Assembly: GCA_038060895.1 (NCBI GenBank)
Contig: JBBTCT010000014.1
Location: 92,649 to 137,621, forward strand
Source of the DNA: Planctomycetota bacterium
GTDB taxonomy: Bacteria; Planctomycetota; MHYJ01; WSZJ01
Direction of reading: 5' to 3'
Length of the DNA: 44,973 nt
The notes under the pieces are model-generated. The model was not told where the DNA came from, made no database searches, and was given only the letters and a program-made list of their open reading frames with translations. Shown here one piece after another: positions 1 through 44,973 of the stretch. The position numbers were made by a program, and so were the translations under genes. Numbering within the stretch: position 1 is the first letter of the stretch; each line of letters begins with the position of its first letter.

Positions 1-2
1 CG

Positions 3-503
3 GGAGAAGCGAAGCCATGGAGTGGCCCGAGGCGTGAGGGTGGTGGCGACAGACCGTGGAGCGGGCCGAAGCGCGAAGGATCCGGGGGCGCGAAGCCGTG
101 GAGTGGTCCGCGCCGCGAGGGGGGCGGCGACAGACCGTGGAGCGGGCCCAAACGCGAAGGCGGGGGCGATCGGCCGTGGAGCGGCCCGAAGCGCGAAGGT
201 TCTGGTGGAGCAAAGCCGTGGAGTGGCCCGAAGCGCGAAGGATCGGGTGGAGCAAAACCGTGGAGCGGCCCGAGGCGTGAAGGCGGCAGCGACAGACCGT
301 GGAGCGGCCCGAAGCGTGAAGGGGGCGGCGACAGGCCTTCGAGCGGTCCGAGACGCGAAGGCGGCGGCGGCAAGCCGTGGAGTGGTCCGAAGCGTGAGGG
401 CGGAGGAGGCAAACCCTTCGGCGGCCCGCGCCGCGAAGGCGGCGGCAGCAAACCCTGGAGCGGCCCACGGCCCAGCGGCGGGCGCGGCGGCCGGCCGAAG
501 TAG
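3..503 (+). CDS. 3' end of a gene starting before the window; Gly/Arg-rich tail of 12 [KR]PWSGP[KR]REG(S)GG[DAG] repeats (typical of DEAD-box helicase or pseudouridine synthase tails)
   Basis: Frame 3 is open from base 3 to TAG 501-503 and reads GEAKPWSGPRREGGGDRPWSGPKREGSGGAK...GRGGRPK*. Repeat units differ mainly at synonymous positions in this frame. Missing from the ORF track because there is no start codon in the window. Confidence 0.85.
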   Translation, partial: GEAKPWSGPRREGGGDRPWSGPKREGSGGAKPWSGPRREGGGDRPWSGPKREGGGDRPWSGPKREGSGGAKPWSGPKREGSGGAKPWSGPRREGGSDRPWSGPKREGGGDRPSSGPRREGGGGKPWSGPKREGGGGKPFGGPRREGGGSKPWSGPRPSGGRGGRPK

Positions 504-522
504 CGCTTCGCACGCACTTTCG

Positions 523-551
523 TTGACACCCGGCGGGGCCCTTCACAAGAT
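523..551 (+). promoter_or_regulatory. sigma70-type promoter TTGACA-N17-CAAGAT upstream of the receiver gene
   Basis: TTGACA at 523-528, 17-nt spacer, CAAGAT at 546-551, in intergenic sequence. Confidence 0.55.
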
Positions 552-645
552 CCCGTCTCTGGCGGACTGTTCCAGGTCCCGGGGGGGGGAACCGGACGGT
601 CCATCGCGCCGGTCGCGCCGCCGGGATTCCCGAGGGAGAACCTTC

Positions 646-1038
646 ATGCCTGACGCAATCCGCACGGGGGCCGTCACCGTTCTGGTGCTCTACGAATCCG
701 ACACCGTGCGCCGCGCGCTGAGGTCTGCTCTCCTGCCGGCAGGCCTGGACGTGATCGAGGCGTCGTCGTTTCCGGAAGCGCAAACTGCGATGGATGCAGG
801 CGGCATCGGTCTCCTCGTGCTGGACGTGCAGCGGCCGACGACGGACGGCGTCGCGCTGGCGGGGGATTTCCGGACCCGGCCGGGGTTCGAGACGATCCCG
901 ATCGTCCTGCTCACTCCGGACTGGAGCGCGCGCGATCGCGGCACCGCCACGGCGGCCGGCGTCTCCGTCTGCCTCATCAAGCCTGTGCCGTCGGCGGTCG
1001 TGAAACAGACCGTGCTCGAACTTCTCGGGATGGCATAA
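646..1038 (+). CDS. stand-alone CheY-like response regulator receiver protein
   Basis: ATG 646 with GAGGGAG upstream. Receiver pattern LLVLD(phospho-site)VQRPTTDG...IPIVLLT...AGVSVCLIKP. The part of ORF 22..1038 upstream of 646 is a shadow of the repeat gene. Confidence 0.8.
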   Translation: MPDAIRTGAVTVLVLYESDTVRRALRSALLPAGLDVIEASSFPEAQTAMDAGGIGLLVLDVQRPTTDGVALAGDFRTRPGFETIPIVLLTPDWSARDRGTATAAGVSVCLIKPVPSAVVKQTVLELLGMA

Positions 1039-1100
1039 TCTCCCGCCCTGCGCCGCCCGGCGGCGCGACACTCTCAGTTCCCCGCTCCCGGAGACCCTCC

Positions 1101-3896
1101 ATGCGCTCGCTCCCCTGGCTCCCTCTCGCACTCGCCCTTTTCATCGCCGGCTGCGGCGGGGACCCGGAGACCTCGAGTGGTGGAGGCGGCGAAGGGGAAA
1201 AGCCGCGCCCGCCCGCGGGCGACGCCGGCTGGAAGAACATCCGCAAGCCGAGCGCGCCGCGCAACGCATGGGACATCGCTGCCGCCGTCGAATCACGCCA
1301 GCTCGAGAACGGGCTCACCGTCCTCATCCGCGAGCGCCACGGCGCGCCCGTCATCACCTGTGAACTCGCCTTCAAGGTCGGCGCCGTGGACGAGCGCGAC
1401 AGCGAACGCGGGATCGCTCACTTCCTCGAACACATGCTCTTCAAGGGCTCGACCAGTTTCAAGAAGGGCGAGATCGACCAGTACACGTCGAAAAACGGCG
1501 GCCAGAACAACGCATGGACCTCGCGCGACATGACCGCGTACCACTTCACGATGCCGTCCTCCGGCCTCGACGCGGCCCTCAAGATTCTCTACGAGATGCT
1601 GGGGCAGTCGACGCTGGACGAGAAGGAGTTCGAAGCGGAGAAGGGGCCGGTGCTGGAGGAACTGCGTTCCGGGCAGGACGACCCCTGGGACCGGCTTTGG
1701 GAGCGCTCGACGGCCGAGGTCTACGCGAAGCACCCGTACCACCATCCCGTGATCGGATACGAAGAAGAAATCAAGGCGATGACGCGGGCGCAGATGAAGG
1801 AGTTCTACGACAAGTACTACAAGCCCGCGAATGCGGTGCTGGTGATCGTGGGTGACGTGGATGCGGACACGACTTACGCGAAGGTGAAGGTGATGTTCGG
1901 GCAGATTGCTTCAGGGACGCCCGTGCCGAAACTGGACATCGTGGAGGCTCCGCAGGAGAAGGAAAAGCGCGTTGAAGTGCCGGAGGACGTCGAAGTTGAC
2001 CGGATGATCATCTCGTGGCGCGGCCCTGCCATCGGGCAGGACGACGATTACGTCTGCGACATCCTTTCGAGCGTGCTCGGCTCAGGACGGACCGCACGCC
2101 TGTACCGCCGCCTCGTCGAGACGGACCAGCTTGCTTCCGGCGCCGACGTGAGCAATTACAGCGGCCGTTTTCCCGGGACGTTCATGGTGCAGGTAGAAGC
2201 TCTCCCGGGCGCCGACCGCGCGAAGATCGAAGCGGCGATTGAAGACGAAATCACGAAGCTGTCGGCAGAGGGGCCGACGGCCGGCGAACTCGCGAAGGCT
2301 CGCAACGGGACGATTGCGGCCTTCATCTTCCGGGCGGAGAGTTCGAGCTCGATGGCGAACCTGCTGGCGACCAGCGTGTGCACGCAGTCTCTCGACGACC
2401 TGGGCGGGTACGTGTCGCGCATCGAAAAGGTGTCGGCCGAGGAGGTGAAGGCGACGGCAAAGCGGATTCTGCGGCCCCAGACACGCACGGTGTGCTGGTC
2501 GATCTCGAAGGGGGACAAGGACGGAATCGTGGACGGGACCGAGACAAAGGGTCTGCCTCCGGGGCCGGTTCAGAAGGACGGTGCGGCGCGGGGAGCAGGC
2601 GCGGCGGGCGTCAAGCTGTCGTCGGCGAAGCGCGTCGTGCTCGACAACGGGCTCATCCTGATCCTGCTCGAGAACCACGACCTGCCTGTTTTCGCGCTTC
2701 AGTCGTTCTGCCGCGCGAGCCAGCTGTACGAATCAGAGGACAACGCCGGGCTTGCGAACCTGGTCGGAAAGCTCCTCGAGGACGGTACGGCCGACGCGGA
2801 CGGGAAGCCGAAGCGCACGGCGGAGGACATCGCGGCGGCGATCGAGAACGTCGGCGGAAGGCTCTCGACGTCCGCGGCCGGTGTGGACGCGTCGGTGGTG
2901 GCCAAGGACCAGGATCTCGCTCTCGACATCGCCTTCGACATCCTTCAGCACGCGTCGTTCCCGGAGGCTTGGGTCGAACAGCGCCGCCAGATGACCCTGG
3001 CCGCGATCGCCGGGAAGAAGGACAACCCGCGCGAGCTGGCGCGGGAAGCCTATGCCGAAACGGTCTACGGCCGGCACCCGCTCCACCGCCCGGCCGACGG
3101 CTACGAGGACACCGTCAAGTCGCTCACCCGCGAGGACTGCCTCGCGCACTTCCGGAAGTACTTCGTCCCCAACAACACGACCGTCGCCATCGTCGGCGAC
3201 TTCGACTCCGCGAAAATTGAGGCGCGGATCCGCGAGCTCACGAAGTCGTGGAAGGTCGGGCTGCTCGATTTCCCGGAGTTCGCGCCCGCCGTGAAGTCCG
3301 CGCAAGGCGGCGCCAAAGGCGTGCCGCTTCCCAATGCCAAGCAGGTGAACGTGTTCATCGGCCACATCGGCATCCGCCGCAACGATCCGGACTTTTTCAC
3401 CCTTCAGGTGATGGACAACGTGCTCGGGACGGGAAGCGGCTTCACGGACCGGATGTCGCGGACGATCCGGGACGAGAAGGGGCTGGTGTACGCGGTGAGC
3501 GCGAATATTTCGTACAGCGCGGGCATCGAGCCGGGGACGTTCCGGGCGTTCTTCGCGACCAAGCCGGTGCAGTTCGAGATGGCGAAGTCGATGGTGCTGG
3601 CGGAGATCGAGCGGATCCGGAAGGAGATCGTTCCGGTGGAAGAGCTGGAGGCGGCGAAGGCGTACCTGACGGGGAGTTTTGCGCTCGAGATGGAAACTAA
3701 TGCGCAGCTCGCGGACATGCTGATCCTGGTTGAGCGGAACGGGCTGGGGTTGGACTATCCGGAGAAGTACGCGGAGCGGATCCGCGCGGTCACGGCCGCG
3801 CAAGTGCTGGCGGCGGCGCAGAAGCATCTGGATCCGAAGGCGTTGTGGATGGTGGTGAGCGGGCCGGTGGACGAGAAGGGGGAGTTGAAGAAATGA
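1101..3896 (+). CDS. M16 family zinc peptidase (fused active + inactive halves), probable lipoprotein
   Basis: GIAHFLEHMLFKGS (HxxEH), NAWTSRD.T.Y, second LDNGL half without the Zn motif, N-terminal LFIAGC lipobox. Confidence 0.92.
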   Translation: MRSLPWLPLALALFIAGCGGDPETSSGGGGEGEKPRPPAGDAGWKNIRKPSAPRNAWDIAAAVESRQLENGLTVLIRERHGAPVITCELAFKVGAVDERDSERGIAHFLEHMLFKGSTSFKKGEIDQYTSKNGGQNNAWTSRDMTAYHFTMPSSGLDAALKILYEMLGQSTLDEKEFEAEKGPVLEELRSGQDDPWDRLWERSTAEVYAKHPYHHPVIGYEEEIKAMTRAQMKEFYDKYYKPANAVLVIVGDVDADTTYAKVKVMFGQIASGTPVPKLDIVEAPQEKEKRVEVPEDVEVDRMIISWRGPAIGQDDDYVCDILSSVLGSGRTARLYRRLVETDQLASGADVSNYSGRFPGTFMVQVEALPGADRAKIEAAIEDEITKLSAEGPTAGELAKARNGTIAAFIFRAESSSSMANLLATSVCTQSLDDLGGYVSRIEKVSAEEVKATAKRILRPQTRTVCWSISKGDKDGIVDGTETKGLPPGPVQKDGAARGAGAAGVKLSSAKRVVLDNGLILILLENHDLPVFALQSFCRASQLYESEDNAGLANLVGKLLEDGTADADGKPKRTAEDIAAAIENVGGRLSTSAAGVDASVVAKDQDLALDIAFDILQHASFPEAWVEQRRQMTLAAIAGKKDNPRELAREAYAETVYGRHPLHRPADGYEDTVKSLTREDCLAHFRKYFVPNNTTVAIVGDFDSAKIEARIRELTKSWKVGLLDFPEFAPAVKSAQGGAKGVPLPNAKQVNVFIGHIGIRRNDPDFFTLQVMDNVLGTGSGFTDRMSRTIRDEKGLVYAVSANISYSAGIEPGTFRAFFATKPVQFEMAKSMVLAEIERIRKEIVPVEELEAAKAYLTGSFALEMETNAQLADMLILVERNGLGLDYPEKYAERIRAVTAAQVLAAAQKHLDPKALWMVVSGPVDEKGELKK

Positions 3897-3936
3897 GCTC
3901 TCGATCCTGGTCCTGCCACGGCCTTCGTGCCGATCG

Positions 3937-4614
3937 CTAAAACCTCAACACCAGGTAAGCCCCCACCGTCCAGTAATCCAGATTGATCCTCGCCGGAAGT
4001 TCATCCAGCAATTCGCTCACGTGCAGGTCGTTCCCGACCCAGTTGTAGATCCACTCGACGCCAAACGTCAGGCGTGAATCCGGAGCGCCGAATTCGATCG
4101 CCGCGCCGCCCCTCACGATGACTCCTCCGCGCCGCCCTTTCAGCTCGATCGCAGGATCCGCTTCCTCCCGCAAAGTCCTCACCCCGAACCCCGCGCCGCC
4201 GATGATGAGGGGGCGGCACCAGGGCCACGGCCACGGGATGATCTTGTCGATGTTCGTGACGTCGATGCGCAGCTCTGCATAGAAAGCGTAGAAGCGCATG
4301 CGCCCCAGATCGACCGTGGTTCCCTCGTAGCTGCGCACGGACAGGTTCGTCTGGTAGAAGTCCGCGCCCACCTCGAGTTCCGCCCAGCGATTCATGCGGA
4401 AGCCGATGCGCAACCCGCCGCCGCCGGTGTCGTCGACGTCGCGGTGCTGATTGAAGTGTGCCCATTCGGCGTGTGCGGTAATCGCGAAGCGATTTGGAAT
4501 GTAGGAATCTTCCTCCGTTTCGTCCTCGGTGGCCTCGTCAGGGGCGGAATCGATCGCGAGGGCGGGGGATGCGGCGAAGGCGAGCAGGAGGGCGGTGATG
4601 CGCGGGAGGCGCAT
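3937..4614 (-). CDS. outer-membrane beta-barrel domain protein
   Basis: Signal peptide MRLPRITALLLAFAASPALA, GGGLRIGFRM strand, alternating amphipathic strands, C-terminal YLVLRF. Confidence 0.7.
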   Translation of the reverse strand: MRLPRITALLLAFAASPALAIDSAPDEATEDETEEDSYIPNRFAITAHAEWAHFNQHRDVDDTGGGGLRIGFRMNRWAELEVGADFYQTNLSVRSYEGTTVDLGRMRFYAFYAELRIDVTNIDKIIPWPWPWCRPLIIGGAGFGVRTLREEADPAIELKGRRGGVIVRGGAAIEFGAPDSRLTFGVEWIYNWVGNDLHVSELLDELPARINLDYWTVGAYLVLRF

Positions 4615-4751
4615 TGGGGAGACCTCTCTGGAAGGGGGGACGGCTGAGCAGGGGAAATGTACGGGGCGAGGAACGGCAACGAAACGAAAAACGAAGCCCA
4701 CACCGGGCCGACGCAGGCTGACCCGCCGGATTTTTTCTCACGCTCTAATGC

Positions 4752-4778
4752 TTGCGAGCACCCGGGCCTCTCTATAAT
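4752..4778 (+). promoter_or_regulatory. putative carA-purA promoter (perfect TATAAT -10)
   Basis: TATAAT at 4773-4778 in GC-rich intergenic DNA; TTGCGA at 4752-4757 is a possible -35 with a short 15-nt spacer. Confidence 0.45.
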
Positions 4779-4840
4779 GTCCCGGCGTCGCGGGCATTCG
4801 CCCGCCGCCACGACGAGTCATCGACACCTAAGGGCTGGAA

Positions 4841-5968
4841 ATGCGCGCCAAGCTCGCGCTGGAAGACGGGACGGTCTTCAACGGGACTTCTTTCGGCGCC
4901 GAAGGCGAACGCTTTGGCGAGGTGGTCTTCAACACCTCGATGTCCGGGTACCAGGAGATCCTGACGGATCCGTCGTACCGCGGGCAGATCGTCACCATGA
5001 CGTACCCGCTGATCGGGAATTACGGGGTCAACGGCGAGGACATCGAAGCGCGCGGACCGCAGGCCGAGGGATTCGTGGTGCGCGAGGCGTCGCGCGTCCG
5101 CTCGAACTTCCGCTCCACCGAGGACCTCGCCACCTATCTGAAGAAAGCGGGCGTCGTCGGCATCGAGGGCGTGGATACCCGGCTCGTCACGCTCCGGCTC
5201 CGGCAGCACGGAGCTCTCCGCGGCGTCATCTCCACGACCGACCTCGACGACACGAACCTCGTGAAGAAGGCGAAAGAATCGCCCGGGATGGCGGGGCGCG
5301 ACCTGGTGAAGGAAGTCACGCCGAAGCAGTCGTACGCGTGGACGGAGCGGACCGAGGGACCGCTGGCGCCGGCGGCGCTTCCTTCCTCAGCTCCCGACCT
5401 CTATCGCGTCGCCGCGCTCGACTACGGCGTGAAGTACAGCTCGCTGCGACACCTCACGCGTCTCGGTTGCAAGCTCACGGTCCTTCCAGCCACTGCGACG
5501 GGGAAACAGGTGCTCGACCTCAAACCCGACGGCGTCTTTCTGTCTAACGGCCCCGGCGACCCCGCCGCGCTCGATTACGCCGCTTCCTGCGTGCGCGAAC
5601 TCGCGGGCAAAGTCCCGATCTTTGGCATCTGCCTCGGACACCAGATCGTCGCCCACGCGATGGGCGGCAAGACCTTCAAGCTGAAATTCGGGCACCACGG
5701 CGGCAATCACCCGGTCAAGGACCTCAAGACCGGCAAAGTCGAGATCACGGCCCAGAACCATGGGTTCGCGGTCGATCCCGACTCCCTCGGAAAAACAGGA
5801 TTGGAAGTCACCCACATCAACCTCAACGACCAGACCGTCGAGGGCATGGCCCACAAATCCCTGCCGCTCTTCTGCGTCCAGTACCACCCCGAGGCAGGCC
5901 CCGGCCCCCACGACTCCCTGTACCTCTTCCGCAAATTCATCCAGATGATGACGGACCGCGCGAAATGA
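4841..5968 (+). CDS. carA: carbamoyl-phosphate synthase small subunit
   Basis: GEVVFNTSMSGYQEILTDPSY, LSNGPGDP, FGICLGHQ, QYHPEAGPGPHD. Confidence 0.98.
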   Translation: MRAKLALEDGTVFNGTSFGAEGERFGEVVFNTSMSGYQEILTDPSYRGQIVTMTYPLIGNYGVNGEDIEARGPQAEGFVVREASRVRSNFRSTEDLATYLKKAGVVGIEGVDTRLVTLRLRQHGALRGVISTTDLDDTNLVKKAKESPGMAGRDLVKEVTPKQSYAWTERTEGPLAPAALPSSAPDLYRVAALDYGVKYSSLRHLTRLGCKLTVLPATATGKQVLDLKPDGVFLSNGPGDPAALDYAASCVRELAGKVPIFGICLGHQIVAHAMGGKTFKLKFGHHGGNHPVKDLKTGKVEITAQNHGFAVDPDSLGKTGLEVTHINLNDQTVEGMAHKSLPLFCVQYHPEAGPGPHDSLYLFRKFIQMMTDRAK

Positions 5969-7242
5969 GCGTGCGCTGCGTCATCGGGGTGCAGTGGGGC
6001 GACGAGGGGAAGGGGAAAATCGTCGATCTGCTCGCGGAGGAAAGCGACGTCGTCGTCCGCTACCAGGGCGGCGGCAACGCGGGACACACGGTTGTCGTCG
6101 GCCGCGAGAAGTTCGTGCTGCACCTGATCCCGAGCGGGATCCTCCACGGAAGAGCCTGCGTCGTCGGCAACGGAGTGGTCGTCGATCCCGAGCAGCTTTT
6201 CGCGGAAATCGCGGACCTCGAGGAAAAGGGCGTCAAGGTCAAGGGGCGCCTCTTCGTTTCCGACCGCGCCAACGTCGTCTTCCCGTACCACAAGGCCCTC
6301 GACCGCGCCGGCGAGCTGAAGCGCGGCATCACGAAGATCGGCACCACCGGGCGCGGCATCGGCCCCTGTTACGCCGACAAGTACGCGCGCAACGGCATCC
6401 GCGTCATCGACCTCTACGACCTCAAGGTTTTTGCCGGGCGCCTCCGCGTCAATATCGAGGAGAAGAATTATCTCCTGGCCGGCCTCGGCGCCGAAACGCT
6501 CGAGTACGACCACGTGTTCCGCGAGTACTCCGCGTTTGCGAAACGGCTGAAGCCCTTCGTCGCCGACACGGTGACGATGGTGAACGATGCGATCGACCAC
6601 AAGAAGCGGGTGCTCTTCGAAGCGGCCCAGGGCGCGCTTCTCAACATCGACCACGGTACCTATCCGTACGTGACGAGCTCCAACAGCGACGCGACCGGCC
6701 TGTCGAGCGGCGCCGGCGTCCCGCCCGGCTGCGTCCGCGACGTGATCGGCGTCGCGAAGGCCTACACGACGCGCGTCGGAAGCGGCCCGTTCCCGACGGA
6801 GCTGGACGACGCCGTCGGCGAGAAGATCCGCCAGGTTGGCGCCGAGTTCGGCTCCACCACCGGCCGCCCGCGCAGGACGGGATGGTTCGATCTCGTCGGC
6901 AGCCGCCACGCGATTCGCACCAGCGGCGTCACCGAGCTCGCGATCACAAAGCTCGACGTCCTCGACGGCTTCGACACGATCCGCGTCTGCACTGGCTACA
7001 AGGTCGGCAAGAAGACCATCACCGCGTTCCCCGCGGACCTCACGTCGCTCGAAAACGCGAAGCCCGTCTACAAGGATGTGCGCGGCTGGGGCGCGACGAC
7101 TTCGGCGAGAAAGCTGGTCGATCTCCCTGCCGAAGCCCGTGCCTACCTGCGCCTGCTGGAGCGCGAGCTCGGCTGCGTCGTGTCGATGGTCAGCGTCGGG
7201 CCGGAGCGGAGGCAGACGGTGCTGACGGGCGGGAAGCTGTAG
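5965..7242 (+). CDS. purA: adenylosuccinate synthetase
   Basis: QWGDEGKGKIVD, GGGNAGHT, IGTTGRGIGP, GTYPYVTSS, TTGRPRRTGWFD; ATGA overlap with carA. Confidence 0.98.
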   Translation: MSVRCVIGVQWGDEGKGKIVDLLAEESDVVVRYQGGGNAGHTVVVGREKFVLHLIPSGILHGRACVVGNGVVVDPEQLFAEIADLEEKGVKVKGRLFVSDRANVVFPYHKALDRAGELKRGITKIGTTGRGIGPCYADKYARNGIRVIDLYDLKVFAGRLRVNIEEKNYLLAGLGAETLEYDHVFREYSAFAKRLKPFVADTVTMVNDAIDHKKRVLFEAAQGALLNIDHGTYPYVTSSNSDATGLSSGAGVPPGCVRDVIGVAKAYTTRVGSGPFPTELDDAVGEKIRQVGAEFGSTTGRPRRTGWFDLVGSRHAIRTSGVTELAITKLDVLDGFDTIRVCTGYKVGKKTITAFPADLTSLENAKPVYKDVRGWGATTSARKLVDLPAEARAYLRLLERELGCVVSMVSVGPERRQTVLTGGKL

Positions 7243-7305
7243 CACCTGGGCGGTTTCGGAAGGCTTCCTACGATCTGCACTGTCGCGACGCCAGGTCGAC
7301 CTGAC

Positions 7306-7770
7306 TCATTTCCCCGCTCGCGCCGCAATTACAGTCTCTCTTGTGGGCGGCGGGTCCATGAACGTCGCGTCCACGACGAAAGTGATCGGGAATACCTGGT
7401 CGATGGAAAGCCCAAAGTGCGCCACAAATCTGCGGTTCTGACCTTCGTGGACGGGAACCGGAAGAGGCTTCGAGTCCAGGAACACGGTCAGAGCCGCGGG
7501 ACCAGATGTTCCGTTTGCTTCGCACATTCCGACAGCCCGATGATGCCTGCCGTTGGCGAAGCGGGCGTCGCAGAGACACCACACTTCCCCTGCCTCAAAG
7601 GGTACCTGACGGTTTGCTCCCAGTCGCACCGGTGCAATAGGCCCTTCCGGATCACGAATGTCCTCCGGAACGTAAGCCCACACTGGATACTCGAGGAGGT
7701 CGGCGCAGGTCAGATCGTGAAATGGCTTCGTGAATTCGAGCCGAAGGACGCTGACATCGCCCGCCGACAT
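7306..7770 (-). CDS. hypothetical protein
   Basis: 154-aa ORF with protein-like composition (KPFHDLTCADLLEYPVW...QVFPITF) in a visibly lower-GC patch; start uncertain. Confidence 0.55.
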   Translation of the reverse strand: MSAGDVSVLRLEFTKPFHDLTCADLLEYPVWAYVPEDIRDPEGPIAPVRLGANRQVPFEAGEVWCLCDARFANGRHHRAVGMCEANGTSGPAALTVFLDSKPLPVPVHEGQNRRFVAHFGLSIDQVFPITFVVDATFMDPPPTRETVIAARAGK

Positions 7771-7950
7771 GGAACTGTCCTTTCTGTGCCTGACCGCAAG
7801 GTCCGCACTGCCGCCACAAGATTTCTCAGTGGCAGATGAACTGGCTTACCAAATCGTCCAGCGCTGGCCTTGAGCTGCATTTCCGCGGATCTGAATGCCA
7901 CGTGTCTCCGTCGAAAATCACAAGTCAGCGGACAAGATGCAGCCGCGAAC

Positions 7951-8217
7951 TCACCGCCCGACGGCCGCAAACGACTTCTCCAGGCTCAGAAAGTCCACCT
8001 GTCCGGCCTCGGCTGGGAGGCGTACCTCCGGGGGGATCTTCTTCGACATCAAGTGGAGCATTCCCGGCTTGAGCGCCTCGATGCCGACGACGTTGTCCTT
8101 CTCGTCCAGGTCCACGATGAGCGCATTCTCGATGAGCTCGATCGTCCGGTGCACCTTGGCGGTGCCGAAACGGATGTAGAGAGCGCCGACCGGGTCGACT
8201 TCGACGACGATGCTCAT
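7951..8217 (-). CDS. DUF2283-like small protein (putative antitoxin)
   Basis: D...ALYIRF...TIEL....IVDLDEKDNVVGIEAL pattern; ATG 8217 overlaps the upstream stop (ATGA). Confidence 0.75.
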   Translation of the reverse strand: MSIVVEVDPVGALYIRFGTAKVHRTIELIENALIVDLDEKDNVVGIEALKPGMLHLMSKKIPPEVRLPAEAGQVDFLSLEKSFAAVGR

Positions 8218-8447
8218 GGGCGCTTCTCCACGGGATAGACGGTGATGATCAGCGCGTCGTCTCCCTGACGAATGAAGTGTACCTTGATTCTCCGGGCGCC
8301 GATCTCGCCAATCGCGACCGTGCGTCCAGGGATCTCCTGGTCCGGGAATTCGATTTCGGGCCGATCCAGAACCGCTCGAATGTCGTGCTCGCTGATGTTG
8401 CGTTCGCGCATCCGTTTGAGCGCGTGTGGGGCGATGATCAATTGCAT
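8214..8447 (-). CDS. DUF4258-like small protein (putative RelE-fold toxin)
   Basis: HALKRMRERNISEHDIRAVL...IKVHF...IITVYP pattern; GGAG upstream of ATG 8447. Confidence 0.75.
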   Translation of the reverse strand: MQLIIAPHALKRMRERNISEHDIRAVLDRPEIEFPDQEIPGRTVAIGEIGARRIKVHFIRQGDDALIITVYPVEKRP

Positions 8448-8670
8448 GACGACTCCCGGGAAACCTAGCTGCCCAGCCAACGAGTTCGAAGCGGTTCTTC
8501 GAGCGCCGGTTCAGGGCCAACCCGGCGAGCCTACGGATCGATAGGGCTAAACGCAATCCCCTCCAAACCGCAGCTCACGAACGACCATGAAAAACGGAAG
8601 TTGAAGTGCAGGATTTCATGGATGCGAAAACGAGAACGTATGCCGATCTCCGCGGCTAAGCTCACTTCCT

Positions 8671-9084
8671 GTGACCAATTCCCACGCTCACCCGCCAGGG
8701 GGCGACCCCCGGAAGTCGGCGACAAGTTCGCAGCGCCTGAAGCCCGCCGCGAGGCCGGCGCGCGAAATCCCCTACGCTTCGCTGGCCGCGGACTACGTGC
8801 GCTTCCGCTGCCATTGCGGCCGGGTCCTGCAGGCGGTCGAGGGGATGGAAGGGCACAACGTGCGGTGCCCGGTGTGCCAGGAGGTGGAAGTGGTTCCGGG
8901 GGCGCCGGTTGAAGAGGCGATTCCCGTGCTCGCGCCGATGAAGGCGAAGCACGAGTCGAAGATCCCGGAGCTGGCGCCGATGGACGACGCGGTGGCGGAG
9001 GTGGAGCCGATGCCCGCGGACGACGGGGAAGTGCCGGAGCTGAAGCCTATGACGGACGGCGAGGGACCGGCGACGCCGCAGTAG
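8671..9084 (+). CDS. hypothetical protein with zinc-ribbon (C-x-C...C-x2-C) and acidic low-complexity tail
   Basis: VRFRCHCGRVL...VRCPVCQ followed by repeated P[EV]L[AK]PM motifs; typical GC3-rich codons. Confidence 0.65.
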   Translation: MTNSHAHPPGGDPRKSATSSQRLKPAARPAREIPYASLAADYVRFRCHCGRVLQAVEGMEGHNVRCPVCQEVEVVPGAPVEEAIPVLAPMKAKHESKIPELAPMDDAVAEVEPMPADDGEVPELKPMTDGEGPATPQ

Positions 9085-9087
9085 GGC

Positions 9088-9930
9088 TTACTCCTCGTCT
9101 TTCAGCGCGTCCGCAAACCACTCCGAGTGTTGTGCGAGCGTTTCGACGTAGCGTCGGACGTCTTCTTTCGCCTCCGAATCGAGCTCGCGGTACGGCACGA
9201 CGTGTCTGTCGGGGACAAAGCGAAACGTGAAGTTCACGCGGCGCGTCTCGAATCCATCGACATTAATGTCGAACTTCGCGCCGGCGCGGTGGTCGACGCG
9301 CTGGACGCGGTGAAAGACCTGCTGTTTCCAGTAGCGGCCGGCGAAGACCTGGAGTGAGCCGTCGTCGAGCCACTGCTGGCACACGACGGCGTCGCGGCTG
9401 CCGGGGCGGGTGCTTTCGACGAACTGGAACAGCGCGCGCTCGCCCAGCGAGATGGACGCGACGGGGCCGGGCTCAAAGTCCTTGTGTTCGCCGACGCGCG
9501 CGACGTCAGTGCGCTTCTTCCCCTCGATGCGGTCCCCGTACATGTTCACGAGGCAGGTGTTGCAGCGCCATCCCTCGGGCAGGACCTCAGGCGCGTACTT
9601 GCGGTGGACGAGGTCTTCGATGCGCTTCACGAGCTTCGCCAGCACCGGCGGGAACGGCTCGGCCTTCACGCACCGGTTCTCGACGCCCGCAGGCGGCCGG
9701 TAATAGTCGAGGCACGCGAACTGCCAGTTGCCGAGCCAGTAGACCGGGCGGAGAAGCTGGCGCTGGGACTGTCCCTCGGGAGGCGGCCGGCGGTCGGAGA
9801 AGCGGTTCTCCCAGATCGGGTGGATCGTCCCGAGCCATTCGAGAATCGCCGCGTAGTCCTTCGGGCCCACGAAGCCCGGGTCGTAGTGCAGCCCGGGGGG
9901 ACGCTCGCCGCGGCGGGGCGGGGGCTTCAT
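9088..9930 (-). CDS. AlkB-family 2-oxoglutarate/Fe(II) dioxygenase
   Basis: NTCLVNMY, GEHKD (HxD), VASISLG, FHRV, RRVNFTFR. Confidence 0.85.
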   Translation of the reverse strand: MKPPPRRGERPPGLHYDPGFVGPKDYAAILEWLGTIHPIWENRFSDRRPPPEGQSQRQLLRPVYWLGNWQFACLDYYRPPAGVENRCVKAEPFPPVLAKLVKRIEDLVHRKYAPEVLPEGWRCNTCLVNMYGDRIEGKKRTDVARVGEHKDFEPGPVASISLGERALFQFVESTRPGSRDAVVCQQWLDDGSLQVFAGRYWKQQVFHRVQRVDHRAGAKFDINVDGFETRRVNFTFRFVPDRHVVPYRELDSEAKEDVRRYVETLAQHSEWFADALKDEE

Positions 9931-10766
9931 TTTTCGTTCAGCCGCGCCTTCGACGACAAAAACGCTTCCCAGGCGGCGCTCTGCACGACCGGGGCCTCAT
10001 CCCGGGAGACGCCGATGGCCTGGCGGGCCGCAGTCGTGACCGTCGCCGGGAGCCCCACCGGGGTCTTTTCGTAGATCGCCGCGAAAAAAGTGCAGGCGAC
10101 GAGGTAAGTCCCCGCCGGGGTCGGTTGGCCGATCTGGTCCGCGTAAAACTTGAAGTTCGGATTCCTCTTGAGGACGAGTTCGAGCGCCATTCCCGCCGGC
10201 GCGACCCGCGCGCCAAGTTCCCGCGTGATGTCGAGGTAGGGCCGCGTCACATTCTCCTGGGGCGCCCGCGAGTCGGGCCGCGTCCATGTCATGTAGAACA
10301 ACGCCGTCGCGCGCCGGGCCTTGATGACCTCGTGGAACTTGCGGGCATACGGAAAGAAAAGAGTGTCGCGGTCGACGCTCTCAAGGGGGATCAGGCTCCG
10401 CTCCTGCAGAACGACGAAATTCCAGTCGGTGTCGCGGATGGCGGTCGCTGCGCCGGAATCCCAGTGCACCTTGAGATTCGCGCCCACGGCTGTGAATCCC
10501 TGGACCTGAATGTACGGGTCCTCCCCGGCCGCCTTCGCGAGCGCCTCGAGAGTTCCAGGTAGATCGTTGACGTAGGTGTAGCTGTTGCCGATGAAGAGGA
10601 CCTTGAGGACGTGTCCGCGGTCCTCCGCTGACTCCGCCTTTCGGCCGGCATCGCCGCGCACCGCGAACTTGTAGAGCACGAACGCGAGGCCGCCGATGAG
10701 GACGACGAGGCCGAGGATTTCGGCGGTCCTGCCGCGAGAGGGTCCAGGTTGCGTGGGTTCGGCCAC
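9927..10766 (-). CDS. SGNH/GDSL-like hydrolase (DUF4886-like) with N-terminal membrane anchor
   Basis: VLFIGNSYT, WNFVVLQERS, FYMTW, PAGTYLVAC; the usual DxxH appears as DQIGQP, so activity is uncertain. Confidence 0.75.
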   Translation of the reverse strand: MAEPTQPGPSRGRTAEILGLVVLIGGLAFVLYKFAVRGDAGRKAESAEDRGHVLKVLFIGNSYTYVNDLPGTLEALAKAAGEDPYIQVQGFTAVGANLKVHWDSGAATAIRDTDWNFVVLQERSLIPLESVDRDTLFFPYARKFHEVIKARRATALFYMTWTRPDSRAPQENVTRPYLDITRELGARVAPAGMALELVLKRNPNFKFYADQIGQPTPAGTYLVACTFFAAIYEKTPVGLPATVTTAARQAIGVSRDEAPVVQSAAWEAFLSSKARLNEK

Positions 10767-10775
10767 GACGTGAGT

Positions 10776-12332
10776 CTACCGGCCCTTGATGCGCTTCAGG
10801 GCTTCCTTCGCCATCGCCGTCAGCGCCGACTCCGGGTCTCCCGACGACAGCGTCTCCAGGATCGCCGCCGACTTTTCTCCCGCAATTCCCTCGAGGATCC
10901 TGACGGCGCGGACAGTGCGCCGTTCGTCCTCGGTGAAAGGCTCCCAGGGGAGTTTCGTCTCGAGGATTTCCTGGATGCGCATTCTCACCTCGGCGGACGG
11001 AGGCGACTGCAGGGTCTTGCGAATGGCCGCTTCTGCCTTCGGGCCGAGGTGGACGAGCTCTTCCTGGGCCTTATCGCGGATTTCGGGGTCGTCGTGGTCG
11101 AGGCGGAGGATCAGGTCGGCGACGCGTTTCGAGAAATCGGGGTCGGGGGCGGCGGGCCGGAGGCGGGCGCCGAACATCTCGAGCGCCCTGTCCGGTTTCG
11201 CTGCGAGCGCGGCGACGCCGGACCAGCTGCGCGGCCCGGGAGCTTCCCCGAGGCGCTTCCAGAGTGCGTCGTCCGTATCGGAAGCGGCGGTAGCCGCGGA
11301 GAGTTCCAGGGCGGTCAGGTCCCAGACCTGGATACTGCCGTCCCAGGAGCCGGTGGCGAGGCGCGTGCCGTCGGCGGACAGCCGGCAGCGGCACGTTGTG
11401 AGCGTGTGGCCGCCGAGTTCGAGGAGGAGCTCGCCGCTCGAGGCATCCCAGAGCCGGATGGCGTTGTCCCAGGTCCGGTCAGGCGCGGCGATCGCGCCCA
11501 GGGGATGCATGCCGCCGGTGACGAGCAGTCCGCCGTCCGCGGAGATATCGACCGCGCCGACGAAGCCGCCGTGAACTGCCCAGGAGGCGCCGACTTTCCG
11601 TTCGGGAATCGACCACGTGCGCATGCGTCCGTCACCGCCTCCTGCATACAGGCGCCCGCCGTCGGGGCTGAAGACGGGATAGCCGAGGTGCGGGCTCTGG
11701 GCCCGGAGCGCGGGCTGGATCTCAAACGCGCCCAGCTCCGCGCCGGTCTCCGCGTCCCAGAGCTTCGCCGTGCTGTCCTGGCTCGCGGAAGCGAGCAGCT
11801 TGCCGTCGGCGGACAGGCCCGCACAAACGCAATCGCGGTGGCCTTGCATCCTCCGGAGTTCCTTCAGTGTCTCCACTTCCCAGACGCGGATCAGTGGGTC
11901 GTACCCGGTGGAGAAGATCGACTTCCCGTCTGGGAAAAAGCCAATCGTCGTCGCGCCGGTCCCGTGCGTGCCCCGCCCGTGCGCGTTCGCCTTCGAACGG
12001 AGCGATCTCCCCTGAACCAGGTCCCAGATCCGGATCGAGTTGTCATCGCTTCCGGTCGCCAGCACCTTGCTGTCCGCCGAAAAGGCAACGCACGTCACGC
12101 GCCCCGTGTGTCCCTCCAGCGTATTGACTTCCTGGCCGGACTTCGTGTCGAAAAGGTGCACCAGTCTGTCGAATCCTGCCACGGCGAGCATCTTGCCGTC
12201 GGGGGAGAAGCGCAGGTCGCCGACGCCGTTCTGGAGCTGCATCCGCAGGAGCCGGCCTTTTGGTTCGGGTTCCTCCGCGAAGGAGGGAAGGGACAGGAGG
12301 AGGGCGGTGACGAGAACGGAGCGGGCGAGCAT
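10776..12332 (-). CDS. secreted WD40-repeat protein with C-terminal HEAT-like helices
   Basis: Signal peptide from ATG 12332; about 7 GH...FSxDG..LA.GS.D..I..WD repeats; LDHDDPEIRDKAQEEL tail. Confidence 0.88.
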   Translation of the reverse strand: MLARSVLVTALLLSLPSFAEEPEPKGRLLRMQLQNGVGDLRFSPDGKMLAVAGFDRLVHLFDTKSGQEVNTLEGHTGRVTCVAFSADSKVLATGSDDNSIRIWDLVQGRSLRSKANAHGRGTHGTGATTIGFFPDGKSIFSTGYDPLIRVWEVETLKELRRMQGHRDCVCAGLSADGKLLASASQDSTAKLWDAETGAELGAFEIQPALRAQSPHLGYPVFSPDGGRLYAGGGDGRMRTWSIPERKVGASWAVHGGFVGAVDISADGGLLVTGGMHPLGAIAAPDRTWDNAIRLWDASSGELLLELGGHTLTTCRCRLSADGTRLATGSWDGSIQVWDLTALELSAATAASDTDDALWKRLGEAPGPRSWSGVAALAAKPDRALEMFGARLRPAAPDPDFSKRVADLILRLDHDDPEIRDKAQEELVHLGPKAEAAIRKTLQSPPSAEVRMRIQEILETKLPWEPFTEDERRTVRAVRILEGIAGEKSAAILETLSSGDPESALTAMAKEALKRIKGR

Positions 12333-12399
12333 GAAGACCTCCGGGGGTGCGAACGACGGCGGGTGCGGATGGGTGAGGCACGAGGTTACGGGAAAGACG

Positions 12400-12578
12400 A
12401 ACTTCAACTTCATCGTTTCAACTTTCAAGCAAACGCCAACTTCAAACGGACAACTTCAATTCCTGAACAGGGGAGCCACCGGACCTCGAGACGCTTTCGA
12501 ACGCACGCCTCGAAGTGCTGTCTTGAAGTTGTCGTCTTGTAGTTCTCCCTTTGCTTGGAAATTCGCGGTTTTGAAGTT
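12400..12578. repeat. long imperfect inverted repeat built from AACTTCAA-like units
   Basis: Left arm 12400-12459 (aacttcaa..aactttcaagcaaa..aacttcaa..gacaacttcaa) matches the reverse complement of right arm 12523-12578 (ttgaagttgtc..ttgtagtt..tttgcttggaaatt..ttgaagtt). Confidence 0.85.
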
Positions 12579-12639
12579 GCATTTTCCGCGAAGCGGCTTC
12601 CCTCGCCCCTTTCGACGCCCCCCTATAACCTAGGGTTCC

Positions 12640-13368
12640 ATGCCATCCGCCGCGCCGACGTTCTCGAACCTCCCGCGCCACATCGCCGTCATCATGGACG
12701 GGAATGGACGGTGGGCGGAGTTGAAAGGCCTTCCGCGGCACAAGGGGCACGAAGCCGGCGCGCGGACGGTCCGGGAGATCACCGAGGAATGCGCGCGGCT
12801 CGGCGTCGGGCGCCTGACGCTGTACGCGTTTTCGGCGGAAAACTGGAAGCGGCCGAAGCGCGAAATCGACTTCCTGATGAAGCTGCTGAAGCGGTATCTC
12901 GCCGGGGAGCGGCCGACGCTGATGAAGAACGGAATCCGCTTCACGGCGATCGGTCGGCTGCACGAGCTGTCGCCGGAGGTGCTCGCGGAGATCGAGAAGA
13001 CGAAGGCGATGACGCGCGAGAATCCGAAGATGACGATGACGCTCGCGCTGAACTACGGCGGTCGCGGCGAGATCGTGGACGCGGCGCGGAAGTTCGCGGG
13101 GGACGCGCTTCGGCGCGGCAAGGTGCCGGAGCTGTCGGAAGACGAGTTCGCGAAGTACCTCTACGACCCGGCGGGCGCGGAGGTTGACCTGCTCATCCGC
13201 ACCGGCGGCGACCATCGCGTCTCGAATTTCCTCCTCTGGGAGAGCTCGTACGCGGAACTCTGGTTCACGAAGGCGTTCTGGCCCGATTTCGGCATCCCGC
13301 AGCTTCACGAGGCGCTTGCCGACTTCGCCAGGCGCGACCGGCGGTTCGGGGGGCTCACGGAGCGATGA
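12640..13368 (+). CDS. uppS: undecaprenyl diphosphate synthase (isoprenyl transferase)
   Basis: HIAVIMDGNGRWA, LYAFSAENWKRP, ALNYGGR, DLLIRTGG..RVSNFLLW. Confidence 0.97.
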   Translation: MPSAAPTFSNLPRHIAVIMDGNGRWAELKGLPRHKGHEAGARTVREITEECARLGVGRLTLYAFSAENWKRPKREIDFLMKLLKRYLAGERPTLMKNGIRFTAIGRLHELSPEVLAEIEKTKAMTRENPKMTMTLALNYGGRGEIVDAARKFAGDALRRGKVPELSEDEFAKYLYDPAGAEVDLLIRTGGDHRVSNFLLWESSYAELWFTKAFWPDFGIPQLHEALADFARRDRRFGGLTER

Positions 13369-14222
13369 AAGCGCGGCTGCTGATCGGCATCCCGATGGCG
13401 ATCCTCTCGGTCGCGCTGTTCATCTTCGACCACCACTTCCAGTGGGCCTGGGGCGTGCGGGTGCTCTACATCCTCGGCCTCACCTGGGGCATGAAGGAGT
13501 TCGTGCGCCTGCAGCAGGCGGGGGGCGCGAAACTGTCGGTCGTCCCGATGTGCGGCGTCACGGCGCTGCTCTGTGTCGCGCACGTCTTCGAGCTGTGGAA
13601 GGAGCGCCCGCTGGGCCTCGGGGGGACGTCACTCGCCGACGCGATCCTCGTCATGGCGATGGTCACCTCTTTCTGCGTCGAGGTCGTCCGCGGCGAGCCG
13701 GAGCGCTTCCGCAGCCTCTCGATCCAGTTCCTCGGGTTCTTCTACATCTGGGTGCTGGGCTCGTACTCGATGAAGATCCGCGCGCTGCCGAACATCGGCG
13801 AGGGCGCGTTCATCTGGTACCTCGTGGTGAACAAGTGGACCGACGCGTGCGCGTATTTCACCGGAAAGGCCTTCGGAAAGCACAAGCTCATCCCGAAAGT
13901 CTCGCCGGGCAAGACGGTCGAAGGGCTGATCGGCGGGCTCGTCCTCGGCTGTCTCGGCGGCCTCATTCCCTGGTACCTGACGCGTCTTCGAACCGACATC
14001 CCCCTCTGGTTGTTCATCCCCCTGTCGCTTGTCTCGCAGATCGCCGGGCAGTTTGGCGACCTGGTGGAGAGCCTGATGAAGCGCTCGGTGCAGGCGAAGG
14101 ACTCATCGGCGCTTCTCCCGGGCCTCGGCGGCGTGCTGGACGTCATTGACTGCGTGCTTTTGACGGCGCCGGTCACGTACTTCCTGTTCCTGGCCGTGCA
14201 CCGGTTCTTCCCACCCCAATAA
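13365..14222 (+). CDS. cdsA: phosphatidate cytidylyltransferase
   Basis: D..AYFTGKAFGKHKLIPKVSPGKTVEG, GDLVESLMKR...KDS..LLPG.GGVLDVID; multiple TM segments. Confidence 0.95.
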   Translation: MKARLLIGIPMAILSVALFIFDHHFQWAWGVRVLYILGLTWGMKEFVRLQQAGGAKLSVVPMCGVTALLCVAHVFELWKERPLGLGGTSLADAILVMAMVTSFCVEVVRGEPERFRSLSIQFLGFFYIWVLGSYSMKIRALPNIGEGAFIWYLVVNKWTDACAYFTGKAFGKHKLIPKVSPGKTVEGLIGGLVLGCLGGLIPWYLTRLRTDIPLWLFIPLSLVSQIAGQFGDLVESLMKRSVQAKDSSALLPGLGGVLDVIDCVLLTAPVTYFLFLAVHRFFPPQ

Positions 14223-14230
14223 GAGGCCGC

Positions 14231-15250
14231 ATGTCACGCATCGACAAATCGCTGACGGTTGAGGACCGGGACCAGATCGTGGGGCTTCTCGGCGCGCAGG
14301 ACCGGCATGCGCGCGTGGTGCGGGACGCGTTCGGCGTGAACATCATGGCGCGCGGAAGCGAGGTCAAGGTTTCGGGGCAGCCTCCGCGGGTGGAGAAGGC
14401 GCTGAAGGTGCTGGAGCAGATGCTGAAGCACGTGCAGGAGGAGGGGTGGATTTCTCCCGAGCGGGTGTCGGAGCTGATCCGGGACGGGCAGGGGACGGAG
14501 GCGCCGCACGCGCGGCACGAAGCGGACCCGGGGAGTGAATTCGTAGACCGGCGCAAGAAGGACGGCCTTGAGGTGTCGCGGCGCGGCGCGAAGTTCGGGG
14601 GGCGCAGCAACGGACAGGGAACGTACATCGAGGCGATCCGCTCGCACGACATCACCTTCTGCATCGGCCCCGCGGGAACGGGGAAGACATACATCGCCGT
14701 CGCGCTGGCGGTCGAAGCGCTCAAGGGCGCGCGCGTGCGGCGGATCGTGCTGGCGCGCCCGGCGGTGGAAGCCGGCGAGCGTCTGGGCTTCCTGCCCGGC
14801 GACATCCAGGCGAAGGTCAACCCGTACCTGCGTCCGCTCTACGACGGGCTCAACGCGATCCTGGAGACGGGGCAGCTCAAGCGGCTCATCGACTCCGAGG
14901 TCATCGAAATCGTCCCGCTCGCCTACATGCGCGGCCGCACGCTCGACGACGCCTTCATCATCCTCGACGAAGCGCAGAACACGACGCCCGAGCAGATGAA
15001 GATGTTCCTGACGCGCATGGGGACCGGCTCGAAGATCGTCGTGACCGGGGACGTGACGCAAATCGATCTGCCGCTCGGGAAAACGTCGGGCCTGATCGAA
15101 GCGCAGTCCTTCATGCCCGAGATCGACGGGATCTCCTTCATCTACCTCACGCGAGCCGACATCGTCCGGCATCCGCTTGTGCAGAAGATCGTGGATGCTT
15201 ACGACAAGCGCGAAGCGTCGCTGGCGAGGAAAAAGCAGGCGCGTCGATAG
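14231..15250 (+). CDS. phoH: PhoH-family ATPase (YbeZ/PhoL type)
   Basis: GPAGTGKT, RPAVEAGERLGFLPGD, AYMRGRTL, ILDEAQN, GDVTQIDLP, VRHPLV. Confidence 0.95.
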   Translation: MSRIDKSLTVEDRDQIVGLLGAQDRHARVVRDAFGVNIMARGSEVKVSGQPPRVEKALKVLEQMLKHVQEEGWISPERVSELIRDGQGTEAPHARHEADPGSEFVDRRKKDGLEVSRRGAKFGGRSNGQGTYIEAIRSHDITFCIGPAGTGKTYIAVALAVEALKGARVRRIVLARPAVEAGERLGFLPGDIQAKVNPYLRPLYDGLNAILETGQLKRLIDSEVIEIVPLAYMRGRTLDDAFIILDEAQNTTPEQMKMFLTRMGTGSKIVVTGDVTQIDLPLGKTSGLIEAQSFMPEIDGISFIYLTRADIVRHPLVQKIVDAYDKREASLARKKQARR

Positions 15251-15305
15251 GTCCCTCTCCAACTGGTCGCTCGCAAGGCCTCACTGGTTCAAGTAAGTTG
15301 ACCCC

Positions 15306-15962
15306 ATGCGCGGCCGCAACTGGGCGAAAGTCGTCGTCGTCGGGGTCGTCTACTCCGTGATGACGGTGGTCGGCGTGCTCTGGGTGATCGCGCGCGATGG
15401 GCGGGAGGCGTTCTGGCAGATCGTCGCGAACGACCGCTGGTCCTCGATCGGGCTCGGCGTCGGGCTCGCGACCGCGGTGCTCTGGCTCTCAGGGTGGGCC
15501 GCGGCGAAGACGAACTGGGGGCGCACGCTGGACGCGTTCTTCGCGCAGGTGTTCGGAGGATTCTCGGTGTTCCAGTGCATCGCCACCGCCGTCGCGAGCG
15601 GGATCGGCGAGGAAATGCTCTTCCGCGCCGCTCTCCAGCCGTCGGCGATCGCGCTGGCGGCGAAGTGGACGGGCGCGGGGTTCGCGGCAGGGTCGCTGGG
15701 GATCCTGCTGACCTCTCTTGCGTTCGGGGCGGTGCACCTGCCGTTCAAGAGGGAACTGGCGCCGTGGACTCTCTTCGCCATAGGCACCTCGATCGCGTTC
15801 GGCGCGATCTACGCGTGGACCGACAACATCGTCGGGCCGATGCTCGCTCACGCGATGATCAACGGCGTCAACCTGTCGCGGATCGCGCGGAAGGGCGCGC
15901 CGACGGGGCCTGCGCTGATGATTCACCAGAAGGGCGGGATGCTGGAGTTTGAACGGCGCTGA
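15306..15962 (+). CDS. CPBP (CAAX/Abi) family intramembrane glutamic protease
   Basis: GEEMLFRA, FGAVH, AHAMIN motifs within TM helices. Confidence 0.88.
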   Translation: MRGRNWAKVVVVGVVYSVMTVVGVLWVIARDGREAFWQIVANDRWSSIGLGVGLATAVLWLSGWAAAKTNWGRTLDAFFAQVFGGFSVFQCIATAVASGIGEEMLFRAALQPSAIALAAKWTGAGFAAGSLGILLTSLAFGAVHLPFKRELAPWTLFAIGTSIAFGAIYAWTDNIVGPMLAHAMINGVNLSRIARKGAPTGPALMIHQKGGMLEFERR

Positions 15963-15980
15963 TGGGAGCCGAAACCTGCC

Positions 15981-16385
15981 TCAGGTAATGACCTCAAATC
16001 GACCGTAGCGCCTGAAGTCCTCGTCGAACGTGAAGACCTCCCGCACTTTCAGTCGTTCCATCACCGCGAAACTTGTCAGGTCCGTGAAGCTGAAGTCCCT
16101 GTCCCGAAGCTTGAGGCAAAGGCTCCACGCCCTGCGCTCGTCGGCCTCTTCGAGCCGAACGCAGTCGACGAGCACGCATTCGAGAATCGCGCGTCCAACA
16201 CTTTCCCGCGCGTCCGCGTCTCTCCGAAACCAGGTCAGCGTCTCATCCAGGATGAAATTCGTGGTGAGCAGGCGAGCCCCGGTCCCGATGAGTTCCTTGA
16301 GCAATCGACCAGCGACCCCGTGTTCCTGGTCACGCGGATCGTAGGCCGCGATGAATGCCGAAGTGTCCGCGAAGACGCGTCGCAA
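15981..16385 (-). CDS. PIN-domain (VapC-like) ribonuclease
   Basis: VFADTSAFIA..D..D..H, TTNFILDET, SFTDLTSFAVME, FTFDEDF; TTG start. Confidence 0.88.
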   Translation of the reverse strand: MRRVFADTSAFIAAYDPRDQEHGVAGRLLKELIGTGARLLTTNFILDETLTWFRRDADARESVGRAILECVLVDCVRLEEADERRAWSLCLKLRDRDFSFTDLTSFAVMERLKVREVFTFDEDFRRYGRFEVIT

Positions 16386-16418
16386 GGCCGCGCCTACCGG
16401 CTATCATTCCTCCCCGGA

Positions 16419-19379
16419 ATGCCCTCCGACTCCGATCTCCTCTTCGCCGTCCTCGCCCAGCGACTCGGCTTTCTCGCCCCGCGCGAGCTCGCCGGCCTGG
16501 CGCGCGATCCTGGCACCGGTTCCAACGGGTTGCGGGAAGCGATCATTGCGGCCGCGAAATTCGGGGACAAGGATCGCTCGGCCGTGGATGCCGCCGTTGC
16601 GGCCCACCTGGGCCGGTCGGGTGGCAACGCTCGCGCGGCGCTTTCGGCGCTTCCGATGGAGAAAATCGTCCGCGAGGCGCTGCTGGGAGCCGCGTCGTCG
16701 GATGGCGTACGTGAAGCTCTCGAGGACCTTGTGGTACCGGAAGTCGGGACGACCGTCGTCATCGCGCCGCCGTCGCTCGACCGGTACCGCCTCGGCACGG
16801 AAATCGGGCGGGGCGGGCTGGGGAAGGTCGTGGAGGCCCACGACCACGCCCTGAACCGCGACGTCGCCATCAAGCTCGCGCTGGAGAATCTCCCGGGGGA
16901 ACTCGAGGGGCGCTTCGTGCGCGAAGTCGAAATCACCGCGCGGCTCGAACACCCGAACATTGTGCCGGTCCACGATTTCGGGGTGATCAAATCGTCCACC
17001 GGAGGGCGGCACCTGTTCCTGTGCATGAAGCGGATCCGTGGGCGCGACCTGGGGCAGTTGCTGGTGAGCCTGGCGAACGGGGAATCGACGGCGGTGCGTT
17101 CGTACTCGCGGGCGCGGCTGCTGGCGGTGTTCCAGGACGTGTGCCTGGGGATGGCGTTCGCGCATTCGAAAGGCGTGATCCACCGCGACCTGAAGCCGTC
17201 AAACGTGATGGTCGGGGAATTCGGCGAGACGCTGATCGTGGACTGGGGGATTGCGAAAGTCCGCGGCGAGGCGCCGTCCCCGCTTCCGCAGAAACCCCGG
17301 CCGACGCCGACCGTCCGCCCGAACGATCCGTCGGCGACGGTGGTCCTGGCGTCGGACGATTCGTCGATCACGCTCGAGGGCGACGTCGTCGGCACGCCGG
17401 CCTACATGGCGCCGGAGCAGGCGGACGGGCGGGTCGCGGAAATGGACGAGCGAAGCGACACGTGGTCGCTCGGCGCGATCCTCTACGAAATCCTGACGCT
17501 TCGGGCGCCCTTCGAGGCCGAATCCGCCGCTGCGGTGCTGGAGCGTGTGCGCGCGGGCAAGGTGGAGCCGCCGTCGCAAAGGCTGAAGCGTCAGCCGCCG
17601 ATCGAGGCGGCGCGCGCGGTCTGTCCGGAGATTCCGCCGGAGCTGGACGCGATCGTGCTCAAGGCGATGGCGCGGCGGCGCGACGACCGGTTTGGATCGG
17701 CGATGGACCTGCATCGCGACATCCAGCTGTATCTCGAGGGCTCCAGCGAACGCGAGCGGCGCCGGCGGCAGGCGCAGGAGTGGGTGGAGCGCGGGCGCGG
17801 GCACCTGCGGAGATTCCGAGCGCTGAAGGACGAGGTCATCCGGCAGGCGGAAAAGGTGAAGGAGCTGGGGACCAAAGTGCGGGGTCACGAGCCGCTTGCG
17901 GCCAAGCGGCCGCTGTGGGACGCGGAGGAGCTGGAGGCAGCGATGCGCGAGGAGCGCATTGAGGCGTATTCGAGCGCGACTGCGGATTTCGGGCATGCGC
18001 TGGCGGTGGATGCCGGCGCCGAGGAAGCCGAGGCGGGGCTGTGCGAGCTCTTCCTGGACCGCTACGAGGAAGCCGAGGGTGCCAAGGACCAGGAGGAGAT
18101 GCTCCTGAACCGCCGCGCGCTGGAGGCGCACGACCGGAAGGGCACGTACCGTACGAAGCTCGACGCGCCGGGGCGGCTCACGATCCGGACGTTTGCGTGG
18201 GGGTGCGACTGCCTTTCCCCGGTGAAAGCGCCGGGATGGAAGGTGGAATTCGAACGGGAGGCGTCGCTCGCGTGGGCGGACGGATTCACGAGGCCCGGGG
18301 AGAAGATCAAGGACTGGGACGAGCCGGTCCCCAAGGCGATGACGTCGCCTCCCGGGGCCGCGTTCGGGCACACGGAGAAGTGCCCGCGCAAGGAAGTCCG
18401 TGGCGCGCGGGTGACGATTGCGTGCTATGCCGAGAGCGGCCGGCGCCTCGTCGAGGGCGCGCCGCGCGAGATCGGCGTGACACCGGTCGAAGGCGTCGAA
18501 CTCCCGCACGGCTCCTACCTCTGCGTTCTGCATCCGCCCGACCCGGCACTCCTCCCCGTCCGCGTGCCCGTGCGGATCGACCGGAACGGTTCGTGGACGC
18601 AGGAGGTCAACTTCTACCGGGCCGCGGACATTCCGGACGGATTGGTGCAGATCGCCGGCGGGCCGTACCTGAGCTCCGGCGTCGCCGACAGCGAAAAAAA
18701 AGAATCGGTGCGCCTCTGCTCCGATTACTTCATTGCCCGCTTTCCGGTGACGATCGGCGACTACTCGCAGTGGCTTGACGATCTCGCGGCGAAGGGCCGT
18801 GCCGAGGAAGTCGCCGCCCGTGCCCCCCGCGACTCGACCGGCCCATTCGGCGCGCTCGAAAACGGCCGCTTCCGCTTCACCGTCCCCGTCCCCGGCACAC
18901 GCCAGGCCGTCGAACCTGGATTCCCGCTCTTCAACATCACCTGGCACGACGCCCTCGCGTATTGCGCCTGGCGTTCGGCGCGCGACGGCCGCTTCTTCAC
19001 TCTCCCTCACCACGTCCAGTACGAAAAAGCCGCGCGCGGCGTTGACGGCCGGACGCTTCCCTGGGGCGAGCGATACGACGGCACGTTCTCCCACACCAAT
19101 ACATCCTTCGCCGACGGCTTCCGGATGATGCCCGCGGGCTCCTTTTCCACCGACGAATCTCCCTACGGCGTCCGTGATCTCGCCGGCGGCATGTCCACCC
19201 TCTGCCTCAACACCATCGCCGGGCCTTTCGCTCTCGCGCGCGAATGGAAGGGCGGCAACTGGACCGACGCGTGGCTCAACGCCCGATCCGGCACGCGCAA
19301 CGGCACCGGGCCCGGCATCTCCTCCCGCGCCGTCGGCGCCCGCCTCGTCATGCCCGTCTTCCGCTACGCCGCGCCATGA
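16419..19379 (+). CDS. Ser/Thr protein kinase with C-terminal FGE-sulfatase (CLec-fold) domain, paralogue 1
   Basis: GRGGLGKV, VAIK, HRDLKPSN, DWG, GTPAYMAPEQ; C-terminal FPVT..Y, ITWHDALAYC.W, YEKAARGVDGR..PWG, SPYGVRDLAG; start re-called at ATG 16419. Confidence 0.92.
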   Translation: MPSDSDLLFAVLAQRLGFLAPRELAGLARDPGTGSNGLREAIIAAAKFGDKDRSAVDAAVAAHLGRSGGNARAALSALPMEKIVREALLGAASSDGVREALEDLVVPEVGTTVVIAPPSLDRYRLGTEIGRGGLGKVVEAHDHALNRDVAIKLALENLPGELEGRFVREVEITARLEHPNIVPVHDFGVIKSSTGGRHLFLCMKRIRGRDLGQLLVSLANGESTAVRSYSRARLLAVFQDVCLGMAFAHSKGVIHRDLKPSNVMVGEFGETLIVDWGIAKVRGEAPSPLPQKPRPTPTVRPNDPSATVVLASDDSSITLEGDVVGTPAYMAPEQADGRVAEMDERSDTWSLGAILYEILTLRAPFEAESAAAVLERVRAGKVEPPSQRLKRQPPIEAARAVCPEIPPELDAIVLKAMARRRDDRFGSAMDLHRDIQLYLEGSSERERRRRQAQEWVERGRGHLRRFRALKDEVIRQAEKVKELGTKVRGHEPLAAKRPLWDAEELEAAMREERIEAYSSATADFGHALAVDAGAEEAEAGLCELFLDRYEEAEGAKDQEEMLLNRRALEAHDRKGTYRTKLDAPGRLTIRTFAWGCDCLSPVKAPGWKVEFEREASLAWADGFTRPGEKIKDWDEPVPKAMTSPPGAAFGHTEKCPRKEVRGARVTIACYAESGRRLVEGAPREIGVTPVEGVELPHGSYLCVLHPPDPALLPVRVPVRIDRNGSWTQEVNFYRAADIPDGLVQIAGGPYLSSGVADSEKKESVRLCSDYFIARFPVTIGDYSQWLDDLAAKGRAEEVAARAPRDSTGPFGALENGRFRFTVPVPGTRQAVEPGFPLFNITWHDALAYCAWRSARDGRFFTLPHHVQYEKAARGVDGRTLPWGERYDGTFSHTNTSFADGFRMMPAGSFSTDESPYGVRDLAGGMSTLCLNTIAGPFALAREWKGGNWTDAWLNARSGTRNGTGPGISSRAVGARLVMPVFRYAAP

Positions 19380-22291
19380 CACCGGAATCTTCCCTTCTCC
19401 ACGCGCTTCTCGCCCATCACCTCGGATTCGCGACGAGGGAACGATTGCTCGAAGCGGCATTTGCCTGGGCGGACGACGAAGCGACGCCGCTGCTCGACGG
19501 GCTTGGCCTGACGACATCGCAGCGCAACGCCGTAGAACAGGTCGCCGTGGCACTCATGGAAAAGTACGGAAACGACGCGACGCGCGCGCTCGCCTCGACT
19601 CCCGTCGATGCAGGCGTCCAACGCGCGCTTCTCGGCCTTCGCCTCCCGCAATCCTTGCAGAAGATTCTCGAGACGATGAAGCCGCGCGCCGGCAGCGCCG
19701 ATGAGCGTTACCGCTTCGGCGCGGAAATCGGCCGCGGTGGCCTCGGGAGGGTCGTCGAAGCCCTCGACTCGACGCTCGGCCGCGACGTCGCCATCAAGCT
19801 CGTCCTGCCGGAGCTCCCCGCGGTGCTGCAGGAACGCTTCGCGCGCGAAGCGCGATTGACGGCGAAGCTCGACCACCCGCACATCGTGCCGGTACACGAC
19901 TTCGGAGAGATCCCGGCCGCCCCTTCGACGGGCCCAGGGCAGAGCCGCAAGCAACTCTTCCTGTGCATGAAGCGGGTGCGAGGCAGGTCCCTGGCCGAAG
20001 TGCTCGCGCAACTCGCGCGGGGGGAAGTCGAGGCCGTGCGCAAGTGGAGCCGGGCCAGGCTTCTCGGCGTTCTCCAGGACATCTGCCTTGGCGTCGCGTA
20101 CGCGCACTCCAAGGGGATCATCCATCGGGACCTCAAGCCGTCCAACGTGATGCTCGGCGATTTCGGCGAGACACTCATCCTCGACTGGGGGCTCGCGCGC
20201 GAAACCGGCGACCCGCCAGAGGCGGAGCCGGGCATGCGGACGCGCCTGCGAGCGCCGAAGGTCGGGTCGAGCACGCTGACGATGGAAGGGGACGTCCTCG
20301 GCACGCCCGCGTACATGCCCCCCGAGCAGGCCAACGGCCGCCTGAACGACATGGATGCGCGCAGCGATGTGTTCTCGCTCGGCGCCATTCTGTTCGAGTT
20401 GCTTACGTTCCGTCCTCCTTACCAGGCCTCGACGCCCGACGATGTCCTCGCACTTGCGCAGGCGGCGAGCGTGCCGCTGCCGTCGTCCATCGCGAAGGAT
20501 GTCCCCCGCGAACTCGACGCCATCTGCGCTCGCGCCATGGCGGGCCGGCGCGAAGCGAGGTATCCGACGGCCCTCGCGCTTCACCACGACCTGCAGCAGT
20601 TCCTGGAAGGCGTCGCGGAGAAGGATCGCAAGCGCGTCGAGGCCGACGGCTGGGTCAAGGAGGCGAATGCGCTCAGCGCGCGTGTGCGGGCGCTTCGTGA
20701 CCGGCTGCTTGATGCCCGGCAAGAGCTGACCGTCATGAAGGAGGACATTCCGAGATCGGCCCCGATCGAAAAGAGGCGCCTCATCTGGGCGGCGGAGGAG
20801 TCGTACGAGGCGCTCAGGCGCGAGCGCGCGACGGGCTTCTCCCGCGCGGAGACGCTCTTCACGGAAGCGCTTGCGGCCGACCCCGGTCGCCCCGATGCCA
20901 TCGAAGGCCGCGTGGAGCTCTACCTGGAACGGTACCTCGAGGCGGAGGAGAGGAGGAATGCGAGCGAAATGGCGGTCCAGATGTCGCTTCTCCAGCAGAT
21001 CGATCCGGAAGGACGGCACAGGGTTCGGCTTGCAGCGCCCGGGACCTTGACCCTGGAGGTTTTCGAGTACGCGTGCGATTGCCTGCGTCTCGTGGCCCCG
21101 GGAGTGCTCCGCGTGGAATTTGCCCCGGAGGCGACGATCCCGTGGAGGGATGGCGCGCCGGTGCCGGGAGCTGCGATGGTCAACAAGGACCGCCCCATCC
21201 CGGCGGTCCTGGTTGCGTCGGGAGGAGCGCCGGTCGGGCATCGCGAAAACTGCGCCAGGAAACCTGTTCCCGGCGTTGTCGTCTCCATCTCCCGCTACGT
21301 CGAGCAAGACCGGAGGCTTGTCCCGGAGCCGGAAACCCGGCTCGGAATCGCACCGCTTCGCAACCTCTCTCTTCCGCAAGGCTCCTATCGCTGCCGCTTG
21401 ACGCCGCCCGCCGACAGCGGGCTCGCGCCCACTTTTGTGCCGGTTCGAGTGGACCGCGGAGGCGCGTGGAACCAGGACGTGGCCCTCTATCGCACGGCCG
21501 ACATTCCCGCGGGCTTCGTGCAGATTCCCGGCGGCCGCTTCCTCGCCGATGGCGGTGACGTCGCCCTTGTTCCCCGCATCGCCCGCGACGTGTTCTTCGC
21601 GCCCCATCACGTCACATGCGCCGAGTACCTCGCGTTTCTCAACGACGTGTTCAGGACCGATCCTGAAGGGGCACGCCGGCGGGTTCCGCGCGCTCCGGAC
21701 CGCAGGATGTGGCCGGAGGACCGAAAGGGCTTCCGGCTGCCGGCCGCCGGCGAGGACAAGGCGTTTGACTGGAAACCGGAGTGGCCGACTTTTTCCATCT
21801 CGTGGTTCGACGCGGCTGCGTTCGTCGCGTGGAAGTCCGCCCGCGAAGGCCGATTGTATTCGCTTCATCACGAGGAAGAATTCGACAAGGCAGCGCGCGG
21901 CGTGGACGGGCGGAAGTACGCCTTCGGCGACTACGGCGAGCAGGCGTGGTTTCATTCCGCGCATTCGTACCCCGACAGAAAGTCGCCGATGCCCGTCGGG
22001 ACCTTCGCGACGGACGTATCGCCCTACGGCGTGCGGGACGCCACGGGTGCGATGGGAAGCTGGTGCCTCAACGCCCCCGAGATTGGGTCGCGCGACATGC
22101 GGATCATCCGTGGCACCGGCTGGTGGTCGAACGACGACGGCCACGGGATCACCCAGCGCTTCGGGGGCCAGCCCGACATGCTGCGCCTCGGCTACGGCAT
22201 GCGGATCTGCTGGCGTCCGTGGGCGTGGGCGCAAGGCGCCGCGAACGAACCGAAACCCCCGCGGGCTTCCCGCAAAAAGACGCGGGAGTAA
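19376..22291 (+). CDS. Ser/Thr protein kinase with C-terminal FGE-sulfatase (CLec-fold) domain, paralogue 2
   Basis: Same kinase and FGE motifs (HRDLKPSN, DWG, FDKAARGVDGR, SPYGVRD); ATG 19376 overlaps the paralogue 1 stop (ATGA). Confidence 0.92.
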   Translation: MTPESSLLHALLAHHLGFATRERLLEAAFAWADDEATPLLDGLGLTTSQRNAVEQVAVALMEKYGNDATRALASTPVDAGVQRALLGLRLPQSLQKILETMKPRAGSADERYRFGAEIGRGGLGRVVEALDSTLGRDVAIKLVLPELPAVLQERFAREARLTAKLDHPHIVPVHDFGEIPAAPSTGPGQSRKQLFLCMKRVRGRSLAEVLAQLARGEVEAVRKWSRARLLGVLQDICLGVAYAHSKGIIHRDLKPSNVMLGDFGETLILDWGLARETGDPPEAEPGMRTRLRAPKVGSSTLTMEGDVLGTPAYMPPEQANGRLNDMDARSDVFSLGAILFELLTFRPPYQASTPDDVLALAQAASVPLPSSIAKDVPRELDAICARAMAGRREARYPTALALHHDLQQFLEGVAEKDRKRVEADGWVKEANALSARVRALRDRLLDARQELTVMKEDIPRSAPIEKRRLIWAAEESYEALRRERATGFSRAETLFTEALAADPGRPDAIEGRVELYLERYLEAEERRNASEMAVQMSLLQQIDPEGRHRVRLAAPGTLTLEVFEYACDCLRLVAPGVLRVEFAPEATIPWRDGAPVPGAAMVNKDRPIPAVLVASGGAPVGHRENCARKPVPGVVVSISRYVEQDRRLVPEPETRLGIAPLRNLSLPQGSYRCRLTPPADSGLAPTFVPVRVDRGGAWNQDVALYRTADIPAGFVQIPGGRFLADGGDVALVPRIARDVFFAPHHVTCAEYLAFLNDVFRTDPEGARRRVPRAPDRRMWPEDRKGFRLPAAGEDKAFDWKPEWPTFSISWFDAAAFVAWKSAREGRLYSLHHEEEFDKAARGVDGRKYAFGDYGEQAWFHSAHSYPDRKSPMPVGTFATDVSPYGVRDATGAMGSWCLNAPEIGSRDMRIIRGTGWWSNDDGHGITQRFGGQPDMLRLGYGMRICWRPWAWAQGAANEPKPPRASRKKTRE

Positions 22292-22371
22292 CACTCCCCG
22301 CACGCGGAGGCGTCGCGTAGCATCCTCTGAACCGATCCCGGGACCGCGCACACCGGGGTGGACCCGCCACG

Positions 22372-25300
22372 ATGCACCGCGAATCCGACCTCCTGCACGC
22401 CCTCCTCGCCCTCCATCACGGCCTCGCGCCTCGCGAGGCCGTGCTCCGGTCAATCTCGGCCTGGCTTGCCGACGCCTCTCAGCCCCTCCCCGACCACCTC
22501 GCAGCCTCCGCTTCGCTCTCCCGCCGCCGCCGCAAGGCCATCGAAGCCCTTGTCGATACCGCGTTGGAGGACGCGGCCGGCGATCCCGCGCGGGCGCTTT
22601 CGCAGGCGCCGGTGGAAACCGGATTCGCGCAGGAGCTGGCCGGGCTGAGGCTGCCGCCGCACCTCCAGGTGGCGCTCTCCGCGGCCGCCGGCCGCGCGCC
22701 CGCGATCGCCGCTTCCGACGGCGCGCGCTACCGCCTCGGTCCAGAAATCGGACGTGGCGGCCTGGGGCGCGTCGTCGAGGCACACGACGCGCGGCTCGGG
22801 CGGGAAGTCGCCATCAAGCTGGTTCTCGCGGAAGCCCCGGAACACGTCGCAGGGAGGTTCGAGCGTGAAGCGCGTCTCACCGCTCGCCTCGACCACCCGA
22901 ACGTCGTCTCGGTCCACGATTTCGGCACGATGTCGTCGGACGGACAGAGGCAGCTGTTCCTGTGCATGAAACGAATCCACGGACGCGACCTCGGTTCGCT
23001 CGTGGACCTGATCGCGAAGGAGGATCCCGCGGCCCTGAAAGCGTGGTCGCGCGCCCGGCTCCTCGGCGTGTTCCAGGATATCTGCCTCGGCGTCGCGTAT
23101 GCGCACTCCAAGGAGGTCATCCACCGCGACCTGAAGCCGTCGAACGTCATGATCGGCGAGTTCGGCGAAACGCTCGTGGTGGACTGGGGACTGGCCAAGG
23201 TGCTGGGGGAAGCGGAGCCGATCGAAGTCTCGCGGGCGCTTCAGCGCATCACGACGACCGCCCGGGGTGCGAAATTGGCGGCTGGGGAAGCAGGGCCGCG
23301 CTCTCCCACCCTCGTTTCGGCTGCCGCGAGGGCGAAGCCGCCGGTGTCGCACCACGACGCGACCGTCGTCCGCGGCGGCTCGCGGCCGGGGTCGTCTTCG
23401 CTCACGCTCGAGGGCGACATCCTCGGCACCCCCGCCTACATGCCGCCCGAGCAGGCCGCGGGGCGCATCGCGGAGATGGACGCGCGAAGCGACCTCTGGT
23501 CTCTCGGGGCGATCCTCTACGAGCTCATCACGCTGAGCCCGCCCTTCATGGCATCGAGCCTCGAAGAGCTGATGTCGAAAGTGCGGGAAGGTAAGGTTGA
23601 AGCCCCGTCGGTGCGCGCCGCCCAGCGACAGGCGTCGCGCGGCGGGAAACCCCATCCCTTCCTCACTCACGTCCCGGCCGAGCTCGACGCGATCGTCGCG
23701 CGCGCCATGGCGCCTCGCCGGGAGGATCGCCACGCGTCGGCGCTCGAACTTCACCGCGACGTGCAGCTCTTCCTGGAAGGCGTGAAGGAGCGCGAGCGCT
23801 CCGAGCGCGAGGCGCGCGAGTTCGCTGAAACCGGCCGCCGCGAGTTCGCGGTCTTCCGCGACCTCGGGGAGGAGTTGAATGCGGCGCGCGAGACGGCGAA
23901 GCGCATCGGCCGGGAACGCCATGCGGAAGCAACGGTGGAGGCGCGCCGGCCGGCCTGGGAGGCGGAGGACGCGGTGCACCGGCTGGAGTCGCAGAGGGTC
24001 GATGCCTTCACGCGGGCCAACGCCGCGTTCGGCGCCGCGCTGTCCCGCCGGCCCGATTCCCGCGAGGCCCTCGACGGAAAATGCGAGCTCTTCATCGAGC
24101 GCTACCTCGACGCCGAGCGCCGGCGCGACCGCAGCGAGATGCAGATGCAGTGGAGCGTCCTCGGCCAGTACGACCAGGACGGCCGCGCTCGCGCGAGACT
24201 GCAGGCGCCTGGAAAACTCACCCTTCGTGCGTTCCGGTACACCTGCGACTGCCTCAAGCCCGTCCGAAAGAAAGGCTGGGCCGCGCGACATGTCGAGGAC
24301 GAGCGGATTGCGTTTCCAGACGGCATCGGAAGGCCGGGAGTCAGGCCGGAGCCCAGGGCCAGCGTCGTTCCGAGAATCGAATTCAAGCCGAGGGGCGCCC
24401 GTTGGGGTCACCGGCCGGACTGCCCGCGCGAAGAGGTCAAGGGCATTGGCGTCACGATCGCCCGCTTCGAGGAGAAAGACCGGCGATTCGTGGCGGTGCA
24501 GGAGACGCTTATTGGAAAGACGCCCCTCGCCGGAGCCGAACTCGCGCGCGGCTCGTACCGCTGCGTCCTGATTCCGTCCGCCGCTTCCGGTCTCGCGCCT
24601 GCCGTCGTGCCCGTCAGAATCGAACGGGGCGGACAGTGGGAGCAGAGCGTGAACCTCTACGCGCTCGACGACATCCCCGAGGGCCACCTCTACGTCCCCG
24701 GAGGTCCCTTCGCTTCCGGCCCCGAAGCAAACGATCGAGGCATGACCGCAGATTGCTTCGTGCGCCGCGACGCCCTGACCTGCCGCGAATACATGGACTT
24801 CCTCAACGACCTCAGCGCGAACGGCCACCTGGCCGAAGCGCGTTCGCGGCTCCCCCGCGGAACGGACCGTCCGTACCTGGTGGAGGAGAAGAAGAAAGGA
24901 AAGGTCCGCTTCAGGCTTCCCAACCGCAAGGAGGACCCGCAGCTCGCCTGGGAGGAGAACTGGCCGGCAAGCGCCATGTCGTGGCACGACGCGCTGGCCT
25001 GGTGCGCCTGGGAATCCGCGCGCACAGGCCTGGTTGTTTCGATTCCGACCTCCGACGAATACGAAAAGGCGGCGCGAGGCGTCGACGGCCGGGCGTACCC
25101 GTTCGGGGACCACGGCGACACGGCGTTCAGCCACGTCTCCCGGGCCAGCAGGGGCCTGATGGGCCCGGCGCCCGTCGGGACGGCGCCCGCCGACGTCTCC
25201 GTTTACGGCGTGCGGGACCTCGCGGGGAACATGAAGTCATGGCTGCTCGAGTGCAACCAGGACCCGAAGCGTTCTCCCCGCGGCGCGCGCGGAGGCGCCT

Positions 25301-25413
25301 GGTCCATGGACGCCGAGTCCGGCCACGCGGGACAGGGCGGCGGGCTCCCCTCGACCGGCCGGCGTTGGTTCATCGGCTTCAGGACCGTCGTGCGTCCGCA
25401 GGCGTGGGAGTGA
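22372..25413 (+). CDS. Ser/Thr protein kinase with C-terminal FGE-sulfatase (CLec-fold) domain, paralogue 3
   Basis: Same motifs (HRDLKPSN, DWG, YEKAARGVDGRAYPFG, YGVRDLAGN, RGGAW, IGFR). Confidence 0.92.
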   Translation: MHRESDLLHALLALHHGLAPREAVLRSISAWLADASQPLPDHLAASASLSRRRRKAIEALVDTALEDAAGDPARALSQAPVETGFAQELAGLRLPPHLQVALSAAAGRAPAIAASDGARYRLGPEIGRGGLGRVVEAHDARLGREVAIKLVLAEAPEHVAGRFEREARLTARLDHPNVVSVHDFGTMSSDGQRQLFLCMKRIHGRDLGSLVDLIAKEDPAALKAWSRARLLGVFQDICLGVAYAHSKEVIHRDLKPSNVMIGEFGETLVVDWGLAKVLGEAEPIEVSRALQRITTTARGAKLAAGEAGPRSPTLVSAAARAKPPVSHHDATVVRGGSRPGSSSLTLEGDILGTPAYMPPEQAAGRIAEMDARSDLWSLGAILYELITLSPPFMASSLEELMSKVREGKVEAPSVRAAQRQASRGGKPHPFLTHVPAELDAIVARAMAPRREDRHASALELHRDVQLFLEGVKERERSEREAREFAETGRREFAVFRDLGEELNAARETAKRIGRERHAEATVEARRPAWEAEDAVHRLESQRVDAFTRANAAFGAALSRRPDSREALDGKCELFIERYLDAERRRDRSEMQMQWSVLGQYDQDGRARARLQAPGKLTLRAFRYTCDCLKPVRKKGWAARHVEDERIAFPDGIGRPGVRPEPRASVVPRIEFKPRGARWGHRPDCPREEVKGIGVTIARFEEKDRRFVAVQETLIGKTPLAGAELARGSYRCVLIPSAASGLAPAVVPVRIERGGQWEQSVNLYALDDIPEGHLYVPGGPFASGPEANDRGMTADCFVRRDALTCREYMDFLNDLSANGHLAEARSRLPRGTDRPYLVEEKKKGKVRFRLPNRKEDPQLAWEENWPASAMSWHDALAWCAWESARTGLVVSIPTSDEYEKAARGVDGRAYPFGDHGDTAFSHVSRASRGLMGPAPVGTAPADVSVYGVRDLAGNMKSWLLECNQDPKRSPRGARGGAWSMDAESGHAGQGGGLPSTGRRWFIGFRTVVRPQAWE

Positions 25414-25417
25414 ACGC

Positions 25418-26539
25418 ATGAAACTGCCCGACCGGATCATCCTGCACGTCCTCCACATGCCGCTCCGTTTCCCGTTCGAGACGTCGTTCGGGCGCGTGAC
25501 GCAGCAGGAGACGATCCTCGTGGAAGCGGAGTGGGACGGGCTGTCGGGCTGGGGGGAAGTCCCGGCGTCCGCGCAACCGCATTACTCGAGCGAGACGGTC
25601 GTCACGGCCGCGTACGTGATCCGCGACTTCCTCGCGCCGGCGCTGTTCGCTTCGCAAATAAAAACACCGGCTTCCTGCCCGGCGCTGTTCGGACGGGTGC
25701 GCGGCCATGCCATGGCCAAGGCCGGCCTCGAGACCGCGCTCTGGGACCTCGAAGCCCGCCGGCGCGGTGTCCCGGTCGCGCGCCTCTACGGCGCGACGCG
25801 GAAGTTCATCGAGAGCGGCGTCTCCCTCGGAATCGACCCGATGGGCCTCCTCATGAAGCGCGTCGAGGACTTCGCCGCCCGCGGCTACCGCCGCATCAAG
25901 CTCAAGATCAAGCCCGGCTGGGACGAGCGGCCGCTGGCGGAAGCACGGAAGCGGCTGCCCGCGGATTTCCCGCTCACTGCCGACGCGAATGCTGCGTACG
26001 CGCCTTCTGATTCTTCGCACCTGAAACGCCTGGATCGCTTTCACCTCGATTACCTCGAGCAACCGCTCGGCCACGAGGATCTCGCCGATCACGCGGCCCT
26101 GGCGAAGCAGCTCCGCACCCCGATCTGCCTCGACGAGTCCATCACCACTCCCGACCTCGCCCGCAACGCCGTCCGCATGAAGGCCTGCCGCGTCGTGAAC
26201 ATCAAGCCGTCCCGCGTCGGCGGCCCGACGATGGCGATCGAGATCCACGACTTCTGCCGCAAGGCCGGCATCCCCGTCTGGTGCGGCGGCCTCCTCGAGT
26301 CGGGCGTCGGACGGCTGCACAACATCGCGATCGCGGGGCTGCCGGGTTTCACGAAGCCGGGCGACATTTCGGGAAGCGACCGCTACTACTCGCCGGACGT
26401 CATTGACGAGCCCGTTGCGGTGTCCGCGGATGGCACGATCGCCCTTCGTAACCGGCCGGGGATCGGCGCCGACGTGCGGGCCGATGTGCTTCGCCGGCGG
26501 CGGGTCGAGCGGATTGTTTTGAAGAAGCGAGGTCGCTAG
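25418..26539 (+). CDS. menC: o-succinylbenzoate synthase / N-acylamino acid racemase family enolase
   Basis: PFETSFG, RIKLKIKPG (KxK), ADANAAY, EQPL, CLDESI, NIKPSRVGG, WCGGLLE, PGDISGS. Confidence 0.85.
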   Translation: MKLPDRIILHVLHMPLRFPFETSFGRVTQQETILVEAEWDGLSGWGEVPASAQPHYSSETVVTAAYVIRDFLAPALFASQIKTPASCPALFGRVRGHAMAKAGLETALWDLEARRRGVPVARLYGATRKFIESGVSLGIDPMGLLMKRVEDFAARGYRRIKLKIKPGWDERPLAEARKRLPADFPLTADANAAYAPSDSSHLKRLDRFHLDYLEQPLGHEDLADHAALAKQLRTPICLDESITTPDLARNAVRMKACRVVNIKPSRVGGPTMAIEIHDFCRKAGIPVWCGGLLESGVGRLHNIAIAGLPGFTKPGDISGSDRYYSPDVIDEPVAVSADGTIALRNRPGIGADVRADVLRRRRVERIVLKKRGR

Positions 26540-26546
26540 GGGGCCC

Positions 26547-27425
26547 ATGGAAGACGAACGCATCAACAAGCTCTGGAACTTCGGCGACCCGGCTGGGACC
26601 GAGGCGCGCTTCGTCGAGGTCCTCGGCAGGGCCGACTACGCGCCGGGGACGGCCGCCCGGGCGGAGCTGATGACCCAGATCGCGCGGTCGCAGGGGCTGC
26701 AGCGGAAATTCGACGAGGCGCGCCGGACGCTCGCGGAGGCGGACGCGCTCATCGGCCCACTCGGGGACGCCGGGAAAGTCGCGCGCGTCCGCTGGCACCT
26801 CGAGCGCGGGCGGACGGACAATTCCTCGAAGACCGGTGACCGCGGGCGCGCGGACTTCCTGAAGGCGCTCGAGCTCGCCCAGGCGGCGGGCGAGGAAAAC
26901 CTCGCCGGCGACGCCGTCCACATGCTGGCGATCATCGAACCGCCTGACGCCGCGCTCGAATGGAGCCACCGCGGAATCCGGATGGCCGAGGAAGCGAAGT
27001 CGGAGAAGGCCAAGGGCTGGCTTGGGCCGCTCTACAACAACACCGGTTGGACGTACCACGATCGCAAGGAGTACACCAAAGCGCTCGCGCTTTTCGAGCA
27101 GTCACTCTCGTTCCGGACGGAGAAAAAGCAGGAAGCGGAGATCCGAATCGCGAAGTGGACGATCGCACGGTGCCTGCGCTCGATGGGCCGCCTGGAAGAG
27201 TCACTCGCGAGGCAGCAGGCGCTTCATACCGAATTCGAAGCCGCGAAAAAGACGGACGGCTACGTTCTCGAGGAACTGGGCGAGTGTCTGCTCGCGCTCA
27301 ACCGAGGAGGCGAAGCAAGGCCGTGGTTCGCGAAAGCGCACGCGGAGCTGTGCAAGGACGACTGGCTGACGGCCAACGAGAAGCCGCGCCTCGACCGCCT
27401 CGCGGAACTGGGAAAGCCCCTCTAG
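26547..27425 (+). CDS. tetratricopeptide-repeat protein
   Basis: LWNFGDP..TE.RF, ELMTQIARSQGLQ, LERGR, LYNNTGW.YHD, helical TPR periodicity. Confidence 0.8.
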   Translation: MEDERINKLWNFGDPAGTEARFVEVLGRADYAPGTAARAELMTQIARSQGLQRKFDEARRTLAEADALIGPLGDAGKVARVRWHLERGRTDNSSKTGDRGRADFLKALELAQAAGEENLAGDAVHMLAIIEPPDAALEWSHRGIRMAEEAKSEKAKGWLGPLYNNTGWTYHDRKEYTKALALFEQSLSFRTEKKQEAEIRIAKWTIARCLRSMGRLEESLARQQALHTEFEAAKKTDGYVLEELGECLLALNRGGEARPWFAKAHAELCKDDWLTANEKPRLDRLAELGKPL

Positions 27426-27435
27426 CGAGGCCTTT

Positions 27436-27491
27436 CTACCTCCTACCTCCTACCTCCTGCCCACTACCCCCTACTCACCACTCACGACTCT
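27436..27491. repeat. degenerate heptamer tandem repeat (8 units, CTACCTC-like) between convergent genes
   Basis: ctacctc ctacctc ctacctc ctgccca ctacccc ctactca ccactca cgactct. Confidence 0.85.
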
Positions 27492-28147
27492 CAAACTTGA
27501 TTGAGATTCACAATCCGCTTCCGCCGCTCCTGCACTTGCGCGCGCAGCTTCTCCTTGATCGAAACGGGGCTCTTGAGCCCGAGGAGGAGCATCGTCGGGG
27601 TCGTGACGTCGCTCGACGAAATCTTCACGGTTCCGACGTCGAACATGCGCTCGATGACGCCTTGCGACGTCGTCACGTCGTCCACCCGGATCAGCTCGAC
27701 TTCTTCGATGCGGCGGCCAATCAGGCCGACCTGGACGAAGAGCCGCTGCGTGGTGAGGCGGTAGTGAAGGGTGAGGCGGCGCCAGAGGGCGACCGCGCCG
27801 GCGTAGAGCAAGGGAATGGGGGACAGCACCGCGAACACGTACACGACCCACTTCTTGTCCTCAAACCACGTGTCCTTGCCGGTGAGCATGAAGTACGCGA
27901 CCCATAACGCCGCGAACCAGATCCCGCCACCGACGAAGGCCATTCCCATTGCGCGCGGGCTGTAGCCGCCCTTCCAGACGTCCTCCTCCTTGAGGGGGAC
28001 AACGTCCGCAGGCTTCGCGGGGGCCGTCAGCGCGGCAGCAGGCTCCGCGGCGGGCGCGGCGCCGCCCTGGGAAGCGCCGCATTTGTTGCAGAATCCGCTT
28101 CCTTCGGGAAGTTCGACGCCGCACTTGTTGCAGAACATGGCACTCAC
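27491..28147 (-). CDS. zinc-ribbon + two TM + bacterial PH (bPH_2/YdbS-like) domain protein
   Basis: MFCNKCG...FCNKCG ribbon; HYRLTTQRL....GLIGR..EEVEL.RVDDV...Q...ERMFDVGTV.I.SSD; start may be ATG 28138. Confidence 0.85.
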   Translation of the reverse strand: MSAMFCNKCGVELPEGSGFCNKCGASQGGAAPAAEPAAALTAPAKPADVVPLKEEDVWKGGYSPRAMGMAFVGGGIWFAALWVAYFMLTGKDTWFEDKKWVVYVFAVLSPIPLLYAGAVALWRRLTLHYRLTTQRLFVQVGLIGRRIEEVELIRVDDVTTSQGVIERMFDVGTVKISSSDVTTPTMLLLGLKSPVSIKEKLRAQVQERRKRIVNLNQV

Positions 28148-28261
28148 GATATTTCAAATTTCCCGGTCCGCTGACTTTTTTCCGTTTGGCCGGACGAGGA
28201 GGGGAGCCGTTCGCGGCGGTCCCGGCGACGCGCGCCGGAAGGGACCGGCGCGACCGCCACC

Positions 28262-28594
28262 TCACTCGCCAAATTCTTCTTTGAACGACCGCTTGTGCAC
28301 GCGATCGATCATCTCGCTCGACTGCTGAAGGTATTTCACGAAGTCAGACCGGCCCCACGACGGGTGCGATTCGATCTGCTGGAGAATTTCCTCGAAGATC
28401 GCCTTTCGAATCCCCATCTGCTTGCCGATCTTCAGCTTCTTGAAATCGTAGCCCAGCTTCCGCGCGGTGCCGAAGACGCGGTCGAGGATGTCCTTGGGGA
28501 CTTTTGAGCCGCCGGGGGATTCGCTCAGGATCCGCCGCACCTGCTCTACTTCGAGCTTGAGGGCCTGTGCGATGTCGTTGAGGGTGACGGACAA
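28262..28594 (-). CDS. small protein with LacI-like helix-turn-helix and no sugar-binding domain
   Basis: VTLNDIAQALKLEVEQVRRILS...V...ILDRVFGTARKLGY; start re-called at TTG 28594 with GGAG upstream. Confidence 0.7.
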   Translation of the reverse strand: MSVTLNDIAQALKLEVEQVRRILSESPGGSKVPKDILDRVFGTARKLGYDFKKLKIGKQMGIRKAIFEEILQQIESHPSWGRSDFVKYLQQSSEMIDRVHKRSFKEEFGE

Positions 28595-28610
28595 GGTGGC
28601 GTCTCCGGTG

Positions 28611-29183
28611 TTAACCGTTTCCCTGGGGAGTCTTGGTTGCCGGGCCGGCGGGGGATTGCGTCGGGGCCGCCGCGGGAGGGACCGGCGCGACGCGGGCACG
28701 CCGCGATTCTTCGTCCCGAAGGCGCGCCAGCTCCTTCAGCGCCGCGGGGTAATTCGGGCAGAGGCGGACCGCTTCCTCGAGCTCGTGAATCGCCTCGGCG
28801 AGCTGGTTCTTCTGGAGCCAGACGCGGCTCAGGTTGAAGTGAGGGTAGTGACGCGCTTCGTAGCGCGTGGCCCGCACGGCCCGCTGCAGGTAGGGAATCG
28901 CTTCGTCGAGCTTCCCCTGCTCGATCAGGTAAGCGCCGATGTCGTTGTACGGGTTTCCATATTCGGGGTCGATCGCGATCGCCTTGTGGCACTCGTCGAT
29001 CGCGTCCTGCATCCGCCGCATGAACGAGTAGGTCCAGCCGAGGAAGGTGTGGGCCTCCGGCAGGGGGTGCGCCGCAATCGACTTGCGGTATGCGTCGGCG
29101 GCCTTGTCGAGGTCGCCCTGCATCTGCAGCCGGTACCCCTGGTCGAGATAGAACTCGGCGTGCTCAAACCGAATGGCGCCCAC
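28611..29183 (-). CDS. tetratricopeptide-repeat protein
   Basis: AHTFLGWTYS, AIAIDPEYGNPYNDIGAYL, PHFNL..V. Confidence 0.85.
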   Translation of the reverse strand: MGAIRFEHAEFYLDQGYRLQMQGDLDKAADAYRKSIAAHPLPEAHTFLGWTYSFMRRMQDAIDECHKAIAIDPEYGNPYNDIGAYLIEQGKLDEAIPYLQRAVRATRYEARHYPHFNLSRVWLQKNQLAEAIHELEEAVRLCPNYPAALKELARLRDEESRRARVAPVPPAAAPTQSPAGPATKTPQGNG

Positions 29184-30307
29184 TAGGGTATCTCCAGCGT
29201 TTTGTGGTAGGTGCAGAGGTTGATGCAGCCGTCCTTCGTCACGAGCACGTCGTCCTCGATGCGCACGCCGCCGTGGCCGGGGTAGTACAGCCCAGGCTCG
29301 ACGGTCACGACCATTCCTTCCTTGAGCGGTGCGCCGCGCTTTCCCATCCCCGGCGACTCGTGCACGTCCAGCCCGATCCCGTGCCCCGTGCCGTGGAAGA
29401 ACCCCCGGGGCTTGCCGTCAATCGTCTCTGTCTTGAAACCGAGATCTTCAATCGTCTTCTGCACCGCCTTGTGCACGTCCGTGGATTCCACTCCCGCCCT
29501 GATCGTCCGGAACGCGGTCTCGCACCCCGCCTTCACGGCCGTGTCCATCCGCTTCACCTCCGCCGACGCCTGTCCTTTCACCCACGTCCGCGTCATGTCC
29601 GCGACATATCCCGACTTCAGGTTCTTCGGGAATACGTCGAGGATCACGGGCTCGTGCGGCCGGAGAGGCCCGAAGCCGCGGCAATGAGGGTCAACCCCCT
29701 GCTCCCCTCCCGCGACGATCGTGTGGTCCGCAAGAAGGCCGTTCTCGTAGAGATACAGGTCGATGACCTTCCGCAGCCGCTCCGACGTCAGCGGCGCGCC
29801 CTGCCACCACAGCTCGTTCCCGCGGATCTCCGTCTCCCTCAGCGTCTTCTCCGCCCGCGCGTACGCCTCTTCCGTGAAGCGGATCGACTCCTTGATGTGG
29901 GCGAGTTCTTCGGCCGTCTTCACCGTGCGCTCGGGATAGAAAGGGTCTTTCCTGCACGTCAGCGTCAGGCCCCTTCCGCGCAACTGGTCCACCAGCTCGA
30001 ACGGAAACGTCGCCGGCACGAACACCCGGTCCTCGCCGCGCTTCTTGAACACGCTCACGATCACGTCGGCAATCGTCGGCGAAGCATTCCCCGCGTCCTT
30101 CAGTTCCTTCTCGATCGCCGAGAGCGACAGGACCGCGTCGACCCTCGCCTCGGCCTTGCCTCTTCCCAGCTCGAGATCGTTCAGCACGAGCATGCTTTTC
30201 CCGCCGGCCTCGATGTAGACGATCGGGTCGCCGGCCTGGAAACGCGTCTTGTAGAGGAGGTTCGAATCGTGGGACGAAGCGGCATAAATGAGGACAGCTT
30301 CGGGCAT
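29183..30307 (-). CDS. M24 family Xaa-Pro peptidase
   Basis: ILDVFP, GYVADMTRT, FFHGTGHGIGLDVHE, VTVEPGLY, GVRIEDD. Confidence 0.93.
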   Translation of the reverse strand: MPEAVLIYAASSHDSNLLYKTRFQAGDPIVYIEAGGKSMLVLNDLELGRGKAEARVDAVLSLSAIEKELKDAGNASPTIADVIVSVFKKRGEDRVFVPATFPFELVDQLRGRGLTLTCRKDPFYPERTVKTAEELAHIKESIRFTEEAYARAEKTLRETEIRGNELWWQGAPLTSERLRKVIDLYLYENGLLADHTIVAGGEQGVDPHCRGFGPLRPHEPVILDVFPKNLKSGYVADMTRTWVKGQASAEVKRMDTAVKAGCETAFRTIRAGVESTDVHKAVQKTIEDLGFKTETIDGKPRGFFHGTGHGIGLDVHESPGMGKRGAPLKEGMVVTVEPGLYYPGHGGVRIEDDVLVTKDGCINLCTYHKTLEIP

Positions 30308-30440
30308 CGAGGGGTCTCCGGCGCGCGGGTGAGGGCTTTGACGATAGCAACAGGGGGGCCACGCATCAACGGCAGATGGAATTCCGAGCGGTCCCGTTGC
30401 GTTGCAGGGAGTGGCGCGCGTCCCTTACGATGCGCCGACC

Positions 30441-32348
30441 ATGCGCCTCCTTCCCCTGGCCGTCGTGCTGCTCGCCGCTTCCCGTGCCTTCGCGCAGGAG
30501 GGGGACGAGGTGCCTCCTGAACTGGCGGCGCTGGAAGGGCGGATCGTGTCGATCACGCCCGCCGAGGCGAAGATGGGGGATACGGTCGTCGCGAAGGTCG
30601 AGCTTGTGTCGCCGAAGGGGTGGCACATTTACGGGCTGGCGAAGGGGACGAGCGGCGCGCCGACGGAATTCAAGGTGACGGAGGGGCCGTTCCGGGTCGG
30701 TGCAGGAGTCAAGGAGCCGGCGCCCAAGGTCCATGACCACACGTTTGAGAACGGGTACCGGGAAAACTACTCGTACCACGAGGGCACTGTCGTCTTCGAA
30801 GTTCCGCTGGAAGTGACCGGGGACGCGAAGCCGGGCAACACGAAGGTGACAATCTCGGTGCACACGATGTTGTGCACGATGGCCGTCTGCCTGGACGAGG
30901 CGGATACGACGTATTCGGCGACGATGAAGATTGTCGAGGGCGGCGTCGCGAAGCCGCCGACGGTGACCGATGGCGCGGCGCAGGGCGGGGGAGGATCTCC
31001 GCCGAAGGCGGCCCACGATCCCAAGAAGGGCGGATTCTGGGCGTTCATCGGGCTCTCCATCCTGACCGGGCTGGCCACTCTCGTCACTCCGTGCGTCTTT
31101 CCCATGATCCCCGTGACGATCTCCTTCTTCACCAAGCAGGCCAGCGGCGCGCGAAGCGGCACCTTCGCGCTGGCTGCGGCCTATGGGATCGGCATCGTCG
31201 TGAGCTACACGGCGATCGGCCTCATCGTCAGCGCGGCGCTTGGCGTTGAAGGCGCGAATGATTTCGCCAAGAACGCCTGGGTCAATATCACGATCTGCAT
31301 CATCTTCGTCATCTTCGCGTTCTCGCTTTTCGGGTGGTTTGAGCTCGCATTGCCCGGCTTCATCACCGACAAACTCTCCGCGCAGGGGAAAAGCGGTTAC
31401 ATCGGCGCCCTGCTCCTGGGACTCACGTTCTCGATCACGGCCTTCACCTGCGCGGCGCCCTTCCTCGGGTCGCTCCTGCTCCTCTCGGTCAATGGCGACT
31501 GGACGTGGTCGCTCTTTGGGTTCCTCACCTACTCGGGCACTATGGCCGTGCCTTTCATCGCTCTAGGCCTCTTCCCCAGCCTTCTCAAGGCGCTTCCGCG
31601 GTCCGGGGGCTGGCTGAATTCGGTCAAGGTCGTTCTGGGATTCGTCGAGCTCGCCGCGGCCTGCAAGTTCCTCGCGAACGCCGACGACCAGTGGAACTGG
31701 CACTTCGTATCGCGCTCCTACGTCCTGGCTTTCTGGACTGCCTGCTCCGTCGCAGCCGCGCTCTACCTGTTCCGCGTCTTCCGGCTCAAGGACGAAGAGC
31801 CGATACCCGAGATCGGGGTCCCGCGCATGCTCTGGGGAATCGTCTTTGCAGGATTCGCCCTCTTTTGCGCCAGCGGACTTTTCGGACGCCATCTCGGGAT
31901 CGTCGAAGCGCTCCTGCCGCTTCCTGAGCAGAAGATGTGGCTCGGCGAGGGTCCGTCGGGGGGAAGTGAAACCGGCGGCGGGCACGTGGAGTACGGCTCG
32001 TACTCGCAGGCGCTAGCGGCGGGAAAAGAGCAGAAGAAACCGGTCTTTCTCGAATTCACGGCGTTCAGCTGAACGAATTGCCGCGCGCTGGAGAACACGG
32101 TGCTGGTCAGCCCGGTGATTCTCAAGGAGCTGGAGCGGTTCGTCTGGCACAAGCTGTGGACGGATTCCAACAAGCCCCACGGGGACGAGAACAGGGCGGC
32201 AAAGGAGTCACTGGGAGGCGGAGCGCTGCCACTGCTCGTTCTTTTCGACGGCGCAGGCCGCGAAATTTCGCGGCTGCCCGATGCTGACAAGGCAGACGTC
32301 CTGATCACCGAATCACAATTGCTCGAAGCGCTTCGCAAAATCCGTTAA
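30441..32348 (+). CDS. dsbD: DsbD-like thiol:disulfide interchange protein, predicted selenoprotein (UGA 32070-32072 = Sec, UxxC in the C-terminal thioredoxin-like domain)
   Basis: Signal peptide, N-terminal domain (GWHIY, C-x4-C), TM domain TPCVFPMIP and FTCAAP, LPRSGGWLN.VK.VLGF. ORF 30402..32072 and ORF 32100..32348 are in the same frame, joined by FLEFTAFS-TGA-TNCRALE. Confidence 0.88.
32085..32103 (+). promoter_or_regulatory. putative bacterial SECIS hairpin for dsbD UGA
   Basis: GCGCUG-[GAGAACA]-CGGUGC stem-loop (two G-U pairs); the G-initiated loop begins 18 nt after the UGA; folded by eye. Confidence 0.45.
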
Positions 32349-32380
32349 AAGTCCGCGAGCGCAAACCAGGAGGAACGACG

Positions 32381-32704
32381 ATGGGCAACGCAAAGGAACT
32401 GTCGGACGACGGATTTGAAGCGGAAGTAGGCGCCAAGGGCGTCGCGCTGGTGGACTTCTGGGCGACGTGGTGCGGCCCGTGCAAGAAGGTCGCACCGATC
32501 GTGGAGGAGCTGGCCGGCCAATTCACCGGCAAAGCCCGCATTTACAAGATGGACGTCGACCAGAACCAGGGAACGCCCGCGCGGTTCGGGGTGATGTCGA
32601 TCCCGACGGTCGTGCTCTTCAAGGACGGCAAGGAAGTCGATCGAGTGGTGGGCGCGCAGTCGAAGGCGTTCTTTGAAGACAAACTCAAAAAGCTGATCGG
32701 ATAA
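32381..32704 (+). CDS. trxA: thioredoxin
   Basis: LVDFWATWCGPCK, VMSIPT..LFKDG; AGGAGG at 32368-32373. Confidence 0.97.
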   Translation: MGNAKELSDDGFEAEVGAKGVALVDFWATWCGPCKKVAPIVEELAGQFTGKARIYKMDVDQNQGTPARFGVMSIPTVVLFKDGKEVDRVVGAQSKAFFEDKLKKLIG

Positions 32705-32706
32705 AA

Positions 32707-33024
32707 ATGGCGCTGACGACGATCTCGGATGCCGACTTTCAGCAGGCGGTCGCCACGGGCGTGACGGTCGTGGACTTCTGGGGAGACGGCTGACATGCCT
32801 GCACGAAAATGGCTCCCGTGCTGGAGCAGCTGGCGGCGCAGGTGGCGGGGAAAGCGAAGATCGTGAAGGCGAAAATCGACGACGCGACGGACTCCGCGTC
32901 GGGCCTCGGGGTCATGGCCCTGCCCACGTTCGTGTTCTTCAAGGACGGGAAGGAAATGGACCGGCAGATCGGGACGGCGTCGCTCGACGCGATGAAGAAG
33001 AAGGTCGACAAGATCACCGGGTAG
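32707..33024 (+). CDS. thioredoxin-fold selenoprotein (UGA 32791-32793 = Sec; U-H-A-C motif), 105 aa
   Basis: ATG 32707, 2 nt after the trxA stop, reads MALTTISDADFQQAVATGVTVVDFWGDG-TGA-HACTKMAPVLEQLA...VMALPTFVFFKDG in one frame and aligns end-to-end with the adjacent TrxA. Confidence 0.88.
32797..32843 (+). promoter_or_regulatory. putative bacterial SECIS hairpin for the Sec-thioredoxin UGA
   Basis: Upper stem GCUCC-[CGUGCU]-GGAGC (32812-32827), loop starting 23 nt after the UGA with G at loop position 2; possible lower stem GCCUGC/GCAGGU; folded by eye. Confidence 0.55.
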
Positions 33025-33025
33025 A

Positions 33026-33604
33026 CTACTTCCAGTCCACCGGCACCTTCTTCGGTTCCTTCCACGTCTCGATCATCACGAACTTCTTCTCGACGCCGTG
33101 AAGCCACACGTCGGAGGTGATTTTCACGTCGTCCTTGCAGTACTTGATCAGTGTGTCCCAGTCGCCTTTCCGGAACCACTCGATCGCCTGCAGCCCGTGG
33201 CCGCTCTTCTTCGTGCCAAGCGTCGCGCTGGCGACCGAGTCGAGCTTCACGCGGTGCCCGAGGATGCGCGTCAGGTCCTCCAGGATGTCGAACGACTTCA
33301 CCGTTGACCAGTCGAGCTTCGTGTAGCGCCCCAGCACTGCGTAGTCGAAATGCTTCTGGTTGAAGCCGATCACCCGGTCGGCGGCCCGCAGGTCCTCGAC
33401 CAGCGCGTTGACTTCCTCTTCGCGGTACACCGCGAACTCCTTCGTCTCCAGCGCGTATGTCACGCCGACCGACATCTTCAGCTCCGCCATCTTGTTGCGG
33501 CCGCCGACGTCGTCGAACGAGTTCTGCGTCTCCAGGTCGAAGACGAGCGTGCGCGCTTTCGATCTCGGCGCGCCGAAAAGCAGTCCCTGGGCGTTGTCGG
33601 GCAT
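33026..33604 (-). CDS. RNase H-like (DEDD/RNase_H_2, YprB/MrfB-like) exonuclease domain protein
   Basis: LVFDLETQ, VIGFNQKHFDY, KLDSVA..TLG..K, YCKDDV..T; start re-called at ATG 33604. Confidence 0.85.
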   Translation of the reverse strand: MPDNAQGLLFGAPRSKARTLVFDLETQNSFDDVGGRNKMAELKMSVGVTYALETKEFAVYREEEVNALVEDLRAADRVIGFNQKHFDYAVLGRYTKLDWSTVKSFDILEDLTRILGHRVKLDSVASATLGTKKSGHGLQAIEWFRKGDWDTLIKYCKDDVKITSDVWLHGVEKKFVMIETWKEPKKVPVDWK

Positions 33605-33674
33605 GAGGAGAAATCCGGAACGGGGATGCGCCGATATAACCCGTGCCGCGATTGAAGGCACGCAAAAGCCTCCT

Positions 33675-36515
33675 CTACTTCTTCACGATGATCGTCTTGG
33701 GCCCTTCGACGTGCCGGCCCTGCTTCTCCCCGAACCACACGGCGAAGGCGCGGATGTCCGCCTCCCGCGTCGCCCTCGCGCAAAGCGCGTCGGCCGCGGC
33801 GCCGTCTCTCCGGGCCGCGAAGGCCAGGGAGCCCGCGAGAAGGAGACTGCCGCGGGATTCGCGCGGCTGTTCCTCGCACCACGCCTCGTAAGTCGACGCC
33901 AGCGCGCGGCCCGTGAGCGCGGCGACCGGCGTTTTCCACTCGGCGGCGTCTTTCGCGCGCTGGCTGATCGAGGACTCCATCGCCGACTTCTCGTGCCCTC
34001 CGGCAAGTGAGACGGATTCGAGGAGGATGCCGAGGAAGTGCTGCGGCGTGCGACCGTCGGCGTAGAGCGCCGACTGCGCCTGGAGGAATTGCGCCGCCTC
34101 AGGCCACTTGCCCTGCGCGCACGACGCCAGCGCGCGCCAGTTTCGCGCCCAGAGCCCCGCGGAGGACGGGTGCGTGACGGAGGCGTGCGTGGAGGAGAGG
34201 CGCTTCTCCGCTTCGCCGATCTGCCCTTCGGAGAGGAATGACTCGATCGTCCAGAGAAGGAGCCGCGCGCGGTCCCGGCGCGTGATCTGGTCCTTCAGGT
34301 CGAGCGATTTCTGCAGTTCCGTGCGGGAGAATTTCTGCTGCGCGGGATCCAGCCCGAGGTGGGCCAGGTAGGAGTGCAGCTCCATCCGCGCTCCCAGCTG
34401 CGTCGGGTGCGACTGCAGGAGCGCGAGCGCTTCAGCCCGGGCCTGCGCAGGCCCCCCTTTCGCCGCCGCGATCCGCATCAGGCGCCCGCAGATTTCCGAG
34501 GTCTCGTGCGGCTCGAGGCGCGCGCCGCGCAGGAGCTGGACGGCGATGGAGGAAGCGAGCGCGTGTGCGTCCTTCTCGGCGACGGCGAGGACCTCATGAA
34601 GCGTCGTCCAGACCGGGACGCGCAGGGGGTCGCCACGGCGGCGGTCGAGTTCCTGCGTCAACACGGCCCAGGCGTCCTGGATCTTGTGCGTGGCGAGGGC
34701 GATCTTCGCGCGACCCACCGCTTCCAGCGCCTGGTGGCTGGTGTCCTTGAGCGCAGCGAAATCGGCGGCGGCCTTGCCGGTCTGGCCGAGGAGAAGCGCG
34801 CAGAGGGCGGCCTTGAAGCGCGCGAGATAGCCTTCCGAGCGGTCGGCGTGCGAGGTCGCGAGCTCGAGGTAAAGGACCCTGGCTTCTTCGAGGCGTTCGA
34901 GGGCCATGAGCTGGTCGGGGACTTCCGAGAAATCGACGCGCAGGGGGACTCCCTTGTTTTCGACCCGGAGTCCCGACAGGCGCAGGCCCAGGCTCTGCGA
35001 TTCGAAGCCGACGTGCGGGCCGCGCGGCGGGAAGACGTCGCGGAAGTCGAGGACGCGGCGGCCGTCGATCTCCAGGGACAGCGCGTCGGCCTCACGGGTG
35101 ACCAGGATTTCGTGAGGCTGGCGTGACGCGATCTCGAGGTCGGAGGCGCGGGAGACGAGGACGTTTTCGCGGAGGAGCTCGGCGCGCGCGTCTTCGCCGC
35201 CGAAGAGCCGGAGGAGGTAGCCGTCGGGGCCGAACTCGTCGCGGGGGCCGATCGAGATGTCGAGGCGCCACGAGGGCTTTCCCGCAGGCCCGACGACCTT
35301 TGCGTGCAGGCGCAGGTCGCCCGGCAGGCGCGCCTTGGAGAGAAGCCGCGCACGGGGTCCTTCCGCGCAAACCAGGCTCCCCGCGTCCATGGCCCAGCGC
35401 CCGAGGGATGTCTGCCATCCTTCCTGGCGCGCCGACCACGGCACGTCGCCGTTCAGGTACGCGCGGATTTCTTCGGCCAGCTCCCCGGCGTGCGCGTGGC
35501 GCTTGTCGGGCTGAAGCGCCAGCGCTCGCGTGGCGATCTGGCAGAGCACGCGCGGAGCGTCCTGCCCGAGCGGCCGTTTTTCGGGAGGGATGATCGGCCC
35601 CTTGATCGTGCGGGCCATGAGTTCGTCGGGGCGGCCGTCGACCGGGAGGCGCATCGTGAGGATCTGGTAGAGGATCGCTCCCAGCGCGTAGACATCCGAG
35701 GGCGGCCGCGCCTGCGCCGCGTGCCCGCCCGCCTGCTCCGGGGACATGTACCCCGGCGTTCCCAGCACCGCGCCGTCGCGCGACAGTCCCGGGTCGTCGG
35801 CAAGCTGAAGCCCGAGTTCCGACGCGACGGGCTCCGCAACTTCAAGCCGCTCCCCGCCTTCGTCCGCGATCCGCGACAGCCCCCAGTCCATCACCAGCAC
35901 TTCGCCGAATTCCCCCAGCATCACGTTCGCGGGCTTGAGGTCGCGGTGGACGATCCTCAAGTGGTGCGCGAACGACATCGCTTCGCAGATCCGCAGGAAA
36001 ATCTCCAGAAGCGCCGGCCTCGAGTAGCGCTTCACGTCCGCGGCCACGCCGTCGCGCACGCCGGTCAGCACGTCCGCCAGTGACCGTCCCGTGACGTACT
36101 TCATCGTGTAATACAACCCCATCCCCTGGTCGTTCCCGACGCGGTAAATCGGCACGATCCCCGGGTGCGTCAGCTTCGCCGAGACCGCCGCTTCCTCGAG
36201 GATTTTGCGGGCGACGCCGGAGGCGCGGAGCTCGGGGCGCAGGAGTTTCAACGCGACCTGGCGGCCGAGCACGGGTTCGCGCACGAGGTAAACGTCGCCC
36301 ATGCCCCCGGTGCCGAGGAGTTTTTCAACCGTGTGGTCGCCGATGGAGGCGGGAAGGAGGCGCTCGGCGGGTTTGGAGGCGGGACGGCCGCCGTCGGACT
36401 GGGGCACGGGGGAGACGACCGGAATGGCAGGCGCGCAGGCGGGGCAGAACCGGGAGTTGCTCCCGATGGGAACGAACTGGCCGCAGTTGGTGCATTTCCG
36501 GATGAGACCCGCCAT
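33675..36515 (-). CDS. Ser/Thr protein kinase with N-terminal zinc ribbon, central beta-rich domain and TPR-like C-terminus (chlamydial PknD-like)
   Basis: CTNC...CPAC; GTGGMGDVY, VALK, YYTMKYV, HRDLKPAN, DWG, GTPGYMSPEQ; start re-called at ATG 36515. Confidence 0.9.
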   Translation of the reverse strand: MAGLIRKCTNCGQFVPIGSNSRFCPACAPAIPVVSPVPQSDGGRPASKPAERLLPASIGDHTVEKLLGTGGMGDVYLVREPVLGRQVALKLLRPELRASGVARKILEEAAVSAKLTHPGIVPIYRVGNDQGMGLYYTMKYVTGRSLADVLTGVRDGVAADVKRYSRPALLEIFLRICEAMSFAHHLRIVHRDLKPANVMLGEFGEVLVMDWGLSRIADEGGERLEVAEPVASELGLQLADDPGLSRDGAVLGTPGYMSPEQAGGHAAQARPPSDVYALGAILYQILTMRLPVDGRPDELMARTIKGPIIPPEKRPLGQDAPRVLCQIATRALALQPDKRHAHAGELAEEIRAYLNGDVPWSARQEGWQTSLGRWAMDAGSLVCAEGPRARLLSKARLPGDLRLHAKVVGPAGKPSWRLDISIGPRDEFGPDGYLLRLFGGEDARAELLRENVLVSRASDLEIASRQPHEILVTREADALSLEIDGRRVLDFRDVFPPRGPHVGFESQSLGLRLSGLRVENKGVPLRVDFSEVPDQLMALERLEEARVLYLELATSHADRSEGYLARFKAALCALLLGQTGKAAADFAALKDTSHQALEAVGRAKIALATHKIQDAWAVLTQELDRRRGDPLRVPVWTTLHEVLAVAEKDAHALASSIAVQLLRGARLEPHETSEICGRLMRIAAAKGGPAQARAEALALLQSHPTQLGARMELHSYLAHLGLDPAQQKFSRTELQKSLDLKDQITRRDRARLLLWTIESFLSEGQIGEAEKRLSSTHASVTHPSSAGLWARNWRALASCAQGKWPEAAQFLQAQSALYADGRTPQHFLGILLESVSLAGGHEKSAMESSISQRAKDAAEWKTPVAALTGRALASTYEAWCEEQPRESRGSLLLAGSLAFAARRDGAAADALCARATREADIRAFAVWFGEKQGRHVEGPKTIIVKK

Positions 36516-36559
36516 GCGCGGAAGTGTAGCGGGAGGCTGCCGGGAGCGAGAGAGCGTTG

Positions 36560-37444
36560 TTAGACGGAGATATCCAATCTCTCTCTCACGACATGCTTCC
36601 CCTTTTCGTCCAGCGCGATCCTCGCGGCGGCGGTGCGGGGGTCGTGCTCCGAGAAGAGGATCCAGTTCTCCTTCACGGCGCGATCGAGGATGTCCTTCTT
36701 TTCCTTCATGGAGAGCAGGGCGTTCAGGTCGTAGCCCATCACCCATGGAACCGGGAGGTGGTTCAGGGTGGGGACCAGGTCGGCGCAGTAGAAGAGCTTT
36801 CCTTCGGGGCCCTCGATGAGAGGGAGTTGCTGCCCGAAGGTGTGTCCGTCGCAGCAGACGAGTTTCAGCCCCGGCAGGATTTCGGCCGGGCCGTCGACAA
36901 GCTCGAGCCCCGGCGCGTCCGCAACGGGGTTGACGTGCTCGGGAAGGTAGCTCGCGCGTTCGCGCTCGTGCGGGCTGCGCGCCCAGGCGAGATTGGATTT
37001 CTGCAGCCAGTGCTTCGCCTTCGGGAAAACTAGCGACAGACCGCCCGCCGGGTCGGCTTTCGAGAGGCCGCCGGCATGGTCGAAGTGCAGGTGAGTGAGG
37101 AGGAGGTCGGTGACGCCGGCCGGGGTCAGTCCGTGCGCCGCGAGACCGCGCTCAAGAGACGCCGTGGCGTAGTCGATCCCGTAGATGTCGAGCATCTTCG
37201 GCGACCACTTCCCGCCCGCACCGCAATCCACGAGCACCGTCCGGCCGTGCCCGCGCAGGAGCATCGCGCGCATCCCGAGCTCGATCCGGTTTTTCGCGTC
37301 CGGGGCCGTCAGCTTCGACCACATGGTCCAGGGCACGACGCCGAACATCGCCCCGCCGTCGAGCCAGAAGCGCCCCGTCTCGACGGAGTCGATCCGCCAG
37401 CCGCCGATCGAGAGGCCCTTCGGCTCGCTCAGGGCTGGGCTCAT
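36560..37444 (-). CDS. metallo-beta-lactamase-fold hydrolase (YtnP-like)
   Basis: FWLDGGAMFGVVP, THLHFDHAGG, GHTFGQQ, ADLVPT, MGYD, EHDP; ATG 37444 overlaps the queD stop. Confidence 0.92.
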   Translation of the reverse strand: MSPALSEPKGLSIGGWRIDSVETGRFWLDGGAMFGVVPWTMWSKLTAPDAKNRIELGMRAMLLRGHGRTVLVDCGAGGKWSPKMLDIYGIDYATASLERGLAAHGLTPAGVTDLLLTHLHFDHAGGLSKADPAGGLSLVFPKAKHWLQKSNLAWARSPHERERASYLPEHVNPVADAPGLELVDGPAEILPGLKLVCCDGHTFGQQLPLIEGPEGKLFYCADLVPTLNHLPVPWVMGYDLNALLSMKEKKDILDRAVKENWILFSEHDPRTAAARIALDEKGKHVVRERLDISV

Positions 37445-37803
37445 TCTCCGCGGTACTCGCAACGGTTCGTGCAGGTCTCGCGCACGGTCACGCACACGAG
37501 CCCCGCGAGCTTCGGCTTCACGCGGTCCCAGATCCACTTCGCAATCATCTCGCTCGTCGGGTTCTCCAGCCCTTCGACCTCGTTGAGTGTGCGGTGATCG
37601 AGCTGCTCGCGAAGCGGCTCGATGACCGCCTTGACGTCGGCGTAATCGACGTACCACCCGAGCTTCGGGTCCACCGCGCCACGCACATGGATCTCCGCCC
37701 GGAACGAGTGCCCGTGCATCCGGCGGCACTTGTGGCCGGGGGGGACGTTGGGAAGCGCGTGGGCGCTTTCAAACCCGAATTCCTGCACGAGGTTGACAAG
37801 CAT
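37441..37803 (-). CDS. queD: 6-carboxy-5,6,7,8-tetrahydropterin synthase
   Basis: FESAH.LP.VP.GHKC.RMHGHSF, LDHRTLNEVEGLENPTSE, V.ET. Confidence 0.95.
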   Translation of the reverse strand: MLVNLVQEFGFESAHALPNVPPGHKCRRMHGHSFRAEIHVRGAVDPKLGWYVDYADVKAVIEPLREQLDHRTLNEVEGLENPTSEMIAKWIWDRVKPKLAGLVCVTVRETCTNRCEYRGE

Positions 37804-37806
37804 CCG

Positions 37807-39339
37807 TTATTTGTCCCCCATCGCGGCGGGAAGAGCCCGCAATTTTTCGTCGAGCGGCCGGGCGTCGATGCCCTTGATCTGGAAGAGGCCGGGAAGCATC
37901 TCCGCAACGGCGGCGCGAGACCAGGGCGTCGGCTCGTAGTAGACCGCGTTGCCCAGAATGTAGGAGGTGGGCTTTTCCTGGGCGGTTTCGAGCGCGCGAA
38001 GAAAGAGCGCGCGCGAGTCCGCGGCGTCTACGGCCACCAGGCCGGCGGCGACGAGAGCGCTGGTGTACGCCGGCCCCAGGACTTTATCGACTCGCGCGGC
38101 CAGCAATTCGGCGACCGGCGGTTTCCCCCGCGACGTAAGTTCTGACACTCTTCGCAGCCAGCGGTATCCCCCCGAGATCGCCGTCCGGTCGGGCCGCCAG
38201 GTTCCCCCGGCGTATTCGACGCAGGTCCACCGCCGCGCGCTTGCCGAGACCGGGCGCGAGTGAAGGAAGACCGCGACGTGGTCTCGCGGCCCGGACATCC
38301 AGATTCGCTCCCGAGCCGTTCCTCCGGTCCCGATCGCATCCACTTCGACCGCGGCAGGGAAGGGGCCTTCGCAGACGACGTCGATGTCGATTTCCCACCC
38401 TTCCTCCACGCGACGCGCGGTCCAGGTCGCGGCCGCCTGGGACTCCTGCGAGCCGAGAAGCTCGCGGCGGAAGAAGCGGCCGATCTGTTCCTGGTACTCG
38501 CCGTCGCAGGAGCGCAAGGGTTCGGGGGCATGCCCGGTGTCGTCGAGCATCCAGAACTCGCGGCGCCCGGGCGTCCGCTCAAACAGCTCGCCTGCCCAGG
38601 CCGTGCACGTCAGTTCGTCGCAGTCGCCGTGGAGGAAGAGCACCGGCACGCCCTCTGCAATACGGGCAACGCTGTTCTCAGGGTCAGCGTCGCCCGGAAT
38701 GATGAGCGCACGCGTCAGGATGGCCAGCGGCGTCGCGATGACCGCAGGCATCACGAACGCCATGTAGTGCCTCATCGCCGGCGCCATGCGGAACGCCCCT
38801 TCGACGCACACCGCCTTCACGATCTCCGGCCTTGCGGCTGCGGAATGAAGCGCCACCGCCGACCCGAGCGACACCCCCCAGACGCCGACGCGCCCGGATT
38901 TTCCAGCCGCCCACGCAACAGCCGCTTCTCCGTCCGGGCCGAATGCCGATATGGACGGCTCGCCGCCGTCGGGGCCAAATCCCTGGTATTCGGGCATGAG
39001 GACCGAGAATCCGGCGTTCCAGGCGATGCGCGCGTAGGCAAGATGGTGCGAGCGGTTTCCGGAATTGCCGCCGAAGAGCACGACGGCCGCGTCGCTGCCC
39101 GGGTTCGGGATCCACCAGCCGCGCGTCACGCCGCCGTCTCCGCGCGGCATCCGCACTTCCTCGAACGCCGCACCGAAATCCGCGGGAGAGCCGATCAGCT
39201 CGACCCGGGGGTGTATGAAGAGATTTCCAGGCGAGCCGCAACCGGACAGGGCCAGCGCTACCCACGAAAGCGCCGCGCACCTGGGCCACCGCGAAGCCGC
39301 GCTGGGTCGTCCTGGAGTCAGACGCCGCGCCGTGCGCAT
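37807..39339 (-). CDS. alpha/beta-fold hydrolase, probable lipoprotein, with C-terminal extension
   Basis: LALSGC lipobox, GWWIP, GVSLG nucleophile elbow, LFLHGDCD, TGH; start re-called at ATG 39339. Confidence 0.8.
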   Translation of the reverse strand: MRTARRLTPGRPSAASRWPRCAALSWVALALSGCGSPGNLFIHPRVELIGSPADFGAAFEEVRMPRGDGGVTRGWWIPNPGSDAAVVLFGGNSGNRSHHLAYARIAWNAGFSVLMPEYQGFGPDGGEPSISAFGPDGEAAVAWAAGKSGRVGVWGVSLGSAVALHSAAARPEIVKAVCVEGAFRMAPAMRHYMAFVMPAVIATPLAILTRALIIPGDADPENSVARIAEGVPVLFLHGDCDELTCTAWAGELFERTPGRREFWMLDDTGHAPEPLRSCDGEYQEQIGRFFRRELLGSQESQAAATWTARRVEEGWEIDIDVVCEGPFPAAVEVDAIGTGGTARERIWMSGPRDHVAVFLHSRPVSASARRWTCVEYAGGTWRPDRTAISGGYRWLRRVSELTSRGKPPVAELLAARVDKVLGPAYTSALVAAGLVAVDAADSRALFLRALETAQEKPTSYILGNAVYYEPTPWSRAAVAEMLPGLFQIKGIDARPLDEKLRALPAAMGDK

Positions 39340-39355
39340 CCCCTGACACCTCACC

Positions 39356-39610
39356 TTAAGCCTTCTTGCACCAGCCCTCGGTATGGGACGAGACGGCCGC
39401 GAGGTACAGCTGCCGCGCTTCTTCGATGTCCTCGAAGTACCCCTTGGGGAATGCAATCCCCATCTGCATCCCGCACGCGTCGCAGGTGAACAGCACCTCG
39501 ACCCCCTCCATCGCCTGCGAAATGCAATCGTCACACAGCCGCACATCGCCGCTGGCTTCGCCGGCGATTTCCTTCACTTCTTCGCAGGACGTGCACTTGG
39601 TCTCCACCAC
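39356..39610 (-). CDS. small acidic Cys-rich (zinc-binding) hypothetical protein
   Basis: CTSC, CDDC, CDAC and H-x4-C in 84 aa; GGGGGAG SD and TATAGT -10 (39685-39690) upstream. Confidence 0.7.
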   Translation of the reverse strand: MVETKCTSCEEVKEIAGEASGDVRLCDDCISQAMEGVEVLFTCDACGMQMGIAFPKGYFEDIEEARQLYLAAVSSHTEGWCKKA

Positions 39611-39796
39611 AACTCCCCCAGTTCACTAGGCCCGAGGCATGACTTCCTTCGCGGGAAGAATCTCCCCGCAGGAAAGGGAGTGAGACTATAGGTTGGGGGC
39701 TGGAATGTGAGAAGAGCTTTCGGACATGAAATGGTCTCGGTTCGTTTCAGGAGGATTCCGGCGATGGGTGAAGTGCAGAAGGGTGTGCCGCCGGGC

Positions 39797-41689
39797 CTAT
39801 CGCGTTGCGAGCCGCCGCACGGTTTCCGTGATGATGTCGAACGGCTTCTCGACGCTGCAGCCGGCGTGCGTCTCCAGGAATTCCTGCGACTCCGGGGTGA
39901 AGGCGCCTCCCGTCATGAAAACCAGCCGGCGCGCGGTTGCAGGCGCACGCTTCTCGAGTTCCGCCGCCAGCGCCATTCCCGTCATGCCGCCCATCATGAG
40001 GTCGCAGTAGACGAGGTCGAAATCGCAGGAGGCGACGAGCGACTCCAGGGCGGATGCGCTGTCGCTGACGTGCTCGGCCGTGAATCCTTCCTGGCGGAGC
40101 AGCAGCGCCAGCGCCTCGGAGACCAGCTGATCGTCGTCGATGATGAGGACCCGACCGGACCGGGGCGAGGGCGGATTCGCCAAAGCGCCCGCCGTTGCCG
40201 TTGCAGGTGGGACCGTGAAGGGGGCGAGAGGGAGGCGGATCCGGAAGCGGGCGCCGCCGCCGGGACGTTCGGCAGCCTGGATGTCGCCGCCGGCAGCCCG
40301 CACGATGTTGCGGCTGACGAACAGTCCGAGTCCGGTTCCCTTGCCGATTCCCTTGGTCGAATAAAACGCGTCGAAAACCCGGTCGCGGTCGGCGGGGTCC
40401 ACACCGCGGCCGTTGTCCGAGATTTCTATGACGGCCTCGCCGTTGTCGGCAAAGGTCCGGATGTCGATCCGCCGCTCCACGAGAGGTTTTTCCTCCACGG
40501 CATGGAGCGCGTTGACAACCAGGTTGAGGACGGCCTGCACGAGGCGCGATTCGCTGGCGAGCACCGGCGGCGGCTCGCGGAGATCGATCGTCGCCAGGGC
40601 CTGGGCGTCAAGGGTCTTGCCGACGAGTTTCAGAACTGACCGCACGACGTCACCGACGCGCTCCGGGCCCGGCGCGCGGTCGTCGGGCCGGCTGAAGCTG
40701 CGCAACTCGCCGGTGATGCCCGCCATCCGCTCGGCTCCGCGGCGTATGGTTTCCAGGTGCCCTCTCAGCAGCTCCACCGCTTCCTTCTTCTCCGGGCTCC
40801 CGGCGGCCAGCGCCTCTTCCAGCTGCTTCAGCGCTTCCCCCGCCTGTGCCACATGCCCGAGCACATAGGTCAGCGGATTGTTGATCTCGTGCGCGACGCT
40901 GGCCGCCAGCGTGCCGAGCGCGTTCACACGGTCGTTCTGAAGGGTCTTTGCCTGCAGCTTGCGGATTTCGCTGACGTCGTTGGAGAGGCCTGCGATTCCT
41001 GTGACGGCGCCCTGTGAGTCATGCAGAGGCGTGAGCCAGGTGTCGTAGATCGCCTCTCCGATTTCCGTGGTGTACGGGAACGCCTCGCCGGCCAGGGCGC
41101 GACGCAGGTCTCCCGGGATGGTCGGGTGGTCCTTGTAGAGCTCAAACAGGTTCTGCCCGACGAGCTGGCCTGAAACGACGCCCAGGGATTTCAACCCCGC
41201 GCCCTCGGAGAGCGTCACAACGCCGTTGCGGTCCGCGGTCCAGATCACGATAGGCGCGTGGTTGATCGCCAGCGCGAGCCGGCGTTCGACCGTGTTCCGC
41301 TCCGTCTCGAACGTGACTTCCCGCGTAATGTCGAGAAACGCGACGATGATCCGGACCAGTGCGCCCTTCTCGTCCGTCACCGGGGTCCCGAAGGCCCGGA
41401 TGTTCACTCTTCGCCCGTCCGGCCGGTGAATCACGATGTCGTCTACCGTGACGGGGCGCCCTGTCGCCAGGACCTGCGAAAAGGGAAGCCGCTCGACGGG
41501 GAAGGCCCTTCCGGCCCGGTCGTGCACGGAATAGGTCGCGGGGACGTCCCCGATCACGCTTCCGGGAGACATCGGAATGCCGAGGATCTCGACGAAAGCG
41601 TGGTTTGCGTACTCGGCCTTACCGTCCGGGACGCGTCCGACCCAGACACCCACGGGGAGGTCGTCGAGGATCCGCTGGAAGTTGCTCAT
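39797..41689 (-). CDS. cytoplasmic hybrid sensor histidine kinase (PAS-PAS-HisKA-HATPase-REC)
   Basis: VAHEINNPL, NLVVNA, DNGRG, FYSTK..GKGTGLGL, receiver LIIDDD...YCDLMM...FMTG...EKPF. Confidence 0.93.
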   Translation of the reverse strand: MSNFQRILDDLPVGVWVGRVPDGKAEYANHAFVEILGIPMSPGSVIGDVPATYSVHDRAGRAFPVERLPFSQVLATGRPVTVDDIVIHRPDGRRVNIRAFGTPVTDEKGALVRIIVAFLDITREVTFETERNTVERRLALAINHAPIVIWTADRNGVVTLSEGAGLKSLGVVSGQLVGQNLFELYKDHPTIPGDLRRALAGEAFPYTTEIGEAIYDTWLTPLHDSQGAVTGIAGLSNDVSEIRKLQAKTLQNDRVNALGTLAASVAHEINNPLTYVLGHVAQAGEALKQLEEALAAGSPEKKEAVELLRGHLETIRRGAERMAGITGELRSFSRPDDRAPGPERVGDVVRSVLKLVGKTLDAQALATIDLREPPPVLASESRLVQAVLNLVVNALHAVEEKPLVERRIDIRTFADNGEAVIEISDNGRGVDPADRDRVFDAFYSTKGIGKGTGLGLFVSRNIVRAAGGDIQAAERPGGGARFRIRLPLAPFTVPPATATAGALANPPSPRSGRVLIIDDDQLVSEALALLLRQEGFTAEHVSDSASALESLVASCDFDLVYCDLMMGGMTGMALAAELEKRAPATARRLVFMTGGAFTPESQEFLETHAGCSVEKPFDIITETVRRLATR

Positions 41690-41725
41690 CGCGGGGGAGA
41701 GGGTAACGGCACGCCGATCCGGAAC

Positions 41726-42280
41726 TCAAGGAGTCGATCGCGCGCCCGACACTTTCATCGCGGCGGCCAGCTTCCCTGCGGCCGACATCGCGAACCCGCC
41801 GCGCCGGGCGTCCTCCGCACGGGGAGAGCGGCTCAGGAACTCGACGACGCCGCGCGTCTGCGGGCCTTCCACGACCGGCACGAAGACGCCGCCTCGCAGC
41901 CCCGCCGCCCGCGCGCCTTCCAGGCGCCGGAACACCGGCTCCGACGCGAAGTCGAGGCAAATGACCGGCCGCCTGTTCAGGAACGCCCCCCACAGCAGCC
42001 CGATCCCGTACTTCGTCTCGCTCGCCACGCTCGTTTCCCGGTACGCGTGCATCTTCGGGTCCGCCATCCAGAACGGCCCGGGGTCCAGCCGCTGTTCCCC
42101 CGCATCCGGGATCCACGACTGCCCGAAATCCCACTTCCCGTACCGGCAGATCTCCCGCAGCCCCGTCGCAATCGACAGCTCCGGCGATCCCGCTTCCGCC
42201 ACCGCTTTCGACAGGGTGTCGAGGAAGCGGTAATCGTTTTCGCTGAAGACGAAGTCGAAAAAGTGGGATTCGGGGGGCAT
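41726..42280 (-). CDS. stand-alone GAF-domain protein
   Basis: LREIC....WDFGQSWIPD, GIGL.W, F.R...A..AGLRGGVFVPV......GVVEF; start re-called at ATG 42280. Confidence 0.75.
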   Translation of the reverse strand: MPPESHFFDFVFSENDYRFLDTLSKAVAEAGSPELSIATGLREICRYGKWDFGQSWIPDAGEQRLDPGPFWMADPKMHAYRETSVASETKYGIGLLWGAFLNRRPVICLDFASEPVFRRLEGARAAGLRGGVFVPVVEGPQTRGVVEFLSRSPRAEDARRGGFAMSAAGKLAAAMKVSGARSTP

Positions 42281-42366
42281 GGCGGTTCGGTGCATGATAC
42301 GCCAGAATGGAGACAAGATTCCGCATCGGCATTCTCGAAGCGGCCCCGGCACGATACCATCATGGC

Positions 42367-43044
42367 ATGAAGACCAAGGAGAGCCCTCCCACGCGGAATC
42401 CCCCGCACATGTCCTGGTTCACGCTGGGCACCTACCTGCTCGCGTTCTGCGGCAAGGGCGGTGACCAGGGCGTGTACCGTCTCCTGCGGAACAAGCCGGG
42501 CGCGAAGTGGGAATACTGCCCGCCGATGACGCGCGAATGGGACATCTATCACCAGGCTGCCTTTCGCGGAAGCAAGGCGGACGCCGCCAATCCCAGCCGC
42601 CTTGAGAACATCCCCGTCCTGCCGAGCACGTTTCCACCTCCTCATCGCATCTGGGTGGACCATCCCCCGCGCGTGGAAACTCCACGGTCGAGCGGCGAAT
42701 CCTGGCGCGAGGTCATCGAGGCCGGCGGCGAACTGCAGGTGTGGATCGTGCTGGAAGAGGACACCTACGAGACTCACCACGGCGACGGCTGCTTCCGCGA
42801 ATTCAGCGGCGCATTCCGGACCGCAGCGGACGCAAAGAAGGCCGCCTCGCGATCGGCTCTTCACCCTCACATCCGCAAGGCGCGCCTCGTCGTGAAAGCG
42901 GACCAGCTGTCCCTGGTCATCGACTCGGCGGAAAGCACGCACTTCGACCACGTCACGCTGAAGCAGGTCTGCGATGCGCTCGAGGGATCGGTGGCGGGAG
43001 CCTCGTTGAGAAAGAAGTCGGGGCGCAAGAAAGTGTCTCGCTAG
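42367..43044 (+). CDS. hypothetical protein
   Basis: Long ORF with GC3-biased codons; TACCAT -10 six nt before ATG 42367; no family recognised. Confidence 0.6.
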   Translation: MKTKESPPTRNPPHMSWFTLGTYLLAFCGKGGDQGVYRLLRNKPGAKWEYCPPMTREWDIYHQAAFRGSKADAANPSRLENIPVLPSTFPPPHRIWVDHPPRVETPRSSGESWREVIEAGGELQVWIVLEEDTYETHHGDGCFREFSGAFRTAADAKKAASRSALHPHIRKARLVVKADQLSLVIDSAESTHFDHVTLKQVCDALEGSVAGASLRKKSGRKKVSR

Positions 43045-43439
43045 GGCACCCAGTTCTTCGGCTGCCCTGGAGTCGGCCGGCGCGCGACTTGGACGACTGC
43101 GGCGAGGTCGAGCGCCAGAAAGAGCGAGTCGAACGCGAGATTTCCGGCGCCCCGGAATCCGGAGAGCGCGAGCAGGTAGACCATCACGTAGACGACCGCT
43201 CCACCTGCGAAGAGCGCGATCGTTCTTCCCGCGCCGTGGCCGAGGAAAAGCAGAGTCGCAGCGGCGAAGTACAGCGGGATGAAGACCATGTCCGCGTAGA
43301 TCAGCGCGCGGTACGCCTCTTCGGGGAACGCCGCCGGACGTTGCCAGGTCCCGAGGAGGATCGACGAAACCGCATAGGCCTGGAATGCGCCCCAGCCCGC
43401 GAACCACGCGATTGCGAACCAGGGTCGCTTCACCGGCAC
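43041..43439 (-). CDS. small integral membrane protein (about 4 TM)
   Basis: Four hydrophobic stretches in 132 aa. Confidence 0.65.
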   Translation of the reverse strand: MPVKRPWFAIAWFAGWGAFQAYAVSSILLGTWQRPAAFPEEAYRALIYADMVFIPLYFAAATLLFLGHGAGRTIALFAGGAVVYVMVYLLALSGFRGAGNLAFDSLFLALDLAAVVQVARRPTPGQPKNWVP

Positions 43440-43726
43440 TCCACCCGCATCGTCACGCGCGGCGCGACGGAGACCCAGCCGACGACTTCGCCGTCCCGAT
43501 ACGCCAGCAGCCCCGGCGCCGTGCGCCGCTTCGCCAGCTTCGCCATCGCCTTCCGCCGCTTATGTGAAGCATCGCCGGGTCCCGGAAGCGCCCGCTCCTG
43601 CTTCGGCGTCATGCGCGGAAAGATGCGCCAGCAGCCGCTTCCCCAGGAACCGCTCAACACCCGCCCGAGGTCGTCCATGCGGGCGGGGGTCAGGGGACGG
43701 ATCTTCAGGTGGTTGTTCATAGGCAT
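43430..43726 (-). pseudogene. truncated GNAT-family acetyltransferase (N-terminal part only)
   Basis: IRPLTPAR.DDL...GCW...PGLLAYRDGEVVGWVSVAPR, then a stop after 8 unrelated residues; no acetyl-CoA-binding motif A. Confidence 0.65.
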
Positions 43727-43785
43727 CGTGGAGGGTCTCGCTTCAAACCGGCTCCCGTCTCCTGGTCTCCCTCCGGAAAGGGCGC

Positions 43786-44020
43786 TTAAGCTCTCAGGGC
43801 CTTCAGTAGTCTTGCCGTCGTGTACACGTCCACTCCAGTTCCGTCGAAGTCATGGTCATTGGACCAGACGGGAGCCGAGAGATGCAGCGAGAGTGCCAGC
43901 ACGTCAGAGTCGTCCACGTCCCGCCCGCGCAATCGCCTGGCCGCCTCCGCAAGACATGAGACGTAACCTGCCGCCGGATGGATCGTCGCCGGCAGCGTCG
44001 CGACGGCGAGAGCAACGACG
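43786..44020 (-). pseudogene. C-terminal fragment of a PIN-domain protein
   Basis: EAARRLRGRDVDDSDVLALSLHLSAPVWSNDHDF...VYTTARLL; the N-terminal strand with the first catalytic Asp is absent. Confidence 0.7.
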
Positions 44021-44533
44021 CCAGACATATTCGGGGCCGGCAATTCCCCTGTAGATCTCGGTGGCGGAGGCGTGCACTTCGACGATTTTGGAGTGAGGAC
44101 CGTGAAAGAGAAGCGGATCCTCTCCCCTGACCACGGCGGCGAGTCCGTAGTAATACAAGGTCGACTTGTCGGCGGTCATTCTCCTGATGCAGCTGTGTAG
44201 CGCACCGCTGACGACCGGTTCAAGTGTCCCCTCTGCAACCTGGTACCGAAAGCGGTCTCGCTCCCTGCCGATCTCGAGAGCTGGAGTAAGAGCCCTGATC
44301 GAGAGTTCCGAGTGAAACCTGGCTCCGGCTTCTTCGGCGAGTTCGCGCCAGGTTCGTCTTCCGGGACACGCCCACTCCGTGAATGGATGAAAGAGCCGAA
44401 GATAGGTCTCAAATCCTGCGGGCAGCAGGCTCGACACATGACATCCAACGCCGGGCCTTACGTCCTGGATGTTGGTGAGCCAGGATTCCGGCCCAAGACC
44501 GACTCTTTCGATCGCAGAGTCAGAATGCTTCAT
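44021..44533 (-). pseudogene. hypothetical protein, probably 3'-truncated and fused out of frame to the PIN remnant
   Basis: VSSLLPAGFETYLRLFHP...TWRELA...EGTL...PEYVW, then an abrupt change to Arg/Gly-rich shadow-frame sequence until 43904. Confidence 0.55.
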
Positions 44534-44973
44534 CTAGTTGAGTGAATTCCGTCTTCTTCCCGGGACTTCGATCCGCATAGGCTCATCAACAGTTCGCGCG
44601 CCACCTGCTTCGCTTTCCCCCCCGTCTCGTTCGCTGGCCCGACGCACGAAGGGCACCCGCCGGAACACGGGCACGCTTCGAGGAGTTCCTTCGCCCGCGC
44701 CATGAGCTGCGGGTGGAGGTCCCACAGCGCCTGCGAGAACCCGACGCCGCCGGGGAAGGAGTCGTAGAGGAAGACCGTGGGGCGGAAGGTCGCGAGGGCG
44801 TCGAGCGGAACGGAGACGCCCTTCTGTTTCACTTCGCGCGACTTGCTGATGCGCTGGCCCTCGACCGCGAACCACTCGGCCTCGGTGTCGCCGACGACGT
44901 GGTGGAGATCGCGGCGGTCGCACATCAGGAGGACGGTGGCGAGGTGGTGGAGGAGGTAGGCGAGGCCGGTCGT
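44530..44973 (-). CDS. C-terminal part (DUF1998 Zn-binding domain) of a MrfA/Hrq1-type DEAD/DEAH helicase; gene starts beyond the window
   Basis: Frame open to the window edge; LLMCDRRDL, FLYDSFPGGVGFS, CPCSGGCPSCVG. Confidence 0.9.
   Translation of the reverse strand, partial: TTGLAYLLHHLATVLLMCDRRDLHHVVGDTEAEWFAVEGQRISKSREVKQKGVSVPLDALATFRPTVFLYDSFPGGVGFSQALWDLHPQLMARAKELLEACPCSGGCPSCVGPANETGGKAKQVARELLMSLCGSKSREEDGIHSTR

Follow-up and report, generated by a model that had tools for sequence, protein, structure and literature searches.

Organization of the locus

Two of three adjacent genes in a Planctomycetota genome carry an in-frame TGA where a catalytic Cys is expected, which raises the question of whether these codons are stops or specify selenocysteine (Sec, U), and what the three proteins might do together. 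We analysed the window, a stretch of 44,973 nucleotides on contig C14 of a binned groundwater genome (5.4 Mb, 86.5% complete, 1.5% contamination). The three genes form an operon on the + strand, flanked on both sides by minus-strand genes, and code for a DsbD-type reductase, a Cys-thioredoxin and a putative Sec-thioredoxin:

30441..32348, + strand: gene for the DsbD-family protein-disulfide reductase, ATG at 30441, TAA at 32346-32348, 635 codons, with a single in-frame TGA read through (predicted Sec544)
32070..32072, + strand: TGA of the DsbD gene, predicted Sec codon U544 (codon 544, ...FLEFTAFS-U-TNC-RALE...), aligned with the first, invariant Cys of the CxxC motif of the gamma domain
32381..32704, + strand: canonical thioredoxin gene, 107 aa, motif FWATWCGPC, Cys31/Cys34
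32707..33024, + strand: Sec-thioredoxin gene, ATG at 32707, TAG at 33022-33024, 105 codons with one TGA, predicted active site U29-H-A-C32
32791..32793, + strand: TGA of the thioredoxin gene, predicted Sec codon U29 (codon 29, ...DFWGDG-U-HAC-TKMAP...), at the first Cys of WCGPC

The gaps between genes 1 and 2 and between genes 2 and 3 are 32 and 2 nt, respectively, and an AGGAGG sequence is found at 32369-32374, upstream of the canonical thioredoxin gene. The 2-nt gap suggests that the expression of the Sec-thioredoxin gene and that of the preceding gene are coupled. A preliminary description of this DNA had reported three closely packed genes on the same strand, two with an in-frame TGA and the middle one coding for an ordinary WCGPC thioredoxin; its positions and motifs proved exact to the base.

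Domain composition and predicted topology

The DsbD protein matches the Pfam signatures DsbD_TM (PF02683, 110.4 bits) and Thioredoxin_7 (PF13899, 34.7 bits). It scores 155.7 bits with the NCBIfam DsbD signature PRK00293, whose cut-off is 330, and thus lies outside that subfamily and within the broader DsbD family. Its AlphaFold model has a mean pLDDT of 75.7. The following regions were delineated:

30441..30494, + strand: putative signal peptide MRLLPLAVVLLAASRAFA, with A-x-A before Q19, read from the translation; cleavage site inferred without a dedicated predictor
30534..30932, + strand: beta-sandwich alpha domain (DsbD_N), residues ~32-164, containing Cys145 (30873-30875) and Cys150 (30888-30890)
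31035..31883, + strand: membrane (beta) domain of eight hydrophobic segments, containing Cys218 (31092-31094, TPCVFP) and Cys337 (31449-31451, FTCAAP)
31998..32336, + strand: gamma (thioredoxin-like) domain, residues ~520-632, predicted active site U544-T-N-C547; PF13899 match over residues 520-603

In the model, residues 4-21 form a helix, and a linker of low confidence comes next. The alpha region is all-beta, and Foldseek matched it to the DsbD N-terminal domains 6dnv, 3pfu, 1jpe and 1l6p (TM 0.64-0.67). Its PF11412 score is below the cut-off of 25 (21.4 bits, E 2.7e-4), and a 65%-identical relative reaches 52.1 bits. Both Cys145 and Cys150 are invariant in the 23 aligned homologues (23/23), as are Cys218 and Cys337 of the membrane domain among aligned homologues. 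The PF02683 match spans residues 200-411, and the hydropathy segments are located at residues ~202-220, 249-267, 279-297, 321-350, 367-385, 394-412, 426-446 and 458-481; phmmer matched this domain to CcdA (5vkv). For the gamma domain, the top Foldseek matches were E. coli DsbD gamma structures (2fwe, 2fwh, 1uc7 and 1vrs_E, TM 0.74-0.79), and phmmer retrieved 3f9u, with the motif FTGYGCVNCRKME. The DsbD protein is complete, with signal peptide, alpha domain, eight transmembrane segments, gamma domain and six redox positions.

The signal peptide, the eight transmembrane segments and the folds of the alpha and gamma domains together predict an extracytoplasmic location for the gamma domain. For the Sec-thioredoxin, which lacks a signal peptide, a cytoplasmic location is expected. 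This predicted topology agrees with the earlier proposal of Sec residues on both sides of the membrane.

Sec machinery and genetic code

The genome search suggested by the preliminary description retrieved the complete set of Sec genes that it named, on contigs C4, C1 and C2 of the binned genome, none of which is that of the window: a tRNA-Sec (71.7 bits, cut-off 47; called SeC(tca) by ARAGORN), selA (541 bits), selB (310.7 bits) and selD (364 bits), all above curated cut-offs. The selD gene carries one in-frame TGA and is thus itself Sec-containing. Among relatives, selA is above the cut-off in 50/61 genomes, including 27 of the 28 with a verified Sec-DsbD. TGA terminates 2158 of the 3892 long open frames of the genome and is therefore a normal stop codon in this organism, and tRNAs with the anticodon tca are called SeC and nothing else. 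ARAGORN also reported several tRNAs of unusual length.

Conservation of the TGA codons

The homologue search revealed the expected alternation of Cys and TGA at the gamma column. TGA is found there in 28/30 loci of a first sample and in 13/24 further loci of the phylum, i.e. in 41/54 in all, with Cys in the remaining 13. The corresponding position is Cys in 22/22 full-length database homologues and in 79/79 scorable loci from other phyla.

The Sec-thioredoxin passes the PF00085 cut-off (73 bits, cut-off 23.5) and is below that of TIGR01068 (81.8 bits, cut-off 96.8). Its sequence places it in a divergent subfamily of the thioredoxin fold, outside the TIGR01068 equivalog, and its closest full-length Cys counterparts in the database share only 47-48% identity with it. 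Fourteen Sec-thioredoxin genes, with the motifs UHAC, UPSC, UGGC, UGAC and UPAC, were found just 3' of DsbD in 12/30 loci, two of which carry two such genes each. The preliminary description had suggested a search for a conserved dsbD-trx-trx order; in the further loci of the phylum, a thioredoxin adjoins DsbD in only 1/24 cases.

Assembly errors and relaxed selection downstream of the TGAs had been named as grounds for rejecting the Sec reading, and both are contradicted by the data. The DsbD TGA is spanned with 0 differences by X2, a contig from another sample, and by X8, a contig from an RNA library; the thioredoxin TGA is likewise spanned with 0 differences by X2 and X3. The dN/dS values are 0.35-0.39 (3 pairs) 3' of the DsbD TGA and 0.05-0.22 (5 pairs) 3' of the thioredoxin TGA, indicative of purifying selection past both codons.

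Candidate SECIS elements

Hairpins following the UGA codons were compared with the bSECIS constraints given in the legend of Fig 2 of PMC13188914, namely a loop of 3-9 nt with a G in its first two positions, a spacing of 16-37 nt and an energy <= -7.5 kcal/mol:

32080..32107, + strand: H1, candidate SECIS hairpin of the DsbD gene, loop GAGAACA, 18 nt past the UGA, -12.8 kcal/mol
~32098-32115, + strand: alternative DsbD SECIS hairpin H2, loop GGUC, 32 nt past the UGA
32812..32827, + strand: Sec-thioredoxin SECIS hairpin, stem GCUCC/GGAGC, loop CGUGCU, 23 nt past the UGA, -12.5 kcal/mol

The Sec-thioredoxin hairpin satisfies these constraints. Its core, CTCCCGTGNTGGAG, is invariant in 14/14 Sec-thioredoxin genes, including at five consecutive third-codon positions, is missing from 10/10 neighbouring Cys-thioredoxins and occurs a single time in the 5.4-Mb genome. 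This invariant 14-nt hairpin thus represents a simple marker for the detection of Sec-thioredoxins.

For DsbD, H1 meets the constraints in the window, yet it is not retained by the three closest orthologues, and H2 is strong in loci L022 and L023 and weak in the window. The assignment of the DsbD SECIS to H1 or H2 is uncertain. The constraints are passed by 22/26 DsbD Sec sites (24/28 when two rows corresponding to a neighbouring UxxC site are counted) and by 230/450 in-frame positions picked at random in these genes; given this background, the Sec sites are only mildly enriched. Compensatory pairs were found after the UGA in two other clades (GAACCG/CGGTTC versus GAATCG/CGATTC; GGGCAAGG versus GGGAAAGG with a complementary partner). 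The 66-nt stretches 3' of both UGAs folded no better than shuffled sequences (z -0.70 and +0.86).

Gene calls in public databases

As anticipated in the preliminary description, gene callers split both TGA-containing genes. The database entry for the DsbD of the window is a 543-aa protein (P0004) that terminates at ...FTAFS, and that for the Sec-thioredoxin is a 71-aa fragment (P0124) that begins with MAPVLEQ. Other entries are cut likewise, with P0005 also stopping at ...FTAFS and P0125 also of 71 aa. Among the DsbD matches listed for the phylum, 103/150 contain one in-frame TGA each by hand count, and the truncation error is therefore systematic. Thus, the public entries for DsbD in this lineage have lost their C-terminal part and the partner thioredoxin has shrunk to 71 aa, such that catalytic domain and active site are absent from every downstream analysis.

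Identity of the residues encoded by TGA

The public gene calls correspond to a reading of both TGAs as genuine stops, the locus then coding for a truncated, CcdA-like alpha-beta DsbD (P0004, P0005) and harbouring a thioredoxin pseudogene (P0124/P0125); alternatively, the TGAs would be assembly errors. We consider either case extremely improbable: TGA recurs at the exact catalytic column in 41/54 DsbD loci and in 14 neighbouring thioredoxin genes of independent assemblies, a recurrence that also bears out the earlier argument that chance nonsense mutations are implausible; the frames downstream are open and under purifying selection, other samples have identical letters, and the genome encodes the Sec machinery. 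Decoding of UGA as another amino acid, by a code reassigned to Trp or Gly, by near-cognate decoding or by Cys insertion, might be evoked by the unusually long tRNAs reported by ARAGORN, and in some systems other residues can enter Sec sites when selenium is short. Nevertheless, UGA is a normal stop in this genome, all tca-anticodon tRNAs are called SeC, and the recoded sites coincide with Cys columns, with a dedicated hairpin in the thioredoxin gene. We regard such decoding as very unlikely. In keeping with the core claim of the preliminary description, which is strongly supported, each of the two TGAs very probably encodes Sec as the attacking residue of a UxxC motif: the machinery, the Cys/TGA alternation, the thioredoxin SECIS and the selection patterns concur. 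We are thus quite confident in the sequence-based prediction of a three-gene operon for a Sec-DsbD (U544-x-x-C547 in a periplasmic gamma domain), TrxA and a cytoplasmic Sec-thioredoxin (U29-H-A-C32).

Comparison with known systems

The DsbD protein shares with those of E. coli and Neisseria the alpha-beta-gamma order, the six redox positions (2 + 2 + 2) and the eight hydrophobic segments between exported domains. It differs from them by the predicted Sec in place of the first gamma Cys, by a gamma domain of the Thioredoxin_7/DUF255 type with an FT(G/A)xx(U/C)xNC motif as in Bacteroides 3f9u, and by the C-x4-C spacing of the alpha Cys pair. A UxxC motif within a thioredoxin-like domain is also found in the 'Thiol:disulfide interchange protein' selenoprotein family, reportedly ascribed to Kryukov & Gladyshev in 2004. 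One of the signatures of this family, cd02953, is presumably a DsbD-gamma model. The family appears under PF13098 in tables of PMC13188914 and PMC9312934 and under cd02953 in table 2 of PMC2398784, and it occurs in Geobacter and Syntrophus (PMC1794560, table 3). Compared through these table entries only, the family differs from the DsbD protein by its host phylum; the DsbD protein scores 21.8 bits with PF13098 (cut-off 27) and passes the related PF13899. The passages on these selenoproteins in PMC13188914, PMC1794560 and PMC2398784 make no mention of an operon with a Sec-thioredoxin.

Sec-thioredoxins, for their part, are listed as an experimentally supported selenoprotein family (PMC13188914). 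Those of Treponema denticola, Geobacter, Anaeromyxobacter and Carboxydothermus have the PF00085 fold, a length of ~105 aa and Sec at the attacking Cys position in common with the window protein. The latter, however, harbours a W-G-(D/E)-G-U-H-A-C active site rather than W-C-G-P-C, and its gene, found together with dsbD and trxA, contains its own invariant SECIS hairpin. TsoB, a rhodanese/DsbD fusion-like selenoprotein (NF045694), also combines a DsbD membrane domain with a C-terminal thioredoxin-like part and is encoded in an operon with other selenoproteins, its motif being UxxxxU with two Sec residues (PMC13188914). Membership of the DsbD protein in that family was rejected, as it scores 162.5 bits with NF045694 (cut-off 805) and has no rhodanese match. 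Finally, CcdA (5vkv) of the CcdA/ResA system (system II cytochrome c maturation) is a homologue of the membrane domain, and the genome encodes an exported ResA/TlpA-like protein, L156; CcdA, in contrast, is devoid of alpha and gamma domains, and L156 harbours a UxxC motif (WUGPC).

The novelty attributed to the Sec-DsbD and the Sec-thioredoxin in the preliminary description was overrated, since Sec-thioredoxins and UxxC 'thiol:disulfide interchange proteins' have been listed in tables of selenoprotein families since 2004-2006 (PMC13188914, PMC1794560, PMC2398784). What is new is the operon pairing, the prevalence in Planctomycetota and the misannotation. The locus thus represents a known relay built by a known type of substitution and not a new kind of system.

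A possible selenium-based electron relay

In the E. coli paradigm, DsbD relays electrons from cytoplasmic thioredoxin to exported proteins, and to our knowledge DsbD is the only route of reducing power into the bacterial envelope. Based on this paradigm, homology and gene order, electrons from NADPH would pass through TrxB, encoded on contig C19, to thioredoxin in its Cys and/or Sec form, then to the membrane Cys218/Cys337 pair of DsbD, from there to the U544/C547 selenenylsulfide of the gamma domain, next to the alpha Cys145/Cys150 pair, and ultimately to exported thiol-disulfide proteins. A selenolate is a better nucleophile and leaving group, and it would accelerate the exchange steps in which it attacks. 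L156 is a possible exported acceptor. The genome also encodes several UxxC Thioredoxin_7 proteins, and four of the exported UxxC candidates have signal peptides or a lipobox.

Which thioredoxin would feed DsbD is less clear-cut than previously stated. The Cys-thioredoxin had been described as a paralogue serving as an alternative or Se-independent donor; with 116 bits for TIGR01068 (cut-off 96.8) and 101.6 bits for PF00085, it is the sole match above the TIGR01068 cut-off in the 86.5%-complete genome and thus is probably the housekeeping TrxA. The Sec-thioredoxin had been presented as the donor of DsbD, a statement based on gene adjacency, and it is from this adjacency only that we infer such a role. 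Both proteins may instead be selenoproteins whose gene order reflects mere co-transcription, the Sec-thioredoxin serving as a general cytoplasmic reductant (of peroxiredoxins, methionine sulfoxide reductases etc.) and TrxA feeding DsbD as in E. coli. This is a plausible minority reading. It fits the presence of a single canonical thioredoxin in the genome sequence, loci L023 and L048, in which a Sec-DsbD is followed by a Cys-thioredoxin only, and the bacterial Sec-thioredoxins without a reported DsbD link in table 3 of PMC1794560. Furthermore, 13 of the 24 additional phylum loci have a Sec-DsbD and only one has a thioredoxin alongside DsbD; the pairing is therefore not obligatory. Nevertheless, the Sec-thioredoxin gene directly follows DsbD in 12/30 loci of the class of the window, this arrangement spans two DsbD types (UTNC and ULTC) that are only ~35% identical, with two Sec-thioredoxin genes in each of two loci, and the 2-nt gap suggests coupled expression.

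More tentatively still, and with a greater chance of being wrong than right, we propose a selenium-based mode of envelope reduction in Planctomycetota, in which Sec would attack at successive steps (Sec-thioredoxin, DsbD gamma, exported UxxC acceptors) and Sec-DsbD would have its dedicated donor in a co-evolved Sec-thioredoxin. If this is true, processes such as the maturation of cytochrome c and the repair of disulfides in the periplasm would depend on selenium supply in this phylum. A Sec at the gamma nucleophile beside a Sec-thioredoxin represents a natural test of the benefit of selenium in thiol-disulfide relays, and it suggests that in Planctomycetota, from groundwater and elsewhere, redox processes of the envelope could be limited by selenium availability.

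Organization of the three-gene unit

The DsbD-family gene and the two thioredoxin genes behind it were found as the preliminary description had them: coordinates and translation matched for all three genes, both in-frame TGA codons and the active-site motifs. The unit and its neighbours are as follows.

29183-30307, opposite strand (-): M24 peptidase
30441 (ATG) to 32346-32348 (TAA), + strand: DsbD-family gene (gene 1), 635 residues with TGA translated as selenocysteine (Sec, U)
32381-32704, + strand: thioredoxin (gene 2), 107 residues, FWATWCGPC, with AGGAGG upstream
32707 (ATG) to 33022-33024 (TAG), + strand: Sec-thioredoxin (gene 3), one in-frame TGA
33026-33661, opposite strand (-): RNase H-like exonuclease
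33675-36746, opposite strand (-): Ser/Thr kinase, 1023 residues

In the TGA=U translation the sole U of gene 1 is codon 544 (nt 32070-32072), within FLEFTAFS-U-TNC-RALE. The TGA of gene 3 is codon 29 (32791-32793), within DFWGDG-U-HAC-TKMAP. The ATG of gene 3 lies two bases past the stop codon of gene 2 and the neighbours are on the other strand; the three genes thus stand as a unit. A scan for promoters and terminators was uninformative: it returned a single promoter-like site, which lies inside the gene in minus orientation, and six terminator-like sites for 2.7 expected, one being the reverse complement of the SECIS hairpin. No match was obtained in an Rfam scan of 30200-33300. An NCBI protein from a metagenome-assembled genome, P0005, is 65% identical to gene 1 and harbours two tandem alpha (DsbD_N) domains; its record ends with FLEFTAFS, i.e. 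at the TGA.

Gene 1 codes for a predicted signal peptide followed by an all-beta domain, for which the score against PF11412 is just below the cut-off (21.4 bits; 52.1 bits for a 65%-identical relative). The DsbD_TM (110.4 bits) and Thioredoxin_7 (34.7 bits) signatures were also detected. Based on hydropathy, eight hydrophobic segments separate the two soluble domains, which should therefore lie together on the exported side. Homologues share six invariant positions, namely C145 and C150 in the alpha domain, C218 and C337 in the membrane domain, and U544 and C547 in the gamma domain. The AlphaFold model (mean pLDDT 75.7) best matches the gamma domain of Escherichia coli DsbD (TM 0.74-0.79), and it also matches the alpha domains of the Neisseria and E. 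coli proteins (TM 0.64-0.67). The gene 1 product misses the cut-offs of the NCBIfam DsbD subfamily (155.7 vs 330) and of the selenoprotein TsoB (162.5 vs 805). The gene 3 product is assigned to the thioredoxin fold (PF00085, 73 bits), lacks a signal peptide and misses the TIGR01068 cut-off (81.8 vs 96.8).

Sec machinery and integrity of the reading frames

The host genome is a binned assembly of 5.4 Mb in 47 contigs, 86.5% complete and 1.5% contaminated; the window belongs to its contig C14. The preliminary description had proposed a search for the Sec machinery, and all components are present: a tRNA-Sec (71.7 bits for a gathering score of 47; called SeC with anticodon tca by ARAGORN), selA (541 bits), selB (310.7 bits) and selD, located on contig C2 as follows.

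C2:48628-49548, - strand: selD, 364 bits, one TGA in SCAG-U-ASKLGP

The selenophosphate synthetase, SelD, is one of the selenoproteins of this genome. selA scores above the cut-off in 50 of 61 relatives, among them 27 of the 28 genomes with a verified Sec-DsbD, the exception being G044, which is 87% complete. ARAGORN also called a second tRNA-SeC(tca) on contig C1 (472898-472990) and five tRNAs of unusual length (92-97 nt), whose anticodons correspond to Gln (ctg), Trp (cca), Pro (tgg, agg) and Arg (tcg). The latter are at C5:72286-72377 (-), C22:273515-273608 and 273625-273721, C33:67179-67272 and C46:6600-6696 (-); two in tandem reach 39.7-45.6 bits with the Rfam tRNA-Sec model, under its cut-off. 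The long tRNAs may be tRNA-Sec-like 'allo-tRNAs'.

Other explanations for the in-frame TGA codons are a reassigned code, decay of the genes past the codons, and assembly errors. The first was ruled out, as TGA is a normal stop codon that closes 2158 of the 3892 open frames in this genome that span 400 codons or more. Relaxed selection past the TGAs, which the preliminary description had listed as an observation that would speak against Sec, was not seen. In comparisons of the window with the nearest orthologues, dN/dS for DsbD is 0.35-0.39 in the 90-91 codons after the TGA and 0.18-0.38 before it, and for the thioredoxin it is 0.05-0.22 in the 74-76 codons after the TGA. As to assembly errors, which reads with TGC or TGT would have revealed, the stretch was found in groundwater and aquifer metagenome runs whose contigs agree with both TGAs. 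Contigs of run X2 cover 30441-32477 and 32715-33024 with 0 differences, and no differing letters are listed for an X3 contig from a separate study (32454-32832), or for one of the RNA library X8 that spans the DsbD TGA (31949-32269), although contigs from an RNA library are no proof of transcription. The DsbD TGA is uncovered in runs X3 and X6, as is the thioredoxin TGA in X8; these are coverage gaps only. An assembly error at the TGAs is therefore excluded.

Contig depth rises to 84 and 169 at 32442-32528, where WCGPC is encoded, and loose ends are numerous there. This is no copy-number signal, because the conserved thioredoxin segment recruits contigs of other organisms. At position 30952, in the low-complexity linker that joins the alpha domain to the membrane domain, one X3 contig is 2 letters short (depth 3.4 of 7.8), which may reflect strain variation or an error in the contig.

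Sec and Cys forms of DsbD

DsbD was matched at E <= 1e-20 in 42 of 61 genomes (the host and 60 relatives). In the preliminary description homologues were expected to alternate between Cys and TGA at the active-site column, and such alternation was found. The TGA occupies the same column of F(V/I/L)(E/D)FT(G/A)xx-U-xxC in 28 of 30 fetched loci, the remaining two having Cys (CTNC in L026, CLNC in L031). Of 24 more loci, taken from 401 sampled genomes of the phylum, 13 have U and 11 have Cys. Related genomes are non-independent observations in these counts. In the phylum sample, 204 of the 401 genomes have a DsbD match at E <= 1e-40. Among the 150 matches listed, a hand count gave 103 with one TGA, 45 with none and 2 others; the TGA position was checked in the 54 fetched loci only, and some of the matches with none stop short of the motif. 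The TGA form occurs in several near-complete genomes of this sample, such as G117, G216, G181, G246 and G430.

When gene 1 is aligned with 22 full-length homologues from the database, U544 coincides with an invariant Cys. A search for related loci with a single protein as the query returned nothing, and an alignment query returned 80 loci, mostly from Acidobacteriota, Bacteroidota, Kapaibacteria, Gemmatimonadota and other phyla, with two labelled Planctomycetia or Kuenenia. All 79 scorable loci have Cys and none has Sec, a count that holds for those 80 only, as their ranking by tblastn may slightly disfavour TGA-interrupted genes. The Sec form of DsbD therefore looks like a feature of the phylum of the window. 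Near-identical fragments carry the label Planctomycetota or Planctomycetes in NCBI records.

In two loci, L028 (genome G053) and L033 (genome G012), the read-through frame includes, ahead of the DsbD match, a second UxxC thioredoxin-like stretch (FLEFTGES-U-MAC and FLEFTGAG-U-LVC, respectively), each with its own hairpin. No alpha-domain match was obtained for their DsbDs.

Associated thioredoxins and putative SECIS elements

Half of the 30 loci (15) have co-directional thioredoxin genes behind DsbD, one or two per locus, for a total of 14 Sec and 10 Cys genes. The active sites of the Sec-thioredoxins are UHAC, UPSC, UGGC, UGAC and UPAC. The conserved dsbD-trx order anticipated in the preliminary description is frequent in the class of the window, where 12 of the 30 loci have at least one Sec-thioredoxin, downstream of DsbDs of two types that share only ~35% identity, but rare in the rest of the phylum (1 of 24 loci). 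Both DsbD types occur in one genus, with ULTC (L035, L041, L043) or UTNC (L020-L023), and precede nearly the same trxA/Sec-trx pair; between the two sets of loci the Cys-thioredoxins are 73-98% identical and the Sec forms 70-90%.

All 14 Sec-thioredoxin genes harbour an invariant block, CTCCCGTGNTGGAG, that starts 22 nt past the T of the TGA and occurs once in the whole host genome. It folds into a GCUCC/GGAGC stem with a CGUGNU loop, 23 nt past the UGA. In the Sec genes, five third-codon positions in a row (+23 to +35) are unvarying, vs zero between +17 and +71 in the 10 Cys genes. The hairpin satisfies the published bacterial SECIS constraints, as given in the Fig. 2 legend of PMC13188914. 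With our own implementation of these, 14/14 Sec and 4/10 Cys genes pass.

For DsbD, a candidate hairpin of the window (32080-32107, -12.8 kcal/mol) fits the constraints. The close orthologue L021 has no fitting hairpin, and two others, L022 and L023, use a different one (loop GGUC, 32 nt past the UGA). DsbD Sec sites pass in 24 of 28 cases, or 22 of 26 without the rows of L028 and L033, which represent the neighbouring UxxC site, vs 230 of 450 background sites; our implementation lets through 51% of random in-frame sites and so discriminates poorly on its own. Compensatory pairs were found in the DsbD hairpins of one clade (GAACCG/CGGTTC vs GAATCG/CGATTC) and of a second clade (GGGCAAGG vs GGGAAAGG with its partner). 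The SECIS picture is weaker for DsbD than for the Sec-thioredoxins. Plain folding of the 46-66 nt past each UGA was dropped as evidence, being no better than shuffles.

Relation to published selenoproteins

Thioredoxin (PF00085, UxxC) is among the characterized selenoproteins in the accessible text of a 2026 review (PMC13188914), and that of PMC1794560 reports Sec-thioredoxin or 'thiol:disulfide interchange' kinds in Geobacter, Syntrophus, Anaeromyxobacter, Treponema and Carboxydothermus. As Sec-thioredoxin and UxxC families are already published, both proteins would be new members of known selenoprotein kinds, the 'thiol:disulfide interchange protein' family being compared by description only. 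The selenoprotein operons in the accessible parts of the review are grdAB, prdBC, frhA-frhD-hdrA, Prx/SelW-like, Prx-like/AhpD-like, SAO and Tso. In the accessible literature text we found no Sec-containing DsbD or CcdA and no dsbD-trx selenoprotein operon; a full-length Sec-DsbD, its prevalence in Planctomycetota and its operon with a Sec-thioredoxin are undescribed there. Planctomycete selenoproteins were reported in PMC4807772, with DsbD and thioredoxin unnamed in the main text, and its S9 Table of planctomycete candidates may already name these genes.

Other redox genes and a putative relay

Gene 2 is the sole match above the TIGR01068 cut-off in the host genome, the Sec-thioredoxin being second best, and a thioredoxin reductase gene is present on contig C19 (394 bits). 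A TGA is present in 7 of 16 thioredoxin-like matches in this genome. Six further genes with a predicted thioredoxin fold have an in-frame TGA at UxxC.

C1:198984-199916, + strand: L154
C39:13101-13538, + strand: L155
C35:63270-64295, - strand: L156
C12:199346-200185, - strand: L157
C35:20480-20827, + strand: L158
C2:61703-62257, - strand: L159

Five are of the Thioredoxin_7 type (DsbD-gamma-like; two with TPR tails), and L156 is a ResA/TlpA-like Redoxin with WUGPC. None of the six exceeds any curated NCBIfam (selenoprotein) cut-off. Four have a signal peptide or a lipobox at the N-terminus, and their products are plausible extracytoplasmic acceptors, linked to DsbD by family knowledge alone.

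By analogy with E. coli DsbD, we infer a relay in which electrons would pass from NADPH to TrxB, to thioredoxin and to C218/C337 in the membrane domain, then to U544/C547 in the gamma domain, C145/C150 in the alpha domain and periplasmic partners. The thioredoxin step into DsbD might involve the Sec-thioredoxin, TrxA or both. In both the cytoplasmic thioredoxin and the gamma domain, Sec would replace the residue that attacks the next disulfide. A selenolate is ionized at neutral pH and is both a better nucleophile and a better leaving group; exchange should therefore be faster.

What the first reader, a model, noticed from the sequence alone, without database searches (positions are those of the whole stretch)
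32040..32348. DsbD gamma domain with U-T-N-C instead of C-x-x-C
Seen: KKPVFLEFTAFS-TGA(32070-32072)-ACG-AAT-TGC gives U-T-N-C-RALENTVL..., continuing in frame through KLWTD and ALP (cis-Pro loop) to TAA 32346-32348. A hairpin (32085-32103) with a G-initiated loop lies 18 nt downstream. Established: DsbD gamma domains have FT..xCxxC..ME at this position. Inference: a 635-aa membrane selenoprotein whose Sec would sit outside the cytoplasm; stopping at the UGA would leave a CcdA-like alpha-beta product without the gamma domain.
Basis: partly seen in the sequence, partly recalled or inferred. Interest (0 to 1): 0.82.

Follow-up and report, generated by a model that had tools for sequence, protein, structure and literature searches.

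The report
Selenocysteine DsbD membrane reductase gene
This gene encodes a membrane electron-transfer protein (DsbD type) whose apparent stop codon almost certainly inserts selenocysteine at the active site; the type is already known, but it turns out to be the commonest DsbD form in the Planctomycetota genomes sampled and is cut short in gene predictions.

Summary
An ORF from ATG 30441 runs to TGA 32070-32072 and continues in frame (U-T-N-C) to TAA 32346-32348, giving 635 aa. The product has a signal peptide, a DsbD_N domain, a DsbD_TM domain with 8 TM segments, and a thioredoxin-like gamma domain that spans the TGA.

The genome holds tRNA-Sec, SelA, SelB and SelD. The TGA sits at the first Cys of CxxC in all 26 relatives' loci and all 20 phylum-sample loci checked; other homologues have Cys there. 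The 91 codons after the TGA are under purifying selection (dN/dS 0.36-0.39). The AlphaFold model of the domain (pLDDT 92) matches E. coli DsbD-gamma best. A metatranscriptome contig from another study bridges the codon unchanged.

A larger hairpin (32085-32130, GGUC loop) is the better SECIS candidate, but weak on its own.

Verdict: a real selenoprotein and a new member of the published "thiol:disulfide interchange protein" UxxC family.

New here:
- In an even sample of the phylum, 53 of 82 DsbD matches that span the site carry the TGA.
- Sec and Cys forms switched repeatedly.
- The gene sits in a conserved cluster with a Cys-thioredoxin and a second selenoprotein, a Sec-thioredoxin (32707-33024).

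The parts
30441..32348 (+). Whole dsbD-like selenoprotein gene: ATG to TAA, 635 aa, with one in-frame UGA.
   Evidence: Full-length match with '1 TGA' in relatives.
30441..30497 (+). Predicted signal peptide (MRLLPLAVVLLAASRAFAQ).
   Evidence: Read from the translation. Inference only; no signal-peptide program was run.
30567..30911 (+). Alpha domain (DsbD_N-like, residues 43-157) with Cys145 (30873-30875) and Cys150 (30888-30890).
   Evidence: PF11412 scores 21.1 bits, E 3.2e-4, below the 25-bit cut-off. The orthologue L015 scores 26.3 bits. Both Cys are invariant in A2.
31038..31886 (+). Beta domain: 8 hydrophobic segments with Cys218 in TM1 (31092-31094, TPCVFP) and Cys337 in TM4 (31449-31451, FTCAAPF).
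   Evidence: PF02683 DsbD_TM, 110.4 bits. Match to CcdA structure 5vkv. Hydropathy. Both Cys invariant in A2.
31977..32345 (+). Gamma domain: thioredoxin fold with U544-T-N-C547 and the cis-Pro loop ALP (Pro597, 32229-32231).
32070..32072 (+). UGA read as selenocysteine (U544), at the N-terminal position of the CxxC motif.
   Evidence: An RNA-library contig covers it unchanged.
32085..32130 (+). Candidate bacterial SECIS hairpin with apical loop GGUC at 32105-32108.
   Evidence: -15.8 kcal/mol, loop 32 nt after the UGA. One of 10 in-gene control positions did as well. The GUGCUGGUCAGC core is identical in the 4 same-genus orthologues. It is not significant alone.
32381..32704 (+). Thioredoxin TrxA (WCGPC, no signal peptide), 32 nt after the dsbD stop; the likely cytoplasmic electron donor.
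   Evidence: PF00085 at 2.8e-29. TIGR01068 at 116 bits, above the 96.8 cut-off. Adjacent to DsbD in relatives.
32707..33024 (+). Second selenoprotein of the cluster: thioredoxin with W-G-D-G-U-H-A-C, UGA at 32791-32793.
   Evidence: TIGR01068 at 81.8 bits, below the cut-off. '1 TGA' is conserved in 5 same-genus genomes at the same place in the cluster.

Best explanation
The gene encodes a full-length DsbD-type transmembrane protein-disulfide reductase. Its parts are a signal peptide, an alpha domain, an 8-TM beta domain and a thioredoxin-like gamma domain. UGA 32070-32072 is decoded as selenocysteine by tRNA-Sec and SelB, so the gamma active site is U544-x-x-C547.

By analogy with E. coli DsbD (recalled knowledge, not tested here), electrons would flow in this order:
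1. A cytoplasmic thioredoxin; the two trx genes immediately downstream are the obvious candidates.
2. The membrane Cys pair (Cys218/Cys337).
3. The gamma Sec/Cys pair.
4. The alpha Cys pair (Cys145/Cys150).
5. Periplasmic targets.

Sec occupies the N-terminal, nucleophilic position, so the oxidised gamma domain would carry a selenenylsulfide instead of a disulfide.

Shown: the reading frame, the domain architecture, the Sec/Cys column, the Sec machinery and conservation. Inferred: actual Se insertion, the direction of electron flow and any catalytic advantage.
For: - Frame and motif.
- Domains: DsbD_TM 1e-31 and Thioredoxin_7 1.9e-8, the latter spanning the UGA. DsbD_N 3.2e-4. NCBIfam DsbD PRK00293 aligns residues 94-610. 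Eight hydrophobic segments.
- Gamma fold: AlphaFold2 pLDDT 92.1, pTM 0.86. The best Foldseek hits are E. coli DsbD-gamma 2fwe, 1uc7 and 1vrs_D. The profile search also hits DsbD-gamma chains at about 1e-10.
- Sec machinery in the same genome: tRNA-Sec at 71.7 bits, called tRNA-SeC(tca) by ARAGORN; SelB wing domain 9e-21; SelA 2e-134; SelD 1e-108, itself with one in-frame TGA.
- TGA is otherwise a normal stop. It ends 1250 of 2308 open frames of at least 500 codons.
- Conservation of the codon: 26 of 26 relatives' loci and 20 of 20 phylum-sample loci have TGA exactly at the first Cys. Cys forms share the same FTGxxCxNC context.
- Selection downstream: the 91 codons after the UGA have dN/dS 0.36-0.39, equal length and no frame breaks in the 4 same-genus orthologues.
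- SECIS-like hairpins: these average -13.4 kcal/mol at 31 Sec sites against -9.3 at 310 control positions in the same genes (Mann-Whitney p 4e-4; the sequences are related, so this overstates). One relatives' subgroup keeps a 6-bp stem 100% paired, with C-G in 5 sequences and U-A in 3.
- Independent library: an RNA-library contig from a different study covers 31949-32269 with 0 differences.
Against: - There is no direct evidence of selenium in the protein.
- The window's own SECIS candidate is not more stable than shuffled sequence (z 0.04). Its loop lies 32 nt from the UGA, near the far end of the 16-37 nt range I used (recalled from bSECISearch). With only 4 close orthologues it shows no compensatory change.
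- Rfam has no match here, though I know of no bacterial SECIS model in it.
- The protein scores below NCBIfam's DsbD cut-off (155.7 against 330). The alpha domain is just under Pfam's cut-off (21.1 against 25).
- The RNA-library contig may derive from contaminating DNA, and contigs cannot show translation.
- The independent DNA runs that were laid do not cover the codon.
Confidence: 0.93

Rival explanations
1. The UGA is leaky by design. When selenium is scarce, translation stops there and yields an alpha-beta (CcdA-plus-alpha-like) protein without gamma. Two products with different activities would then exist, and selenium supply would set their ratio. This adds to the best explanation rather than excluding it.
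For: Termination competes with Sec insertion at bacterial UGA-Sec codons in general (recalled knowledge). The truncated form is a complete DsbD_N plus DsbD_TM unit. The SECIS candidate is weak.
Against: Nothing measured here. Separately encoded CcdA-like proteins of 230-260 aa exist in several relatives (matches to residues about 200-415 only), so a truncated DsbD is not needed to supply that function.
Confidence: 0.15
2. The UGA is decoded as cysteine (or another residue) rather than Sec, for example by a Sec-like tRNA with anticodon UCA charged with Cys and delivered by SelB.
For: ARAGORN calls a second 'tRNA-SeC(tca)' at G000:C1:472898-472990. Such Cys-recoding tRNAs have been described in other bacteria (recalled; not looked up).
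Against: The second call is 75% G+C, has a mismatched acceptor stem, and is not among the 9 Rfam tRNA-Sec matches, so it is probably a false positive. SelA and SelD are present and SelD itself carries a UGA, which indicates a working Sec pathway.
Confidence: 0.03
3. The TGA is a true stop, a pseudogene lesion or an assembly error, and the downstream thioredoxin-like segment is untranslated.
For: This is how gene callers treat it (P0002). Table 11 gives only an 82-aa ORF from GTG 32100 that lacks the redox motif.
Against: The same codon at the same column appears in 46 checked loci from different species. dN/dS is 0.36-0.39 and the 91-codon length is preserved downstream. The fold is complete only when read through. 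The sequence is identical in a contig from another study.
Confidence: 0.02

Closest known systems
E. coli DsbD (protein-disulfide reductase; alpha, beta and gamma domains; solved gamma domains 2fwe, 1uc7 and the alpha-gamma complex 1vrs)
   Same: The order of domains is the same. A Cys pair sits in TM1 and TM4. The C-terminal thioredoxin fold has its redox motif at the same place.
   Different: The active site is U-T-N-C instead of C-x-x-C. Identity in the gamma domain is only about 22-24%. The protein scores below the NCBIfam DsbD subfamily cut-off. The motif context FTxxxUxNC resembles the Bacteroides 'exported cytochrome c biogenesis-related' domain 3f9u (8.5e-18) more than the enterobacterial DWCxxC context.
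[quoted passage not shown]
   Same: A Trx-like domain carries Sec at the first position of UxxC, with many Cys homologues. The family is reported in Syntrophus and two Geobacter species (tables of PMC1794560), as 22 GOS sequences (table of PMC2398784), and in the 2022 and 2026 reviews. I recall cd02953 as the CDD model 'DsbD gamma'; no call confirmed that.
   Different: I could not obtain the representative sequence, so direct homology and whether published members are full-length alpha-beta-gamma proteins are untested. Here PF13098 scores 21.8 bits (below 27) and PF13899 scores 34.7. No passage I saw mentions Planctomycetes for this family ('planctomycet' occurs 0 times in PMC13188914 and PMC9312934).
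TsoB, the rhodanese/DsbD fusion-like selenoprotein (NCBIfam NF045694)
   Same: It is a selenoprotein that contains a DsbD-type membrane domain. It is the best NCBIfam hit by E-value (1e-47).
   Different: The score is 162.5 against a cut-off of 805. The match covers only the TM domain (residues 199-415). TsoB's motif is UxxxxU with two Sec (table of PMC13188914). There is no rhodanese domain here.
CcdA / ScsB-type thiol-disulfide transporters
   Same: The same DsbD_TM core; CcdA structure 5vkv aligns to residues 206-404.
   Different: CcdA lacks the alpha and gamma domains. The window's protein would resemble alpha plus CcdA only if terminated at the UGA.
Selenocysteine-containing thioredoxins (Trx, UxxC; listed in PMC13188914)
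   Same: The neighbouring gene 32707-33024 is of this kind.
   Different: The motif is WGDG-U-HA-C rather than WCGPC. Its placement in one cluster with a Sec-DsbD was not mentioned in any passage I read.

Membership tests
DsbD (alpha-beta-gamma protein-disulfide reductase) | N-terminal periplasmic alpha domain with a redox Cys pair, behind a signal peptide | tested here: met
   PF11412 DsbD_N covers residues 43-157, E 3.2e-4, 21.1 bits (cut-off 25). The orthologue L015 scores 26.3 bits. Cys145 and Cys150 are invariant in A2. The signal peptide is read by eye only.
DsbD (alpha-beta-gamma protein-disulfide reductase) | Membrane beta domain (DsbD_TM) with conserved Cys in TM1 and TM4 and 8 TM segments | tested here: met
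   PF02683 at 110.4 bits. Cys218 (TPCVFP) and Cys337 (FTCAAPF) are invariant. Eight hydrophobic segments by Kyte-Doolittle.
DsbD (alpha-beta-gamma protein-disulfide reductase) | C-terminal thioredoxin-fold gamma domain with a C-x-x-C redox motif | tested here: met
   The fold is met. The motif is present as U-x-x-C, that is Sec in place of the first Cys.
DsbD (alpha-beta-gamma protein-disulfide reductase) | Score above the NCBIfam DsbD subfamily model NF001419 cut-off | tested here: not met
   155.7 bits against a cut-off of 330. This is a distant DsbD-family member, not the enterobacterial subfamily.
DsbD (alpha-beta-gamma protein-disulfide reductase) | Transfers electrons from cytoplasmic thioredoxin to periplasmic partners | not testable with these tools
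   The only hint is context: trxA lies 32 nt downstream, and the pairing is conserved.
Bacterial selenoprotein (UGA-Sec decoding) | In-frame UGA aligned with Cys in homologues, with the ORF conserved beyond it | tested here: met
Bacterial selenoprotein (UGA-Sec decoding) | tRNA-Sec, SelA, SelB and SelD in the genome | tested here: met
Bacterial selenoprotein (UGA-Sec decoding) | SECIS stem-loop shortly after the UGA, with G in the apical loop | tested here: inconclusive
   A candidate lies at 32085-32130 with a GGUC loop. It is not better than shuffles alone. As a set, the Sec sites fold better than in-gene controls. Covariation is seen only in a relatives' subgroup.
Bacterial selenoprotein (UGA-Sec decoding) | Selenium actually incorporated | not testable with these tools
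   Needs 75Se labelling or mass spectrometry.
Published 'Thiol:disulfide interchange protein' selenoprotein family (UxxC) | Trx-like domain (PF13098 / cd02953) with UxxC | tested here: inconclusive
   UxxC is met. PF13098 scores 21.8 bits (cut-off 27) and the related PF13899 scores 34.7. cd02953 could not be searched.
Published 'Thiol:disulfide interchange protein' selenoprotein family (UxxC) | Sequence homology to the representative WP_011366075.1 | not tested
   The sequence could not be obtained with these tools.
TsoB (NF045694) | Score above cut-off, rhodanese fusion, UxxxxU motif | tested here: not met
   162.5 against 805 bits, TM domain only. The motif differs.

The most novel reading that the evidence does not exclude
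In Planctomycetota the main route that carries reducing power into the cell envelope depends on selenium. The Sec form of DsbD is the majority, possibly ancestral, form across the phylum. It is encoded together with a dedicated cytoplasmic Sec-thioredoxin. Electrons would then cross the membrane through a selenenylsulfide / disulfide / selenenylsulfide relay. Lineages have switched between Sec and Cys many times, perhaps tracking selenium supply.
Probability: 0.3. Interest if true: 0.6.

Novelty: new member of a known kind. Interest (0 to 1): 0.4.

Why it matters
(1) Annotation. Gene callers cut these proteins at the UGA, and NCBIfam has no model for them. The phylum's DsbD therefore appears in databases as a gamma-less protein, and its Sec-thioredoxin neighbour as a 71-aa fragment.

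(2) Biology. In an even sample of 200 other Planctomycetota genomes, 53 carry a Sec form. That is 53 of the 82 matches spanning the site. Periplasmic disulfide reduction in much of this phylum would therefore depend on selenium.

(3) The Sec-versus-Cys question. DsbD is one of the best-characterised thiol-disulfide relays. A family with at least 6-11 natural Sec/Cys switches gives matched pairs for asking what Sec buys at a defined step.

Tried and rejected
- A regex scan of the whole window for further U..C-type motifs was swamped by spurious frames in this G+C-rich DNA. I dropped it. Only the Sec-Trx at 32791, already seen, looked real.
- Rfam on 31900-32400 gave two chance hits on the minus strand (E 3-4.2).
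- The first metagenome scan, with the single protein, found no relative.
- The second metagenome scan, with alignment A2, gave 580 relatives. All 80 kept are Cys forms of at most 41% identity, so they gave no close sequences to test SECIS covariation in the window's own subgroup. Ranking by tblastn may disfavour UGA forms, so this is not evidence that Sec forms are rare in metagenomes.
- A single consensus SECIS for all Sec forms was rejected. The hairpins sit at different offsets in different subgroups, with loops 18-36 nt after the UGA.
- The Maribellus hit of the pattern scan (L043) was not confirmed by tblastn and is treated as chance.
- Runs X3 and X7 (DNA) do not cover the UGA, so I draw no conclusion from them.
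- Complex prediction, the protein atlas and the representative search were not used. No claim here needed them.
- Supplementary tables were closed. S9 Table of PMC4807772 (selenoprotein candidates of two planctomycetes) and Table S1 of PMC2398784 may already list DsbD-like selenoproteins. This could lower the novelty of the phylum-level claim.
- The papers were read only as 'find' passages and tables and as search listings.
Full report
**What is in the sequence.** On the + strand an ORF starts at ATG 30441 (an alternative TTG lies at 30402) and reaches TGA at 32070-32072. The bases around the TGA read TTC AGC TGA ACG AAT TGC CGC. The frame stays open to TAA 32346-32348. Read with TGA=U, the product has 635 residues with U544-T-N-C547, followed by KLWTD and the ALP loop. 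Under table 11 the only ORF in the downstream part starts at GTG 32100, after the redox motif.

**Architecture.**
- Pfam finds DsbD_TM at residues 200-411 (1e-31) and Thioredoxin_7 at 520-603 (1.9e-8). The thioredoxin-like domain therefore straddles the TGA.
- The N-terminal 195 residues match DsbD_N at E 3.2e-4 (21.1 bits, cut-off 25). The same-genus orthologue scores 26.3 bits.
- A Kyte-Doolittle scan gives eight hydrophobic segments between residues about 197 and 485. Cysteines lie at 145, 150, 218, 337, 544 (U) and 547, plus three others in TM segments.
- C145, C150, C218 (TPCVFP) and C337 (FTCAAPF) are invariant among ten close relatives.
- NCBIfam's DsbD model aligns residues 94-610 but scores 155.7 bits against a cut-off of 330. 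The best hit by E-value, the selenoprotein TsoB, covers only the membrane domain and is far under its cut-off.

**Does the read-through complete a thioredoxin fold?** Yes.
- A 27-sequence alignment of the domain (A1) has T, the U/C column and the second C invariant, and the cis-Pro is nearly invariant.
- Its profile hits the Bacteroides 'exported cytochrome c biogenesis-related' domain 3f9u (8.5e-18) and several DsbD-gamma chains at about 1e-10.
- AlphaFold2 on A1 gives pLDDT 92.1 and pTM 0.86, with a beta-alpha-beta thioredoxin pattern.
- Foldseek ranks E. coli DsbD-gamma first (2fwe, 1uc7, 1vrs_D; TM about 0.75).

**Is the UGA selenocysteine?**
- The genome (G000, 86.5% complete) has a tRNA-Sec at 71.7 bits, above the 47-bit gathering score. 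ARAGORN calls it tRNA-SeC(tca).
- It also has a SelB wing domain in a 670-aa frame, SelA and SelD, which itself contains one in-frame TGA.
- TGA is not reassigned genome-wide. It ends 1250 of 2308 open frames of at least 500 codons, and Trp has its own CCA tRNAs.
- In 60 related genomes, 26 fetched loci flagged '1 TGA' all have it at the first Cys of the CxxC motif. A further such match, G028:C107, was not fetched.
- The full-length relatives G016 and G052 have FTGFTCLNC and FTGATCTNC at that place.
- The 91 codons after the UGA are the same length in the four same-genus orthologues, without frame breaks, at dN/dS 0.36-0.39. dS is 0.6-1.1, so partly saturated.
- A contig from an aquifer metatranscriptome, from a study other than the probable source, covers 31949-32269 with no difference. 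Another contig bridges the dsbD stop and the trxA start. Such contigs may contain DNA carry-over and say nothing about translation.

**SECIS.**
- I searched for single hairpins with a 3-14-nt apical loop that has a G in its first two positions and lies 16-37 nt after the UGA. These criteria are recalled from bSECISearch.
- That search gives 32085-32130 with loop GGUC (32105-32108), at -15.8 kcal/mol. One of 10 control positions in the same gene did as well.
- I recall that the E. coli fdhF SECIS also has a GGUC apical loop. That is a lead from memory, not a test.
- Over 31 distinct Sec sites the best hairpin averages -13.4 kcal/mol, against -9.3 at 310 in-gene controls (Mann-Whitney p 4e-4). 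The sequences are related, so this overstates.
- The hairpins sit at different offsets in different subgroups.
- In the subgroup with the motif N-R-G-T-[VI]-L, a 6-bp stem is paired in 48 of 48 cells. One pair is C-G in 5 sequences and U-A in 3 (11 of 500 shuffles reach this). On the tree the U-A forms are not one clade.
- A second subgroup shows GGGAAAG/CUUUCCC, GGGCAAG/CUUGCCC and GGACAAG/CUUGUCC.
- For the window's own subgroup only four sequences exist. The core GUGCUGGUCAGC is identical in all four, and no compensatory change is seen.
- The SECIS is therefore plausible but not proven for this gene.

**Distribution.**
- A pattern for F-x-E-F-T-[GA]-x-x-U-x-N-C over one genome for each of 185,579 species found 16 places. 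Fifteen are in MAGs labelled Planctomycetota, Planctomycetales or Candidatus Brocadiia. The sixteenth (Maribellus) was not confirmed.
- In 200 further genomes drawn evenly from the phylum, 100 have a match at E of 1e-30 or better.
- Of the 103 match rows, 82 reach past the site. Of these, 53 have exactly one TGA and 29 have none (my hand count).
- I fetched 20 of the 53, and all 20 have FTxxxUxxC. I fetched 20 of the 29, and all have Cys.
- A maximum-likelihood tree of 69 beta-plus-gamma sequences (47 Sec, 22 Cys) needs 11 changes of state, at least 6 of them forced by well-supported branches. The rows were chosen by state, so the ratio is not representative. One identical row was dropped, and loci L023, L026 and L034 were left out by my filters.
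- The 80 best relatives in JGI metagenomes are all Cys forms of at most 41% identity, with FTGYTCTNC-type motifs.

**Gene cluster.**
- Thirty-two bases after the dsbD stop lies a thioredoxin with WCGPC (32381-32704).
- Two bases after that gene's stop codon lies a second selenoprotein gene, 32707-33024. It encodes a thioredoxin with W-G-D-G-U-H-A-C, the UGA at 32791-32793.
- The order dsbD(Sec), trx, trx(Sec) recurs on the same contigs in five same-genus genomes.
- Two more distant genomes have a Sec-Trx next to a Sec-DsbD.
- The Cys-DsbD of G016 has a Cys-Trx beside it.
- Neither thioredoxin has a signal peptide by eye, so either could be the cytoplasmic donor. That is inference.

**Mechanism proposed.** By analogy with E. 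coli DsbD, electrons pass from thioredoxin to the beta Cys pair, then to gamma, then to alpha, then to periplasmic targets. The order of electron flow is recalled. The title of 1vrs names the disulfide-linked alpha-gamma complex. Sec544 takes the place of the exposed, attacking Cys of gamma. The expected effect of Sec, namely a better nucleophile and leaving group and a selenenylsulfide in the oxidised state, is general selenoprotein chemistry and was not measured.

**Comparison with what is known.**
- A selenoprotein family called 'Thiol:disulfide interchange protein' (UxxC, PF13098, representative WP_011366075.1) is listed in the 2022 and 2026 reviews.
- It had three members in 2006, from Syntrophus aciditrophicus, Geobacter metallireducens and G. 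uraniumreducens.
- It had 22 sequences in the GOS data, as 'Trx-like 2, cd02953'.
- I recall cd02953 as the DsbD-gamma model. I could not obtain the representative sequence, so whether the published members are full-length DsbD proteins is open.
- Three searches found nothing on a planctomycete Sec-DsbD: selenoprotein + DsbD + selenocysteine, selenoprotein + Planctomycetota, and selenocysteine / Planctomycetes / selenoprotein / SelB.
- The one planctomycete selenoprotein paper names fdhA and fmdB in the passages I saw. Its candidate table is a closed supplement.

**Verdict.** This is a real selenoprotein gene (confidence 0.93) and a new member of a known kind. The added value is the phylum-wide prevalence, the repeated Sec/Cys switching, the conserved cluster with a Sec-thioredoxin, and systematic truncation in gene predictions.

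Noticed in passing
window 32707-33024 (+), UGA at 32791-32793: A second selenoprotein gene: a thioredoxin with WGDG-U-HA-C. Table 11 reads it only as a 71-aa fragment from 32809. It directly follows a normal WCGPC thioredoxin (32381-32704). '1 TGA' is conserved at this place in 5 same-genus genomes. The hairpin after its UGA is not better than shuffles.
   Followed up: partly
L021:3535-3600(-) and L026:910-975(+); L023:2935-3804(+): Some relatives carry extra gamma-like thioredoxin domains with their own U-x-x-C beside the Sec-DsbD, for example FLEFTGES-U-MAC and FLEFTGAG-U-LVC. G050 has three in tandem; the middle one has lost both redox residues (D..P).
   Followed up: no
G000:C2:48628-49548 (-), locus L011: The genome's SelD (selenophosphate synthetase) match contains one in-frame TGA, so it is probably itself a selenoprotein.
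   Followed up: no
G000:C1:472898-472990 (+): ARAGORN calls a second tRNA-SeC(tca) here. It is 75% G+C, has a mismatched acceptor stem, and is not among the Rfam tRNA-Sec matches. It is probably a false call, but it could be an odd UCA tRNA.
   Followed up: partly
G000:C22:196109-196184 (-): ARAGORN reports a tRNA of undetermined identity with a four-base anticodon call (tatg).
   Followed up: no
L028 (G001:C275) and L036 (G006:C159): In two same-genus genomes, the DsbD beside the trx / Sec-trx pair is a divergent Sec form (FTADW-U-LTC, 36-38% identical, on a very long shared branch) rather than the orthologue of the window's gene.
   Followed up: no
window 30441-32072 as predicted protein P0002; relatives P0003-P0009: Public gene predictions of this protein and of its 58-75% identical relatives end at the UGA and carry no thioredoxin Pfam domain. 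One is named 'hypothetical protein'.
   Followed up: yes

Follow-up and report, generated by a model that had tools for sequence, protein, structure and literature searches.

The locus described here lies within a 44,973-nucleotide stretch of a Planctomycetota genome (GCA_038060895.1, JBBTCT010000014.1:92649-137621), which we refer to as the window, and consists of three consecutive genes on the plus strand. The first (30441..32348) encodes a DsbD-type membrane disulfide reductase predicted to contain selenocysteine (Sec, U), the second (32381..32704) encodes TrxA, a canonical thioredoxin with the active site WCGPC, and the third (32707..33024), the subject of this study, encodes a candidate Sec-containing thioredoxin, hereafter Sec-Trx. 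From ATG 32707 to the TAG stop at 33022-33024 the third gene comprises 105 codons, which form one frame once the only in-frame TGA (32791-32793) is read through; this codon corresponds to residue 29, the predicted Sec, where the CxxC motif has its first, nucleophilic Cys. The translation with the TGA read through is MALTTISDADFQQAVATGVTVVDFWGDG-U-HACTKMAPVLEQL...ALPT...KITG, with the landmarks MALTT...VDFWGDG-U-HAC...ALPT...KITG. An ORF listing made with translation table 11 contains only a 71-aa ORF at 32809-33024, and the trxA stop codon, TAA at 32702-32704, is followed by a gap of 2 nt and then by ATG 32707. The original prediction had described just this arrangement: an unannotated 105-aa Sec-thioredoxin that starts from ATG 32707 at the trxA stop, and of which the ORF track gives the post-UGA 71 residues only. 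The coordinates agree with both the start and the truncated ORF, and the gene itself is borne out by the single read-through frame and, as set out below, by conservation of the TGA and by a hairpin 3' of it. No strong Shine-Dalgarno sequence is visible for ATG 32707, and a scan of the plus strand for promoters and terminators gave no informative signal.

The protein encoded upstream of trxA has the layout of a DsbD, with a signal peptide, an N-terminal domain, a DsbD_TM domain and a C-terminal thioredoxin-like domain, and matches PF02683 and PF13899 across the read-through frame. Its mechanical ORF begins at TTG 30402, and ATG 30441 stands ahead of the signal-peptide-like stretch. An in-frame TGA (32070-32072) falls in the motif FS-U-TNC of the C-terminal domain and, as the dsbD frame runs through this codon, the operon in the window would hold two selenoproteins. 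Cysteines C158/C163 lie in the N-terminal domain and C231/C350 in DsbD_TM; all six redox positions corresponding to those of E. coli DsbD are conserved in the window protein, and an alignment of 13 sequences shows little or no variation at the six Cys/Sec positions. Against NF001419 the protein scores 155.6 bits, below the cut-off of 330. With DsbD_TM and FS-U-TNC it belongs to the selenoprotein family 'Thiol:disulfide interchange protein'/'Trx-like 2' (DsbD, C-terminal UxxC), which is listed as a high-confidence prediction. TrxA matches PF00085 with an E-value of 3e-29 and TIGR01068 with 116 bits (cut-off 96.8), and is the sole protein of the assembly above the latter cut-off.

In a collection of 5.8 billion clustered proteins, the nearest entries to Sec-Trx are all 71-aa post-UGA fragments, and the same collection holds no full-length Cys orthologue with more than 48% identity. 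The 15 full-length matches retrieved, all at 48% identity or less, carry WCGPC (13 matches), YCRPC (one) or a garbled motif (one). The TGA is not an assembly error, since it is also present in an independent DNA contig of another study, which spans 32454-32832 with 0 differing letters. Contigs assembled from RNA libraries (two runs of one sample) match exactly several segments of the operon, namely portions of dsbD with its TGA among them, the junction between dsbD and trxA, and the Sec-Trx gene at its 3' end, and none of the contigs from these two runs extends across 32556-32991; RNA libraries can contain DNA, and these contigs are thus no proof of transcription.

By both sequence and predicted structure, Sec-Trx is a thioredoxin. 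Residues 5-101 match positions 4-102 of the 103-position Pfam Thioredoxin profile PF00085 with 73 bits (cut-off 23.5; E 2.2e-20), and the alignment to the neighbouring TrxA that had been proposed earlier is found at 45% identity over 101 residues (E 5e-30), with VDFWGDGUHAC opposite VDFWATWCGPC, ALPT opposite SIPT, and the U opposite the first Cys of WCGPC. The protein lacks the canonical WCGPC, its own motif being WGDG-U-HAC, and falls below the TIGR01068 equivalog cut-off of 96.8 bits both with C substituted for U (81.8 bits) and in the genome search (74.3 bits). An AlphaFold2 model adopts the thioredoxin fold (pLDDT 94.1, pTM 0.86), and its top Foldseek matches are all thioredoxins, the best in the PDB being S. 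aureus thioredoxin (2o85; TM 0.94, rmsd 0.9, 40% identity), which is also found by a PDB sequence search (E 5e-23). Across an alignment of 31 sequences, U/C29, C32, P73, G81 and G89 are fully conserved. Homologues without Cys or Sec at the first of these columns had been named earlier as an outcome that would refute the prediction; all 31 have one or the other. P73, which we take to be the cis-proline of the thioredoxin fold, lies in the loop that corresponds to Ile-Pro-Thr in the canonical thioredoxins of the alignment.

We searched 41 related genomes while reading through stops, and 21 of them encode a homologue with exactly one in-frame TGA; among the genus's other 7 genomes it is found in 5, and further families of the class are represented too. 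The TGA is retained at a fixed column, with no other stop, down to 32-49% protein identity, and in 30 loci that we fetched the codon of the first-Cys column is TGA in 19 and TGC or TGT in 11. When six genomes of the genus are compared, the 28 codons before the TGA differ 94/51/194 times at codon positions 1/2/3 and those after it 160/115/375 times, a pattern that marks the 28 codons 5' of the TGA as coding sequence under constraint. These observations bear on the idea that the gene is a decaying trxA duplicate with a nonsense mutation, from which at most the 71-aa tail at 32809-33024 would be made. While gene callers and public databases do give the 71-aa fragment only, and one genome of the genus has lost Sec-Trx, decay would leave unexplained why the TGA is kept at the same column in so many related genomes without a second stop, and why substitutions upstream of it are of the coding type; in the 71-aa product, moreover, strands 1-2 and all of the active site would be missing from a fold modelled with high confidence. 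We regard decay as extremely improbable.

The hairpin that the original prediction had placed 3' of the UGA is present at 32812-32827 on the plus strand, where GCUCC (32812-32816) and GGAGC (32823-32827) enclose the loop CGUGCU (32817-32822), forming a putative SECIS core. It has a 5-bp stem and a 6-nt loop with G at position 2 and U next, begins 18 nt past the UGA and leaves 23 nt between UGA and loop. The bacterial SECIS model, as given in the available passages of PMC13188914, has a loop of 3-9 nt, a stem of 4-16 bp, a G in the first two loop positions, a UGA-to-loop distance of 16-37 nt and an MFE of at most -7.5. The hairpin is within the loop, stem, G and spacing limits of this model as described there; by itself it folds with -6.6 kcal/mol, short of the -7.5, and the centroid structure of 60 nt, weakly conserved lower stems included, has -20.5 kcal/mol. 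The 60 nt after the UGA show no extra stability (z 0.74; equalled or surpassed by 157 of 200 shuffles). Covariation among homologues, which had been put forward as a check, is not significant in the hairpin (93.7% of cells paired, one double-sided change, the value reached by 114 of 500 shuffles) because the stem hardly varies. A search of the whole window with Rfam at gathering thresholds returned no match and is uninformative, as no bacterial SECIS family was among its results.

The significance of the hairpin instead comes from its conservation. The sequence GCUCC-CGUGNU-GGAGC is found in the same register in 16 of 19 Sec forms and in 0 of 11 Cys forms; five Cys forms have no qualifying hairpin and one has a different hairpin of similar energy. 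In one low-GC relative with a Sec form (n=1) the hairpin is shifted and reads CUCCA-GUUU-UGGAG. Across the Sec homologues synonymous sites are frozen within the hairpin, while the flanking codons are free to vary: the hairpin Ala codon is GCT in 15 of 16 cases, compared with 3% of the 219 Ala codons elsewhere in the same genes, and the corresponding figures are 17/18 vs 44% for CCC, 16/17 vs 35% for GTG and 18/19 vs 52% for GAG.

A further scan, in which each of 185,579 species was represented by a single genome, looked for the pattern TGA-N6-TGY-N9-GCTCCCGTGNTGGAG, which by its construction forces U-x-x-C. The scan yielded 92 stretches against about 2 expected at equal base frequencies, and all 92 lie in open frames. 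These belong to Chloroflexota (47), Planctomycetota (22), Verrucomicrobiota (21), Myxococcota (1) and Vulcanimicrobiota (1), and sort by length: 48 frames exceed 200 residues (nearly all Chloroflexota), 21 have 117 to 160 residues (nearly all Verrucomicrobiota) and 23 have 116 or fewer (nearly all Planctomycetota). One long Chloroflexota frame that we scanned contains DsbA-like and cyclophilin domains, one 134-aa Verrucomicrobiota frame a thioredoxin domain, and the small Planctomycetota forms align as thioredoxins. The 15-nt SECIS core GCUCCCGUGNUGGAG, located 18 nt past the UGA, is thus common to three thioredoxin-fold selenoprotein architectures in Planctomycetota, Verrucomicrobiota and Chloroflexota, and such sharing could reflect transfer, or strong convergence, of one SelB-binding solution at the start of the A-P-V-x-E helix.

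Could the hairpin be something other than a SECIS, either a by-product of the A-P-V-x-E-Q peptide or the terminator of a convergent gene on the minus strand? The reverse complement (32827-32812) is followed by a short T-rich run and looks terminator-like in the terminator scan, the APVLE peptide is common in Cys thioredoxins too, and the lack of significant covariation fits as well. Cys thioredoxins with similar peptides, however, use other codons and form no such hairpin, and the Ala codon so strongly preferred within the hairpin is otherwise rare. Since the same core recurs at the same distance in the 92 stretches, spread over five phyla and three types of thioredoxin-fold gene whose neighbours differ, a local terminator is no explanation. 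A non-SECIS origin of the hairpin is, in our estimation, scarcely credible.

The assembly, which is 86.5% complete, encodes the machinery for Sec insertion: a tRNA-Sec with anticodon TCA (71.7 bits, above the Rfam cut-off), the SelB wing domain (76 bits), SelA (449 bits) and SelD (364 bits), the latter three above curated cut-offs and SelD with a single in-frame TGA of its own. This full SelA/SelB/SelC/SelD set bears on whether the UGA might be read through with a standard amino acid (Cys or Trp), or the outcome be set by selenium supply. Near-cognate or Cys insertion at Sec codons under selenium limitation is known in other systems and sets a precedent. Set against it are the complete machinery, the hairpin at the distance given by the model with synonymous sites frozen in the TGA forms only, and the location of the codon exactly at the redox Cys column, as a classic Sec/Cys pair; insertion of a standard residue is very unlikely. 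Judged from the sequence evidence as a whole, the third gene is very probably a genuine selenoprotein gene, from which a cytoplasmic Sec-thioredoxin of 105 residues would be made via UGA readthrough.

Sec-thioredoxins as such are not new. In the available passages of PMC13188914, PMC9312934 and PMC1794560, Sec-thioredoxin (UxxC) appears in tables of prokaryotic selenoproteins; the family has been catalogued since the mid-2000s, with predicted members in Geobacter, Anaeromyxobacter and Carboxydothermus, and the Treponema denticola protein has been biochemically characterised (PMC4678829, PMC13188914). Like these family members as they are described there (Trx, PF00085, UxxC), Sec-Trx is small and single-domain, has Sec in place of the first Cys and a SECIS just downstream. 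It is similar, too, to the 'Trx-like 1' selenoproteins (COG0526, UxxC) of marine metagenomes (PMC2398784): the family definition and motif are the same, while 'Trx-like 1' consists of metagenomic reads without operon context, and the passages on it that were available give no active-site variants beyond UxxC/CxxU. By description, Sec-Trx differs from known Sec-thioredoxins in the His-Ala dipeptide, in W-G-D/E-G before U, in its Planctomycetota host and in sharing an operon with a Sec-DsbD. The selenoprotein reviews that we searched contain, in their available text, 0 occurrences of Planctomycetota.

The active site had been called non-canonical in the original prediction, which overstates the case: the motif of Sec-thioredoxins is stated as '(W/G)UXXC' in the available text of PMC4678829, so that Gly before Sec is already in print, and the G-U-H-A-C of Sec-Trx conforms to it. 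The two substitutions pointed out, Trp to Gly and GP to HA, are present as stated, but only His-Ala is specific to the genus. Among the Sec forms that we recovered, U is preceded by WAEW, WG[DE]G, WSEG, WGPG or Y-x-D-x, and the dipeptide is GG, GA, PA, PS, TS, GP, PV or HA; the missing Trp and the variation in the dipeptide thus characterise the Sec subfamily and do not single out this gene. We found U-HA-C in only one genus of uncultured groundwater Planctomycetota: in the window, in five related genomes and in five species records of the pattern scan. What the locus holds beyond the existing catalogue is only the His-Ala dipeptide and the two-selenoprotein operon; the gene is a real, mis-annotated one within a known selenoprotein family.

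As to the origin of the gene, the U-HA-C clade (6 rows; support 100/99) and the clade of neighbouring TrxA proteins (7 rows; 100/100) each sit on a long branch within a polytomy (101-109 columns). Both clades are well supported across the genus, which places any duplication before the genus. Our first tree was built without 22 rows (8 duplicate partial Cys rows, 4 fragments and 12 of 18 Verrucomicrobiota rows, with 2 fragments among the 12), the tree for the AU test additionally omitted two very long rows, L081 and L111, and a further tree additionally omitted all Verrucomicrobiota rows. In the AU test, grouping U-HA-C with the neighbouring TrxA is not rejected (p 0.69; 7.5 log-likelihood units above the quick free tree), and neither is grouping U-HA-C with 18 other Planctomycetota Sec-thioredoxins (p 0.48; 1.35 units worse). 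Eight active-site columns had been removed from the AU-test tree, and the motif, the SECIS codons and the DsbD linkage played no part in it. These three kinds of character, i.e. the shared W-G-[DE]-G-U, the identical SECIS codons and the linkage to DsbD, favour common descent with the other Sec forms.

How would Sec-Trx work? The dsbD(Sec)-trxA-trx(Sec) operon mRNA would be translated from ATG 32707, where initiation is probably coupled to the end of trxA translation, 2 nt upstream. The hairpin at 32812-32827 would then recruit SelB and Sec-tRNA(Sec), so that, given the machinery and the SECIS, Sec is inserted at UGA 32791 and termination is avoided. The product, with no signal peptide, is predicted to be cytoplasmic and to have the selenolate of U29 as its attacking and Cys32 as its resolving residue. 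By established thioredoxin chemistry, U29 would attack a substrate disulfide to form a mixed selenenylsulfide that C32 resolves, and by established thioredoxin biology the protein would be recycled with NADPH by the thioredoxin reductase TrxB, which is encoded on another contig of the assembly (394 bits).

A candidate substrate is suggested by the gene neighbourhood. The dsbD-trxA-trx(Sec) order is found by tblastn in the window and in five of five distinct U-HA-C loci of other genomes, in one of which the DsbD match spans only the N-terminal and membrane parts. More broadly, dsbD(Sec)-trxA-trx(Sec), or the shorter dsbD(Sec)-trx(Sec), is repeated across several Planctomycetota lineages, with the U-GA-C, U-PS-C, U-PA-C and U-TS-C forms and some U-GG-C forms directly 3' of a DsbD. 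The linked DsbDs of different lineages are only 25-38% identical, to one another and to the DsbD of the window, and several linked lineages have no trxA between or beside dsbD and the Sec-thioredoxin gene. Of 29 distinct small Sec-thioredoxin loci, 13 have the end of a DsbD homologue no more than 700 nt from the TGA; among the 17 with 2 kb or more of sequence upstream, 10 do. By motif, linkage is seen in 11 of 15 distinct loci with G/S-x-G before U vs 2 of 9 with WAEW (counts made on related sequences, which are not independent), and one of the eight WAEW-U-GGC forms is linked. Wherever the column is covered, a DsbD beside a Sec-thioredoxin has TGA at its own CxxC: the C-terminal motif is covered in 15 distinct DsbD neighbours, 14 have TGA, and the lone Cys-type DsbD adjoins a Cys-type thioredoxin. 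In the article text that our literature search covered, we found no mention of a Sec-DsbD and a cytoplasmic Sec-thioredoxin in one operon.

Across the 41 relatives, Sec-DsbD is present in 19, Sec-thioredoxin in 21 and both in 17, a co-occurrence confounded by the need of both for a Sec-decoding lineage and by the relatedness of the genomes, which are not independent. The two genes are adjacent in 8 of these 17, which weighs against DsbD as preferred substrate, as do the WAEW-U-GGC forms, which are mostly unlinked. In one genome of the genus, a convergent exonuclease-like gene comes immediately after dsbD(Sec)-trxA, and Sec-Trx is missing from the site; this too counts against the link, and the canonical TrxA of the same operon could itself be the donor.

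E. coli thioredoxin 1 reduces the membrane domain of DsbD, which passes electrons to the C-terminal and then to the N-terminal periplasmic domain. Repetition of the dsbD-Sec-Trx order across lineages suggests that Sec-Trx feeds electrons to DsbD, and a donor role like that of thioredoxin 1, which we derive from gene order, would differ from the E. coli pathway in having Sec as the attacking residue in both the thioredoxin and the C-terminal domain of DsbD. We therefore put forward, tentatively and with close to an even chance of its being right, the membrane domain of the co-encoded DsbD as the preferred substrate of Sec-Trx, from which electrons would pass to the Sec-containing periplasmic domain. 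A different account, which has an appreciable chance of being correct though somewhat below even, is that Sec-Trx is a real Sec-thioredoxin but a generalist, a second reductase for cytoplasmic disulfides that would serve whenever the cell has selenium, and that it adjoins dsbD simply because the housekeeping trxA is located there. In several phyla, Sec-thioredoxins are listed as thioredoxins of the ordinary kind, 16 of the 29 distinct loci (and 7 of 8 WAEW-U-GGC forms) have no adjoining DsbD, and one genome of the genus does without Sec-Trx; furthermore, no canonical thioredoxin other than the neighbouring TrxA was found in the assembly, and Sec-Trx may therefore have inherited its place in the operon from TrxA. 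Less easily reconciled with a generalist are the recurrence of the adjacency despite the low identity of the DsbDs, in several cases with no trxA between or beside the two genes, and the dependence of linkage on the motif, with the G/S-x-G forms linked far more often than WAEW among these related, non-independent sequences. The original prediction had proposed that the changed active site shifts redox potential or partner choice and would make Sec-Trx a specialised duplicate. Repeated linkage to a Sec-DsbD in several lineages lends this proposal indirect support, as does the position of TrxA as the sole protein of the assembly above the equivalog cut-off; the genome of the genus that has no Sec-Trx at the site speaks against such a protein being necessary.

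Extending the proposed DsbD link beyond the genus is more speculative. A cytoplasmic Sec-thioredoxin and a Sec-DsbD would, in Planctomycetota lineages, make up a dedicated transmembrane reducing pathway with both soluble steps run by a selenolate, and loss of the Trp and the choice of dipeptide would be adaptations to the partner and not drift. A separate point is the shared SECIS core, which could have come about by transfer or convergence. We consider these wider readings doubtful.

For the annotation of these genomes the consequence is more direct. The labelling of 71-aa tails as 'thioredoxin' is a systematic annotation error and, with the nearest database entries all being such tails and DsbD likewise split, inventories of redox proteins and of selenium use in these groundwater Planctomycetota are under-counted. 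With this finding, Planctomycetota join the hosts of Sec-thioredoxin. The Sec forms also provide a natural UxxC series (HA, GG, GA, PA, PS and TS) in otherwise similar scaffolds, in which one could examine what the dipeptide and the Trp before it contribute when a selenolate is the nucleophile. Finally, if the link to DsbD is functional, selenium would be used at two consecutive steps of one electron relay.

The Sec-thioredoxin gene (window 32707-33024, + strand) shows presence/absence polymorphism within the genus. It is missing in the related genome G007 (locus L017, 1400-2400), which retains dsbD(Sec)-trxA as well as the same convergent exonuclease-like gene as the window, with only ~70 nt at the site that the Sec-thioredoxin gene occupies in the window. 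The convergent gene (window 33026-33661, - strand) encodes an RNase_H-superfamily / PolB-exonuclease-like protein (PF13482, E 6e-7), and, since its stop codon and that of the Sec-thioredoxin gene are one base apart, there is no space for a terminator between the two. In some species a second DsbD-N-terminal-like domain is encoded by the gene that follows the Sec-thioredoxin gene.

Our pattern scan of one genome per species (185,579 species; loci L041-L132) detected an identical 15-nt SECIS core, at an equal distance from the TGA, in three thioredoxin-fold architectures: small thioredoxins of Planctomycetota (22 stretches), thioredoxins of ~134 aa that bear a C-terminal tail, from Verrucomicrobiota (21 stretches, the cultured Persicirhabdus sediminis among them), and 350-450-aa proteins of Chloroflexota/Anaerolineae (47 stretches). 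As judged by domain scan, one of the last group (L067) combines a DsbA-like domain and a cyclophilin-type prolyl isomerase in a single fusion protein.

The genome assembly of the window (G000) probably encodes two further unannotated selenoproteins. Both are thioredoxin-fold frames whose single in-frame TGA falls within a UxxC motif – AEW-U-GGC in L145 (contig C39, 13218-13520) and ADW-U-NAC in L141 (contig C1, 199083-199334) – and both match Pfam Thioredoxin_7 / DsbH-like; one of the two has a signal-like N-terminal stretch. The selenophosphate synthetase SelD (contig C2, 48628-49548) likewise carries one in-frame TGA, and is therefore the Sec-containing form.

Within the window, DsbD (30441-32348, + strand) is a selenoprotein too: when the frame is read through, its in-frame TGA (32070-32072) takes the position of the first Cys in the thioredoxin-like domain at the C-terminus, in the motif FS-U-TNC, and a TGA is found at the same column in 14 of the 15 distinct DsbD neighbours. 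The hairpins 3' of the DsbD TGA are not alike across DsbD types, and within one type we detected a compensatory change from C-G to U-A (GAACC...GGUUC versus GAAUC...GAUUC). Two DsbD forms are found upstream of trxA inside one genus, that of the window and that of L042 and L080, distinguished by the motifs PCVFPMIP / FS-U-TNC versus PCVLPVL / DW-U-LTC. As the N-terminal domain is near-alike in both forms while the membrane and C-terminal modules differ, the comparison suggests that modules have been exchanged. For the window DsbD, the annotation is expected to be split at 32072.
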